Shown: positions 1-48,358 of the stretch, piece after piece
Layout of the letters: every line of letters starts with the position of its first letter
Numbering within the stretch: position 1 is the first letter of the stretch
Assembly: GCA_020725385.1 (NCBI GenBank)
Contig: DYFC01000053.1
Location: 1-48,358, forward strand
Direction of reading: 5' to 3'
DNA length: 48,358 nucleotides
Origin: Nitrospira japonica
Lineage (GTDB): Bacteria > Nitrospirota > Thermodesulfovibrionia > Thermodesulfovibrionales > SM23-35
Made by a program: the position numbers and the translations under genes
The notes under the pieces: model-generated
What the model saw: only the letters and a program-made list of their open reading frames with translations
The model's database searches: none
What the model was told of the DNA's origin: nothing

Positions 1-11
1 GATCATTAATA

Positions 12-37
12 TAGGGGCAATTCATGAATTGCCCCTA
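12..37. repeat. Perfect 26-bp palindrome, GTAG-family REP-like element
   Basis: TAGGGGCAATTCATGAATTGCCCCTA is its own reverse complement. It is followed by C, giving CTAC (GTAG on the minus strand), the end motif of RAYT-associated REPs. Confidence 0.75.
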
Positions 38-41
38 CTCC

Positions 42-83
42 CTGACAGATGAGGAGATTGAGATTGTAGACGGGAAAGGGTAA
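42..83 (+). pseudogene. Remnant of a type IIG restriction-modification enzyme C-terminal tail (copy 1)
   Basis: Translates LTDEEIEIVDGKG*, matching the LYGLTxEEIxIVEG end of Eco57I/TaqI_C-type enzymes. 52-84 is 31/33 identical to 923-955. Confidence 0.6.
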
Positions 84-113
84 ATTGTAAAATATGAATA
101 TGGAGGATAAACA

Positions 114-407
114 ATGAAAACACTCCGCGAAATTAAACAAATCTTAAAGAAACATAAACCTGAAGTTCAGGCGAAATATAATGTCAGTGAATTAGGGATA
201 TTCGGTTCTTTCGTACGCGGAAAACAGAGAAAAAGGAGCGATATTGATATACTCGTTGAATTTACTGAACTCCCTGACGTTTTCTTGCTAATTGATCTGG
301 AAGATCATCTTCGAAGAATTTTAAAAAAGAAGATTGATTTGGTTAGAAAAGGAGCAATAAGGCCCGAGCTCAAAAAGGTCATCGCAAAAGAGGTGGTTTA
401 TATATGA
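114..407 (+). CDS. mntA: Minimal nucleotidyltransferase (MNT) antitoxin, type VII TA
   Basis: GS-x10-DxD motif (GSFVRGKQRKRSDID), 97 aa, GGAGG RBS, ATGA overlap with the HEPN gene. Confidence 0.92.
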   Translation: MKTLREIKQILKKHKPEVQAKYNVSELGIFGSFVRGKQRKRSDIDILVEFTELPDVFLLIDLEDHLRRILKKKIDLVRKGAIRPELKKVIAKEVVYI

Positions 408-760
408 CTAGAGAGTACAAATTATTTATTAAAGACATTGTTGAAGCAATAAAAGATATAGATATTTTTATAGGAAATATGGATTACGAAGAATTCCTTA
501 AAGACAAGAAAACCCAGAAAGCTGTTGTGTGGCAAATACATATAATTGGTGAAGCAACAAAAAATATTCCTGAATCTATAAGGAACAAATATAAGGAAGT
601 CCCTTGGAAATATATGGCACGGATACGAGATAAAATCGCTCATTTCTATTTTGGGATTGATTATGCAATTGTCTGGAGTGTTATAAAAAGAAAACTGCCG
701 GAGATAAGGCCTGTAATTGAAAAAATCCTAAAAGATTTAACCAAAAATAATAAAACATGA
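404..760 (+). CDS. hepT: HEPN/DUF86 RNase toxin
   Basis: R-x4-H-x-Y motif (RDKIAHFY), IIGEATKNIP and VPWKYM segments, coupled to the MNT gene. Confidence 0.92.
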   Translation: MTREYKLFIKDIVEAIKDIDIFIGNMDYEEFLKDKKTQKAVVWQIHIIGEATKNIPESIRNKYKEVPWKYMARIRDKIAHFYFGIDYAIVWSVIKRKLPEIRPVIEKILKDLTKNNKT

Positions 761-954
761 ACCAGCAATCCTTAATCACCTATCGTCGACCAAATCCTCG
801 CCATCAATAAACAAACCTCTCAATTCCTATTTTCTAAGAGAGACTAAGAAGATACTGACACCTCCGCCCTTGACTACCAGTTTGATGAAATGGTCTATAA
901 CACCTTTATGGATTGATATAAAAGGAGATTGAGATTGTGGAAGGGAAAGGGTAA
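757..954 (+). pseudogene. Decayed C-terminal tail of a type IIG (Eco57I/TaqI_C-like) restriction-modification enzyme (copy 2)
   Basis: Across 2 frameshifts and 2 internal stops it reads MNQQSLIT/IVDQILAINK...DTDTSALDYQFDEMVY/HLYGLI*KEIEIVEGKG*. This matches the family tail QQxxIxLVDQILA...ADTSALExQIDxLVYxLYGLTxEEIxIVEG (recognised from memory). Confidence 0.75.
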
Positions 955-980
955 AATATTTCATACAGGAGGTGTGCAGA

Positions 981-1181
981 ATGAAAATAAAAGCTACTTT
1001 TGTAAAAGACGGAAAATGGTGGGTGGCATGGACTGATGATGTTCCGGGTGCGCTTACACAGGGAAAAACTATTGAAGAGGCAAAAGAGAATCTTATAGAT
1101 GCTATACATGAAATACAAAAACCTATTGATATTTCTTCGTTACCAAAAAGAGAGGTTATCTTACAAGAGATTGAAGTGTGA
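981..1181 (+). CDS. hicB: HicB-family antitoxin (short form)
   Basis: PGALTQGKTIEEAKENLIDAI motif. ATG at 981 follows AGGAGG at 967-972, so it is preferred to the GTG at 972. Confidence 0.9.
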   Translation: MKIKATFVKDGKWWVAWTDDVPGALTQGKTIEEAKENLIDAIHEIQKPIDISSLPKREVILQEIEV

Positions 1182-1369
1182 AACGAAAAGAGTTAATCAG
1201 GCATATAGAACGACATGGATGCGTCTTGGCCAGAGAAGGCGCGAAACACTCTCGTTATATCAACCTTGCCGACCCAAGTAAATCAACCACAATTCCAAGA
1301 CATGCGGAAATAGCTGATCTTCTGGCAATCAAGATTTGCAGACAGCTTAGAATTCCCGATCCAAAATAA
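1178..1369 (+). CDS. hicA: HicA-family mRNA interferase toxin
   Basis: MKRKELIRHIERHGCVLAREGAKH...TTIPRHAEI...ICRQL; GTGA overlap with hicB. Confidence 0.92.
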   Translation: MKRKELIRHIERHGCVLAREGAKHSRYINLADPSKSTTIPRHAEIADLLAIKICRQLRIPDPK

Positions 1370-1384
1370 AAAAGGAGGTCTTTT

Positions 1385-2503
1385 ATGTCGAAAGTTTATT
1401 TTGCATCTGCAAGAGCAATAAAGTGGAAACATGATGATAGTATGCCGGGCAAGCTGGAAAGGCTTTTGAATGAATTTGACTTAAAAAAATATTTTGAACC
1501 CGAAGAATGGGTTGCTGTCAAAACACACTGGGGTTCTGAAGGAGCACATAGAATAGTTAGACCTGTCTTTCTAAGAAAAGTTGTTGAAGCGCTGAAAGGA
1601 ATTCAAGCAAAACCATTTGTTACAGATACTGTAAGGATAAAGGGATTGGATTACCTTGAAGTTGCGAATTATAACGGTATAAATCATCTATCAGTTGGCG
1701 CTCCTGTTGTTCTCGGTGATGGTCTTTATGGAAATGACAATATAATGGTTAAAGCAGGTGAGATTCTCGGTGAGATTGCAGTTGCAAGTGTTATTCATGA
1801 TGTACCTGCTATGGTTGTCTGTTCTCATATTAAAGGACATATACAAGCTGGTTACGCAGGAGCTATAAAAAATATAGCAATGGGCGGTGTAAGTGCAAGG
1901 CATAGACAATGTGGATGGAAATGCGGAAGAGGAGCTATGCATACATTGGGAGAAGGAAAGCTTTCATGGGATAAGGATAAATGCGAGCTTTGTTATCAGT
2001 GTATGGAAATATGTCCTTTGGATGCAATTAAATTTAAAAATGACGGAATGATATGGGATGAGAATGAATGCTGGAGATGCGGAAGATGTGAGAGAGTTTG
2101 CCAGTCAAATGCACTACATCTTCCGAAAGATGACGAACGTTTTATGCGTTCTCTCGCCGAAGCTGGAAAAGCTGTTTTAAGTACTTTTAAACCAAACAAA
2201 GTCATATACATTAATTTCCTGACAGAAATTCAGCCTGAATGCGATTGTATGCCAATAGCTGATGTTCCTGTAATTCAGGATATAGGAATTTGCATATCAG
2301 ATGATATTGTTGCAATAGAACAGGCAAGCATTGATTTACTTCTTAAAGAAGAACCTTTACCTAAATCCGCTGCTGAAGATAAAGGAATTAAAAAGGGAGA
2401 TGACGTTCTTTTTAATTTATCCTTGAAACCTTATCATATTCAGGTTGAAGAGGCTGAAAGGCTCGGACTCGGAAGCAGGGAATATGAATTGATCATGATT
2501 TAA
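1385..2503 (+). CDS. DUF362 domain protein with 2x[4Fe-4S] ferredoxin domain
   Basis: VAVKTHWG, HIKGH..AGYAGAIKNIAMGG, CELCYQCMEICP, CWRCGRCERVC and PECDC motifs; AGGAGG RBS. Confidence 0.88.
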   Translation: MSKVYFASARAIKWKHDDSMPGKLERLLNEFDLKKYFEPEEWVAVKTHWGSEGAHRIVRPVFLRKVVEALKGIQAKPFVTDTVRIKGLDYLEVANYNGINHLSVGAPVVLGDGLYGNDNIMVKAGEILGEIAVASVIHDVPAMVVCSHIKGHIQAGYAGAIKNIAMGGVSARHRQCGWKCGRGAMHTLGEGKLSWDKDKCELCYQCMEICPLDAIKFKNDGMIWDENECWRCGRCERVCQSNALHLPKDDERFMRSLAEAGKAVLSTFKPNKVIYINFLTEIQPECDCMPIADVPVIQDIGICISDDIVAIEQASIDLLLKEEPLPKSAAEDKGIKKGDDVLFNLSLKPYHIQVEEAERLGLGSREYELIMI

Positions 2504-2526
2504 AATGGATTTTATATTTATCCCCC

Positions 2527-2590
2527 AAAAAATTAAATACTGCTGTCCGTGGGAGTTGGACAGCAGTATTAGGGGAGATAACGAGGCATT
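2527..2590 (-). ncRNA. Candidate small RNA (~60 nt)
   Basis: Has its own sigma70-like promoter (2597-2626) and terminator (2536-2570), with C-rich UCUCCCC and ACUCCC motifs and no real ORF. Confidence 0.4.
2536..2570 (-). terminator. Intrinsic terminator hairpin between convergent DUF362 and argJ genes
   Basis: 13-bp perfect stem AATACTGCTGTCC/GGACAGCAGTATT with a 9-nt loop; TAATTTTTT follows on the minus strand. Confidence 0.75.
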
Positions 2591-2596
2591 TAAATA

Positions 2597-2626
2597 TTTA
2601 TAACATCACTGAAAAAACTTTGTCAA
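2597..2626 (-). promoter_or_regulatory. Sigma70-like promoter downstream of argJ with no protein gene to serve
   Basis: TTGACA (2626-2621), 18 nt, TATAAA (2602-2597) preceded by TGn. Confidence 0.55.
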
Positions 2627-2647
2627 GATAAAACTAAAATTTTATCT

Positions 2648-3835
2648 TTAAGTTCTATATTCAGCGTTAATTTTTACATAATCTTCCGTTAAATCACATG
2701 TATAAATATTAGCTGAAGCTTTTCCTAATTTTAATTTTATAGTAATTTTTATGTCTTTCTTCTTCAATTCTTCTCCTGCTTCTTTATCATTTCCTGAAGC
2801 AATGCCATCTTTAACGACCTGAATTTTATTAAAAAATATATCAACTTTATTTTCTCTCATTTTAATGCCAGAATAGCCAAGAGCAGCCATTATACGGCCC
2901 CAGTTGGCATCATTGCCAAAGATAGCTGTTTTTACAAGATTTGAGTTTGCAACAATAAGGGCTGCTTTTTTGGCATCTGCTACAGAAGTTGCTTCTTTAA
3001 CAGAAACTTCGACAAATTTTGTAGCACCTTCACCATCACGAGCTATCATTCTTGCCAGTTCATCTGTAATTTGAATAAGTGTTTTTGAAAACTTTATATA
3101 CTCATCCGAACCGTACAAAACTGGCTTATTTCCAGCTATTCTATTAGCCATTACAATGACTGTATCATTTGTTGACATATCACCGTCAATAGTAAGTCTG
3201 TTAAAAGATAATTCTACAGATTCTTTAAGAGCTCTGCTGAGGGCATCTTTATTAATTGATATGTCAGAAAGGACAAAACATAACATTGTTGCCATATTAG
3301 GACATATCATTCCAGCACCTTTACATATGCCGGAAACTGTACATATACTTTTACCTATTTTAATTTTTTTACTTACGATTTTAGGAAAAGTATCAGTGGT
3401 CATTATAGCTCTTGCAACATCATCAATAGATGCTTTTCCAATGTCCTGAATTAATGATGGTATGCTATTCCTTATCCTTTCCATAGGCATTGGAGTACCA
3501 ATAACACCTGTTGAAGCAACATATACAAGAGATGATTTTATATTTAAACCCTTAGCAATTAATTCTGCCATTTCTTTTGCATCATCAAGTCCCTGTTTAC
3601 CGGTACATGCATTTGCATTGCCGCTGTTAACTATAATTGCCCGGCCTTCCCCTGACATAATTCTTTTCATATCAAGTTTAACAGGAGCTGCTTTAACTTT
3701 ATTTGTAGTAAACATTCCTGCTACAACTGCTTCTTTTTGGGAATATATTAAAGCAAGATCCTTTCTGCCAGGCTTTTTTATTGCAGCCTCAGCAGTCGAA
3801 AACAAAAAACCTTTAGGTGTATTTTTTTCATTCAT
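2648..3835 (-). CDS. argJ: Ornithine acetyltransferase / N-acetylglutamate synthase
   Basis: NSGNANACTG, KGAGMICPNMATML (autocleavage Thr), DGEGATK and INAEYRT motifs. Confidence 0.97.
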   Translation of the reverse strand: MNEKNTPKGFLFSTAEAAIKKPGRKDLALIYSQKEAVVAGMFTTNKVKAAPVKLDMKRIMSGEGRAIIVNSGNANACTGKQGLDDAKEMAELIAKGLNIKSSLVYVASTGVIGTPMPMERIRNSIPSLIQDIGKASIDDVARAIMTTDTFPKIVSKKIKIGKSICTVSGICKGAGMICPNMATMLCFVLSDISINKDALSRALKESVELSFNRLTIDGDMSTNDTVIVMANRIAGNKPVLYGSDEYIKFSKTLIQITDELARMIARDGEGATKFVEVSVKEATSVADAKKAALIVANSNLVKTAIFGNDANWGRIMAALGYSGIKMRENKVDIFFNKIQVVKDGIASGNDKEAGEELKKKDIKITIKLKLGKASANIYTCDLTEDYVKINAEYRT

Positions 3836-3871
3836 TTTTAACTTAACCTTATAAAGTAAATTAAATTTGTT

Positions 3872-4912
3872 TTAAGGGATTAACGGTAATGTTTTAAGTC
3901 CTGTTTCTTCTTCAAATCCCATCATTAAGTTCATATTATGAACTGCCTGACCAGACGCACCCTTTACGAGGTTGTCTATAGCAGTAACAATTATCAGGGT
4001 ATTGGTTCTTTCATTAAGTTTCAATCCAATTTCACAGAAATTTGTCCCTCTTACATTTTTTATGTTTGGATATTGACCATATTTTAAAACCCTTATGAAT
4101 GGTTCTTTTGCGTAAGTCTTTTTATATATACCTGTAATTTCATCCGGAGTTATTTTCTTTGAAATTTTACAATAGATGGTTGTCAGGATACCTCTATCAA
4201 GTGGAAGAAGATGAGGAGTAAAATTAACTGTTATTTTCCTGCCAGATAAATAAGACAATTCCTGCTCTATTTCAGGTGTATGTCTGTGAGTACCTACAGC
4301 GTAAGCTTTAAATCCTTCGTTAACTTCACAGAAAGAAAATGCAACATCTGATTTCCTTCCTGCTCCGCTTGTGCCTGATTTTGAATCAATTACTATGGAT
4401 GATGTATCTATAATTTTAGCCTTAATAGAAGGAAGCAGCCCGAGAATAGCTCCTGTTGGATAACAACCCGGATTTGCAATTAAAGAGGCTTTCTTGATTT
4501 TCGCACGATAAATTTCAGGCATTCCATAGATAGCCTTTTTTAATGTATCGGTGAATTTATGGGGAGTTTTATACCACTCTTCATAAGCTTTACTGTCCTT
4601 AATGCGATAATCAGCGGAAAAGTCAATAACTTTCTTGCCATTTATATAGAAAAAATCAACTGCTTCCTGGGATTCAGCATGAGGTAGTGCAAGGAAGAAT
4701 AAATCGGCCTTATTAAGTATTTGTTCTTTTTTTAAAGGCTCATAAATTAGTTTCGAATATTTATAAAGTCCGGGGAAAAGGTCTGTTACAGATTTGCCTG
4801 CGGATTTTTCGGATGAAACACCGGTAATAACAACTTCAGGATGATTAGAAAGTATGCGGAGAAGCTCGCATCCAGCATATCCGCTTCCTCCGCAAATAAA
4901 AACCTTAAGCAT
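3872..4912 (-). CDS. argC: N-acetyl-gamma-glutamyl-phosphate reductase
   Basis: GGSGYAG, IANPGCYPT, SGTSGAGR, HRHTPEI and DNLVKGASGQA motifs. Confidence 0.97.
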   Translation of the reverse strand: MLKVFICGGSGYAGCELLRILSNHPEVVITGVSSEKSAGKSVTDLFPGLYKYSKLIYEPLKKEQILNKADLFFLALPHAESQEAVDFFYINGKKVIDFSADYRIKDSKAYEEWYKTPHKFTDTLKKAIYGMPEIYRAKIKKASLIANPGCYPTGAILGLLPSIKAKIIDTSSIVIDSKSGTSGAGRKSDVAFSFCEVNEGFKAYAVGTHRHTPEIEQELSYLSGRKITVNFTPHLLPLDRGILTTIYCKISKKITPDEITGIYKKTYAKEPFIRVLKYGQYPNIKNVRGTNFCEIGLKLNERTNTLIIVTAIDNLVKGASGQAVHNMNLMMGFEEETGLKTLPLIP

Positions 4913-4966
4913 CTCAACCTTTCATGAAATGAAAAAATCTGAAAGTAAATATATATCTATTAAAAA

Positions 4967-5359
4967 TTATCTCTTCGAGAACTGGAATCTCTTTCGGGCG
5001 CCTTTCTGGCCGTATTTTTTACGTTCCTTTTCTCTGGGATCTCTTGTTAAAAAACCTTCTTTTTTGAGTTTTATACGGAGGTCACTGTTCATATCAACAA
5101 TAGCACGGGCTATGCCATGACGCACAGCACCCGCCTGCCCTGTTAATCCACCACCAACAACTTTTGCCTTAATGTCATATTTCCCAGTAATCCCGGCAAG
5201 TTCTATAGGTTGGCGTATAACCATCCTGAGAGTCTCTCTCGGAAAATAAGTATCTACGGGTTTATCATTTACAATTATCTGACCGGTCCCGGGCATCATT
5301 GTAACTCTTGCTACTGATGTCTTTCTTCTACCGGTTGCGTTATACTGAATATCTGCCAT
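4967..5359 (-). CDS. rpsI: 30S ribosomal protein S9
   Basis: [12 protein letters not shown]; C-terminal [19 protein letters not shown]. Confidence 0.98.
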
Positions 5360-5379
5360 ACATTGCTCCTTATCTATCT

Positions 5380-5808
5380 TTAAATAGTCATTATTTCGGG
5401 TTTCTGTGCTTCATGAGGATGCTCAGAGCCTTTATAAACCTTCAGCTTTTTCAACATAGCTCTGCCCAGTCTTCCTTTTGGAAGCATTCCCCAAACCGCA
5501 TCTTTTACAATTTCTTCAGGACAACGTTTTAAACGTTCCCTTGCTGTTTCAGCCTTAAGCCCACCCGGGTAATTTGAATGTCTGTAATATACTTTATTAT
5601 CAAGTTTTTTACCGGTGAGTTTAACTTTTTCAGCATTTACAACAACAACAAAATCCCCTGTATCGGCATTTGGAGTAAAAACAGGTTTTTTCTTCCCGCG
5701 TAAACAGTCTGCTATTTTTACAGCAAGCCTTCCGAGCACAGCATCTTTAGCATCTACAAGATACCATTTACGTTCTATATCGCCTTTTTTAGCAAAAATA
5801 GTCCTCAT
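5380..5808 (-). CDS. rplM: 50S ribosomal protein L13
   Basis: [35 protein letters not shown] and HPHEAQKP motifs. Confidence 0.98.
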
Positions 5809-5843
5809 TTCTTCACCTTCCTGTTACTTATATTAAGACTATT

Positions 5844-5873
5844 AAGATAATAAAAATATCATATAATTGTCAA
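5844..5873 (-). promoter_or_regulatory. Sigma70 promoter for rplM-rpsI(-argC-argJ)
   Basis: TTGACA (5873-5868), 18 nt, TATCTT (5849-5844). Confidence 0.55.
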
Positions 5874-5875
5874 CT

Positions 5876-6436
5876 TTATACTCTTGCCTGCCTGCAAACA
5901 ACCCTATTAAGGTCAACACCTATTAAATCTGCAGCAGCTTTCCACCGGTCTTTTACAGGAGTCTCAAATATAATTTTGTTATTTGAAGGAGCAACCAGCC
6001 AGCTATCGATCATTAATTCATACTCAAGCTGACCGGGAGACCATCCGGCAAAGCCAAGGGTAAACAAATATTTCGAGGGACCTTTTCCGGTTGCTATATC
6101 AATGAGAATTTCTTTGGAGGTTGTGAGAGAAAGATTTCTGTTTATTTTTATTGAAGGGTAATAAATATTCGATGATGAATAAAGAATATAACCCTGTTCT
6201 GGTTTCACGGGACCGCCATAATATACAGGCAAATCTATAATACATTCTTTAATATCAAGCCCGCTACTCAATGGAATAAAACTGCTTAGCAAAATACGAT
6301 TAATAACCAGTCCGAAAGCACCATCATTAGTATGATCACAAATCAATACAACTGTCTTCTCAAAATTCGGATCTTTGAGTCCCGGAACAGCAATAAGAAA
6401 CATTCCTGATAAATTTGTTATATCAACTTTTTTCAT
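5876..6436 (-). CDS. YqgE/AlgH family (UPF0301) protein
   Basis: DPNFEKTVVLICDH..GAFGLVINR, GGPV and GFAGWSPGQLEYE..SWLV motifs. Confidence 0.93.
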   Translation of the reverse strand: MKKVDITNLSGMFLIAVPGLKDPNFEKTVVLICDHTNDGAFGLVINRILLSSFIPLSSGLDIKECIIDLPVYYGGPVKPEQGYILYSSSNIYYPSIKINRNLSLTTSKEILIDIATGKGPSKYLFTLGFAGWSPGQLEYELMIDSWLVAPSNNKIIFETPVKDRWKAAADLIGVDLNRVVCRQARV

Positions 6437-6445
6437 TTCAAAATC

Positions 6446-6898
6446 TCAGCTACCACATTTTTTTATCGCAAGTCTCGCTAGTTTATCACACCTTTCATTT
6501 TCATCATGTCCGGCGTGTCCTTTTACCCATTTCCATTTTATATTATGTATTTTTGAAAGCTCAAGAAGTTTTTCCCACAGGTCCTTGTTTTGAACAGTCT
6601 GCTTCTGGCTGTTTTTCCATTTATTCTTAATCCATGAATGAATCCATTCGCTCATGCCCCTTACAATATAATTCGAATCTGTAAAAACTGTAACATCACA
6701 TGGAACTTTCAAAGCTTCAAGACCTTTGATTACTGCTGTAAGTTCCATTCGATTATTTGTTGTGTTACCTACACAACCTGATAGTTCTTTTACTTTTTCA
6801 CCTGACTTTAAAATAATACCATACCCGCCAATTCCCGGATTGCCTTTACAGGCACCATCCGCATATATTTCCACATTAGGTCTTTTTACGCTTTTCAT
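6446..6898 (-). CDS. rnhA: Ribonuclease HI
   Basis: [25 protein letters not shown] and [15 protein letters not shown] motifs. Confidence 0.97.
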
Positions 6899-6964
6899 TC
6901 AAATATTAAATTTATTTTACATTAATGATGTATTTTTTTCCTGTATGATACAATAAAATTTACT

Positions 6965-7816
6965 ATGAATGTTTCAGTTATAATACCTACATTAAATGCA
7001 GGCACATCTATTGGAGAACTTTTAGATAGGCTACTTTCCCAGACATCAAAACCTTTTGAAATAATATTAATTGACTCATCATCTGAAGACGATACTGTTT
7101 TTATTGCAAAGCAGAAAAATGTAAATATAATTTCTATTGATAGAAAAAATTTTAATCATGGGAAAACAAGAAATATGGCTGCGGAAAAAGCAAACTCAGA
7201 AATATTAGTATTTATGACACAAGATGCATTACCATATGACAGAAATATGCTCGTAAATTTAACAAAACCATTGTCAGAACCTAAAATAGTTGCTTCATAT
7301 GGAAGGCACATACCCTACCCTGATGCTCCTATTAGTGAAAGCTTTTCAAGAAATTTCAATTACCCTGAAAAGAGTTTTATTAAGGGCTTTGAAGATTTGA
7401 AGAATATGGGGATTAAAACTTTTTTTTTCAGCAATAGCTGTTCGGCAGTTAGGAAAAAAGAGTTTATGGAAGCGGGGAAATTTCCTGAAAATGTTAGAGC
7501 CAATGAAGATATGATATTTGCTGCAAATCTCTTAAGAAAAGGTTATAAGATAGCTTATGCTTCAGATGCTAAAATCATGCATTCCCATAATTATTCTCTT
7601 TTAAGTCTATTCCGCAGGTATTATAATATTGGTTCATCATTGAAAAAACACAAATGGATTTTGGAGCACGCAAAATCCGAAGGAGAAGGATTGAGATTCA
7701 TTAGACAACAGGTTATATTTATTACTGAAAAAGGAAAATATTATCACCTGCCTTATATTCTGGCAGAAGTTATAGCTAAATATTCTGGCTATCGTCTTGG
7801 TTTATTACTTGGATGA
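6965..7816 (+). CDS. GT2 glycosyltransferase (rhamnosyltransferase-like)
   Basis: SVIIPTLNA, IDSSSED, FNHGKTRN, TQDALP, FFSNS, NED and HSHNY motifs. Confidence 0.88.
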   Translation: MNVSVIIPTLNAGTSIGELLDRLLSQTSKPFEIILIDSSSEDDTVFIAKQKNVNIISIDRKNFNHGKTRNMAAEKANSEILVFMTQDALPYDRNMLVNLTKPLSEPKIVASYGRHIPYPDAPISESFSRNFNYPEKSFIKGFEDLKNMGIKTFFFSNSCSAVRKKEFMEAGKFPENVRANEDMIFAANLLRKGYKIAYASDAKIMHSHNYSLLSLFRRYYNIGSSLKKHKWILEHAKSEGEGLRFIRQQVIFITEKGKYYHLPYILAEVIAKYSGYRLGLLLG

Positions 7817-9258
7817 GAGATTTCAATAAATTTATAAAACTTTTCACACAGTTTTTATGTCTTGCTTCTATAGATATAGCTGCCTTTTACGTTTCACTCT
7901 TAATTTCATGGATTGCAAGAGCAGTTATAATGCCTTATTTTTTCACCGAACTCCCCTTTTTCCATTTTTCATTTCTTTATTTTGTTTCGCTCTGGTGGGT
8001 ACCTGCGGTTTTTATTTTTTTTATATTTTATGAATCACTGTACGATAAGAATCTTCCTTTCTGGGATGAAACAAAATATATAGTTCGTGCTGTCTCACTT
8101 GCAAGTATAGCTCTAATGGCAATTGTAACTCTTGGCAAAATGGGAGATATGGTATCACGTATTGTACTTCTTGGCATATGGATAAATTCATTGTTTGTTT
8201 TTCCTCTATTCAGATTATGGGGCAAACATCTTCTGCATCGAAGAGGAATATGCATTGAAAAGGTTTTAATAATCGGAGCTGGTAATGCGGGTAAACTTGT
8301 ACTTGCCGGCCTACATAGAGAAAAGCATATGGGATATGATGTTATAGGATTTCTCGATGATGATGAGAAAAAAATAGGACAAATTATTCATGGAAAAAAA
8401 GTCTTTGGTAAAATTACGGAATTCCCTGAAATTATTAAAAAATTCGGAATCGAGACTGTTATTATTGCTATCCCTTCGCTACCTGCAGAAAAATTATCCG
8501 GCATTACAGCAGAAGTACAAAACAGCGCTGTGAATACAATGGTTATTCCGGACCTCAGGGGCGTAGCTTTGCTGAATACAGATCTTTTCCATCTTTTTAC
8601 AGAAGAACTTTTTTTAATGCATATAAGAAATAATCTAAAATCATTAACAAATAGATTTATAAAAAGATTGTTCGATATAGTTGCAAGCATTCTATTCTTG
8701 CCTGTTCTATTACCGATGGTAGGTATAATATCCTTATTAATAAAGCTTGGCACACCGGGATATGCTATTTATGCTCATAATAGAATAGGTGAAGGTGGTA
8801 AATTATTTAAATGTTACAAATTCAGGACAATGCATATTGATGCAGAAGAAAAACTTCAGGAATTATTAAACAAAGATGAGGCCATGCGGGCTGAATGGGA
8901 AAGCAATTGGAAGTTAAAGGACGACCCGAGAGTAACTGATATTGGAAAATTCTTAAGGAAAACATCTCTTGATGAATTACCCCAGATATTTAATGTCTTG
9001 AAGGGTGAAATGAGTCTTGTTGGACCAAGACCGTATCTTCCACGAGAAAAAGATGATATAGCAGATAACTTTAGCATAATAACAAGCGCAAAACCCGGGA
9101 TTACAGGATTATGGCAGGTATCTGGTAGAAGCGAGACAGGGTATCGTTACAGAATAAAGCTTGACACCTGGTATGTCATGAACTGGTCTCTATGGCTCGA
9201 TATTGTGATTATGCTAAGAACAATTAAAGTGGTTCTTAAGGCTGAAGGGGCGTACTAA
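7813..9258 (+). CDS. wbaP: Undecaprenyl-phosphate hexose-1-phosphate transferase (WbaP-type)
   Basis: N-terminal TM helices, IIGAG Rossmann-like segment, KFRTM, DDPRVT, LRKTSLDELPQ, MSLVGPRP and PGITGLWQVSGR. Confidence 0.9.
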   Translation: MRDFNKFIKLFTQFLCLASIDIAAFYVSLLISWIARAVIMPYFFTELPFFHFSFLYFVSLWWVPAVFIFFIFYESLYDKNLPFWDETKYIVRAVSLASIALMAIVTLGKMGDMVSRIVLLGIWINSLFVFPLFRLWGKHLLHRRGICIEKVLIIGAGNAGKLVLAGLHREKHMGYDVIGFLDDDEKKIGQIIHGKKVFGKITEFPEIIKKFGIETVIIAIPSLPAEKLSGITAEVQNSAVNTMVIPDLRGVALLNTDLFHLFTEELFLMHIRNNLKSLTNRFIKRLFDIVASILFLPVLLPMVGIISLLIKLGTPGYAIYAHNRIGEGGKLFKCYKFRTMHIDAEEKLQELLNKDEAMRAEWESNWKLKDDPRVTDIGKFLRKTSLDELPQIFNVLKGEMSLVGPRPYLPREKDDIADNFSIITSAKPGITGLWQVSGRSETGYRYRIKLDTWYVMNWSLWLDIVIMLRTIKVVLKAEGAY

Positions 9259-9259
9259 A

Positions 9260-9311
9260 AGCGAAGAGCATAGAGCGAAGAGCATAGAGCGAAGAGCATA
9301 GAGCAAAGAGC
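9260..9311. repeat. Tandem repeat (AGCGAAGAGCATAG)x3 plus a partial variant
   Basis: Three exact 14-bp units (9260-9301) then AGCAAAGAGC; fills the gap between convergent stop codons. Confidence 0.95.
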
Positions 9312-11803
9312 TAAGGCGTTTCTGAGATAATCTTTGCGATTGTATTAGTCAATTCTTCAATAGAGTAAGGTTTCATTACCACACCTTTGAATCCATGCTC
9401 TGAATAATTAGCCATTACCGGATCATCCGAATATCCACTTGAAACAACTGCTTTTGCTGAAGGGTCAAAATCAAGAATATTTCTTATTGCTTCTTTTCCA
9501 CCCATCCCCCCCGGTACTGTAAGGTCAAGTATCAAAATATCATGGGGGTTACCGGATTCTTTTGCTGCTTTATAAATCTCAATTGCTTCAACTCCATCAG
9601 AAGCTGTATCTACTTCATATCCAACTTTTCTAAGTAGTCTGCATACAAAATCTTTTAAAATATCCTCATCATCCATTAGCAATATCCTGCCTTTGCCAAC
9701 CGGGCAAAACGGGGGTTGCTTTTGTTCAGATATAATTTTTGGTTCACAGGCAGGAAGATAGACAGTAAAGATAGAGCCTTCCCCTTCTTCTGATTCAACT
9801 TTTATATATCCTTTATGTTTCTGAATAATATGGTAGGCAATAGTAAGTCCAAGACCGCTTCCTTTTTTTCTTGTAGTAAAATAAGGATCAAATATCTTGC
9901 TTAAATTCTCGGGTGTTATTCCTGTTCCTTCATCGGAAATAATAATTTTGACATATTTTCCGTCTTCGAGTGGAGGTTTTTCATCCTGCGGAATAATAAC
10001 ATTTTCAGCAGAAATTCTCACAGTTCCTCCATCCGGCATGGATTGCATAGCATTGATTATAATATTATTGAACACCTGATTAATCTGTCCTTCATCAGCT
10101 TCAATAAATAATGATTCATCTCCCATCATGAATCCGCATCTGACATTTGAGCCACTAAGTACAAGCTTCGCAGAATCCCTTAGAAGTTTTGAAACATTAA
10201 TTATTTTCTTTACAGGTTCGCCTCCTTTTGAAAAAGTCATTAGCATCTGGGTTAATGCCCTGGCCCTATGAGATGCTTCCTCTGCCATAATAAGAGGCTG
10301 ATAAATATCGCTGTCAGGTTCTGTGAATAGTTTTATATAACTGATATTTCCAAGTATAGCTGTCAATATATTATTGAAATCATGAGCAATACCACCTGCG
10401 AGTATTCCGATTGATTCGAGTTTCTGCATCTTAAGACGTTCATCTTCCATCTTTTTTCTTTCGGTAATATCAACATAAACCTGTGCAACAAGCCATTCAC
10501 CATTCTTTTCCTGAAAAGGAATAGAGGTAACCTGAACGGATCTATTACCTTCTTTTATTAAAATCTTTTCTGTTACAACAGTCGATTTCGTTTCAAAAGC
10601 TTTCTTAAGTCCGCAATCAGGACATATTTCGTTTGAATTCATAAAATATTCATAGCATTTTTTCCCATAATATTCCCCGTATATTTTTTGCCACTCGGGA
10701 TCAATATATCTAACCGTATATCCTGAATCAATAATATCAAGTCCTGTTTTTGTTGCACCAAGAACGAATTCCATTCGCTGTTTGAGTAATCTTATTTCTT
10801 CCTCCGAACGCCTCTGTTCCGTAATATCCTGTCCGATTGACTGTATTTCGAGAATATTCCCCTTGTTATCAAACAGCGCTCTATCCCGCCACCTTTGCCA
10901 TCTTATAAGTCCGGAAGGGCTGAAAACTTCATGTTCCATAGTGATTATAGGATTATCTATATTTAATAACTGCATGCTATTTTTTATATTTTCATGAAAA
11001 TTAGAAGGTATTAAATTAAGAAAACTTGTTCCTATAAGTTTTTCTGGAGCAGTATTAAAATATTTTGCATATGCTTCATTTACAAAAGTAATCGTAGTAT
11101 CGGGTTTATAACGGCATATTAAATCAGGGATATCCTCAACAATTCTTTTATATCTCTCTTTAGTTTTCTGCAGTTCATCTTCAATCTGTTTGCGTAGGGT
11201 AATGTCCTTAAAATCTTCTACAATTCCTATAATTTCACCATTATTATTATGTAAAGGCGTTGCTGTTACAATACAGGAAATTTTTTTATCGCCTTGACCG
11301 ATCTTTTCCGATTCATACTCTACACGATTTTCTCCATTTAATATTTTATTCATCGGGCAATCAATCGTATGACATTGAGGTCCCGGGAATATTTCATAAC
11401 ATTTCCTTCCTACAGTATCATCCTCCTTTGCTCCAACAATTGATAAAAAAGTTTTATTAACCTTTATCGTATTGAATTCCCGGTCAATTACCCTCATACC
11501 ATCGGCAGAAGTTTGAAATATCTGGTTAAGTTCTTCAAATGCATATCTTAATGCCTCTTCTGCTTTCTTTCTTTCATTTATATGCAGCCTCATCGGCCTG
11601 AATAAAAAATAATAAAGCACAATTGTTCCTGTTGATGTCAATAAAACAGCGTCAAGTAACAACTCTTCGGCAACAGATAAACGCAAGTCAAGAAAATAGA
11701 TTAAATACATTATCAGGACTTCAAGAGCAAAAAATGAAACAGCAGTTATTAAAAGTAACTGGAAAGGCTTGTTAAGAAATGTTGGTTCTTTTTTAAAAGT
11801 CAT
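9311..11803 (-). CDS. Membrane-anchored multi-PAS hybrid sensor histidine kinase with C-terminal receiver
   Basis: 2 TM segments, 3 PAS/PAC units, H-box AGGIAHDFNNIL, DEGTG, FDPYFTT, GSGLGL, receiver LLMDDE..LDLTVPG..KP. Confidence 0.93.
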   Translation of the reverse strand: MTFKKEPTFLNKPFQLLLITAVSFFALEVLIMYLIYFLDLRLSVAEELLLDAVLLTSTGTIVLYYFLFRPMRLHINERKKAEEALRYAFEELNQIFQTSADGMRVIDREFNTIKVNKTFLSIVGAKEDDTVGRKCYEIFPGPQCHTIDCPMNKILNGENRVEYESEKIGQGDKKISCIVTATPLHNNNGEIIGIVEDFKDITLRKQIEDELQKTKERYKRIVEDIPDLICRYKPDTTITFVNEAYAKYFNTAPEKLIGTSFLNLIPSNFHENIKNSMQLLNIDNPIITMEHEVFSPSGLIRWQRWRDRALFDNKGNILEIQSIGQDITEQRRSEEEIRLLKQRMEFVLGATKTGLDIIDSGYTVRYIDPEWQKIYGEYYGKKCYEYFMNSNEICPDCGLKKAFETKSTVVTEKILIKEGNRSVQVTSIPFQEKNGEWLVAQVYVDITERKKMEDERLKMQKLESIGILAGGIAHDFNNILTAILGNISYIKLFTEPDSDIYQPLIMAEEASHRARALTQMLMTFSKGGEPVKKIINVSKLLRDSAKLVLSGSNVRCGFMMGDESLFIEADEGQINQVFNNIIINAMQSMPDGGTVRISAENVIIPQDEKPPLEDGKYVKIIISDEGTGITPENLSKIFDPYFTTRKKGSGLGLTIAYHIIQKHKGYIKVESEEGEGSIFTVYLPACEPKIISEQKQPPFCPVGKGRILLMDDEDILKDFVCRLLRKVGYEVDTASDGVEAIEIYKAAKESGNPHDILILDLTVPGGMGGKEAIRNILDFDPSAKAVVSSGYSDDPVMANYSEHGFKGVVMKPYSIEELTNTIAKIISETP

Positions 11804-12014
11804 TTATAACATTATATAAAAATCTTAATTTTATGATCTTTAAATGCTTTATATTTCCCCTCGGGGTTTCTGCTTCCTCTATACAACATTTTCTATATAT
11901 TTTTCTTTAAATGTTATCATATTAATATTTTATCTATCAATTGTAATTTTCATCTTATTAGATAAACACAAACTCTTTTAATAAAGCATTTCACGGTGAA
12001 TTCTGAAAACTTTA

Positions 12015-12041
12015 AGATTTCTCGCCTCGCTCGAAATGACA
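12015..12041 (-). repeat. REP-like short palindromic element (TGTCATTTCGAGCGAGGCGAGAAATCT)
   Basis: GC-rich 27-mer in an AT-rich intergenic region, resembling the GTCATTxCGAGCGxAGCGAGxAATC repeat type; single copy in the window. Confidence 0.5.
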
Positions 12042-12155
12042 ATGAAGAAGATTTAGGAGTATAGTCGCCTGAGGAATCTTGCCTTTGTTTCACTGTGTAT
12101 TTCTGCTTTTAATAAAATTCATATGCTTTAATATCTGGCAATGTGCTAAAATAAA

Positions 12156-13562
12156 ATGTTTATGTTTTACGACATACATGAAGAATGTGGAGTTTTCGGG
12201 ATATTCGGTCATCCTGAAGCTGCAAATTTAACCTATCTTGGCCTTTACGCACTTCAGCATAGGGGTCAGGAAGGAGCCGGTATTTGTTCCTCTGACGGAC
12301 GTCAGCTATATCTTGAAAAATCAATGGGCCTTGTTGCTGATGTATTCAGTGAGAAAAGGCTAAGAAGACTGCCCGGGTATATTGCAATAGGTCATAATAG
12401 ATATTCAACAGCAGGAAGCAGTGTTCTTAAGAATGTCCAGCCAATTGTTGCAAATTTTGCTTTGGGTTCACTCGCCATTGCACATAATGGCAATCTCGTA
12501 ACAGCTACTGAATTAAGGTCCCAACTTGAAGCAGAAGGCGCAATCTTTCAATCATCATCCGACAGTGAAGTAATTGTTCATCTTATTGCCCATTCTAAAG
12601 GAACCGATATTTATGAAAGAATAGCACATGCTATAACACAGATAAGCGGTTCTTTCAGTCTTCTTATACTCAGGGAAAAAGAGTTGATAGCTGCCCGTGA
12701 TCCCTTTGGTGTAAGACCTTTAAGTCTTGGTATGAAAGACGGCGCCTATGTTATAGCTTCAGAAACATGCGCTTTTGACCTTATTGGAGCTACGTATATA
12801 CGCGACATAGAACCGGGTGAAATATTGATTATCAATGAACAGGGACTTGAATCACTTAAAATTTTTCATAATCAGAGGAGAGCTTACTGCGTATTTGAGT
12901 TTATCTACTTCGCAAGGCCTGATAGCAATATTTTTGGCGGAATAAATGTAAATGAAATGAGAAAAGAATTTGGAAGACAGCTTGCCAGAGAATCAAAAAT
13001 AGAAGCTGACCTTGTAATACCGGTACCCGACTCAGGAGTGCCTGCTGCAATTGGTTTTTCAGAAGAATCGAAAATACCTTTTGACTTTGGATTAATCAGA
13101 AATCATTATGTTGGCAGAACATTTATAGAACCAAAACACAGCATCAGACATTTTGGAGTGAAAATAAAACTCAATCCTGTAAGAAAATTACTTGAAGGCA
13201 AAAGATTGATCGTTATTGATGATTCAATAGTCAGAGGAACTACAAGTAAAAAAATTGTAAAGATGCTCAGGGAAGGCGGAGGTGCTAAAGAGATTCATCT
13301 TAAGATAAGCTCACCGCCAACAATCGGGCCATGTTTTTATGGTATCGATACTCCAACACGAAGAGAATTAATCGCATCCACACACCTTCTTGATGAAATC
13401 AAAAAGTATGTAACAGCAGATACACTCTCATATCTAAGCCTTGAAGGACTAAAGAAAATCGTTCCTGATTCAAAAAATTATTGTACAGCATGTTTCGATT
13501 GTAATTATCCGATAAACTTCCCGGGAGAGCATCTTAAACAAATGGAATTTCTTTTCAGATAA
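12156..13562 (+). CDS. purF: Amidophosphoribosyltransferase (propeptide and Fe-S type)
   Basis: EE|[44 protein letters not shown] and YCTAC motifs. The start may be 12162. Confidence 0.97.
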
Positions 13563-13569
13563 AATTACT

Positions 13570-14694
13570 TTGTTAGACGCTATCAAAAATATATTCAAAA
13601 TAAATCTCGGTGTTAAAAAAACCGAAAGAGTTCTTGTTTTTACAGACAGGGTTAAAGAAACAGATAACCACGATGAATCAGACTTTGAAAGAAGAGAGAA
13701 GCTAAGATGTCTGGCAATTATTATTGCTGAAGCTGGAAAAGCTTTTTGTAAAGAGGTCCTTTTTCATGAATATCCCGCACTTTTAAGTCATGGTTCGGAA
13801 CCACCCAGGGAAATCTGGGAACTTGCTTTTGGTAAAAATATAGTATCCCTACTTGAAAAAAATAATCTTCTACACCCCATTTTAAACAAAAAAACTGACA
13901 GCACTATTTTAAAACAGGCTGAAGAAATTATTGCCAAAAACAAAAAAAATGCTGTTAATTGCATAATAGCCCTTTCAAATTACTCAACGAGCCACACAAG
14001 ATTTAGAGGTTTTATCACAGGAATTTGCGGTTGCAGATATGCAAGCATGCCATTATTTGAAGTATCAATGCTTGAAGGAGCCATGAATGTTGATTGGAAA
14101 GCTCTTGAACATCGAACACTGAAATTAGCTAAAATTGTTAATCAGGCAGAAAATATTGAAATAAGAACACCTAACGGTACGAATTTGTATTTATCGAAAA
14201 AAGGCAGAAAAGCTCTTGCGGATACAGGGATTTTGACTAAGAAAGGAGCATTCAGTAATCTTCCCGCAGGTGAGGTTTTTCTTGCTCCTGTTGAAGGCAG
14301 TGCTTATGGAGAACTTATACTTGAATGGGCGCCTACAAGACAACTAAAATCTACTATTTCATTAAAAATTGAAAAAGGAAATGTTGTTAAAATATCAGGG
14401 GAAGAGGAATACGTTAAGTATCTTGAAAAAAAGTTTGAAGAAAACTACTTTAACAGAAATATTGCAGAACTCGGTATTGGGACAAACAACTCTGCAAAAA
14501 GACCCGATAATATACTTGAGTCAGAAAAAATACTTGGAACTATACATATAGCGCTTGGCGATAATAGTTCTTTCGGAGGCAAAATCAGCACTCCTTTTCA
14601 CCAGGATTTTGTTTTTTTCAAACCTACTGTTAGACTTATCTATAAAGATGGAAGCAGAAAAGAAATTTTAAAAAATGGCAAACTTTTAATATAA
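13570..14694 (+). CDS. Aminopeptidase, M29/aminopeptidase T-like
   Basis: NLPAGEVFLAP, NIAELGIGTN, ESEKILGTIHIALGDN and FHQD motifs; TTG start. Confidence 0.85.
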   Translation: MLDAIKNIFKINLGVKKTERVLVFTDRVKETDNHDESDFERREKLRCLAIIIAEAGKAFCKEVLFHEYPALLSHGSEPPREIWELAFGKNIVSLLEKNNLLHPILNKKTDSTILKQAEEIIAKNKKNAVNCIIALSNYSTSHTRFRGFITGICGCRYASMPLFEVSMLEGAMNVDWKALEHRTLKLAKIVNQAENIEIRTPNGTNLYLSKKGRKALADTGILTKKGAFSNLPAGEVFLAPVEGSAYGELILEWAPTRQLKSTISLKIEKGNVVKISGEEEYVKYLEKKFEENYFNRNIAELGIGTNNSAKRPDNILESEKILGTIHIALGDNSSFGGKISTPFHQDFVFFKPTVRLIYKDGSRKEILKNGKLLI

Positions 14695-14705
14695 ACAGGG
14701 GAATA

Positions 14706-16583
14706 ATGCGTCATATAATTCTTGGAACAGCAGGACATATTGATCATGGCAAAAGCTCATTGGTAAAAGCGCTCACAGGTATAGACCCTGACAGACTTAA
14801 GGAAGAAAGAGAAAGAGGTATAACCATTGATCTTGGGTTTGCAGACCTTGTCTATCCAGACGGTCTTACTGTTGGTATTGTAGATGTTCCGGGACATGAA
14901 AGGCTTATTAAAAATATGCTTGCAGGTGCAGGCGGAATTGACCTCGTTATGCTTGTCATTGCTGCGGATGAAGGGATAATGCCCCAGAGTAAAGAGCATT
15001 TGCAAATTTGTAATTTACTCAAAATAAAATCAGGGTTAATAGCAATCACAAAAGCAGACCTTGTAGAATCAGACTGGCTCGAACTGGTTGCAGAAGATAC
15101 AAAAGAATTTGTAAAAGGTACTTTTCTTGAAGGTGCTGAAATTGTGCCTGTTTCTTCAAAAAGCATGTTTAATATTGAACTGCTTAAAGAGAAAATTAGA
15201 GATGTTGCCTTAAAAGTTGAACCAAAACCTGTTAAAGGGTTATTCAGGTTACCAATTGATAGGGTTTTTACATTAAAAGGATTTGGAACAGTTGTCACCG
15301 GAACTGCTATTCTTGGCAGTATCTCGGTTGATAATGATATTGAAATACTACCAAGTAATATAAAAAGCAAAGTGCGCGGATTGCATAGTCATGGGAAAGC
15401 TATTAATACCGCATATGCAGGACAGAGAGTGGCAATAAATCTACAGGGTGTTGATAAAGACTCCATCCAAAGGGGAGATGTTGTGGTAATCCCCGGAAAA
15501 CTTGTACCAACAAGTAAAATAGATGCAAAAATAGAACTTCTTTCTGATGCACCTATCTTAAAAACACGCGGTCTCGTACATTTCCATCTCGGGACATCGG
15601 AAACAACAGCACGTGTAATTCTTTTCGGCCAGAACGAATTAAAGCCAGGGGAAAGTTGTTACGGACAATTCAGGCTTTCCTCCCCTGTTGTTGCAATGTC
15701 AGGTGATCGATATATTATAAGAAGGTTTTCACCCCTTGAAACAATGGGCGGTGGTGAAGTACTTGACCCTTTATCTTTTAGAAGAAGTTTCAGAGAAGGT
15801 GTAGATGATCTTAAAATTTTTGAGACAGGAAGTCTCGCTGATAAGATTTCTGTAAAAATCAAAAGAGCAGGCACTTTTGGAATTAAAACTTCAACAATAG
15901 AAGGATGGATAAAAGAAGAAATACCTTCTATTAGAGAAGCTATAAAATATTTAAAAGAAAAAAACATTATTTTACAATTTGAAGATATACTCATTCATAG
16001 AACAATTTTCGATTCTTTTAAAAACAATACAATTCAGCAACTAAGCGAATTCCATAAGGCAAATCCATTAAAATCAGGAATGTCAAAAGAAGAGCTAAGA
16101 ATAAAATTAAATATAGAACCCCGTCTTTTTGGAAACTTAATCAGCACACTAAATGAGATAGCTATAGAAAAAGAACTTGTTCGTCTTAATAATTTTAAAG
16201 TAGCTTTATCCGACAAAGATGAATCCCTTCAGTCTAAGATTATTCAATTGTTGGAAAAAAACGAGTTTCAGCCACCATTAAAAGATGAAATCTCTCAGGC
16301 GCTTAAAATAGATTCAAGAAGGCTTCAAGATATATTGAAACTTATGACTAACGAAGGCAAATTGGTCAGAATCAGCGATACAATATATATATCATCGAAA
16401 GCTTATGAAAAGATTGTAGAAAAATTAAAGAAGTTTTTCAGTAAAAAATCTGAAATGACAGTTGCTGAATTCAGAGATGTACTTAATACAACAAGAAAAT
16501 ACGCGCTTCCCTTTCTTGAATACCTTGATTCCCATAATGTTACATTGAGAGTCGGTGATATTAGAAAACTTCTTTCCAGATAA
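14706..16583 (+). CDS. selB: Selenocysteine-specific elongation factor
   Basis: [32 protein letters not shown]-terminal winged helix [14 protein letters not shown]. Confidence 0.97.
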
Positions 16584-16691
16584 TCTATTCGTATTATAAT
16601 CCTTGGCCATTGGTCTTTTATCTGTCGTCTATCATCTACAATCTGTTTCCGAAATAATTTTTTTAAAGAAAATTGTACTATAATAATCACT

Positions 16692-17435
16692 ATGAAATCA
16701 GAGTTTGTTAATTTCGGGAATGTTAGTAATATAGATGATGCGATTCTTCTTGAAAATATTAAGAATATTTTTAGGAAAATCTCTTCTGCAGCGATCAGAT
16801 CCGGAAGAAACCCTTTTGATGTTAAATTAATAGCTGCAACAAAAACAGTCTCACCCGAAAGAATTAAAACTGCTGTTGAACTTGGATTGCGTGATATTGG
16901 TGAAAACAGGGTTCAGGAAGCTAAGGGAAAAATAGCTTACTGTAAAACCAATTGTGCTGATTGTAATATTGAGTGGCACATGATCGGACATCTTCAAAAA
17001 AATAAAGCAAAAATCGCGGTTGAATTATTTGACCATATACATTCACTCGATTCAATTGAGCTTGCCGATCTAATTAACAAATATGCTGAAAAAGCAGGCA
17101 AGATACAAAAAGTTCTTATTGAGGTAAAATTATCAGAAGAGGCAACAAAATATGGAGTCAGCAGAGAAAATCTTTTTGCTTTGATTGAACATGTATATAA
17201 AATGCCCAATCTCAAACTTGAAGGACTGATGACAATTCCACCTTATTTTGAGAATCCCCAACTAAGTCAACCCTATTACAGACATTTAAGATATTTAAGG
17301 GATGAAGCTGAAAAAAAAGGATTCAAGTTGCCTGAGCTTTCTATGGGCATGACCAATGACTTTGAGATTGCAATTCTCGAAGGCGCAACAATGGTAAGGA
17401 TTGGAACCGGAATTTTTGGACAAAGAAAAAAATAA
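16692..17435 (+). CDS. yggS: Pyridoxal phosphate homeostasis protein (YggS)
   Basis: [39 protein letters not shown] and VRIGTGIFG motifs. Confidence 0.95.
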
Positions 17436-17501
17436 TTTATTTGATAGAGTTAAAAGGTTATTTTGATTTAAAATATTGTATTTCAATATATCGGAGGTTA
17501 T

Positions 17502-18290
17502 ATGATTGGCTTTATAGGTGGCGGTAATATGGCCGAGGCAATGATAAAGGGGATGATACAGAATAATATGAAAGATATAACTGTATCCGAACCACGTTCT
17601 GAAAGACGTGTTCATCTTGAGAAAAATTACAATGTTGTAACAACACATGATAATATTGCTTTAGTCAATAAATGCAACATTATTATACTTGCGGTTAAGC
17701 CACAGAATATGGATGAAGTTACTTCAGAGATAGCCGAACATATAACGCCTGAAAAATTCATAATCTCTATAGCAGCAGGTATAACCCTGTCATATCTCAC
17801 ATCAAAACTTAAGACTTCAAAAATAATTAGAGTAATGCCAAACACACCTGCTCTTGTCCAGGAAGGAATGTCTGTACTTTCATTATGCGAATGTTTTCCC
17901 GATGTTGAAATGACTTTTATTCGTGGTATTTTTATGTCAATAGGGAAAGTTATGGTACTGCCTGAAAAATATATGGACGCTGTAACAGCACTTTCTGGAA
18001 GCGGTCCGGGTTTTTTAGCTTTTATTATTGAAAAATTTATTGATGCAGGTGTAAAAGCAGGACTTAGTAAAGATGCAGCAACAGAGCTTGCGATACAAAC
18101 TTTTATTGGAACAGCAAAATTACTTGAAACAGGAATGCCTCCTTCAAAATTAAGAGAAATGGTAACATCACCGGGCGGGACGACGGCTGCCGGGTTAAAA
18201 GTATTTGAAGAAAAAGGTCTTCAGAATTTAATTGATTCTGTGATTCTTGCTGCAGTAGAAAGATCAAAAGAATTGGGGAGAAAAGGATAA
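17502..18290 (+). CDS. proC: Pyrroline-5-carboxylate reductase
   Basis: IGFIGGGNMA, LAVKPQ, RVMPNTP, ALSGSGPG and VTSPGGTT motifs. Confidence 0.96.
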   Translation: MIGFIGGGNMAEAMIKGMIQNNMKDITVSEPRSERRVHLEKNYNVVTTHDNIALVNKCNIIILAVKPQNMDEVTSEIAEHITPEKFIISIAAGITLSYLTSKLKTSKIIRVMPNTPALVQEGMSVLSLCECFPDVEMTFIRGIFMSIGKVMVLPEKYMDAVTALSGSGPGFLAFIIEKFIDAGVKAGLSKDAATELAIQTFIGTAKLLETGMPPSKLREMVTSPGGTTAAGLKVFEEKGLQNLIDSVILAAVERSKELGRKG

Positions 18291-18604
18291 TGTTTGTTTT
18301 CAGTAATTTTTTATTTGCTGCTGCAAAAATTCTTGATGTTATATTAACAATTTATATGTGGATTATAATCATACGTGCGTTGTTAAGCTGGGTAAATCCC
18401 GATCCTTATAATCCCATTGTCAGGTTTTTAAATTCAGTAACAGACCCGGTTCTTTGGCCTATAAGAAAAGCTATTGGTTACAGGCTTGGACCGATTGATA
18501 TTTCTCCAATGATTGTAATTCTTGCAATCCTGTTTTTAAAGTATTTTGTTGTTCAGTCATTAATTGATTTTGCCTATAAATTGAAAGGAGGCATTGGTTT
18601 ATGA
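18290..18604 (+). CDS. yggT: YggT family membrane protein
   Basis: RALLSWVNPDPYNPIV..TDPVL and IDISP motifs; position in the yggS-proC cluster. Confidence 0.93.
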   Translation: MFVFSNFLFAAAKILDVILTIYMWIIIIRALLSWVNPDPYNPIVRFLNSVTDPVLWPIRKAIGYRLGPIDISPMIVILAILFLKYFVVQSLIDFAYKLKGGIGL

Positions 18605-19092
18605 GAATTACTCCACTTGATATTCAACAAAAACAGTTCCCGATGAAAATAAGAGGATTCGATGTTGAAGAAGTTTATGCTTTTTTAGAGATAATCAGGG
18701 AAGAAATGGAAGATTTGCTAAGGGAAAACGCTTCTTTGAAAGAGAATATTCAAAGACTTGAAACCCAGCTAAAAGATTACAGGGATATGGAAACAACACT
18801 TCGTGAAACACTTATGACAGCACAACAGATGGTAGATGAATACAAAACAAACTCCCGCAAAGAAGCTGAACTCATTATAAAAGAAGCTGAATTAAAAGCA
18901 GATACAATTCTTAAAGAAGCTCAGGAAAAAGTTATTAAGATACATGAAGATATTGTTGACTTAAAAGGCATAAGACGCCATTTCAGAGAAGAAATTAAAA
19001 GACTTGTTGAAAGCCACCTAAAAATGCTCGAGTTTGATAGGGAACGCGAAGAAGAAACACAAACCGCTGAAGAAGGCGGTGAATCACAGTAA
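18601..19092 (+). CDS. divIVA: DivIVA domain coiled-coil protein
   Basis: MRITPLDIQQKQF...RGFDVEEV N-terminus followed by coiled coil. Confidence 0.9.
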   Translation: MRITPLDIQQKQFPMKIRGFDVEEVYAFLEIIREEMEDLLRENASLKENIQRLETQLKDYRDMETTLRETLMTAQQMVDEYKTNSRKEAELIIKEAELKADTILKEAQEKVIKIHEDIVDLKGIRRHFREEIKRLVESHLKMLEFDREREEETQTAEEGGESQ

Positions 19093-20342
19093 TGAAATAT
19101 AGTGCCCTTAAGGGTATTCATGACATTTTCCCTCCCGATAGCTTTATTTGGCAACATGTTGAAAATACCGCTAAAGAAATCTTTTCATCATATGGGTTTC
19201 AAGAATTAAGAGCTCCTATTATTGAATCTACCGAAGTTTTTATTAGAAGCATCGGTGAATCAAGCGACATTGTTGAAAAAGAAATGTACACTTTCAACGA
19301 CAAGGCTGGAAGACGAATTACTTTAAGGCCTGAAGGAACCGCTCCTGTAGTAAGATGCTATATTGAAAACCATTTATATAATCTTCCTTCACCCCAAAAA
19401 TTCTTTTATTCAGGTCCGATGTTTAGATATGAAAGGCCACAGGCAGGACGTTTCAGACAATTTTATCAAATTGGCGCTGAAGCATTCGGGATTTCCGAGC
19501 CTGTAATTGATGCTGAAATTCTTTCTCTGTTGAAACTATTTTTTGAAAGGCTCGGACTGAAAGAGCTAAATTTTCAAATAAACTCAATTGGCTGTGATAG
19601 TTGCAGACCCGATTTCCGCAAAGCATTGCTTGACTTTTTCTCGACAAAACTTGAAGGATTATGTCCTGACTGTAGAAGAAGATATGAAATAAATCCTTTG
19701 CGTATTCTTGACTGTAAAGTGCCTGATTGCATAAAACTGAAAGAAGGCGCGCCTGTTGTCATAAAGTATTTATGCAAAGAATGCACAGAACATTTTAATA
19801 GTTTTCAGGAATACCTAAAATTGCTCAATATACCTTTTAATATAAATCCCAACATGGTGAGAGGCCTTGATTATTACACCAGAACAACATTTGAAGTTAC
19901 ATGTGAGCATTTAGGCGCACAGAATGCTGTAGCTGCTGGTGGAAGATACGATAAACTTGTCGAAGAATTCGGGGGTCCTAAAACACCTGCGATAGGATTT
20001 GCAGCTGGAATGGAAAGAATAATTTCACTATTGAAAGATTCCGGCCCGATTAAAATTCCTGCTCCAAAAGTTTTTATTGCTTCATTGGATATTGAATCAA
20101 GTAAAAAAGCTTTATCTATCGCAACTGATTTGAGAGAAAAAGGTTTATGGATAGAATTGGGTTATTATGGAAATTCTCTTAAAAGTCAATTGCGTAGAGC
20201 AGATAGGATTTCAGCAGAATATGTCTTCATTATTGGAGAAGATGAGATTAAATCAAGGAAATTGAAGTGGAAAAAACTTTCTGATAAGACTCAGGGAGAG
20301 ATTCCATTTACAGAAATAGATAATTTTATCTCTGGTATTTAA
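19092..20342 (+). CDS. hisS: Histidine--tRNA ligase
   Basis: KEMYTF, LRPEGTA, FRYERPQAGRFRQFYQ, VRGLDYY and AGGRYD motifs. Confidence 0.97.
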   Translation: MKYSALKGIHDIFPPDSFIWQHVENTAKEIFSSYGFQELRAPIIESTEVFIRSIGESSDIVEKEMYTFNDKAGRRITLRPEGTAPVVRCYIENHLYNLPSPQKFFYSGPMFRYERPQAGRFRQFYQIGAEAFGISEPVIDAEILSLLKLFFERLGLKELNFQINSIGCDSCRPDFRKALLDFFSTKLEGLCPDCRRRYEINPLRILDCKVPDCIKLKEGAPVVIKYLCKECTEHFNSFQEYLKLLNIPFNINPNMVRGLDYYTRTTFEVTCEHLGAQNAVAAGGRYDKLVEEFGGPKTPAIGFAAGMERIISLLKDSGPIKIPAPKVFIASLDIESSKKALSIATDLREKGLWIELGYYGNSLKSQLRRADRISAEYVFIIGEDEIKSRKLKWKKLSDKTQGEIPFTEIDNFISGI

Positions 20343-21760
20343 CCCACTACGTCAAGTTTCCTTACCCTGAATCCAGCACCAAAATTTTCCGCTATTTCTC
20401 TACACTTTTCAATGTCCACACCTTTTGCTGAAACAACGGTTACTGAAACATCAGGTATAACTTTTTTTGCTTCTTTAATAAAATTTAAAACTTCTTTATA
20501 AGCATTTTTATACGCTGGCTTGCAGATTCTGTTATATGTTTCCTCATCATGCGCATCGAGACTTATTGACAATCTATCTACCAGACCTTTCAGTTCAGGC
20601 AAAATATTCCTTTTATGGATCATATTCCCGTGACCATTTGTATTTATTCTGACTTTCCCTCCGTGCTGTTTTATCCATAAAGATAGACTTTTGATTAAAT
20701 CAAGCCTTAGTGTAGGTTCGCCATAGCCACAGAAAACAATCTCTTTATAATCACAAGGATTGCCTATAGCTGCTTTGAGCTCCTCTTCTGATGGTTCATA
20801 TGAGAGTCTTAGATTATGCCCCTTAACATAATCGGATATAAAACGAATGCAGAAAGAACATCTGTTTGTACATCTGTTTGTAATATTTAAATACAGGCTG
20901 TCCCTTATTTTATAAGCGATCTCGCCCCCGGGAGATATTTTCCCTATGTTGAATAGTCTTTTAGCATTAAGTGTAGTAATACGGGCTATATCTTCAATAT
21001 TCACATCTCTTAGTTCTGCTATTTTTTTTGCTGTTTGCACAATAAATGCAGGTTCATTTCTTTTTCCTCTGTAAGGTTCAGGGGCAAGATAAGGAGAATC
21101 TGTTTCGATAAGCAAGTAATCATCCGGAATTATTTTTGCAACTTCATGAATTTTCTTTGCATTCTTGAAAGTCACAGGACCTGCTATAGAGATATGAAAA
21201 CCCATTGCTATTGCTTTTTCAGCCATATCCATATCACCTGAAAAACAATGGAATACGCCGTTTGTAATTCCTGACTCTTTTATAATTGATAAAGTATCTG
21301 CTTTTGCTTCACGGCTGTGTATAACAACCGGCAAATTAAGTTCTTTTGCAAGTAGAAGTTGTCTAAGAAAAACTTTTTTTTGAATATCACGGGGTGAATT
21401 ATCATAGTGATAATCCAATCCTATCTCACCTATTGCGACAACTTTGTTTTTTTGTTTTTCTGAAGACAAATCCTGTATCTTATACTTTGTTGCCCAGTCT
21501 TTTATTCTATTATATATCTCTTCATTGAAATCCTTTGCATCATGTGGATGTAATCCTATAGAACAATAAATAAAATCATATTCTTTTGAGATTTCAATAG
21601 CTCCTTCATTACCTTTCATATCAGACCCGATTGTTATTATTGCTTCAATTCCCGCATCTTTAGCACGCTGAATAACATTTTCCCTGTCCGGATTGAATGC
21701 ATCCATCTCCAGATGACAATGTGTGTCTATAAATTTTTGATTTAAATTAAACCTATTCAT
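20339..21760 (-). CDS. TatD-family hydrolase fused to a TatD-associated radical SAM domain
   Basis: IDTHCH, GEIGLDY and ETDSPYLAP motifs, then LYLNITNRCTNRCSFC (CxxxCxxC), VFCGYGEP and INTNG. Confidence 0.92.
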   Translation of the reverse strand: MNRFNLNQKFIDTHCHLEMDAFNPDRENVIQRAKDAGIEAIITIGSDMKGNEGAIEISKEYDFIYCSIGLHPHDAKDFNEEIYNRIKDWATKYKIQDLSSEKQKNKVVAIGEIGLDYHYDNSPRDIQKKVFLRQLLLAKELNLPVVIHSREAKADTLSIIKESGITNGVFHCFSGDMDMAEKAIAMGFHISIAGPVTFKNAKKIHEVAKIIPDDYLLIETDSPYLAPEPYRGKRNEPAFIVQTAKKIAELRDVNIEDIARITTLNAKRLFNIGKISPGGEIAYKIRDSLYLNITNRCTNRCSFCIRFISDYVKGHNLRLSYEPSEEELKAAIGNPCDYKEIVFCGYGEPTLRLDLIKSLSLWIKQHGGKVRINTNGHGNMIHKRNILPELKGLVDRLSISLDAHDEETYNRICKPAYKNAYKEVLNFIKEAKKVIPDVSVTVVSAKGVDIEKCREIAENFGAGFRVRKLDVVG

Positions 21761-21909
21761 TTCTATCTAATGTTACCCAAAATAATTAAATTTCATCTAT
21801 CAATAAACAAAATTATTCCAGATTATTGTTTTTATATTTTAACCAATGAAAGGCAGACATTACTCAAAAATTTATTTTTCGATAATATGGTCTGACCTGA
21901 AGAAATTGT

Positions 21910-21951
21910 TCTTCAAGGGTAATACGATTTTCTCGCTCTTACCCTTGAAGA
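21910..21951 (-). terminator. Hairpin (probable terminator) downstream of the secreted-protein gene
   Basis: 13-bp perfect stem TCTTCAAGGGTAA/TTACCCTTGAAGA, 16-nt loop, weak U tract. Confidence 0.55.
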
Positions 21952-21970
21952 TGAAGAATAAAAAATTAAA

Positions 21971-22492
21971 TTAATAAATGAGTTTTATGCCTCCAACTCG
22001 AATCTCGTCACCTTGATTGCCTATTACCATTTTCAAACCTAAAGTAATATCCCCGTTTACTTTGGGTTTAGATGATTTAGGTGCATAACTTGTATAACAT
22101 ACAGGGTCAGTTGAAACAAGGTCTGTAGCATCATCATGAATAACAAGTGCTGAATCTGGTTTTGTTGTCTGGGTTAATCTTACCTGAGAAATATATGTAG
22201 AGCCCGGCTGTGTTGTTTGAATTTGATAGCATACCTGTACACCTTTAATAACCTTTTTTTCCTGAGCTGTTAAGCCAATCAGTACCCACTGGAAAGAATT
22301 TTCTGTTACAGGCTTTGAAGCTGTAACTTTTATTGCAGTACTCGGGCAACAATATGGAGAGACATCTAAATCCGATGGCGGACCTGCAGGCCCAACAGCA
22401 ATAGCTGTTAATGGGCTAAACCATATATTTTCTGCCTGTGCTGTACCTGTAATTAAGATTATAAATAAAGCTAACAATAATACTTTTTTCAT
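21971..22492 (-). CDS. Hypothetical secreted beta-rich protein
   Basis: ATG at 22492 after AAGGAGG gives MKKVLLLALFIILITGTAQA|EN, a Sec signal peptide with an AQA site; no family recognised. Confidence 0.8.
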   Translation of the reverse strand: MKKVLLLALFIILITGTAQAENIWFSPLTAIAVGPAGPPSDLDVSPYCCPSTAIKVTASKPVTENSFQWVLIGLTAQEKKVIKGVQVCYQIQTTQPGSTYISQVRLTQTTKPDSALVIHDDATDLVSTDPVCYTSYAPKSSKPKVNGDITLGLKMVIGNQGDEIRVGGIKLIY

Positions 22493-22665
22493 TTTAATGC
22501 CTCCTTTTTTATTAATAATCAGCCTCCTAACCCTTAATTTCACCTCCTTCCTTTAATTTAAAATTGTATGTGTTTGGAAACCTTAATGTTTAAATTTTAG
22601 CACATGTATAATATTTATTAAATGTAAAACATAAATTCAACTCGATAGAGATAAGATGGCAAACC

Positions 22666-23946
22666 CTAAAAATATGTTTTCCTGAGGGTTATTGTCTTTG
22701 CGTGGGCTCCTAATCCTTCTGCTTCTGCAATTGTTGTAACAGTATTTGCAAGGGATCTGAAACCTTCTTTTGTAAAACTTAAAAGACTTGAACGTTTTAT
22801 GAAATCATAGACTCCGAGAGGAGATGAGAATCTCGCTGTTCCACCTGTTGGAAGTGTATGATTGGGACCTGCTGCATAATCCCCAAGCGCTTCGGGCGTC
22901 CACTCACCAAGAAATATTGCACCTGCATTTTTTATCAATGGCAAGATTTCTGAAGGATTTTTTGTCATAATTTCAAGATGCTCCGGGGCTATCTGATTTG
23001 ATATTTCAGCAGCCTCCTCAATTTTTTTAACAACAATAATTGCACCATAATTTTTCAAAGATTCAGAAGCAATATTCTTTCTTCTAAGTAAATCAAGCTG
23101 TTTTCTTAGTTCTTTAATTACATCTTCTGCTAATTTATTTGAAATAGTAATAAGTATCGAGGATGCAAGTTCGTCATGCTCTGCCTGTGAAAGCAAGTCA
23201 GCAGCAATAAATTCAGGATTCGAAGTTTCATCAGCTATTATCAATATTTCACTAGGGCCTGCTATCATATCAATATCAACAATCCCGAAAACCATTCTTT
23301 TTGCTGTTGCAACATATATATTCCCCGGCCCTACAATTTTATCAACTTTTTTAATACGTTGGGTTCCGTATGCAAGCGCTGCAACTGCCTGTGCTCCTCC
23401 GATACAATAAGCCTCTTTTATATCAAGAATATCCAGAGAAGCCATAACATTTTCATTAACCAAATTGTTTGGAGTAGGAACACAAACAACAATTTCCTTA
23501 ACACCAGCTACCTGTGCAGGTATAACATTCATAAGTACTGTAGAAGGATATGAGGCTTTCCCTCCCGGGACATAGACTCCAACACGTTCTAACGGTCTAA
23601 TAATTTGTCCGAGAATTGTGCCTTTTTCGGTAAAAGTCCATGAATGGTCTAATTGCTTTTCATGGAATTTACGGATCCTTTTTGCAGCAAATTTTAATGC
23701 TTTAACTATGTTTTTATCTGCTTTTGAAGCGTGTATTGCAATTTCTTTACGGGAAAGCTTAAGGCTTTTTCTATTAACCTTGTCGAAAGTTTGTGTATAT
23801 TTTTGTACTGCTGAATCACCATTAATCTTAACATCATCAATTATTTCCCTAACTTTTTCTTCAATATCAGGACTTACTCCTGACGCTCTTTTTTTAAGAA
23901 TTAAAAGAAATTCATTGATGGTCTTTTTAGTTCTTATAATTTTCAT
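22666..23946 (-). CDS. hisD: Histidinol dehydrogenase
   Basis: GVYVPGG, GGAQAVAALAYG, IDMIAGPSE, DLLSQAEH, APEHL and GPNHTLPT motifs. Confidence 0.97.
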   Translation of the reverse strand: MKIIRTKKTINEFLLILKKRASGVSPDIEEKVREIIDDVKINGDSAVQKYTQTFDKVNRKSLKLSRKEIAIHASKADKNIVKALKFAAKRIRKFHEKQLDHSWTFTEKGTILGQIIRPLERVGVYVPGGKASYPSTVLMNVIPAQVAGVKEIVVCVPTPNNLVNENVMASLDILDIKEAYCIGGAQAVAALAYGTQRIKKVDKIVGPGNIYVATAKRMVFGIVDIDMIAGPSEILIIADETSNPEFIAADLLSQAEHDELASSILITISNKLAEDVIKELRKQLDLLRRKNIASESLKNYGAIIVVKKIEEAAEISNQIAPEHLEIMTKNPSEILPLIKNAGAIFLGEWTPEALGDYAAGPNHTLPTGGTARFSSPLGVYDFIKRSSLLSFTKEGFRSLANTVTTIAEAEGLGAHAKTITLRKTYF

Positions 23947-23970
23947 AGTTACTATTATAAAAGAAAAATA

Positions 23971-25059
23971 TTAATTGCTTGCAAAATTATTCTGCAAAAG
24001 ATTAATTTCTTTCTCTATAAATTTGCAAACAGTATCAATGTCAGAGTTATGTTCATTATAAAATTCAAGAAGTCTCCCGGCAGAATCAAGGGCTTTTTTG
24101 TAACCCATCTTTCTTGTTTTCTCTATAATATCCCAATTTTTATTTTCTCTGAAATTTTCAAATGCTTCAACCATCTCGGGGAAAATAATCTTCCTGAATC
24201 CGCTTAAAAAGACATTATAAAAACCGAGCGACCCTGATTTTTCATTTTCAATTATATGTCTTAACATTCCTTTTTCAGAAGTATCCGAGAGTACATCTTT
24301 TACCGAGCGTACAAAAATCTCTGCACTACTATGAGGCAGGCTTGAAAGAAGTTGCTTCCATCCCTCTCCTAATTTTGCACCTTCGAATGCCTCGCCCAAT
24401 TCATGATAAACATATTCTTTTGCTTCAGAAAGGGCAATTTTATTAATGTTTTCATATGTTTCCTTTGTAATGCTTTGTTCTCTACTTAATCCATATTCCC
24501 CGAAAGCATAAGATAATTTGCACGGTATATTCCTGCATCTCATTTCCTCAAACTTATTCCAGATAAGTAGTCTTGCCATATCAAATCTTGAGATAATAAC
24601 TTCATTTTGCAACATTGCAGGATAATCGGATAGGTCTCTTACAAATTCTTTGCCGGCTACATATACATTATATCCATCTATTTTCTCATAAGAAATTATT
24701 TCTGCGATAAAAAATACAGGTTTCCGATGAAGTCCGTAGCCTGCTCCATAGAGAAGACCTGAAGCATTTAAAACCTTATTTATTTCTCTTTCATCGAATG
24801 CATTGAATATATCACTGTTTATATTTATATCTACCAAAGCAGAATCTTGAAGTTTTCTCCACAACTCTTCTCTTTCATTAATCCATCTACCAACATCTTC
24901 GTTCTGGAGTTTCTCCCATGGCAATAGACCATTTTCAATACGGTATAATTCACGCAATCTTAAAAGCAGACCACAAAGAGAATAAGTGCCCCAAAAACGC
25001 GCATCCGAAACATTGCAATTATGTTTAATCTGACTGAATATTTTTTTAACATTTACCAT
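23971..25059 (-). CDS. Conserved hypothetical protein, Sfum_1244-like family
   Basis: NCNVSDA...YSLCGLLLRLRELY..E...PWE N-terminus, YGAGYG..KPVFF and HELGE motifs; family assignment from memory. Confidence 0.7.
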   Translation of the reverse strand: MVNVKKIFSQIKHNCNVSDARFWGTYSLCGLLLRLRELYRIENGLLPWEKLQNEDVGRWINEREELWRKLQDSALVDININSDIFNAFDEREINKVLNASGLLYGAGYGLHRKPVFFIAEIISYEKIDGYNVYVAGKEFVRDLSDYPAMLQNEVIISRFDMARLLIWNKFEEMRCRNIPCKLSYAFGEYGLSREQSITKETYENINKIALSEAKEYVYHELGEAFEGAKLGEGWKQLLSSLPHSSAEIFVRSVKDVLSDTSEKGMLRHIIENEKSGSLGFYNVFLSGFRKIIFPEMVEAFENFRENKNWDIIEKTRKMGYKKALDSAGRLLEFYNEHNSDIDTVCKFIEKEINLLQNNFASN

Positions 25060-25100
25060 TTATTTTATTTTAACCAATTGTTTTAAAAAATGTAGATATT

Positions 25101-25259
25101 AACCCGAAAAATGAATTGGACGTAGATAAACGAAGAAAGTATAGGATTATAAAAAGAAAGTTTTTACCTTGAATAAAAATATTCAAGAATTATTTACATA
25201 AGTCTTTATAAATCTAGGCGAGTCTGAGTTCTAATTTTTTTAAATGCATTTTTCGGGTT
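25101..25259. mobile_element. MITE-like non-autonomous element (159 bp)
   Basis: Terminal inverted repeats AACCCGAAAAATG (13 bp perfect, 16/17 extended) at 25101-25117 and 25243-25259; AT-rich non-coding interior. Confidence 0.6.
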
Positions 25260-25415
25260 TATTATATACCTTGCAAGATTTTCATCTATTTCATTATGTC
25301 CTGACTGGTTGCTTTTTCCCTTTTGTAGGATTCTTATATAAGTTGTGACGGTTTCCGCATCTGATAAGAATGCACCCTGAATCATTCAATTCCTGATCAG
25401 GTCTTTTCTTTTCAT
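25260..25415 (-). pseudogene. hicA: Frameshifted, truncated HicA toxin
   Basis: Across 2 frameshifts it reads MKRKDLIR/ELNDSGCILIRCGNRHNLYKNPTKGKKQPV/xHNEIDENLARYII, and it ends at the MITE inverted repeat. Confidence 0.8.
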
Positions 25416-25549
25416 ATAGCAAGAGAGAGTTCTTTGACCTTATGTTTTTCAGTTTGTTCGAAAAATATTGGTTTCATGATCGCTGTTTATCTATTTGCCT
25501 TTATTTATTTATCTGCGCCCTGGTGGCAAAACCGCCCTGCACCTATCTG

Positions 25550-25582
25550 CGCCAACGACTGTGCATGTACGTGTTGGCCTGT
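25550..25582 (-). other. Partial/degenerate integron attC-like site (R''/L'' half)
   Basis: Minus strand reads ACAGGCCAAC-ACGTA-CATGCAC starting 19 bp after the DUF262 stop and complements the GTTGGGCCTGT upstream of the gene. The distal half is non-canonical. Confidence 0.5.
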
Positions 25583-25601
25583 GCCCTGCTATTTGATAAT
25601 T

Positions 25602-26900
25602 TTAGCGTACACCTTTTTGTGCATTGTGTCTTCGGCACATAAGTTGTGCATTCGAGAAAATAGTGCGTCCCCCGCGTGCATGTGCTTTGATATGGTCAAT
25701 CGTGAAATTGTTCCAAGTCAGCGTGTCCCCACACACCACGCACTTCTTGTTCTGGTCAGAGTGCCAGATAAGCCGTCGTTGCTCCTTTGTGAAGCCGCGT
25801 TGTTCGTCCTTCTTCTCGAATAAGCCACCGAGTACTTGTCGCAGAAGTTCTGCCCGTCGTTTACGTGTCGCTTGGCTGTCTGTATCCCCTTGGACAGTCA
25901 GTAAATAATCAGCAAATAGGCGTTGGTCAGGCTTTGCACCTTCAGCCTTACGTACTTGTTGTCGTACAGCGTCAACTCCTACCGAGAGCCAAATCAACAG
26001 AGTCTGTGCCTGATGATTTCGTCTTGAGTTATTGAGGATACAGCCTGCCTTATCCATTTCCCAAACGAGCATGAATAGCGAATAGAAATCTACTGAATTG
26101 GCAAACCGCGTAGTACGCAAATCGGGGAACATGCGCTTTATAATATTAAGCACACGCACAAAGTTTTGAGAACACTTTTTTAGTGAGCGCGCGTCAACAA
26201 TCTGACCGCCGATGATGCTGTCTAAGGCCGACTTTTTATTAATAAGGCCGCCGCTGTGAATTGATGCCAAGAGTTCACAAACCAGCTCTATATGTTTCAT
26301 TCTGCTGATTTGACCGCATGACAAAACTCTATTTTCAAGAAAATACGATTTGTGCCGCTCAGCCAATTTTCCAGCCTGTTTCAAAAAGTCGCTGTGAAAG
26401 AAGCGTGCATGTCGTTTTTCCTGGCCCGTCAATCTCTTGCCCGTAGAGTTAATTCTTACAAATAGATCTATGATGTCTGACAAATCGCCAGAGACCTCAA
26501 CTGTCTGAATCTTGTACCCCATTACACGGTGCTCTTGGCCTTTTTGTTGAACTCGTTGCCATGACCATTCGGATATGCTGTCTGTTGGATCGAGGCGCGT
26601 CTTGACTGAAAACCGCATTCCTCTAAACTGACCTAAGCCTTGAAACATAAGTACTGACTCAAGTCGTTGTTTGCCGTCTATAACGTCATACTCCAACTTT
26701 CCGCTATCGCTGCGTTTATATAGGAAGACGGAAGGAATAGGATAGTTCTGAAAGATGGACTCAATGAGCTTCTTCCGGTCGCTTTTCGTCCAGACCGAGG
26801 TGCGCTGAAAGCCCGGTTCAAGGTTGAGTTGTCCGTTCTTAAACAGAAGGGTGAATTCTTGAATAGTCTTGTCGCCGTAATCAAAATCTAGTTGGGGCAT
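25602..26900 (-). CDS. DUF262 (GmrS-like) plus C-terminal HNH endonuclease; GmrSD-like putative modification-dependent restriction enzyme
   Basis: PGFQR, LIESI..YPIP, VIDGKQRL and LFVRINSTGKRL motifs; C-terminal CVVC...DHIKAHARGG....NAQLMCRRHNAQKG; GC content higher than the flanks. Confidence 0.88.
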   Translation of the reverse strand: MPQLDFDYGDKTIQEFTLLFKNGQLNLEPGFQRTSVWTKSDRKKLIESIFQNYPIPSVFLYKRSDSGKLEYDVIDGKQRLESVLMFQGLGQFRGMRFSVKTRLDPTDSISEWSWQRVQQKGQEHRVMGYKIQTVEVSGDLSDIIDLFVRINSTGKRLTGQEKRHARFFHSDFLKQAGKLAERHKSYFLENRVLSCGQISRMKHIELVCELLASIHSGGLINKKSALDSIIGGQIVDARSLKKCSQNFVRVLNIIKRMFPDLRTTRFANSVDFYSLFMLVWEMDKAGCILNNSRRNHQAQTLLIWLSVGVDAVRQQVRKAEGAKPDQRLFADYLLTVQGDTDSQATRKRRAELLRQVLGGLFEKKDEQRGFTKEQRRLIWHSDQNKKCVVCGDTLTWNNFTIDHIKAHARGGRTIFSNAQLMCRRHNAQKGVR

Positions 26901-26941
26901 TGTTTCTACCCTCTAGCACATAGACATCGAGATTGCAACGA

Positions 26942-26952
26942 ACAGGCCCAAC
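26942..26952 (-). other. Integron core-site-like GTTRRRY at the cassette 5' boundary
   Basis: GTTGGGC (26952-26946) 45 bp upstream of the ATG, at the AT-rich to GC-rich transition. Confidence 0.5.
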
Positions 26953-27068
26953 ATTCTCTTTTAAATTTATTCAACATTATGACAAATTATAGAAATTAAA
27001 TGCTGAATAGTCAATAAAAACCTCTCATTCAGGTTAGGACATTGCCAACGGGCTAAGGATAACAAGCC

Positions 27069-27230
27069 ATGGGGAAACAGGAAAAGAGACACTTTCATAT
27101 TGAGGGGATAATTGCAAAAGAGTGGAAGAAGACCGGATATGGAAGAGATAGATTAGCACGGAATCTTACAGAAAAAGGGATTCCGGTTAAACCTTCAACA
27201 GTCAGATATGTAAATTTTGTATTACTATAG
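27069..27230 (+). pseudogene. Transposase HTH fragment (IS481-like)
   Basis: 53-aa ORF containing IEGIIAKEWKKTGYGRDRLARNLTEKGIPVKPSTVRYV, resembling the second HTH of IS481/IS3-type transposases; no catalytic domain. Confidence 0.45.
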
Positions 27231-27255
27231 ATATAGCTAACACTTTTATAATGCT

Positions 27256-28647
27256 TTATTGAAGTACACTTGTAATACGTGAAACAAGCTCCGGGAAATC
27301 TTTCTCATTCAAAGTTCTTGCATCAAATAATAGTGAATCTTCTTTAATCCTTGCAATAACCGGAGGGGTACCTTTTCTCAATTTTTCTTCAAATTCATTC
27401 ACAGTAATATTAAGAGGTTTTATAGAAACAACAAAAGTAGGAAAATCTGTCTCAGGCAATGAGCCTCCGCCAGCTCTTGATGTATCGGGCATTACTTTTA
27501 TTATTGCATTTGCAATATATTTTTTTATTTTTCTTGCAAAGCATTCCGCTCTTTTCTTTATTTCTTCCGGACTCTGAAGAATCATTCTAAGAGTTGGTAT
27601 ATTCTTAACAGCTTTCTCTTCATCAACATATTCCATAAGGGTTGCTTCAAAACCCGCCAGTGTAAGTTTATCAACTCTCACTGCCCTTGTAATCGGATTC
27701 TTCTGAATTTTATCTATGTAAAACTTGCTGCCAACTATAACACCACCTTGCGGACCACCAAGCAATTTATCACCGCTGAATGTTGTAAGATCAACTCCTT
27801 TTTTTACTATATCTTTAACAGCAGGCTCATCATGAATACCATATTGTTTTAAGTCTATAAGACATCCGCTTCCGAGATCGAACATGACAGGAATATTATG
27901 TTTGCGGCCGAGTCTTACAAGCTCTTCAATAGGAACTTCATCAGAAAACCCTGTTATTCTATAATTTGATTTATGTACTTTAAGTATAAGAGCAGTGTTT
28001 TCATTAATTGCCTGTTCATAATCAAATAGATGGGTCTTATTTGTAGTGCCAACTTCACGAAGTATTGCACCGCTTGATTTCATTACATCAGGTATTCTGA
28101 ATGACCCACCTATCTCAACAAGTTCTCCACGCGAAACTATAACTTCTTTATTTTTCGCAAGTGTATTAAGCGAGAGAAATACAGCAGCAGCATTGTTATT
28201 AACTACAAGAGCATCTTCAGCCCCTGTAACTTCACGAAGAATTCTCTTAACATGAGTATATCTTTTCCCTCTCTTACCTTTCTCTATATCATATTCAAGA
28301 TTAGAATAACCTGATGAAATTTTAAGAATATTTTCAAGAATCTTTTCGGATAAAATTGACCTGCCGAGATTTGTGTGTATAACAACACCTGTAGCATTTA
28401 TGACATGTTTCAGGCTATATGATGATAAGAATTCTATCCTTTTGAGAATTTCCTTATTAAGGTCTTCCGGAGAAAAATCAAAAGAAATGTTTTCAATAAT
28501 TGCCTTCCTCTGTGAATCAATTGCTTCCCTTATCCCCTGTATAACAAACTTTCTCGGATACTTATTTAACCATTCAAGACCTTGCTGGCTTTTAAGTATT
28601 TCATCAACAGAAGGAAGACTTGCAAGTAATTTCTGTTTTTCATGCAT
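27256..28647 (-). CDS. selA: L-seryl-tRNA(Sec) selenium transferase
   Basis: VINATGVVIHTNLGR, VVNNNAAAV, VSRGELVEIGGSFRIP, EVGTTNKT and FSGDKLLGGPQ motifs. Confidence 0.97.
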   Translation of the reverse strand: MHEKQKLLASLPSVDEILKSQQGLEWLNKYPRKFVIQGIREAIDSQRKAIIENISFDFSPEDLNKEILKRIEFLSSYSLKHVINATGVVIHTNLGRSILSEKILENILKISSGYSNLEYDIEKGKRGKRYTHVKRILREVTGAEDALVVNNNAAAVFLSLNTLAKNKEVIVSRGELVEIGGSFRIPDVMKSSGAILREVGTTNKTHLFDYEQAINENTALILKVHKSNYRITGFSDEVPIEELVRLGRKHNIPVMFDLGSGCLIDLKQYGIHDEPAVKDIVKKGVDLTTFSGDKLLGGPQGGVIVGSKFYIDKIQKNPITRAVRVDKLTLAGFEATLMEYVDEEKAVKNIPTLRMILQSPEEIKKRAECFARKIKKYIANAIIKVMPDTSRAGGGSLPETDFPTFVVSIKPLNITVNEFEEKLRKGTPPVIARIKEDSLLFDARTLNEKDFPELVSRITSVLQ

Positions 28648-29463
28648 TTAATTTTTACCCATAGAAATTGGTATTGTTTCCGTCCTTTCAGCCCTCCATG
28701 TTCCAGAATGTTTATTTTTAGTTTTATAAGTTCCTGACATATTTTCGCCGGTGATTGTTCCTGTTGCAGTAATTTCGTCTTCAACGTATATGATAAGGGT
28801 AATATTAGTACCACTAATTACCCCAAAAATTTCGTATATTTCCCAGATATCATCATAGAGAGTAATAAATTCTCCTATCACAAGATTACCTGATTGACTT
28901 AAATTAAGATATTCCGGTCCTGCTTCAGATGATTTCTTTTCAGTGTGATAAACCTTCCAGTAACCTGAAATATCATATGCCGGAGGTTGCAATATCGTGC
29001 CTTTGAAAGTTCCCGAGAAAGTTACCTTTCCATGAATATCAAACTCATCCGAATAAACATTCATATATATTTTAATGGTGCCGCTCATTTTTCCATTCTT
29101 ACTTTCGGTACCGGTAACGGTCATTTTGGTAATTTCTTCTATATTTATATCTGTTCCAATGTCTTCTGTCAGAGATTCTTCAAAATTGCTTATTATATCG
29201 TCTACATTCGGGTTAATAGAAAACTTTTTCCCATTTTGAGTCCATGTTCCTCCCATACCTTCAGTTTCAAAACTTCCATCATTGTTGAATATCCACATAT
29301 CATTAATAGAGCCTTTAAGGGTCTTAGTTTTATATCCCTTTGCACTTATCTTTGTTGTGACACTTCCCTGAACATACCAGTTTCCTGCCATTGAAGCCCA
29401 TACAAAGTTAGAGAAAGTAAAAGTAAAAATGGATACAATTAAAAAGATAATTATTTTTTTCAA
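28648..29463 (-). CDS. Hypothetical secreted protein with two probable beta-barrel domains
   Basis: TTG start after AGGAGG, signal peptide ending VWA, two GxW-initiated beta-rich halves (MAGNWYV, ISGYWKV). Confidence 0.75.
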   Translation of the reverse strand: MKKIIIFLIVSIFTFTFSNFVWASMAGNWYVQGSVTTKISAKGYKTKTLKGSINDMWIFNNDGSFETEGMGGTWTQNGKKFSINPNVDDIISNFEESLTEDIGTDINIEEITKMTVTGTESKNGKMSGTIKIYMNVYSDEFDIHGKVTFSGTFKGTILQPPAYDISGYWKVYHTEKKSSEAGPEYLNLSQSGNLVIGEFITLYDDIWEIYEIFGVISGTNITLIIYVEDEITATGTITGENMSGTYKTKNKHSGTWRAERTETIPISMGKN

Positions 29464-29698
29464 AGCTATCCTCCTTATTTTTTTTAATCTAATGTTACCA
29501 TACTTATATTTTTCTCATCAATCTAAATATAATATTGAACCGAAAAATGGAATTGAAAAAACTAATAATCCATCAAGCCTCCGGGCAAAGAGTGAAGAGC
29601 AAAAAATAAGGTTTACATTGATTCCGAAGGAGTATATATAGGCAACCGGGGAATCCTGTCTCTACTCCATTTTGAAATACTGTTTTTGTATTATATCT

Positions 29699-29728
29699 AT
29701 TGACAAGCATTGACTAAATTGTTATTAT
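29699..29728 (+). promoter_or_regulatory. Sigma70 promoter of dnaJ-hspR-clpB with an overlapping HAIR-like operator
   Basis: TTGACA (29700-05), 17 nt, TATTAT (29723-28) with TGn. ATTGACA-N7-ACTAAAT matches CTTGAGT-N7-ACTCAAG at 9/14 positions. Confidence 0.65.
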
Positions 29729-29753
29729 ATGAAATATAACAAAGGGGGATGCA

Positions 29754-30839
29754 ATGACAACTGAATCAAAGGATTACTATAAAATTCTCGGTATCAGCAA
29801 AAATGCTTCCCAAGATGAAATAAAAAAAGCATATAGAAAGCTTGCCCGTAAATATCACCCTGATTTAAACCCGGGTAATAAAGCTGCAGAACAGAAATTT
29901 AAAGAAATCAACGAAGCTTATAGTGTGCTTGGTGATGAAAAGAAGCGGGCTGAATATGACCAATTTGGAACTTCTCCTTTTGGCCCGGGAGGTCCTGGGT
30001 TTGAAGGCTTTAGAACATACACAGGGCAGGAAACATTCGATTTTGGCGGATTTGCAGATATTTTCTCGGATATTTTCGGGGCAAGAACAAAAGCCGAACC
30101 ACACTATTCAAGAGGACCGGATTTGATAATGGGGCTTGAGCTTTCCCTTGAAGAAGCTTTTTCAGGTGTTACAAAACCTATAACTTTCAATCGGGAAGCT
30201 CCATGTAAAGTTTGTAATGGTACAGGTGCTGAATCTTCAAAGGTATGCGAGGACTGCAATGGTACCGGAACTTCAAAAACCCAGAAAGGTTTCTTTAAAA
30301 TGTCTCAGGTCTGCAATTCATGCGGAGGTACTGGTAGAAAAATTACAAAGGTTTGTAGTTCATGTAGTGGTAGAGGAAGCATACTCCAGACAGAAACAGT
30401 AAAAGTCAAAATACCTGCTGGTGCAGATACAGGCTCACGGGTCAAATTAAAAGGAATGGGCGGAGCAGGCATTGGTGGAGGGCCATCCGGAGATCTGTTA
30501 ATAGAGATAACCGTACAACCACATAGGATTTTTAAAAGAAAGGGTGATGACATTTATCTTGATTTACCTGTCACATTTGCCGAAGCAGCACTTGGCGCAA
30601 AAATAGAAGTGCCAACTCTTGATGGATTAGCAGCTGTTACAATACCTCCGGGCACACACGGAGGCCAGAGACTTAAACTATCTGGCAAAGGAATGCCTTC
30701 ACCAAAAACAGGGGCACGCGGAAATCAATATATTGATATAAAAATAGTAGTGCCAAAAAATATTGATAATAAAGCCAGAGAAAAAATTCGTGAGATTGAG
30801 GCTTTATATAAAGAAAATCCACGAAAGGGGTTGTATTAA
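29754..30839 (+). CDS. dnaJ: Chaperone DnaJ (class A)
   Basis: J domain with HPD, G/F region with DIF motifs, four CxxCxGxG repeats, C-terminal domain. Confidence 0.95.
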
Positions 30840-30841
30840 TT

Positions 30842-31192
30842 ATGAATCAAAAAGACAAAAAACAACCGCTTTATATGATTAGTGTAGTTGCAAAAATGCT
30901 GAATGTACATCCGCAAACATTGCGTTTATATGAAAGAGAGGGGCTAATAGTTCCAACAAGGAGCACAAGACCACGCCTCTATTCTGAAGAAGATGTTGAA
31001 AAAATTGCAATGATTCTCAGGTTAACACGTGAACTCGGAGTCAACAGATCGGGTGTTGAAATAATTCTAAGGATGAGGAATAAACTTGAGTGCTTGCAAA
31101 AAGAGATTGAAGATATGATGAACTATCTTGAAGATGATATTAAAAGAGATTTTATTGAACGCTTCAAGAAAGTTTTTCAAGAAGAAGAATAA
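30842..31192 (+). CDS. hspR: MerR-family heat-shock repressor HspR
   Basis: YMISVVAKMLNVHPQTLRLYEREGL..P.RS...RLYS and LTRELGVN motifs; located between dnaJ and clpB. Confidence 0.9.
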   Translation: MNQKDKKQPLYMISVVAKMLNVHPQTLRLYEREGLIVPTRSTRPRLYSEEDVEKIAMILRLTRELGVNRSGVEIILRMRNKLECLQKEIEDMMNYLEDDIKRDFIERFKKVFQEEE

Positions 31193-31204
31193 GGAGGTAA
31201 TTAT

Positions 31205-33841
31205 ATGGATAATTTAACTATAAAGAGTCAGGAAGCAATACAAACAGCGCAAAAACTTGCCGAGAGAAAAGGCAATCAGCAGATTGACGCCGAACATCTT
31301 CTCTGGGCTTTGCTGGATGATGAAGAAGGTGTAGCTGCCCAGATTTTAAAAAGAATCGGTATTGATACAAAATCTCTTCAGAAAGATGTTGAAGTAGCGA
31401 TTGAGAAATTCCCGAAAGTCATTGGTGCAACACCTTTAGGTCAATTATATGTTTCACCAAGATTTAAGGAAGTCCTGGAAAATGCTGAAAAAGGAGCTAA
31501 ACATCTCAAAGACGAATATATTAGTGTTGAACATCTGCTAACAGCTCTTACTACTGTAGGCGGTCCATGCTCTGAACTCCTAAAAAAATATGGAGCAACA
31601 ACTGACAAAATACTTACTGCTATGCGGGAAATCAGAGGAGCCCAGAGAGTTACAGACCCAAATCCTGAAGAAAAATATCAGGCTTTGAAAAGATTCAGCC
31701 GCGATCTAACAGAGCTTGCAAAAAAAGGAAAGCTTGACCCTGTAATCGGAAGGGATGATGAAATCAGACGTATAATTCAGGTTCTTTCAAGGCGTACAAA
31801 GAACAATCCTGTGCTTATAGGTGAACCCGGCGTTGGCAAAACAGCAATAGCAGAGGGTCTTGCCGAAAGAATAGTTGCAGGTGATGTACCTGATACTCTT
31901 AAAGATAAAAAGGTTGTTGCACTTGATATGGGAGCGATTGTAGCTGGGTCAAAGTTTAGAGGTGAATTTGAAGAGAGATTGAAAGCGGTTCTTAAAGATA
32001 TAGAACAAGCAGAAGGAAAGGTTATTCTTTTCATTGATGAACTTCATACATTGGTTGGTGCTGGCGCTGCTGAAGGAGCTATTGATGCTTCTAATATGTT
32101 AAAGCCTGCTCTGGCAAGAGGTGATTTAAGATGTATTGGAGCTACAACAATAGATGAATATAGAAAACATATAGAGAAAGACCCTGCGCTTGAAAGAAGG
32201 TTTCAGCCAATTTTAATAAAAGAGCCTTCTGTTGAAGACACTATTTCTATATTGAGGGGGCTTAAGGAACGTTATGAAGTTCATCATGGAGTAAAGATAA
32301 AAGACTCTGCTCTTATTTCAGCCGCTGTTCTTTCGAACAGATATATCACTGACAGATTTTTGCCTGACAAAGCTATAGATTTAATTGATGAAGCTGCATC
32401 AAAGCTCAGAATGGAAATAGATAGTATGCCCATTGAACTCGATGAGATTGAAAGAAAAATGAGGCAGCTTGAGATTGAAAAACAGGCTGTAATGAAAGAT
32501 GATTCAAGAGAATCAAAAGAAAAGCTTGAGAAGATTTCAAGGGAAATGTCAGAACTTCAGAGCAAGCGTGATGAACTAAGAGCTCAGTGGATGAGCGAAA
32601 AAGAGATAATCGCAAAAATAAGAGAATACAAAGAAAACATTGAAAAAACAAAGATTGAATCAGAAAGAGCTGAACGTGAGGGAGACCTTACAAAAGCTGC
32701 TGAGTTAAGATACGGCAAGTTAATTGAGCTTCAGAAATCTCTTGATGCAGAAAATAAAAAACTTCTTGAAGCACAGAAAAAAAGGAAAATGCTCAAAGAA
32801 GAAGTTGATGAGGAAGACATTGCAGAGGTCGTCTCGAAATGGACGGGTATTCCTGTTAGCAGAATGCTTGAAGGTGAAGTTCAAAAGCTCATACATATGG
32901 ATGAACGTTTAAGACAGAGAGTTGTAGGTCAGGACGAAGCAATCGAAGCAGTTGCAAATGCGGTAAGACGTGCAAGAGCTGGGATACAGGATCCAAACAG
33001 ACCTATTGGTTCCTTCATCTTTTTAGGTCCAACAGGTGTTGGAAAAACAGAGCTTGCAAGAGCACTGGCAGAATTTCTTTTTGATGATGAAAATGCAATG
33101 ATAAGAATTGACATGTCCGAGTATCAGGAACGACACACTGTTTCAAGACTAATTGGAGCGCCTCCGGGATATGTTGGTTATGAGGAAGGCGGCCAGCTAA
33201 CCGAAGCTGTCAGGCGTAAACCTTATTCTGTAATTCTCTTTGACGAGGTTGAAAAAGCGCATCCCGAGGTATTCAATCTGCTTCTCCAGTTGCTCGATGA
33301 TGGAAGACTTACAGACAGTCATGGAAGAACTGTTGATTTCAGAAATGCTGTAGTAATTATGACTTCAAATATTGGAAGCGTTCATATTCAGGAGATGCTC
33401 GAAGATAGAGCCAAAAAACCTTCTGCATATTGGGTAAGCAGCAACGAAGAATTGAAAGAAAAAATAATGGAAGACCTAAAATCTTTCTTCAGACCTGAAT
33501 TTTTAAACAGGGTTGATGAGATAATTATATTCAATCCTCTGACAAAGGATTTACTCAAACAAATAGTCGAGATTCAGGTAAATAGAATGAAAAAATATAT
33601 CAAGGAAAAGAACATTGACATAGTATTGACAGATAAAGCAAAAGAATACTTTGCTGAAATCGGATTCGATCCAATATATGGAGCAAGACCTTTAAGAAGG
33701 GCATTACAGAGAGAAATCTTAAATCCACTTGCTTTGAAAATTCTTGATAAAACATTTAATGAAGGAGATACCGTTGAAGTTGATTATGAAAAAGGGAAAC
33801 TGACTTTTACACGTATGATTCATGCGGAAATAGAAGTATAA
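31205..33841 (+). CDS. clpB: ATP-dependent chaperone ClpB
   Basis: Two AAA+ modules ([16 protein letters not shown]), long M-domain with [16 protein letters not shown]. Confidence 0.97.
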
Positions 33842-33851
33842 ATTGAAAATA

Positions 33852-33896
33852 TAAATGAGAAAAAGGAGCAAAAATCAAACTCCTTTTTCTCATTTA
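33852..33896. terminator. Hairpin between convergent clpB and rplQ (probable bidirectional terminator)
   Basis: 17-bp perfect inverted repeat TAAATGAGAAAAAGGAG/CTCCTTTTTCTCATTTA with an 11-nt loop. Confidence 0.75.
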
Positions 33897-33908
33897 CCAA
33901 GATTTAAC

Positions 33909-34328
33909 CTATTGTGTGGTTTCTTTTTCCTTCTTTTTAGCTTTCTTTGATTCTTTTGTTTTTGCTATATCCTCGTAATCAATAAATTCAAGCACTGCCA
34001 TTGGAGCAGAATCATTCACACGGTTTCTCGTCTGGATTATTCTCAAATATCCACCATTTCGTCCTGTAAATCTTGGAGCTATGTCTTTAAATAATTTTGC
34101 TATTACTGCTCTATTTGGCACATATGATAATGCTAATCTCTTTGAATGCAAATCACCTTTTATGCCGAGTGTTATTACTTTTTCTGCTATTCTTTTTGCT
34201 TCCTTTGCTTTCGCAACTGTAGTCTCTATCCTTTCATGTTCAAGTAAGGATACAACAAGATTTCTTAACAAAGCTTTTCTCTGATTTGCGGGTCTTCCAA
34301 ATAATCTACCATCAACTTTGTGACGCAT
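33909..34328 (-). CDS. rplQ: 50S ribosomal protein L17
   Basis: MRHK start at 34328; IETTVAKAKE and RNGGYLRI motifs; overlaps the rpoA end. Confidence 0.96.
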   Translation of the reverse strand: MRHKVDGRLFGRPANQRKALLRNLVVSLLEHERIETTVAKAKEAKRIAEKVITLGIKGDLHSKRLALSYVPNRAVIAKLFKDIAPRFTGRNGGYLRIIQTRNRVNDSAPMAVLEFIDYEDIAKTKESKKAKKKEKETTQ

Positions 34329-35367
34329 CTTTATCAACACCTCCAATATGCATAGAAGCTTCTTTACTCAAAGCATCCATATCTACTCTCATGCCAAGGC
34401 GCAGCCCCATAGAATGGAGAATTTCCTTTATTTCATTAAGTGATTTGCGGCCAAAATTCTTTGTCCGGAGCATTTCCTGCTCTGTTTTTTGTACCAGATC
34501 TGCAATTGTTTTAATATTGGCATTTTTAAGACAATTATAAGAACGCACTGAAAGTTCCAGTTCATCAACACTTTTTAATAAATTTACATTATAAACAGGG
34601 TCATTTGTAGCGACGCTAACAAGTGGCATTTCCTCTGAAGTAGCAATCTGTTCTTCTTCTATATCTTCATACTCAAGAACGAATAAATTCGCTACCTCAA
34701 TAATAATTGTTGCAGCCTGAGAAATTGCTTTCTCAGGTGTTATACTGCCATCAGTCCAAATCTCCATAATAAGTCTGTCATAGTCAGTTGCTCTTCCAAC
34801 TCTTGCTTTTTCTACAACAAAGTTTACCTTTCTTATTGGTGTAAAGATTGAATCGACTGCTATCATATTTACAGGCATGGTCTCATCCTTATTCGCTTCA
34901 GCTTGAGCATATCCCATGCCCTTTTTTATGAAAAGCTCTGCTTCGAAAGATGTATCCTTATCAAGCGTTGCGATAACCTGTTCGGGATTAAGAACCTCAA
35001 AAGAGGAATCACATTGTATATCAGCACCTGTTACCAAATGTGTCCCCTTGGTTCTTAAAAAAGCCATTTTATTGTTTCCTGAATGAATTTTAAATCTAAG
35101 CTTCTTTATATTAAGAATGACATCAACTACATCTTCTTTTACACCTTTTATCACGGAAAACTCGTGGAGAGCACCGGGTATCTTAACTGCTGTAACCGCA
35201 GCTCCTTCAATGGAAGATAACAACACCCTTCTTAGTGCATTCCCAAGAGTAATCCCATAACCACGCTCTAATGGTTCAGCTACCAGCTTGCCATAAGTGC
35301 CGGTAAGAGTTTCTTCATCGAATTTTATTGTTTCCGGTAACTGAAACCCCATTTTTTTAAGGTCCAT
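34312..35367 (-). CDS. rpoA: RNA polymerase alpha subunit
   Basis: EPLERGYGITLGNALRRVLLSS, DELELSVRSYNCLK and NFGRKSLNEI motifs. Confidence 0.98.
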   Translation of the reverse strand: MDLKKMGFQLPETIKFDEETLTGTYGKLVAEPLERGYGITLGNALRRVLLSSIEGAAVTAVKIPGALHEFSVIKGVKEDVVDVILNIKKLRFKIHSGNNKMAFLRTKGTHLVTGADIQCDSSFEVLNPEQVIATLDKDTSFEAELFIKKGMGYAQAEANKDETMPVNMIAVDSIFTPIRKVNFVVEKARVGRATDYDRLIMEIWTDGSITPEKAISQAATIIIEVANLFVLEYEDIEEEQIATSEEMPLVSVATNDPVYNVNLLKSVDELELSVRSYNCLKNANIKTIADLVQKTEQEMLRTKNFGRKSLNEIKEILHSMGLRLGMRVDMDALSKEASMHIGGVDKDASQS

Positions 35368-35411
35368 AAGGCCTCCTCTATACTTCTTTACTTTTACCTT
35401 TCAATCTAATA

Positions 35412-36038
35412 TTATTTCGAATAAAGTTCAACAATTAGCTGTTCCTGAACAGGAAGCTGAATTTCATCACGGGAAGGTATATTTACAACTTTACCCTTGA
35501 AATTGGCACTATCAACTTCAACCCAGGCCGGAATTCCCCGGTGTTCACTCTTTGAAAGACTATCTGCTATTTCCGGGATACTCCTGCTCGATTCTTTAAT
35601 CTCAATAACATCTCCCTTCTTCAAACCAAAAGAAGGCAGATTAACCTCTCTGCCGTTTACCAGCACATGACCGTGTCTGATAATCTGTCTCGCTCCTCTT
35701 CTATTAGGAGCAAATCCCATTCTGTAAACCATTGAATCAAGGCGGAATTCAACAAGCTGTAAAAGAACCTCGCCTGTTATGCCTTTCTTTCTCTCAGCTT
35801 CATGAAAATATTTTCTGAATTGTCTCTCAAGAATACCGTACATCTTCCTAACTTTTTGTTTTTCTCTTAACTGTAAACCATAGTCAGAGAGTTTTTTATA
35901 GCCCTGGCCATGCTGCCCCGGAGGATATTTTCTTCTTTCAATTGCACATTTCTCGGTATAACATCTGTCACCCTTGAGAAAAAGTTTATCCCCTTCTCTA
36001 CGGCAAATCCTGCATAAAGCACCAATATATCTTGCCAC
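35412..36038 (-). CDS. rpsD: 30S ribosomal protein S4 (Cys/Zn type)
   Basis: [21 protein letters not shown] and IVELYSK motifs. Confidence 0.98.
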
Positions 36039-36425
36039 TTACACCCTCCTTCTCTTTGGTGGTCTGCAACCATTATGTGGAACCGGAGTTACATCTTTAA
36101 TAAGATTTATCTCCAGCCCAGCAGCCTGTAAAGCACGAATTGCAGACTCTCTGCCGGCGCCGGGTCCTTTAACATATATATCTACCTGTTTCATTCCCAT
36201 ATCCATTGCTTTTTTAGCCACAGCAGCAGCAGCCATCTGAGCAGCATATGGAGTTCCTTTTCTTGAACCTTTAAATCCAAGATTGCCTGCACTTGCCCAG
36301 GTAATTACATCTCCATTGAGGTCTGTAATCGAAACAATGGTATTATTAAACGTTGCCTGAATATGTGCTGCGCCATAAACAATATTTCTTTTTTCTTTTT
36401 TAGCACCTTTTTTTCTTTGAGCCAT
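36039..36425 (-). CDS. rpsK: 30S ribosomal protein S11
   Basis: [20 protein letters not shown] and [18 protein letters not shown] motifs. Confidence 0.98.
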
Positions 36426-36428
36426 ACT

Positions 36429-36803
36429 TTACGCCTCTTTCTTCTTACCCATAACTGCTTTTCGCGGGCCTTTACGGGTACGGGCATTGGTCTTTGTCCT
36501 TTGCCCTCTTACTGGAAGTCCTAAACGATGTCTCATCCCTCTATAACTACCAATATCTATCAGCCTTTTGATTGCCATTGAGATATCACGTCTGAGGTCA
36601 CCTTCAACCCTATAATCCCTCTCTATAACAGACCTTATCTTAATAACATCTTCGTTGGTAAGGTCCTTAACTCTTGTATTCATATTGACACCTGTTTCAG
36701 TCAATATTTTTCTTGAAAGGGATTTCCCTATACCAAAAATTCTGGTTAATCCAATTTCAACCCTTTCGTTTTTTGGCAGATCTACGCCAGCAATTCTAGC
36801 CAT
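36429..36803 (-). CDS. rpsM: 30S ribosomal protein S13
   Basis: [10 protein letters not shown] and [18 protein letters not shown] motifs. Confidence 0.98.
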
Positions 36804-36823
36804 ATTTTCTCCTCATTCATATT

Positions 36824-36891
36824 ATCATTAGCCACAATGAATATTCATTAAGGCCGCTTTGTTCTATTAATGAATATTGTTGACTAATGAT
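36824..36891. repeat. Imperfect long inverted repeat between rpmJ and rpsM
   Basis: ATCATTAGCCACAATGAATATTCATTAA ... TTAATGAATATTGTTGACTAATGAT. Confidence 0.6.
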
Positions 36892-36912
36892 GGTTGACTT
36901 TTTTTCGTATTC

Positions 36913-37026
36913 TTATCCCTGTTTTTGTTTGTGCCTCGGATTTTCGCAAAGTATTCTTAAAACGCCTTTCCTTTTGACTATTTTGCATTTCGAGCAAATT
37001 GGTTTCACAGATGAGCGCACTTTCAT
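36913..37026 (-). CDS. rpmJ: 50S ribosomal protein L36 (absent from the ORF track)
   Basis: Manual translation [37 protein letters not shown] (37 aa, Zn-ribbon form); GAGG RBS. Confidence 0.97.
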
Positions 37027-37059
37027 GATATAACCTCTTTATTTTTCTACTTTTTTTAT

Positions 37060-37278
37060 CTATTTAAATCTGTAAGTAATTCTTCCTTTAGTAAGATCAT
37101 AAGGAGATAATTCCACCGTGACTTTATCTCCTGGCAGAATTTTTATAAAATGCATCCTCATTTTTCCGGATACATAAGCAAGAATTACCTGACCATTTTC
37201 AAGTTCAACCTTAAACATCGCATTTGGCAATGTTTCAATAATTGTTCCTTCAACTTCTATATTATCTTCTTTTGGCAT
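37060..37278 (-). CDS. infA: Translation initiation factor IF-1
   Basis: [29 protein letters not shown] and [10 protein letters not shown] motifs. Confidence 0.98.
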
Positions 37279-37299
37279 TAGCTGGTTATTATACTATTA

Positions 37300-38049
37300 T
37301 TAATTAATTTGAGTCAATATTCTTGGATTATCATTAGTAATTACTATTGTATGTTCAAAATGTGCCGATAGTTTTCCATCCATTGTCACAGCCGTCCATC
37401 CATCCTCAAGCACCATAACCTCGTAACCACCTTCATTTACCATTGGCTCTATTGCCAGTGTCATTCCGGGTCTTAGCCTCGGTCCCCTATTAGGGCTACC
37501 AAAATTCGGTACCTGAGGATCCTCATGGAGATCTCTTCCAATCCCGTGGCCTACAAATGCTCTGACAACAGAATAACCATTGTCCTCTACATGCTTTTGA
37601 ATGGCATATGAAATATCCGATACTCTATTGCCATCACGTGCTTTATCTATGCCAATATACAGAGCTTCTTCTGCAACTCTTAATAATCTTTCTACAGAAG
37701 GTTCTATTTTTCCAACAGGGAATGTATAAGCAGCATCCCCGTAAAAACCATCTTTTAAAACCCCGAGGTCAACCCCGAGAATGTCGCCTTCATTAAGTAC
37801 CCTGCCTGAAGGGATTCCATGTATAACTTCATTATTAACCGAAGCACAGATTGATGCAGGATAACCCCTATAACCTTTAAAAGCCGGTATTGCATCCCAG
37901 CTTCTTATATATTCATCCGCAATCTTATCAATTTCACCGGTTGTTATACCAGGACGTATCTTATCCCTTAAATAATCGAGTGTTTTGCCTACAATGGTAC
38001 AGGCACGGGACATTTTTTCTATTTCTTCTTTGGACTTCAAAATAATCAT
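37300..38049 (-). CDS. map: Methionine aminopeptidase type I
   Basis: CASVNNEVIHGIP, GHGIG..LHEDP, AIEPM and SAHFEHT motifs. Confidence 0.97.
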   Translation of the reverse strand: MIILKSKEEIEKMSRACTIVGKTLDYLRDKIRPGITTGEIDKIADEYIRSWDAIPAFKGYRGYPASICASVNNEVIHGIPSGRVLNEGDILGVDLGVLKDGFYGDAAYTFPVGKIEPSVERLLRVAEEALYIGIDKARDGNRVSDISYAIQKHVEDNGYSVVRAFVGHGIGRDLHEDPQVPNFGSPNRGPRLRPGMTLAIEPMVNEGGYEVMVLEDGWTAVTMDGKLSAHFEHTIVITNDNPRILTQIN

Positions 38050-38097
38050 TTATTGTTAATTGATGCCTCATACATTATTTTCTTGATAGCGATCCTG

Positions 38098-39402
38098 CTA
38101 TTTTCTACCCCTTATTCTACCTTTTTTCAGAAAACCTTCGTAAGAGCGGGTTACAAGGTGAGATTCAATTTGTGAAACAGTATCAAGAGCAACACCAACA
38201 GCAATAAGCAAGGATGTCCCTCCAAAATAAAATGGCACATTAAAACGATAAATTAATATCTCGGGAATTATACATACAGCAGCCAGATAAAATGCACCTA
38301 CAAATGTAAGTCTTGAAAGAACCTTATAAATATACTCGGATGTTTTTTGACCGGGTCTGATACCTGGCACAAAACCTCCGTACTTTTTTAAATTATCGGC
38401 AACATCAACCGGATTGAAAATAATCGCGGTATAGAAATATGCAAAGAAAAATATCATACCAACATACAGAACTGTATGAAGTACGGTTCCGGGCGATAAT
38501 TGTCTTGAAATTTCCTGAACCCACGGCACTGCAATAAATCCGGCGATTGTTGCAGGGAATATAAGAATCGAAGATGCAAAAATAGGAGGAATAACACCGG
38601 ATGTATTAATTTTCAACGGAAGATGGGTTGATTGTCCACCATAAACTTTTCTACCGACTATTCTTTTTGCGTACTGTACCGGTATTTTTCTCTGGCCTCT
38701 TTCTATATAAATAATTGCTCCGACTACCGCAATCATCATTATTACAAGGAAAATAACAAAAAATATAGAGAGCTCTCCTGCCTGCAAAAGTCTTACAGTA
38801 CTGATAAGAGCATTAGGGAATCTTGCAACAATACCTGCGAAAATTATTAAAGATATACCATTGCCTATCCCTCTCTCGGTGATCTGCTCGCCGAGCCACA
38901 TTATAAATGCAGTTCCGGCTGTAAGTGTAATCATTGTCATTAATCTGAATGACCATCCCGGGTTTTGAACAAAAACTCCACCACCCATACCTTCAAGTCC
39001 TGCTGCGATTCCAAATGATTGTATAGCACTTATTACTACAGTGCCATAACGTGTATATCTAACAATTTTCTTTCTTCCTGCTTCACCTTCTTTTGCAAGT
39101 TTGCCAATAGCAGGTATTACAACGGTAAGTAATTGAAGTATAATTGAAGCGCTAATATATGGCATTATGCCGAGAGCAAAAATCGTAACCCTGGATAAAG
39201 CGCCACCCGAGAACATATCAAAAAATCCCATCAGTGCTCCGCCTTTTTCGGTCAGAAACTTACTGAGTTCTTCTCCATTTATGCCGGGAGTTGGTATATG
39301 CGCTCCGATTCTATAAACAGCGAGAAGCGCAAGTGTAAACAGCACCCTGTTTTTTAACTCCGGTATTTTGAAAATGTTCTGGAAGCTTGAAATTATGCCC
39401 AA
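38098..39402 (-). CDS. secY: Preprotein translocase SecY
   Basis: [36 protein letters not shown] and FGGTSLLI motifs. Confidence 0.98.
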
Positions 39403-39406
39403 CTTC

Positions 39407-39847
39407 TTATAATACCTCTGCTTTGCCGCCTGCTGCTGAAATTTTTGTTAAAGCAGAGGCGCTGAAAGCGTCTGCTTTGATGGTGATTGGTCTGCTAAGC
39501 TGTCCATCGCCAAGCACCTTAAGTCCACATTTTAAATCCTTAATAAATCCTCTCTCTATTAACACTTCGGGAGTAACAGTATCAACACCTTCTAATCTGT
39601 CAATGTCTTTTAAATTAATAACTGCAAATTCGGAACTAAATGGGTTTTTAAAACCCCTTTTAGGCAGGCGTCTTTGCATCGGCATTTGACCGCCCTCAAA
39701 TCCCGGGCCTTTTGCCCTGCCAGAACGGGCTTTCTGCCCTTTATGTCCTTTACAGGAGGTCTTACCATGTCCTGAGCCAATTCCCCTACCAACTCTTTTT
39801 GGCTTTTTGGTGCTTCCACAAGCAGGTTTTAATTCATCTATTCTCAT
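39407..39847 (-). CDS. rplO: 50S ribosomal protein L15
   Basis: [12 protein letters not shown] and [16 protein letters not shown] motifs. Confidence 0.97.
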
Positions 39848-40350
39848 GCTGCCTCCTGGTTTTCATCTTCAACTTTACCCCTCAATTTCATAACTGCATC
39901 AGGGTCTTTAAGACTTTGTAGCCCCTGTAAAGCAGCTTTTACTGAATTAAAAGGATTATGACTTCTGAGTGATTTAGCAACAACATTCTGAACTCCGGCA
40001 ACTTCAAGGATCGCTCTAACAGCTCCTCCGGCGATAATTCCCGTACCTTTAACCGCAGGATTTATAACTATAGTGCCAGAACCAAATTTACCTATTACTC
40101 TATGAGGGATGGTTCCATCTTTTATAGGTATTTTAATGAGGGACTTTTTTGCCTGTTCCACAGCTTTTCTAATAGCTTCGGGAACTTCTGCTGCTTTACC
40201 TTTTCCTACGCCAACTGTGCCTTCACCATCACCAACAACCACAAGTGCAGTAAAAGAGAAACGCCTTCCACCTTTCACTACTTTAGCAACCCTGTTGATA
40301 TAAACGACTTTGTCTTTTAAATTAAGTCCCTCGGGATCTATTTTCTCCAC
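39844..40350 (-). CDS. rpsE: 30S ribosomal protein S5
   Basis: [16 protein letters not shown] and GTGIIAGG motifs. Confidence 0.97.
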
Positions 40351-40358
40351 AAACCCTC

Positions 40359-40721
40359 CTAAAACTCTAACCCGGCTGCCCTTGAAGATTCAGCCAGTGC
40401 CTTAATATTACCGTGGTAAGGATAACCGCTTCTGTCAAAAACTACTTTTTTAATTCCTTTTTCCAATGCCCTCTTAGCTAAAAGCTTCCCGACCATCTGG
40501 GCTGTTTTAGCATTCCCTTTATGTGTTTCTATTGACTTAAATTCCTTATCAAGGCTCGATGCGCAAACAAGGGTACGACCGTTAAGATCATCAATTAATT
40601 GAGCATAGATATGATTCAGGCTCCGAAAAACCGATAATCTAAGGCGTTCTGGAGTTCCTGTAACTTTTTTTCTTACTCTCTCCTGCCTTCTTTGCTTTGC
40701 TTCTCTTCTGCTTTCAGCCAA
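40359..40721 (-). CDS. rplR: 50S ribosomal protein L18
   Basis: [23 protein letters not shown] and GLEF motifs. Confidence 0.97.
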
Positions 40722-40762
40722 TCTTTCCTCCTGCTTCAGTTTGTTTTTATTTTTTAATTAAA

Positions 40763-41305
40763 TTATTTTTTACCGGCTTTCCCTACTTTGAGCTTTAATC
40801 TTTGCCCTGCGTATCTTACACCTTTACCTTTATAAGCATCAGGCGGTCTTAAAGCCCTCATACTTGCAGCAACCTGTCCGAGCAATTGTTTATCAATTCC
40901 TGTTAAAGTTATCTGAACCTGTTTGGGATCAACTGTAGCGCTAATGCCTTCGGGAAGTTGCATCTCAACAGGATGAGAATATCCAAGTGTAAAGGTAATT
41001 TTATTGCCAGAGACCTGTGCTCTATAACCAACACCTGCTATCTCGAGATTCTTCTGATAACCTTTGGAAACACCTGTTACCATATTCGATATCAGACTTC
41101 TCGCAAGTCCATGAAGAGCTCTATCTGTTTTTAAATCAGAAGCTCTGCTAACTGTTATTAACCCGTCATTTACAGAGACCCCTATACTTTCAGGGAAATT
41201 CCAGCTCAATTCACCTTTTTGACCTTTTACTTTTATAGTTCTGTCCGACACAGAGACAGAAACTCCATCAGGAATTGCTATTGGCTTTTTACCTATTCTT
41301 GACAC
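40763..41305 (-). CDS. rplF: 50S ribosomal protein L6
   Basis: MSRIGKKPI, GVGYRA, LGYSHP and PDAYKGKGVRY motifs. Confidence 0.97.
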   Translation of the reverse strand: MSRIGKKPIAIPDGVSVSVSDRTIKVKGQKGELSWNFPESIGVSVNDGLITVSRASDLKTDRALHGLARSLISNMVTGVSKGYQKNLEIAGVGYRAQVSGNKITFTLGYSHPVEMQLPEGISATVDPKQVQITLTGIDKQLLGQVAASMRALRPPDAYKGKGVRYAGQRLKLKVGKAGKK

Positions 41306-41342
41306 TCTTTTCTCCTAAACACTCTAATATAATCTGAGAATA

Positions 41343-41735
41343 TTACCAGATATAACAAATAACTTCTCCGCCAACTCTTTCTCTGCGACAGGCTTTATCG
41401 CTCAGAACACCTTTTGATGTTGTTAAAACAGCAACACCGAGGCCACCCATAACTTTGGGTATTTCATTATGTCCAACATAAACACGTCTTCCGGGTTTAC
41501 TGATTCTCCTCAGCCCTGAAATAACGCTTTCGTTTTCTATATATTTTGGTATTACTCTGAGGATACCCTGTCTTTTATCTTTGAGAATTTTATAGGCTCT
41601 GATAAATCCCTCTTCTTTCATTATCTTAGCTATTTCAAGTTTCATCTTGGAAATAGGGATATCCACTTTTTCAGCCTTAATATTAATTGCGTTTCTTACC
41701 CTTGTAAGCATATCTGCAATCGGATCTGTAAGCAT
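41343..41735 (-). CDS. rpsH: 30S ribosomal protein S8
   Basis: [22 protein letters not shown] and GGEVICY motifs. Confidence 0.97.
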
Positions 41736-41759
41736 TCATTACCTCCAAACAATCATGGG

Positions 41760-41945
41760 TTACCAGCTTGCCTTTATGACACCGGGTATCTGGCCTTCAA
41801 GTGCAAGGGTTCTGAAACAAATTCTACAAATACCAAATTTTCTTATATACGCCCGTGGTCTTCCGCATAGCTTGCACCTGTTATAAGACCTTACAGTAAA
41901 TTTTGCAGGTCTTTTACATTTTTCAATCATACATGTTTTCGCCAT
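41760..41945 (-). CDS. rpsN: 30S ribosomal protein S14 type Z (zinc-binding)
   Basis: 61 aa; [23 protein letters not shown] and PGVIKASW. Confidence 0.97.
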
Positions 41946-41969
41946 TAAAATTGCTCCTTAAAACTTTTA

Positions 41970-42512
41970 TCAGTTTCTGAAAGGCATCCCCATATTCCTA
42001 AGTAGAGCCTTACTTTCCTTATCGGTTTTCGCAGTTGTGCAAAAAATTATATCAAGTCCATGAATAATATCAACTTTATCATATTCAATTTCAGGGAAGA
42101 TAAACTGTTCTTTAAGCCCGAGAGCATAATTGCCTCTTCCGTCAAAAGACTTTCCGGAGATGCCTCTAAAATCTCTAATTCTCGGCAGAGCTACACTTAT
42201 CAGTCTATCCAAAAATTCATACATTCTGTTGCCTCTCAATGTCACCTTACAGCCAATCGGAACCCCTTTTCTAAGTTTAAAGGCTGCAATAGATTTCTTT
42301 GCTTTTGTAACAACCGCCTTCTGGCCTGTAATCATTGAAAGTTCTTTTTGAACGGCGTCAAGCAATTTTATATTTTGTATTGCCTCTCCTAATCCAACAT
42401 TAAGAACTATCTTTTGGATTCTTGGCACCTGCATAACATTTTTATATGAAAACTCTTTCATCATATTAGGCACAACTTCTTTAAGATACTTTTCCTTGAG
42501 TCTGGGTATCAT
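41970..42512 (-). CDS. rplE: 50S ribosomal protein L5
   Basis: Start MIPRLKEKY at 42512 (TAATG overlap with rplX); LPRIRDFRG and FDGRGNY motifs. Confidence 0.97.
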
Positions 42513-42832
42513 TACTGATCTATGACCTCCCTGCATTTACTACAGGTTCTTAGCTTTCTGCCATCCTGTAATATTGAATTTCCAATTCTTGCGGGCTTAT
42601 TGCACTTTGGACAAACAAGCATTACATTGGATATATGAAGAGGCGCTTCTTTTTCAATAATACCGCCCTGTGTGTATTGCCTGTTAGGCTTCAAATGTTT
42701 TTTAATTATATTTACTTTTTCAACCAATAAACTCTCTTTAGAAGGATATACAGCTATTACCCTTCCGGTCTTACCTTTTTCTTTTCCTGCTATTACTTTT
42801 ACGGTATCATTCTTTTTTATACTTAAACCCAT
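42512..42832 (-). CDS. rplX: 50S ribosomal protein L24
   Basis: KOW motif [13 protein letters not shown]; [15 protein letters not shown]. Confidence 0.97.
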
Positions 42833-42839
42833 ATTTCAC

Positions 42840-43208
42840 CTATAATACTTCCGGAGCTAATGAAATTATTTTTGTAAATTCTTTCCACCTTAACTCTCTT
42901 GCCACAGGGCCAAATATTCTTGTGCCCACAGGTTCATGCTGTGCATTAATAAGGACAACTGCATTTTGATCAAACCTGATGTAAGTACCATCGGGTCTTC
43001 TCTGCTCCTTTTTTGTACGAACCACAACAGCCTTAGCTACCGTTCCTTTCTTAACATTGCTGTCAGGCAGAGCTTCTTTTATGCTTACAACAACTATATC
43101 ACCAAGACGTGCATATCTTCTATGGAAACCTCCCATAACCTTTATGCACTGAACTTTCTTGGCGCCTGAATTATCCGCAACTTCAAGCATGCTCCTTAAT
43201 TGAATCAT
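42840..43208 (-). CDS. rplN: 50S ribosomal protein L14
   Basis: [21 protein letters not shown] and SLAPEVL motifs. Confidence 0.98.
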
Positions 43209-43231
43209 CTTATATCACTCCAATCCAATCC

Positions 43232-43459
43232 CTAATCTATTACTGCCCATCTCTTTTCTTTGCTTAAAGGTCTTACTTCAATTATCTTAACAACATCTCC
43301 AATCTGACATTTATTTTGTTCATCGTGGGCTTTAAATTTTGTAACCCTCTTAACAGTCTTTTTATAAACAGGATGCTGGAAAAGTCTTGTGACAGCAACA
43401 ACGACAGTCTTGTCCATTTTATTACTAATAACTTTGCCTGTGTAAATCTTCTTTGACAT
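43232..43459 (-). CDS. rpsQ: 30S ribosomal protein S17
   Basis: [18 protein letters not shown] and RPLSK motifs; ATG at 43459 follows AGGAG. Confidence 0.96.
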
Positions 43460-43517
43460 TCTCACTCCTGATTTCAGATTGCCAGTACAGCTTTAAAAAT
43501 TTATATAACCTGACCGG

Positions 43518-43724
43518 CTAACCTTCTTTTTTGCCGCTTTTAGTTTTTTCTGTTACTACCGTTAAAATCCTTGCTATATCTTTTCTTACAGCACGAATAC
43601 GCATAGGATTTTCGATTTCACCTGTAGCCTTCTGGAATCTAAGATTAAAGAGTTCCTTTCTTAAATCACTCTCTTTATTTTTCAATTCATCTATTGTTAA
43701 CGCTCTGAGTTCGGATGTTTTCAC
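43518..43724 (-). CDS. rpmC: 50S ribosomal protein L29
   Basis: [11 protein letters not shown] and RKDIARILT motifs. Confidence 0.96.
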
Positions 43725-44140
43725 AGAACCTCCTCATTCCTCTTCACAAACTTTGTCGCTACAGGCAACTTATATGATGCAAGTCTCATTGCTTCTTTGG
43801 CTGTCTCTTCCGTAACACCCGACATTTCATATAAAATCCTTCCGGGTCTTACAACCGCCACCCAGTACTCGGGTGCGCCTTTTCCTTTACCCATTCTTGT
43901 CTCCGCAGGCTTCTTAGTAATCGGTTTATCTGGGAAAATTCTGATCCAGACTTTGCAGCCTCTTTTTGCGTGTCTTGTTATTGCTATTCTCGCAGCCTCT
44001 ATTTGCTGGCTGGATATCCAGCCCGGTTCAAGAGCTTTTAAACCAAACTCGCCAAAAGAGACTTCAGAACCAGCGTAAGCCTTACCATTCATCCTGCCTT
44101 TTTGCATTTTTCTAAATTTAACTTTTTTTGGCATTAACAT
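43721..44140 (-). CDS. rplP: 50S ribosomal protein L16
   Basis: QIEAAR and [24 protein letters not shown] motifs. Confidence 0.98.
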
Positions 44141-44148
44141 AATGTCAC

Positions 44149-44796
44149 CTATACTTCCTTAATACGGCTTTCAGGCAAAATATCGCCATGATACATCCAC
44201 ACTTTTACACCTATTACGCCATAAGTTGTTTTTGCCTTAGCATAGCCGTAATCTATATCTGCTCTAAAAGTATGCAATGGAACCCGACCTTCTCTATACC
44301 ATTCCGAGCGGGCAATTTCTGCACCGGCAAGTCTTCCTGAACAAGCAATTTTAACTCCAAGTGTCCCAAATCGCAAAGCCGATGAAACCGATTTTTTCAT
44401 AGCCCGTCTGAAAGCAACTCTTTTTTCAAGCTGAAGGGCAACATTTTCGGCAACAAGCTGGGCATCTATCTCTGGCTTTCTAATTTCTTTTATATCTATT
44501 GAAACTTCTTTGCCGGTCATTTGTTTCAGGTCTTTACGAAGTTTTTCAACCTCGGCACCTTTTTTGCCTATAATAATTCCAGGCCTTGCAGTATGAATTA
44601 TAATCCTCATATTTTGTCCGGCCCTTTCTATCTCGATCTTAGGCACACCGGCATGATATAATTTTTCTTTAAGCATTCTGCGAATATTTATGTCTTCGAC
44701 AAGCTGCTGATCAAAACCTTTTTTGGCAAACCATCTTGAATCCCAGGTTTTTATGATACCAAGTCTGTTACCTATTGGATGCGTCTTCTGACCCAA
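44149..44796 (-). CDS. rpsC: 30S ribosomal protein S3
   Basis: [17 protein letters not shown] and [14 protein letters not shown] motifs. Confidence 0.98.
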
Positions 44797-44825
44797 AACC
44801 TACCTCCTGAACTTTTTCGCTTGAT

Positions 44826-45164
44826 TTAGTGTTCTTTCTCTGAAAGAACCAATGTTATATGAGAAGTTCTTTTTCTTATTATATTGGCTCTTCCCATTGC
44901 CCGTGGAAGCATACGTTTCATTACAGGCCCCTGATCAACAGTTGCCTTTACTATTACCATATCTTCCGGATTGACTACTTTTTTCTGCTCTGCATTTGCC
45001 ATAGCAGATTTAAGGAGCTTCTCAACAAACTTAGCGCCCCTGTATGGCATATACTTTAAATATACCAGCGCATCACCAGCGCTTTTATGTTTAATGAGGT
45101 CTATAACTCTTCTTGCTTTTCTTGGTGTAATTCGTGCGTACTTTAAAATTGCTTTTGATTCCAT
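44826..45164 (-). CDS. rplV: 50S ribosomal protein L22
   Basis: RITPRKAR, KSAMANAE and PRAMGRA...RTSHIT motifs. Confidence 0.97.
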   Translation of the reverse strand: MESKAILKYARITPRKARRVIDLIKHKSAGDALVYLKYMPYRGAKFVEKLLKSAMANAEQKKVVNPEDMVIVKATVDQGPVMKRMLPRAMGRANIIRKRTSHITLVLSEKEH

Positions 45165-45176
45165 AGCTTGCTCTTT

Positions 45177-45464
45177 TTATCCTTTTGCCGAAGCCGAAGA
45201 TTTCTCACCACCTGAATGGCTTCTAAAAGTTCTTGTTGGTGAAAATTCACCAAGCTTATGACCAACCATATTTTCAGTCACATAAACAGGAATAAACTTT
45301 TTACCATTATGCACGGCAAAAGTATATCCTATAAATTCAGGCACAATGGTTGATCTCCTCGACCATGTTTTGATAAGCTTTTTCTCTCCACTATCAATCA
45401 TGGCTTTAACTTTTTTCATAAGTTTTTGATCCACAAACGGACCTTTTTTCAATGACCTTGGCAA
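45177..45464 (-). CDS. rpsS: 30S ribosomal protein S19
   Basis: [20 protein letters not shown] and [13 protein letters not shown] motifs. Confidence 0.98.
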
Positions 45465-45476
45465 TTATTCCTCCTG

Positions 45477-46295
45477 TTACTTTCTTCGTTTTATTATAAA
45501 CCTGTCGGTTCTCTTGTTTTGTCTTGTCTTAATACCTTCAGGTTTACCCCATGGAGTACAAGCAGGTCTTCCACCTGAAGCTTTTCCTTCACCACCACCG
45601 AGCGGATGATCTATTGGGTTCATTGCAACTCCTCTAACATGGGGTCTAATTCCAAGCCACCTGCGTCTTCCTGCTTTTCCATAAGATATATTCTCATGCT
45701 CGAAATTGCTAACCTGACCGATAGTTGCCATACATTCAGCCGGTATAAGCCTTACTTCTCCTGAAGAAAGTTTTATCTGTACGTTTTTTTCATCTTTTGC
45801 TATCAATTGAGCACTTGTTCCGGCGCTTCTTACAAGCTTGGCTCCCTGCCCGGGTCTTAGTTCTATATTATGTATAAATGTACCCAATGGCATCTCAGCC
45901 AGTGGTAGAGCATTTCCTGTCTTTATTTCAGCGCCTTTACCTGAAACCACTTCATCGCCGACATTCAATCCCGCAGGTGCTATTATATACCTTTTTTCAC
46001 CATCTTTATAATGTAATAATGCAATTCTTGACGACCTGTTAGGATCATACTCTATTGTTGCGACTTTTGCCGGAATACCATTTTTGTCTCTCTTAAAATC
46101 AATAATTCTATATGCTCTGTAGTTACCGCTCCCCCGGTGCCAGGCAGTAACCCTCCCTGCATTATTCCTGCCGCCTGTTTTTTTCAGTGGTTTGAGTAAT
46201 GCCTTACACGGTTCGGTTGTTGTTATATCGGCGAAATCAGAGACTGTTTGAAATCTCCTGCCGGGAGATGTTGGATTAAATTTTTTCAGACCCAT
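45477..46295 (-). CDS. rplB: 50S ribosomal protein L2
   Basis: GRNNAG, EYDPNRS and [18 protein letters not shown] motifs. Confidence 0.98.
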
Positions 46296-46585
46296 TATGC
46301 ACCTTCAATAAATTCGAGTTTTTCACCCTTCTTAAGGGTAATAATTGCTTTTTTAGTATCAGGTCTCTTACCGATAGACCTTCCATATCTTTTCCATTTT
46401 CCTCTAACATTTATTGTTGCGACCTTATCGACTTTAACTTTGAAATTTTCTTCAATGGCTTTTTTAATCTCTATTTTATTTGCATCTTTAGCAACTTCAA
46501 CAAGTATTTTGTTCTCATTTTCCTTGAGGCTGCTGCCTTTTTCGGTAAATAGCGGCCTTTTTATTATTGAATAAATGTCTTTCAT
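46295..46585 (-). CDS. rplW: 50S ribosomal protein L23
   Basis: Start MKDIY at 46585 (ATGA overlap with rplD); [14 protein letters not shown] and KKAIITL motifs. Confidence 0.96.
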
Positions 46586-47211
46586 GATACTCTCATTTCC
46601 TCTATTTTTCCTACTGCTTCCTTTGTCATAAGCAGAGTATTGTATGCACATACTTCATATGTATTTAAGTCTGCTGCTCTCCTTACTTCAACATTCGGGA
46701 TATTTCTTGCAGAAAGAATTATAGCATCATTTTTTTCAGGAATAACAATTAAAACACTTTTATTTTCTAATCCCAGGTTTTTTAAAATATTTACCATTTG
46801 TTTTGTTCCTGGTTTTTCAAAATTCAAAGCATCAATTATAACAACTTCTCCACTTTTAATCTTTTCATTAAAAGCTTTAACAAAAGCAAGCTTTTTTATT
46901 TGCTTTGGAAGCTTATATGAATAATCTCTTGGCTGGGGACCAAAAACAATTCCACCTCCACGCCATATAGGCGAACGCGTACTTCCAGCCCTTGCCCTTC
47001 CAGTATGTTTTTGCCTCCATGGTTTTTTACCACCACCACTTACAAGCCCTCTTGTTTTAGTTGCATGTGTTCCCTGTCTTTGATTTGCAAGATAATTTAC
47101 GACAGCAGTATGAAGCATACTTTTATCGACTTTAACATCAAAAATATCTTCTTTTAAATTAATTTTGCCTACTACAGAATTATTTTGATCTTTTACATCT
47201 AATTCTGGCAT
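46582..47211 (-). CDS. rplD: 50S ribosomal protein L4
   Basis: RQGTHATKTR, KPWRQKHTGRARAGS and GGGIVFGPQPRDY motifs. Confidence 0.97.
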   Translation of the reverse strand: MPELDVKDQNNSVVGKINLKEDIFDVKVDKSMLHTAVVNYLANQRQGTHATKTRGLVSGGGKKPWRQKHTGRARAGSTRSPIWRGGGIVFGPQPRDYSYKLPKQIKKLAFVKAFNEKIKSGEVVIIDALNFEKPGTKQMVNILKNLGLENKSVLIVIPEKNDAIILSARNIPNVEVRRAADLNTYEVCAYNTLLMTKEAVGKIEEMRVS

Positions 47212-47212
47212 T

Positions 47213-47824
47213 TTATTCTTCCTTCTTTATCTCAACAATTGTGCCTTTTGGTCCTGGAACAGCACCTTGTATTAGTATAAGATTTTGTTCGGGTCTAACT
47301 TCTATAACTTTAAGATTTTTTACCGTCACTTTATCCATTCCCATATGTCCCGGTAATTTTTGATTCTTCCAGACTCTTGAAGGATAAGAGCTTGCTCCTA
47401 TTGAACCAGGAGCCCTATTGAACATTGAACCATGTGAACCAGGGCCACCTGAAAAATGATGTCTTTTCATAACACCCTGAAAGCCCTTGCCTTTTGACAT
47501 CCCGGATACAGAAACCACATCACCAGATGCAAAGCTCTCGACCGTAAGAAATTCGCCAACTTTTAAACCGCCAATAGGAAATTCTTTTATTATCTTATAT
47601 GTTTTTAGCCCGGCTTTCTTAAATACTCCTGCTTGAGGTTTATTTAATTTCTTCTCTTTTGTTTCTATAAATCCGATTTTTACGGCCTCATAACCATCTT
47701 TTTCAAGAGTCTTAACCTGTATAACACAACCCGGCCCTGCTTCTATCACAGTAACAGGATATGCTTTGCCATCCGTTGAAAATATTTGTGTCATACCGAG
47801 CTTTTTACCTAATATGCCAATCAT
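47213..47824 (-). CDS. rplC: 50S ribosomal protein L3
   Basis: GKKLGMTQ, KGKGFQGVMKRH and PGSIG motifs; ATG at 47824 follows GGAG. Confidence 0.97.
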   Translation of the reverse strand: MIGILGKKLGMTQIFSTDGKAYPVTVIEAGPGCVIQVKTLEKDGYEAVKIGFIETKEKKLNKPQAGVFKKAGLKTYKIIKEFPIGGLKVGEFLTVESFASGDVVSVSGMSKGKGFQGVMKRHHFSGGPGSHGSMFNRAPGSIGASSYPSRVWKNQKLPGHMGMDKVTVKNLKVIEVRPEQNLILIQGAVPGPKGTIVEIKKEE

Positions 47825-47875
47825 TTGTTTCTCCAAATTATCTATCGTTATTATAAGGGCTTATTTCATACATTT

Positions 47876-48181
47876 TTATAGTTTAATTTCTACATCAACC
47901 CCTGCAGCAAGTTCGAGCTTCATTAAAGCATCTACGGTCTGAGGAGTAGGATCAACGATATCAAGCAATCTTTTATGAGTCCTGATTTCAAATTGCTCCC
48001 TTGATTTTTTATCAACATGCGGAGATCTTAAAACAGTAAACCTGTTTATTTTTGTAGGTAGTGGCACAGGACCAGCTACTCTTGCTCCTGTTTTCTGCAC
48101 AGTATCTACTATTTCCTTAACCGACATGTCAAGTATCCTATGGTCAAAAGCCCTTAATTTGATTCTTATTTTCTGATTCAC
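47876..48181 (-). CDS. rpsJ: 30S ribosomal protein S10
   Basis: [17 protein letters not shown] and [14 protein letters not shown] motifs. Confidence 0.98.
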
Positions 48182-48233
48182 TGTTTCCTCAATAATTCCT
48201 TTTTAATCCTTAAATAAAATTTATATTTTTACT

Positions 48234-48358
48234 CTACTGAATTATCTCAGTTACGACTCCTGCGCCAACTGTCCTTCCACCTTCTCTTATCGCAAACCTT
48301 AATTCCTTCTCCATCGCTATCGGCGATATTAACTCAACTGTCAAACTTACATTGTCAC
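48234..48358 (-). CDS. tuf: Elongation factor Tu, 3' end (partial; absent from the ORF track)
   Basis: Manual translation ...[40 protein letters not shown]. Confidence 0.97.

Follow-up and report, generated by a model that had tools for sequence, protein, structure and literature searches.

How small cassettes that carry no mobility genes of their own enter and leave bacterial chromosomes is, to our knowledge, mostly unexplained outside integrons and Xer modules, and defence islands and toxin-antitoxin (TA) clusters are highly variable. One end of a 48,358-nt stretch of DNA (the window; positions 1 to 48,358 of contig C52 in the source genome G000, an assembly of 96.6% completeness) raises this question in a compact form, since two TA operons stand there, each closely behind a piece of coding sequence that resembles the 3' end of a type IIG restriction-modification gene (Table 1). 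The best explanation of window positions 1-1369 is that they are the far end of a co-oriented array of TA operons, each behind a decayed type IIG tail.

Type IIG tail remnants and their cargo in the window

A first-pass annotation of the window had described segments 52-84 and 923-955 as almost identical copies of one tail. The two do match at 31 of 33 bases, they are the sole pair with three or fewer mismatches across the 48,358-base window, and a match of this type appeared in none of 100 dinucleotide shuffles. The direct repeat between 43-84 and 914-955 measures 42 nt, with 86% identity. The spacing that had been claimed between tails and TA genes is likewise correct: the stop codon of tail 1 (81-83) lies 30 bp ahead of the mntA ATG at 114, and that of tail 2 (952-954), which follows KEIEIVEGKG, 26 bp ahead of the hicB ATG at 981.

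Table 1. Features at the left end of the window (positions in nt from window base 1; E-values and bit scores from profile matches)
Feature	Position	Strand	Description
REP-like perfect palindrome	12..37		26 nt, 13+13 nt, 100% complementary; inside remnant tail
Tail fragment 1	42..83	+	Last 13 codons of type IIG C-terminus, LTDEEIEIVDGKG and stop; core 54-83
Promoter-like site in tail 1	58..86	+	TTGAGA, 17 nt, TAAATT; 9/12 consensus match
mntA-type nucleotidyltransferase antitoxin	114..407	+	97 aa; Pfam NTP_transf_2 2.5e-14
hepT-type HEPN RNase toxin	404..760	+	118 aa; Pfam HepT-like 3.8e-28
Tail 2	757..954	+	Pseudogene copy of whole type IIG C-terminal conserved region; core 925-954
Promoter-like site in tail 2 core and stop codon	929..957	+	TTGAGA, 17 nt, TAAAAT; 10/12 consensus match
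hicB-like antitoxin	981..1181	+	66 aa; Pfam DUF1902 2.2e-5, 24.9 bits (cut-off 22)
hicA toxin	1178..1369	+	63 aa; Pfam HicA_toxin 5.5e-8, 33.2 bits (cut-off 27)

Three-frame translation of 757-954 bore out the earlier reading of the longer copy across two frameshifts and two stops. Frame 1 gives MNQQSLIT, frame 2 gives IVDQILAINKQ..RD, a stop and EDTDTSALDYQFDEMVY, and frame 1 again gives LYGLI, a stop and KEIEIVEGKG with its terminal stop; the composite is QQSLIT / IVDQILAI .. DTSALDYQFDEMVY / LYGL .. EIEIVEGKG and stop, and it is colinear with the tail in locus L034. When the last 80 residues of 11 full-length type IIG enzymes were used as tblastn queries against window positions 1-1500, a very small search space, 757-954 showed the proposed similarity in translation to type IIG C-termini (821-907 and 904-948; E = 3e-7 with L039 and 7e-7 with L051), and region 36-77 at tail 1 was matched at E = 4e-5 to 1e-4. 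The full-length comparison genes bear Eco57I, N6_Mtase and TaqI_C domains, and the C-terminal segment concerned lies 3' of the TaqI_C recognition domain (..PFI.LVDQILA.K..DTSALE.QID..VY.LYGLT.EEIEIVEG). The window tails are not in-frame ends of a long methyltransferase or recognition ORF, and few codons are in frame upstream of tail 1. Judged from their translations, both are remnants of the Eco57I/TaqI_C-type IIG C-terminal conserved region, present as orphans or pseudogenes. The parent type IIG gene no longer adjoins the array in G000, whose sole intact gene of this type (C36:3697-7260) has different tail DNA.

The cargo between and behind the tails comprises two predicted TA pairs. Positions 114-760 encode a probable MntA-HepT (type VII) pair, recognised from the adjacent and overlapping nucleotidyltransferase and HEPN RNase genes; hepT shares 4 nt with mntA, and tail 2 opens with an ATG that overlaps the hepT stop codon. 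Matches to the NCBIfam models MntA_antitoxin (3e-13, 49.6 bits) and HepT_toxin (2.6e-9, 37 bits) both fell under the 60-bit cut-off. Positions 981-1369 encode a probable HicAB pair with the antitoxin gene first, in which HicB also matches UPF0150 at 2e-3, under the cut-off of that family. The hicA gene is the last of the array, and a DUF362 and 4Fe-4S gene (1385-2503; DUF362 1.8e-38) begins 15 nt further on. Both cassettes lie on the plus strand and are tightly packed, with 26-30 bp from tail stop to cargo start, and co-oriented close packing is also seen in G011:C124 and L033.

Further tail copies were sought elsewhere in the genome, and contig C21 supplied them in the form of a tail, a REP, a tail fragment, a RelE/ParE pair and another tail. 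C52:1-84 and C21:699-616 are 99% identical, as are C21:1-100 and C21:763-862, and window 757-820 is 83% identical to C21:134-71 with a frameshift in common. The window begins at C52 base 1, with nothing of that contig to its left. Two Logan contigs from other samples reach 163 nt past window base 1, and this overhang has the same length as C21:862-700, which on C21 comes just before the 84 shared nt, so that the same tail may lie left of base 1 and C21 may join C52. The REP at 12-37 has identical copies at C21:663-688 and C2:72969-72994 and a variant at C2:68134-68157; the only Y1_Tnp (RAYT) match of G000 (C2:72786-72947) is beside one REP copy.

Orphan tails and shuffled cassettes in other genomes

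The layout of tail and cassette is not a local accident. Other genomes contain 61 copies of a 23-base tail core, of which 47 are orphans, 13 stand at gene ends and 1 is cut, and metagenome contigs contain 68 (58 orphan, 6 gene-end and 4 cut); these counts are not independent because the genomes are related and some come from the same sampling campaigns. Four loci in which the pattern matched within unrelated genes were left out of these counts (L023, L024, L052 and L063), and duplicate loci were removed (L027, L040, L049, L058, L062, L078 and later L189). A 47-aa protein query for a census of family tails proved insensitive, missing G000's own copies, and was not used in the counts. The enrichment of TA genes 3' of orphan tails that had been foreseen from the window is present: in the genomes they follow 21 of 47 orphans against 1 of 13 gene-end copies, and in the metagenome contigs 19 of 48 orphans. 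Counted by ORF, 27 of the 88 first-two ORFs are TA genes, compared with 27 of 269 other neighbourhood ORFs.

In relatives, intact type IIG genes head such tail-cargo arrays (G011:C124, L029, L038, L044 and L059), as the first-pass annotation had expected for the region left of the window. On G011:C124 a 506-aa gene end with its tail is followed by three cores (3476, 4864 and 7416) and four cargo blocks. The orphan in L059 is a fresh tail duplication, a 134-nt, 98.5% identical copy of the tail of the resident gene. It covers the tail from the edge of the recognition domain as far as the core, and small cargo lies between the copies. Two junctions in L033 are identical across at least 65 nt.

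The cassettes are shuffled as modules. Cargo order had been suspected to differ between genomes and it does: hicBA follows mntA-hepT in the window and in L034 and a zeta/HTH block in G011, and DUF433-DUF5615 stands behind MNT-HepT in L033 but behind a DUF3800 pair in G011. A cassette of a 93-aa protein plus DUF2283 recurs in L043, L044, L045 and L076. The same core-plus-cargo units occur in differing contexts, with homology beginning exactly at GAGATTGAG. HicB homologues at 83-93% identity have the same tail core upstream: among the 11 loci with HicB at least 83% identical, the core stands directly 5' of hicBA in nine and is split by a 16-nt insert in a tenth, and it was found at this position in none of 19 loci with more distant HicB. 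Three genomes of another family have hicBA flanked likewise by an HsdS-type tail (..KLIEIFE.KIKAKIAEVWGE and stop).

In many cassettes no more than the terminal ~30 bp of the tail is left, adjoining a second conserved block, not derived from the tail, that we term block L, and the composite of block L and core, ~75 nt long, is conserved in many genomes. That block L is a diverged middle part of the tail was ruled out, as an nhmmer profile of 18 tails scored none of 20 block L sequences, the only matches listed being shuffled controls. We also rejected the idea that block L is dispersed independently: of 30 loci sampled from the one-mismatch matches to its pattern in 390 genomes, 2 had the core and 1 a degenerate core, and the other 27 resemble chance matches.

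Recombination at the tails and competing explanations

The recurrence of this layout in many related bacteria suggests that the tail helps TA cassettes to be collected and reshuffled. Our preferred account, to which we give about an even chance of being right, is that cassettes are gained and shuffled by homologous recombination at the duplicated tails, the core possibly serving as cargo promoter too; we infer that exchange takes place at the tail and that host recombination enzymes suffice for it. Each cargo would carry a tail copy along, and tail copies would be the substrate of host homologous recombination. A circle of cargo and tail would insert at a tail already resident, or a double crossover inside one such tail would bring in a linear piece with a tail on each side of the cargo. 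The cargo would then lie behind the restriction gene with the tail duplicated, the gene end being intact and the downstream copy free to decay. Repeated events would produce arrays, recombination between any two tails would delete or reshuffle cassettes, and TA addiction would favour the keeping of captured ones.

The presence of near-identical tails before different cargo within one genome (C52/C21, C21 and L033) argues for homologous recombination, as do the arrays headed by an intact gene, the L059 duplication, the recurrence of one core-plus-cargo unit in several contexts, the preponderance of orphans with their TA enrichment, the HsdS-type flanks of hicBA in another family and the fact that no dedicated recombinase was found in G000. 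Against this account, the window tails have just 33-42 nt in common, a short stretch for homologous recombination to use efficiently, and the sharp recurrent breakpoint (30-bp core plus block L) fits a site-specific process equally or better. Moreover, a hicBA that is ~80% identical at the protein level lies between unrelated-looking tails in another family, and homology-driven transfer cannot explain such a switch of tail type. Excised circles and cassette-skipping joints were absent from the assembled Logan contigs of four runs, although such contigs cannot show rare forms; the sole joint found in them, from 973 back to 775, stems from the paralogous C21 cassette. Neither viral contigs nor plasmids, searched as possible carriers, matched the core.

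The last ~30 bp of the tail plus the stop codon (TTGAGA, 17 nt, TAAAAT) would probably also act as the cargo promoter, which would account for the survival of this part when the remaining tail is lost. In window positions 1-3000 the site in tail 2 ties for the top score with a minus-strand site at 91-63, and the 8 promoter-like sites in this interval are not above shuffles (mean 11.2). A solo hicBA in G039 has TTGACA, 17 nt and TAAAAT at an equal distance from its ribosome-binding site. Of 52 orphans, 17 have a -10-like hexamer, as do 3 of 13 gene ends, and a ribosome-binding site with a start codon lies no more than 75 nt from the core start in 20 of 52 orphans and in none of 13 gene ends. 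The hexamer counts and the shuffles make a promoter role of the core weak as a general rule. As the core resembles a sigma-70 promoter, it may be kept for expression, instead of or besides recombination.

The tails could also be passive relics. Type IIG and TA genes would repeatedly arrive and be deleted at a hotspot in a defence island; orphan tails would be deletion scars whose last 30 bp persist only as the promoter or 5' region of the downstream operon, with no cassette mobility. This is consistent with the pseudogene state of the window tails, inside which small palindromic repeats have accumulated, with the fit of the core to the sigma-70 consensus 26-30 bp from the cargo start, with the canonical promoter in the same place at the solo hicBA of G039, with the translation signals near orphan cores just described and with the different tail DNA of the C36 gene. 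We nevertheless hold it to be unlikely: separate deletions would place the left ends of the tails at random, yet only two fixed kinds are found, one where the recognition domain meets the conserved region and one at the 5' margin of the core, identical core-plus-cargo units lie within different flanks, and near-identical tails flank different cargo in one genome. A further account is site-specific recombination: a recombinase whose gene lies elsewhere, such as either of the two Xer-like enzymes, would act on the 30-bp core, alone or with block L, and would move cassettes in the manner of those of integrons or of Acinetobacter dif modules. In its favour, the core begins at a sharp and recurrent breakpoint next to at least three unrelated kinds of upstream sequence, and cores adjoin type I hsdS gene ends in L046, L040 and L075. 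In L044, block L and core lie 3' of an intact type IIG gene that has its own complete tail, and so the cassette there brings its own copy of block L and core. Yet the core has no dyad symmetry and whole tails no unusual single-strand fold, the tail duplications, at 100-134 nt, exceed what a site-specific core of any kind would require, and recombinase genes are near cores in few annotated loci (L028, at the far end; L061; and L073, on the opposite strand). G000 has neither an integron integrase nor a resolvase: a search for a dedicated recombinase returned two tyrosine recombinases (on C33 and C15), with no resolvase match in the genome and no Phage_integrase or Resolvase match on C52 or C21, and the best match to the integron integrase model TIGR02249 (again C33 and C15) reached 74.8 bits against a cut-off of 265. 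We consider site-specific exchange at the core quite improbable on this balance.

The remaining two explanations concern the tails as genes and the REP palindromes inside them. Orphan tails could be past or present small translated genes, yielding a free helix, co-transcribed with the TA genes, that modulates restriction enzymes assembled through this helix. Tail heads after a toxin stop mostly start with ATG at the same codon (window 757, C21, L034 twice, L117, L118, L033 and L038:3910), where full-length genes have K, A or E, and two genomes have the HsdS-type tail as an intact ORF of 46 aa and a third as an intact ORF of ~64 aa, these ORFs differing by both synonymous and replacement changes as judged by eye. 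However, neither window copy is intact, nor is the C21 head, and of the 18 orphans with at least 30 in-frame codons most have no start codon at that position. That the orphan tails are or were translated genes we rate very unlikely. Mobilisation by RAYT transposases, with the REP palindromes as ends of the moved units as in IS200/IS605-type elements, seems to us barely credible. REPs are found at window 12-37 and at the same tail position in C21, REP-like palindromes are within the tails of L034, L016, L044, L047 and L065, a RAYT fragment adjoins tail A on C21 (NCBIfam REP_Tyr_transpos 8e-13), and a RAYT gene is near the array in L046. Against this, REPs are missing from both ends of most cassettes, window tail 2 and the hicBA unit among them, consistent bounding of cassettes by a REP pair was not seen in the sample, and REPs vary between genomes where the core is constant. 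Other REPs stand at genome sites unconnected with the tails, so that REPs have the look of elements inserted secondarily into remnants that no longer code.

Comparison with known cassette systems

Homologous recombination at duplicated tails, our preferred account, would give arrays that invite comparison with integrons, in which small cassettes, often TA pairs, are co-oriented and packed behind one anchor gene with a repeated boundary site. The arrays described here are likewise tightly packed co-oriented cassettes behind an anchor gene. Unlike integrons, they have no integron integrase, their repeat consists of linear coding sequence, and their anchor is the 3' end of a restriction gene and not attI. 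An attC-like structure of the tails was rejected: single-strand DNA folding of four complete tails on both strands was unremarkable (z of -0.84 to +2.78 against shuffles), and 43-84 and 914-955 contain no inverted repeat. A search of six array loci for RNA families returned none that was relevant. A broader generalisation, that the tail region (type IIG here, HsdS-type in the other family) combines portable homology, cassette boundary and promoter in a recombinase-free counterpart of the integron, is tentative and in our view rather doubtful. Under this reading, a genome that has a restriction gene of this sort would be able to gather TA and small defence operons from its relatives by ordinary homologous recombination, and TA addiction would fix what it had gained. 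As a bolder addition, intact orphan tails would be translated to free helices that interfere with restriction enzymes assembling via the helix.

Integrative elements that target the 3' ends of genes and supply a replacement copy, including tandem arrays at tRNA genes, leave their target intact with a partial duplicate downstream. Repeated insertions of this kind yield cargo arrays split by partial target copies, the elements being kilobases long and encoding an integrase. Units here are 0.55-1.5 kb long and have no integrase.

A close parallel involving a specificity gene is the pneumococcal tvr locus, which belongs to the phase-variable type I restriction-modification system SpnIV. There, direct repeats of hsdS conserved regions drive the excision and reintegration of a circle with TA homologues, inefficient excision at long repeats persists without the recombinase of the locus, and the circular product is still detected in a recA-minus background (PMC6265443). 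Because the circle is present without recA, this precedent does not show RecA-dependent exchange. In tvr as in the arrays here, repeats of a specificity gene flank a TA-containing segment. The tvr locus shuffles target-recognition domains, has the tyrosine recombinase TvrR in the locus and serves phase variation of one enzyme, whereas the arrays here hold TA and defence cargo, have no recombinase, use type IIG tails as repeats and have pseudogenes as downstream copies.

Acinetobacter pdif modules, as described in two reports, share small size, many TA pairs, short boundary sites and the lack of a module-borne recombinase with our cassettes, and differ in being bounded by 28-bp XerC/XerD sites with inverted arms and in residing on plasmids (PMC6449649, PMC13141974). 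The core here has no dyad symmetry, and it is chromosomal with no plasmid match. TA and abortive-infection genes beside or inside restriction loci are on record, such as prrC in a type IC locus and the TA genes of the E. coli immigration control region; the searched passages of that source contain no duplicated tails punctuating cargo and no arrays of them (PMC12707154). We found no description of restriction-gene tails punctuating TA cassettes in the literature covered, which lies outside subscription journals.

If recombination at the tails is correct, a gene tail that acts as recombination handle, and perhaps as promoter, would be a simple mechanism needing only host recombination machinery. 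The turnover of TA genes would be tied to restriction-modification genes. Orphan tails would then be tags for finding new small defence cargo; they also account for assembly breaks in array-bearing genomes.

Orphan tails in the window and its genome

Direct comparison showed that 31 of 33 bases are shared by window positions 52-84 and 923-955, and that no third site in the 48-kb window matches with up to 3 mismatches; 100 shuffles yielded no match at all, so that the repeated tail noticed in the first-pass annotation is real and far beyond chance. As tblastn queries against window positions 1-1500 we took 11 full-length type IIG restriction-modification (RM) enzymes, using the 80 C-terminal residues of each. 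These C-termini matched positions 821-948 (the two top-scoring queries at E 3e-7 and 7e-7, in a very small search space but with plain alignments) and 36-77 (E about 1e-4, in the same very small space). The matches bear out the earlier identification of the tail as a type IIG C-terminus and indicate that both pieces are orphan remnants of the conserved region 3' of the TaqI_C recognition domain. Three-frame translation also reproduced the claimed decoding of positions 757-954 across 2 frameshifts and 2 stops, and this stretch is a pseudogene copy of that entire region. Each tail copy precedes a toxin-antitoxin (TA) pair (Table). The array adjoins ordinary housekeeping genes at 1385-6436.

The window begins at the left end of contig C52 and covers its first 48 kb, with nothing farther left in the assembly. 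The start of another contig of this genome, C21, was read on the reverse strand. It carries, in order, a C-terminal fragment of a REP-associated tyrosine transposase (RAYT; NCBIfam REP_Tyr_transpos, 8e-13), an unbroken 53-codon tail frame (QILAIKQ..LYGLTEEEIEIVEEKK and a stop) whose head has no start codon, the same palindromic repeat (REP) as at window 12-37, a tail fragment with 99% identity to window 1-84, a 65-aa ORF with a RelE/ParE-family toxin gene (Pfam ParE_toxin, 5.4e-10), and the head of another tail running off the contig. Over 100 nt this second head shares 99% of its bases with the first C21 tail; it is also 83% identical to window 757-820, with which it has a frameshift in common. 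Two Logan contigs from other samples extend 163 nt past window base 1, and on C21 the tail segment preceding the shared 84 nt is exactly as long; a C21-type tail may thus continue to the left of base 1, and C21 may join C52, in which case the array would have at least 3 cassettes. Just 5' of the RAYT fragment, a short reverse-strand ORF (C21:1260-1180, MKNFITNTGAANLKKRLIELIQKSTEY and a stop) is presumably similar to the N-terminal end of PLD-domain helicase-type defence proteins and, if so, would be one more gene stub in the region.

All three cargoes (operons behind a tail) in this genome are TA pairs. Its sole intact type IIG gene, on contig C36, encodes 1187 aa ending ..LIDKILAITKD..QIDQLVYQLYDLTEEEIKII..; the tail DNA of this gene is unlike the orphan tails, and 3' of it lies an uncharacterised open frame with no recognisable tail or TA pair.

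Coordinates of tails, neighbouring genes and repeats (L, sampled loci; C, contigs of the window's genome)
Feature	Location	Strand	Remarks
Tail copy 1	window 52-84		reads LTDEEIEIVDGKG and stop; stop 30 bp 5' of mntA-hepT
mntA-hepT pair	behind tail copy 1		Pfam NTP_transf_2 2.5e-14, HepT-like 3.8e-28
Tail copy 2	window 923-955 (core)		terminates KEIEIVEGKG and stop; 26 bp 5' of hicB-hicA
hicB-hicA pair	behind tail copy 2		DUF1902 2.2e-5, HicA_toxin 5.5e-8
DUF362/4Fe-4S protein gene	window 1385-2503	+	next gene 3' of hicA
argJ-like ORF	window 2648-3835	minus	named by reading translation, not family search
argC-like ORF	window 3872-4912	minus	named by reading translation, not family search
Two ORFs resembling ribosomal proteins S9 and L13	window 4967-5808		named by reading translation, not family search
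Further ORF	window 5876-6436	minus	from translation
Block L, non-coding, abutting tail core	L012:3430-3475; L033 (oriented) 685-731, 1495-1541; L044:2868-2906; others		
Cores abutting hsdS	L046 (oriented) ~6001; L040:1011; L075 (oriented) 4560		Fic gene or small operon next
..IGFWSEIKLEI.. stubs	L012 upstream of 7416; L059 (oriented) 1540-1575; L064 near 5180; L072		full genes in L028, L057
REP-like palindromes	window 12-37; C2:72969-72994; C2:68134-68157; C21:663-688; C31:120954-120979		
Second hairpin repeat	C21:~845-805; C21:~83-43; C69:701-738; C29:59990-60029; C31:89400-89435		

Distribution of tail cores and their cargo

Tail-punctuated arrays of TA and defence cassettes are a widespread feature, seen mainly in Nitrospirota and neighbouring phyla. 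A DNA search of 40 relatives for the tail core (the last ~30 bp of the tail) found several cores on one contig in some of them. One such contig (C124 of genome G011) runs from an intact type IIG gene end through an AAA_15/DUF3696 pair and a core, a DUF3800 pair and a core, and a DUF433-DUF5615 plus zeta/HTH block and a core, to hicBA, whose HicB protein is 91% identical to that of the window. Another locus, L034, aligns colinearly with window 1-1370 at 73% column identity; beyond hicA it has a third tail and a ParE pair where the window has the DUF362/4Fe-4S gene. When each species was represented by a single genome, an exact scan for the 23-base core found 56 loci, mostly in Nitrospirota (Thermodesulfovibrionia) and Nitrospinota, with a few in Deltaproteobacteria, Brocadia, Anaerolineae and others. 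After exclusion of 4 chance matches, duplicate loci and the window's own genome, the census held 61 cores, of which 47 were orphan, 13 closed long Eco57I/TaqI_C genes (gene-ends) and 1 was cut by a contig end. Metagenomes added 68 distinct cores (58 orphan, 6 gene-end, 4 cut); many of these contigs stop ~32 nt 5' of the core, as expected of a repeat.

ORFs around the cores were annotated with Pfam and tabulated by script. A TA component (MNT, HepT, HicA/B, DUF433, DUF5615, ParE, DUF2283, PIN and RelB among them) stood among the first two same-strand ORFs 3' of the core in 21 of 47 orphans versus 1 of 13 gene-ends, and behind 19 of the 48 orphan or cut cores examined in metagenomes (DUF2281, behind 3 more, was left out of the count), as the first-pass annotation had anticipated; these counts, like those of the cores, overstate independence, since genomes are related and some come from shared sampling campaigns. 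At the ORF level the TA share was 27/88 for the first two ORFs and 27/269 for other ORFs of the same neighbourhoods. Other cargo comprised DUF3800, Fic, an SDH-type protease, YhcG nucleases and a radical-SAM pair, while nSTAND3, a SMODS (CBASS-like) gene, zeta toxin, a caspase-like protein and OLD were found behind intact type IIG genes.

Cassettes as units and other tail types

A cassette of a 93-aa ORF and DUF2283 occurs at four loci (L043, L044, L045 and L076) with an identical core and unrelated upstream sequences, homology beginning exactly at GAGATTGAG. A tail lies directly 3' of the DUF2283 stop in L043, L045 and L076, followed in the latter two by a MazF cassette. The window HicB, searched against 390 class genomes, gave 30 loci. 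Among the 11 with at least 83% identity, the core is directly upstream in 9, at near-invariant spacing to the start codon in most, and in 1 further locus a 16-nt insert breaks it up; the 19 more distant loci all lack the core at that position (one has it farther upstream), and 1 of the 19 carries a canonical TTGACA-17-TAAAAT promoter in its place. At L059 the tail of the resident gene, from just past the recognition domain into the core, recurs as a 134-nt orphan of 98.5% identity, with small cargo between both copies. Such a layout would be expected if a circle had entered through one crossover, or a linear tail-cargo-tail piece through two crossovers within one tail. The first 10-15 codons of a 273-283-aa radical-SAM-partner protein recur as truncated stubs beside cores (Table), as though most of this cargo had given way to later cassettes at a fixed point.

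Many orphan cores have as upstream neighbour not tail sequence but a conserved block of ~45 nt, block L (AAAAAAGGGACAGGTACATTATC..GGGCAGARGCAG), with no detectable relation to the real middle of the tail and no Rfam match. Among 30 sampled loci of a one-mismatch search for block L, a core was flagged by script in 2 and a degenerate core was present in 1; the remaining 27 look like chance matches. In L044 block L is found 3' of an intact type IIG gene whose own tail is complete; the cassette therefore brings its own block L and core.

In three genomes the core also occurs directly behind a type I hsdS gene, whose C-terminal codons read ..GMILG. Three genomes from a different family (L129, G068:C23; L125, G084:C45; L130, G112:C27) have hicBA likewise flanked by an HsdS-type tail: upstream is a short 3' piece (..KLIEIFEGKIKAKIAEVWGETVK and a stop), and downstream the full conserved region (MILALSVQ.QIV..IEEEQKLVEANKKLIEIFE.KIKAKIAEVWGE and a stop), then an antitoxin-PIN cassette. 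The downstream copy is an intact ORF from ATG with a length of 46 aa in two of the genomes and ~64 aa in the other; comparison of the three by eye shows both synonymous and replacement changes. The tail-cargo layout thus generalises beyond the type IIG tail, and transfer between the two tail types cannot be explained by homology alone.

Possible origin of the arrays

The most economical reading, to which we give an even chance, is that host homologous recombination between tail copies would build and reshuffle the cassettes; the earlier proposal that the tail acts as a recombination anchor is plausible and in line with most of the evidence. A site-specific recombination system acting in trans is kept alive as a rival by the sharp breakpoint recurring at the core's 5' edge and by conserved block L. 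Searches for recombinases, folds, symmetry and carriers gave no sign of a dedicated system. The window's genome has two Xer-size tyrosine recombinases, both on contigs other than the array's, no match to a resolvase, and a best integron integrase score of 75 bits against a cut-off of 265; the tails show neither an unusual single-strand fold nor dyad symmetry, recombinase genes are near only a few of the annotated core loci, and no core was found on the viral contigs or plasmids searched. Alternatively, the core may simply be what selection keeps. In support of this more passive reading, it contains a promoter-like TTGAGA-17-TAAAAT (929-957, 10/12, tied best in window 1-3000), although a -10-like hexamer in 17 of 52 orphans versus 3 of 13 gene-ends would limit promoter function to some cassettes.

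Known kinds nearest to these arrays are repeat-bounded cassette arrays and restriction-linked defence islands. Integrons have a similar array logic, but their defining features fail the tests on tail arrays, as do those of the similarly organised Acinetobacter dif modules. The closest described system found is the pneumococcal tvr locus, where a circle including TA homologues is excised and reintegrated under the guidance of direct repeats from conserved regions of hsdS, mostly by the locus recombinase and slowly by a recombinase-independent route at long repeats (PMC6265443). A recent review of RM biology notes accessory genes and TA genes lying within restriction loci, and the passages searched in it make no mention of duplicated tails between cargo (PMC12707154). 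No description of the tail-punctuated layout was found in the literature covered, with most subscription journals outside that coverage.

The REP-type element at window 12-37 is a perfect 26-nt palindrome (TAGGGGCA..TGCCCCTA), and its copies on C2 lie beside the sole RAYT gene of the genome (C2:72786-72947). The same 26-mer occurs in relatives, with at least 10 matches in G033, and in several genomes the orphan tails contain REP-type palindromes, of several kinds but at roughly corresponding positions. A second dispersed repeat, a small hairpin (ACACACCCCT..CCCCTCTTGATAGAGGGGAA), occupies intergenic DNA and the linker of orphan tails, with tail variants in L034, L038, L043 and L064.
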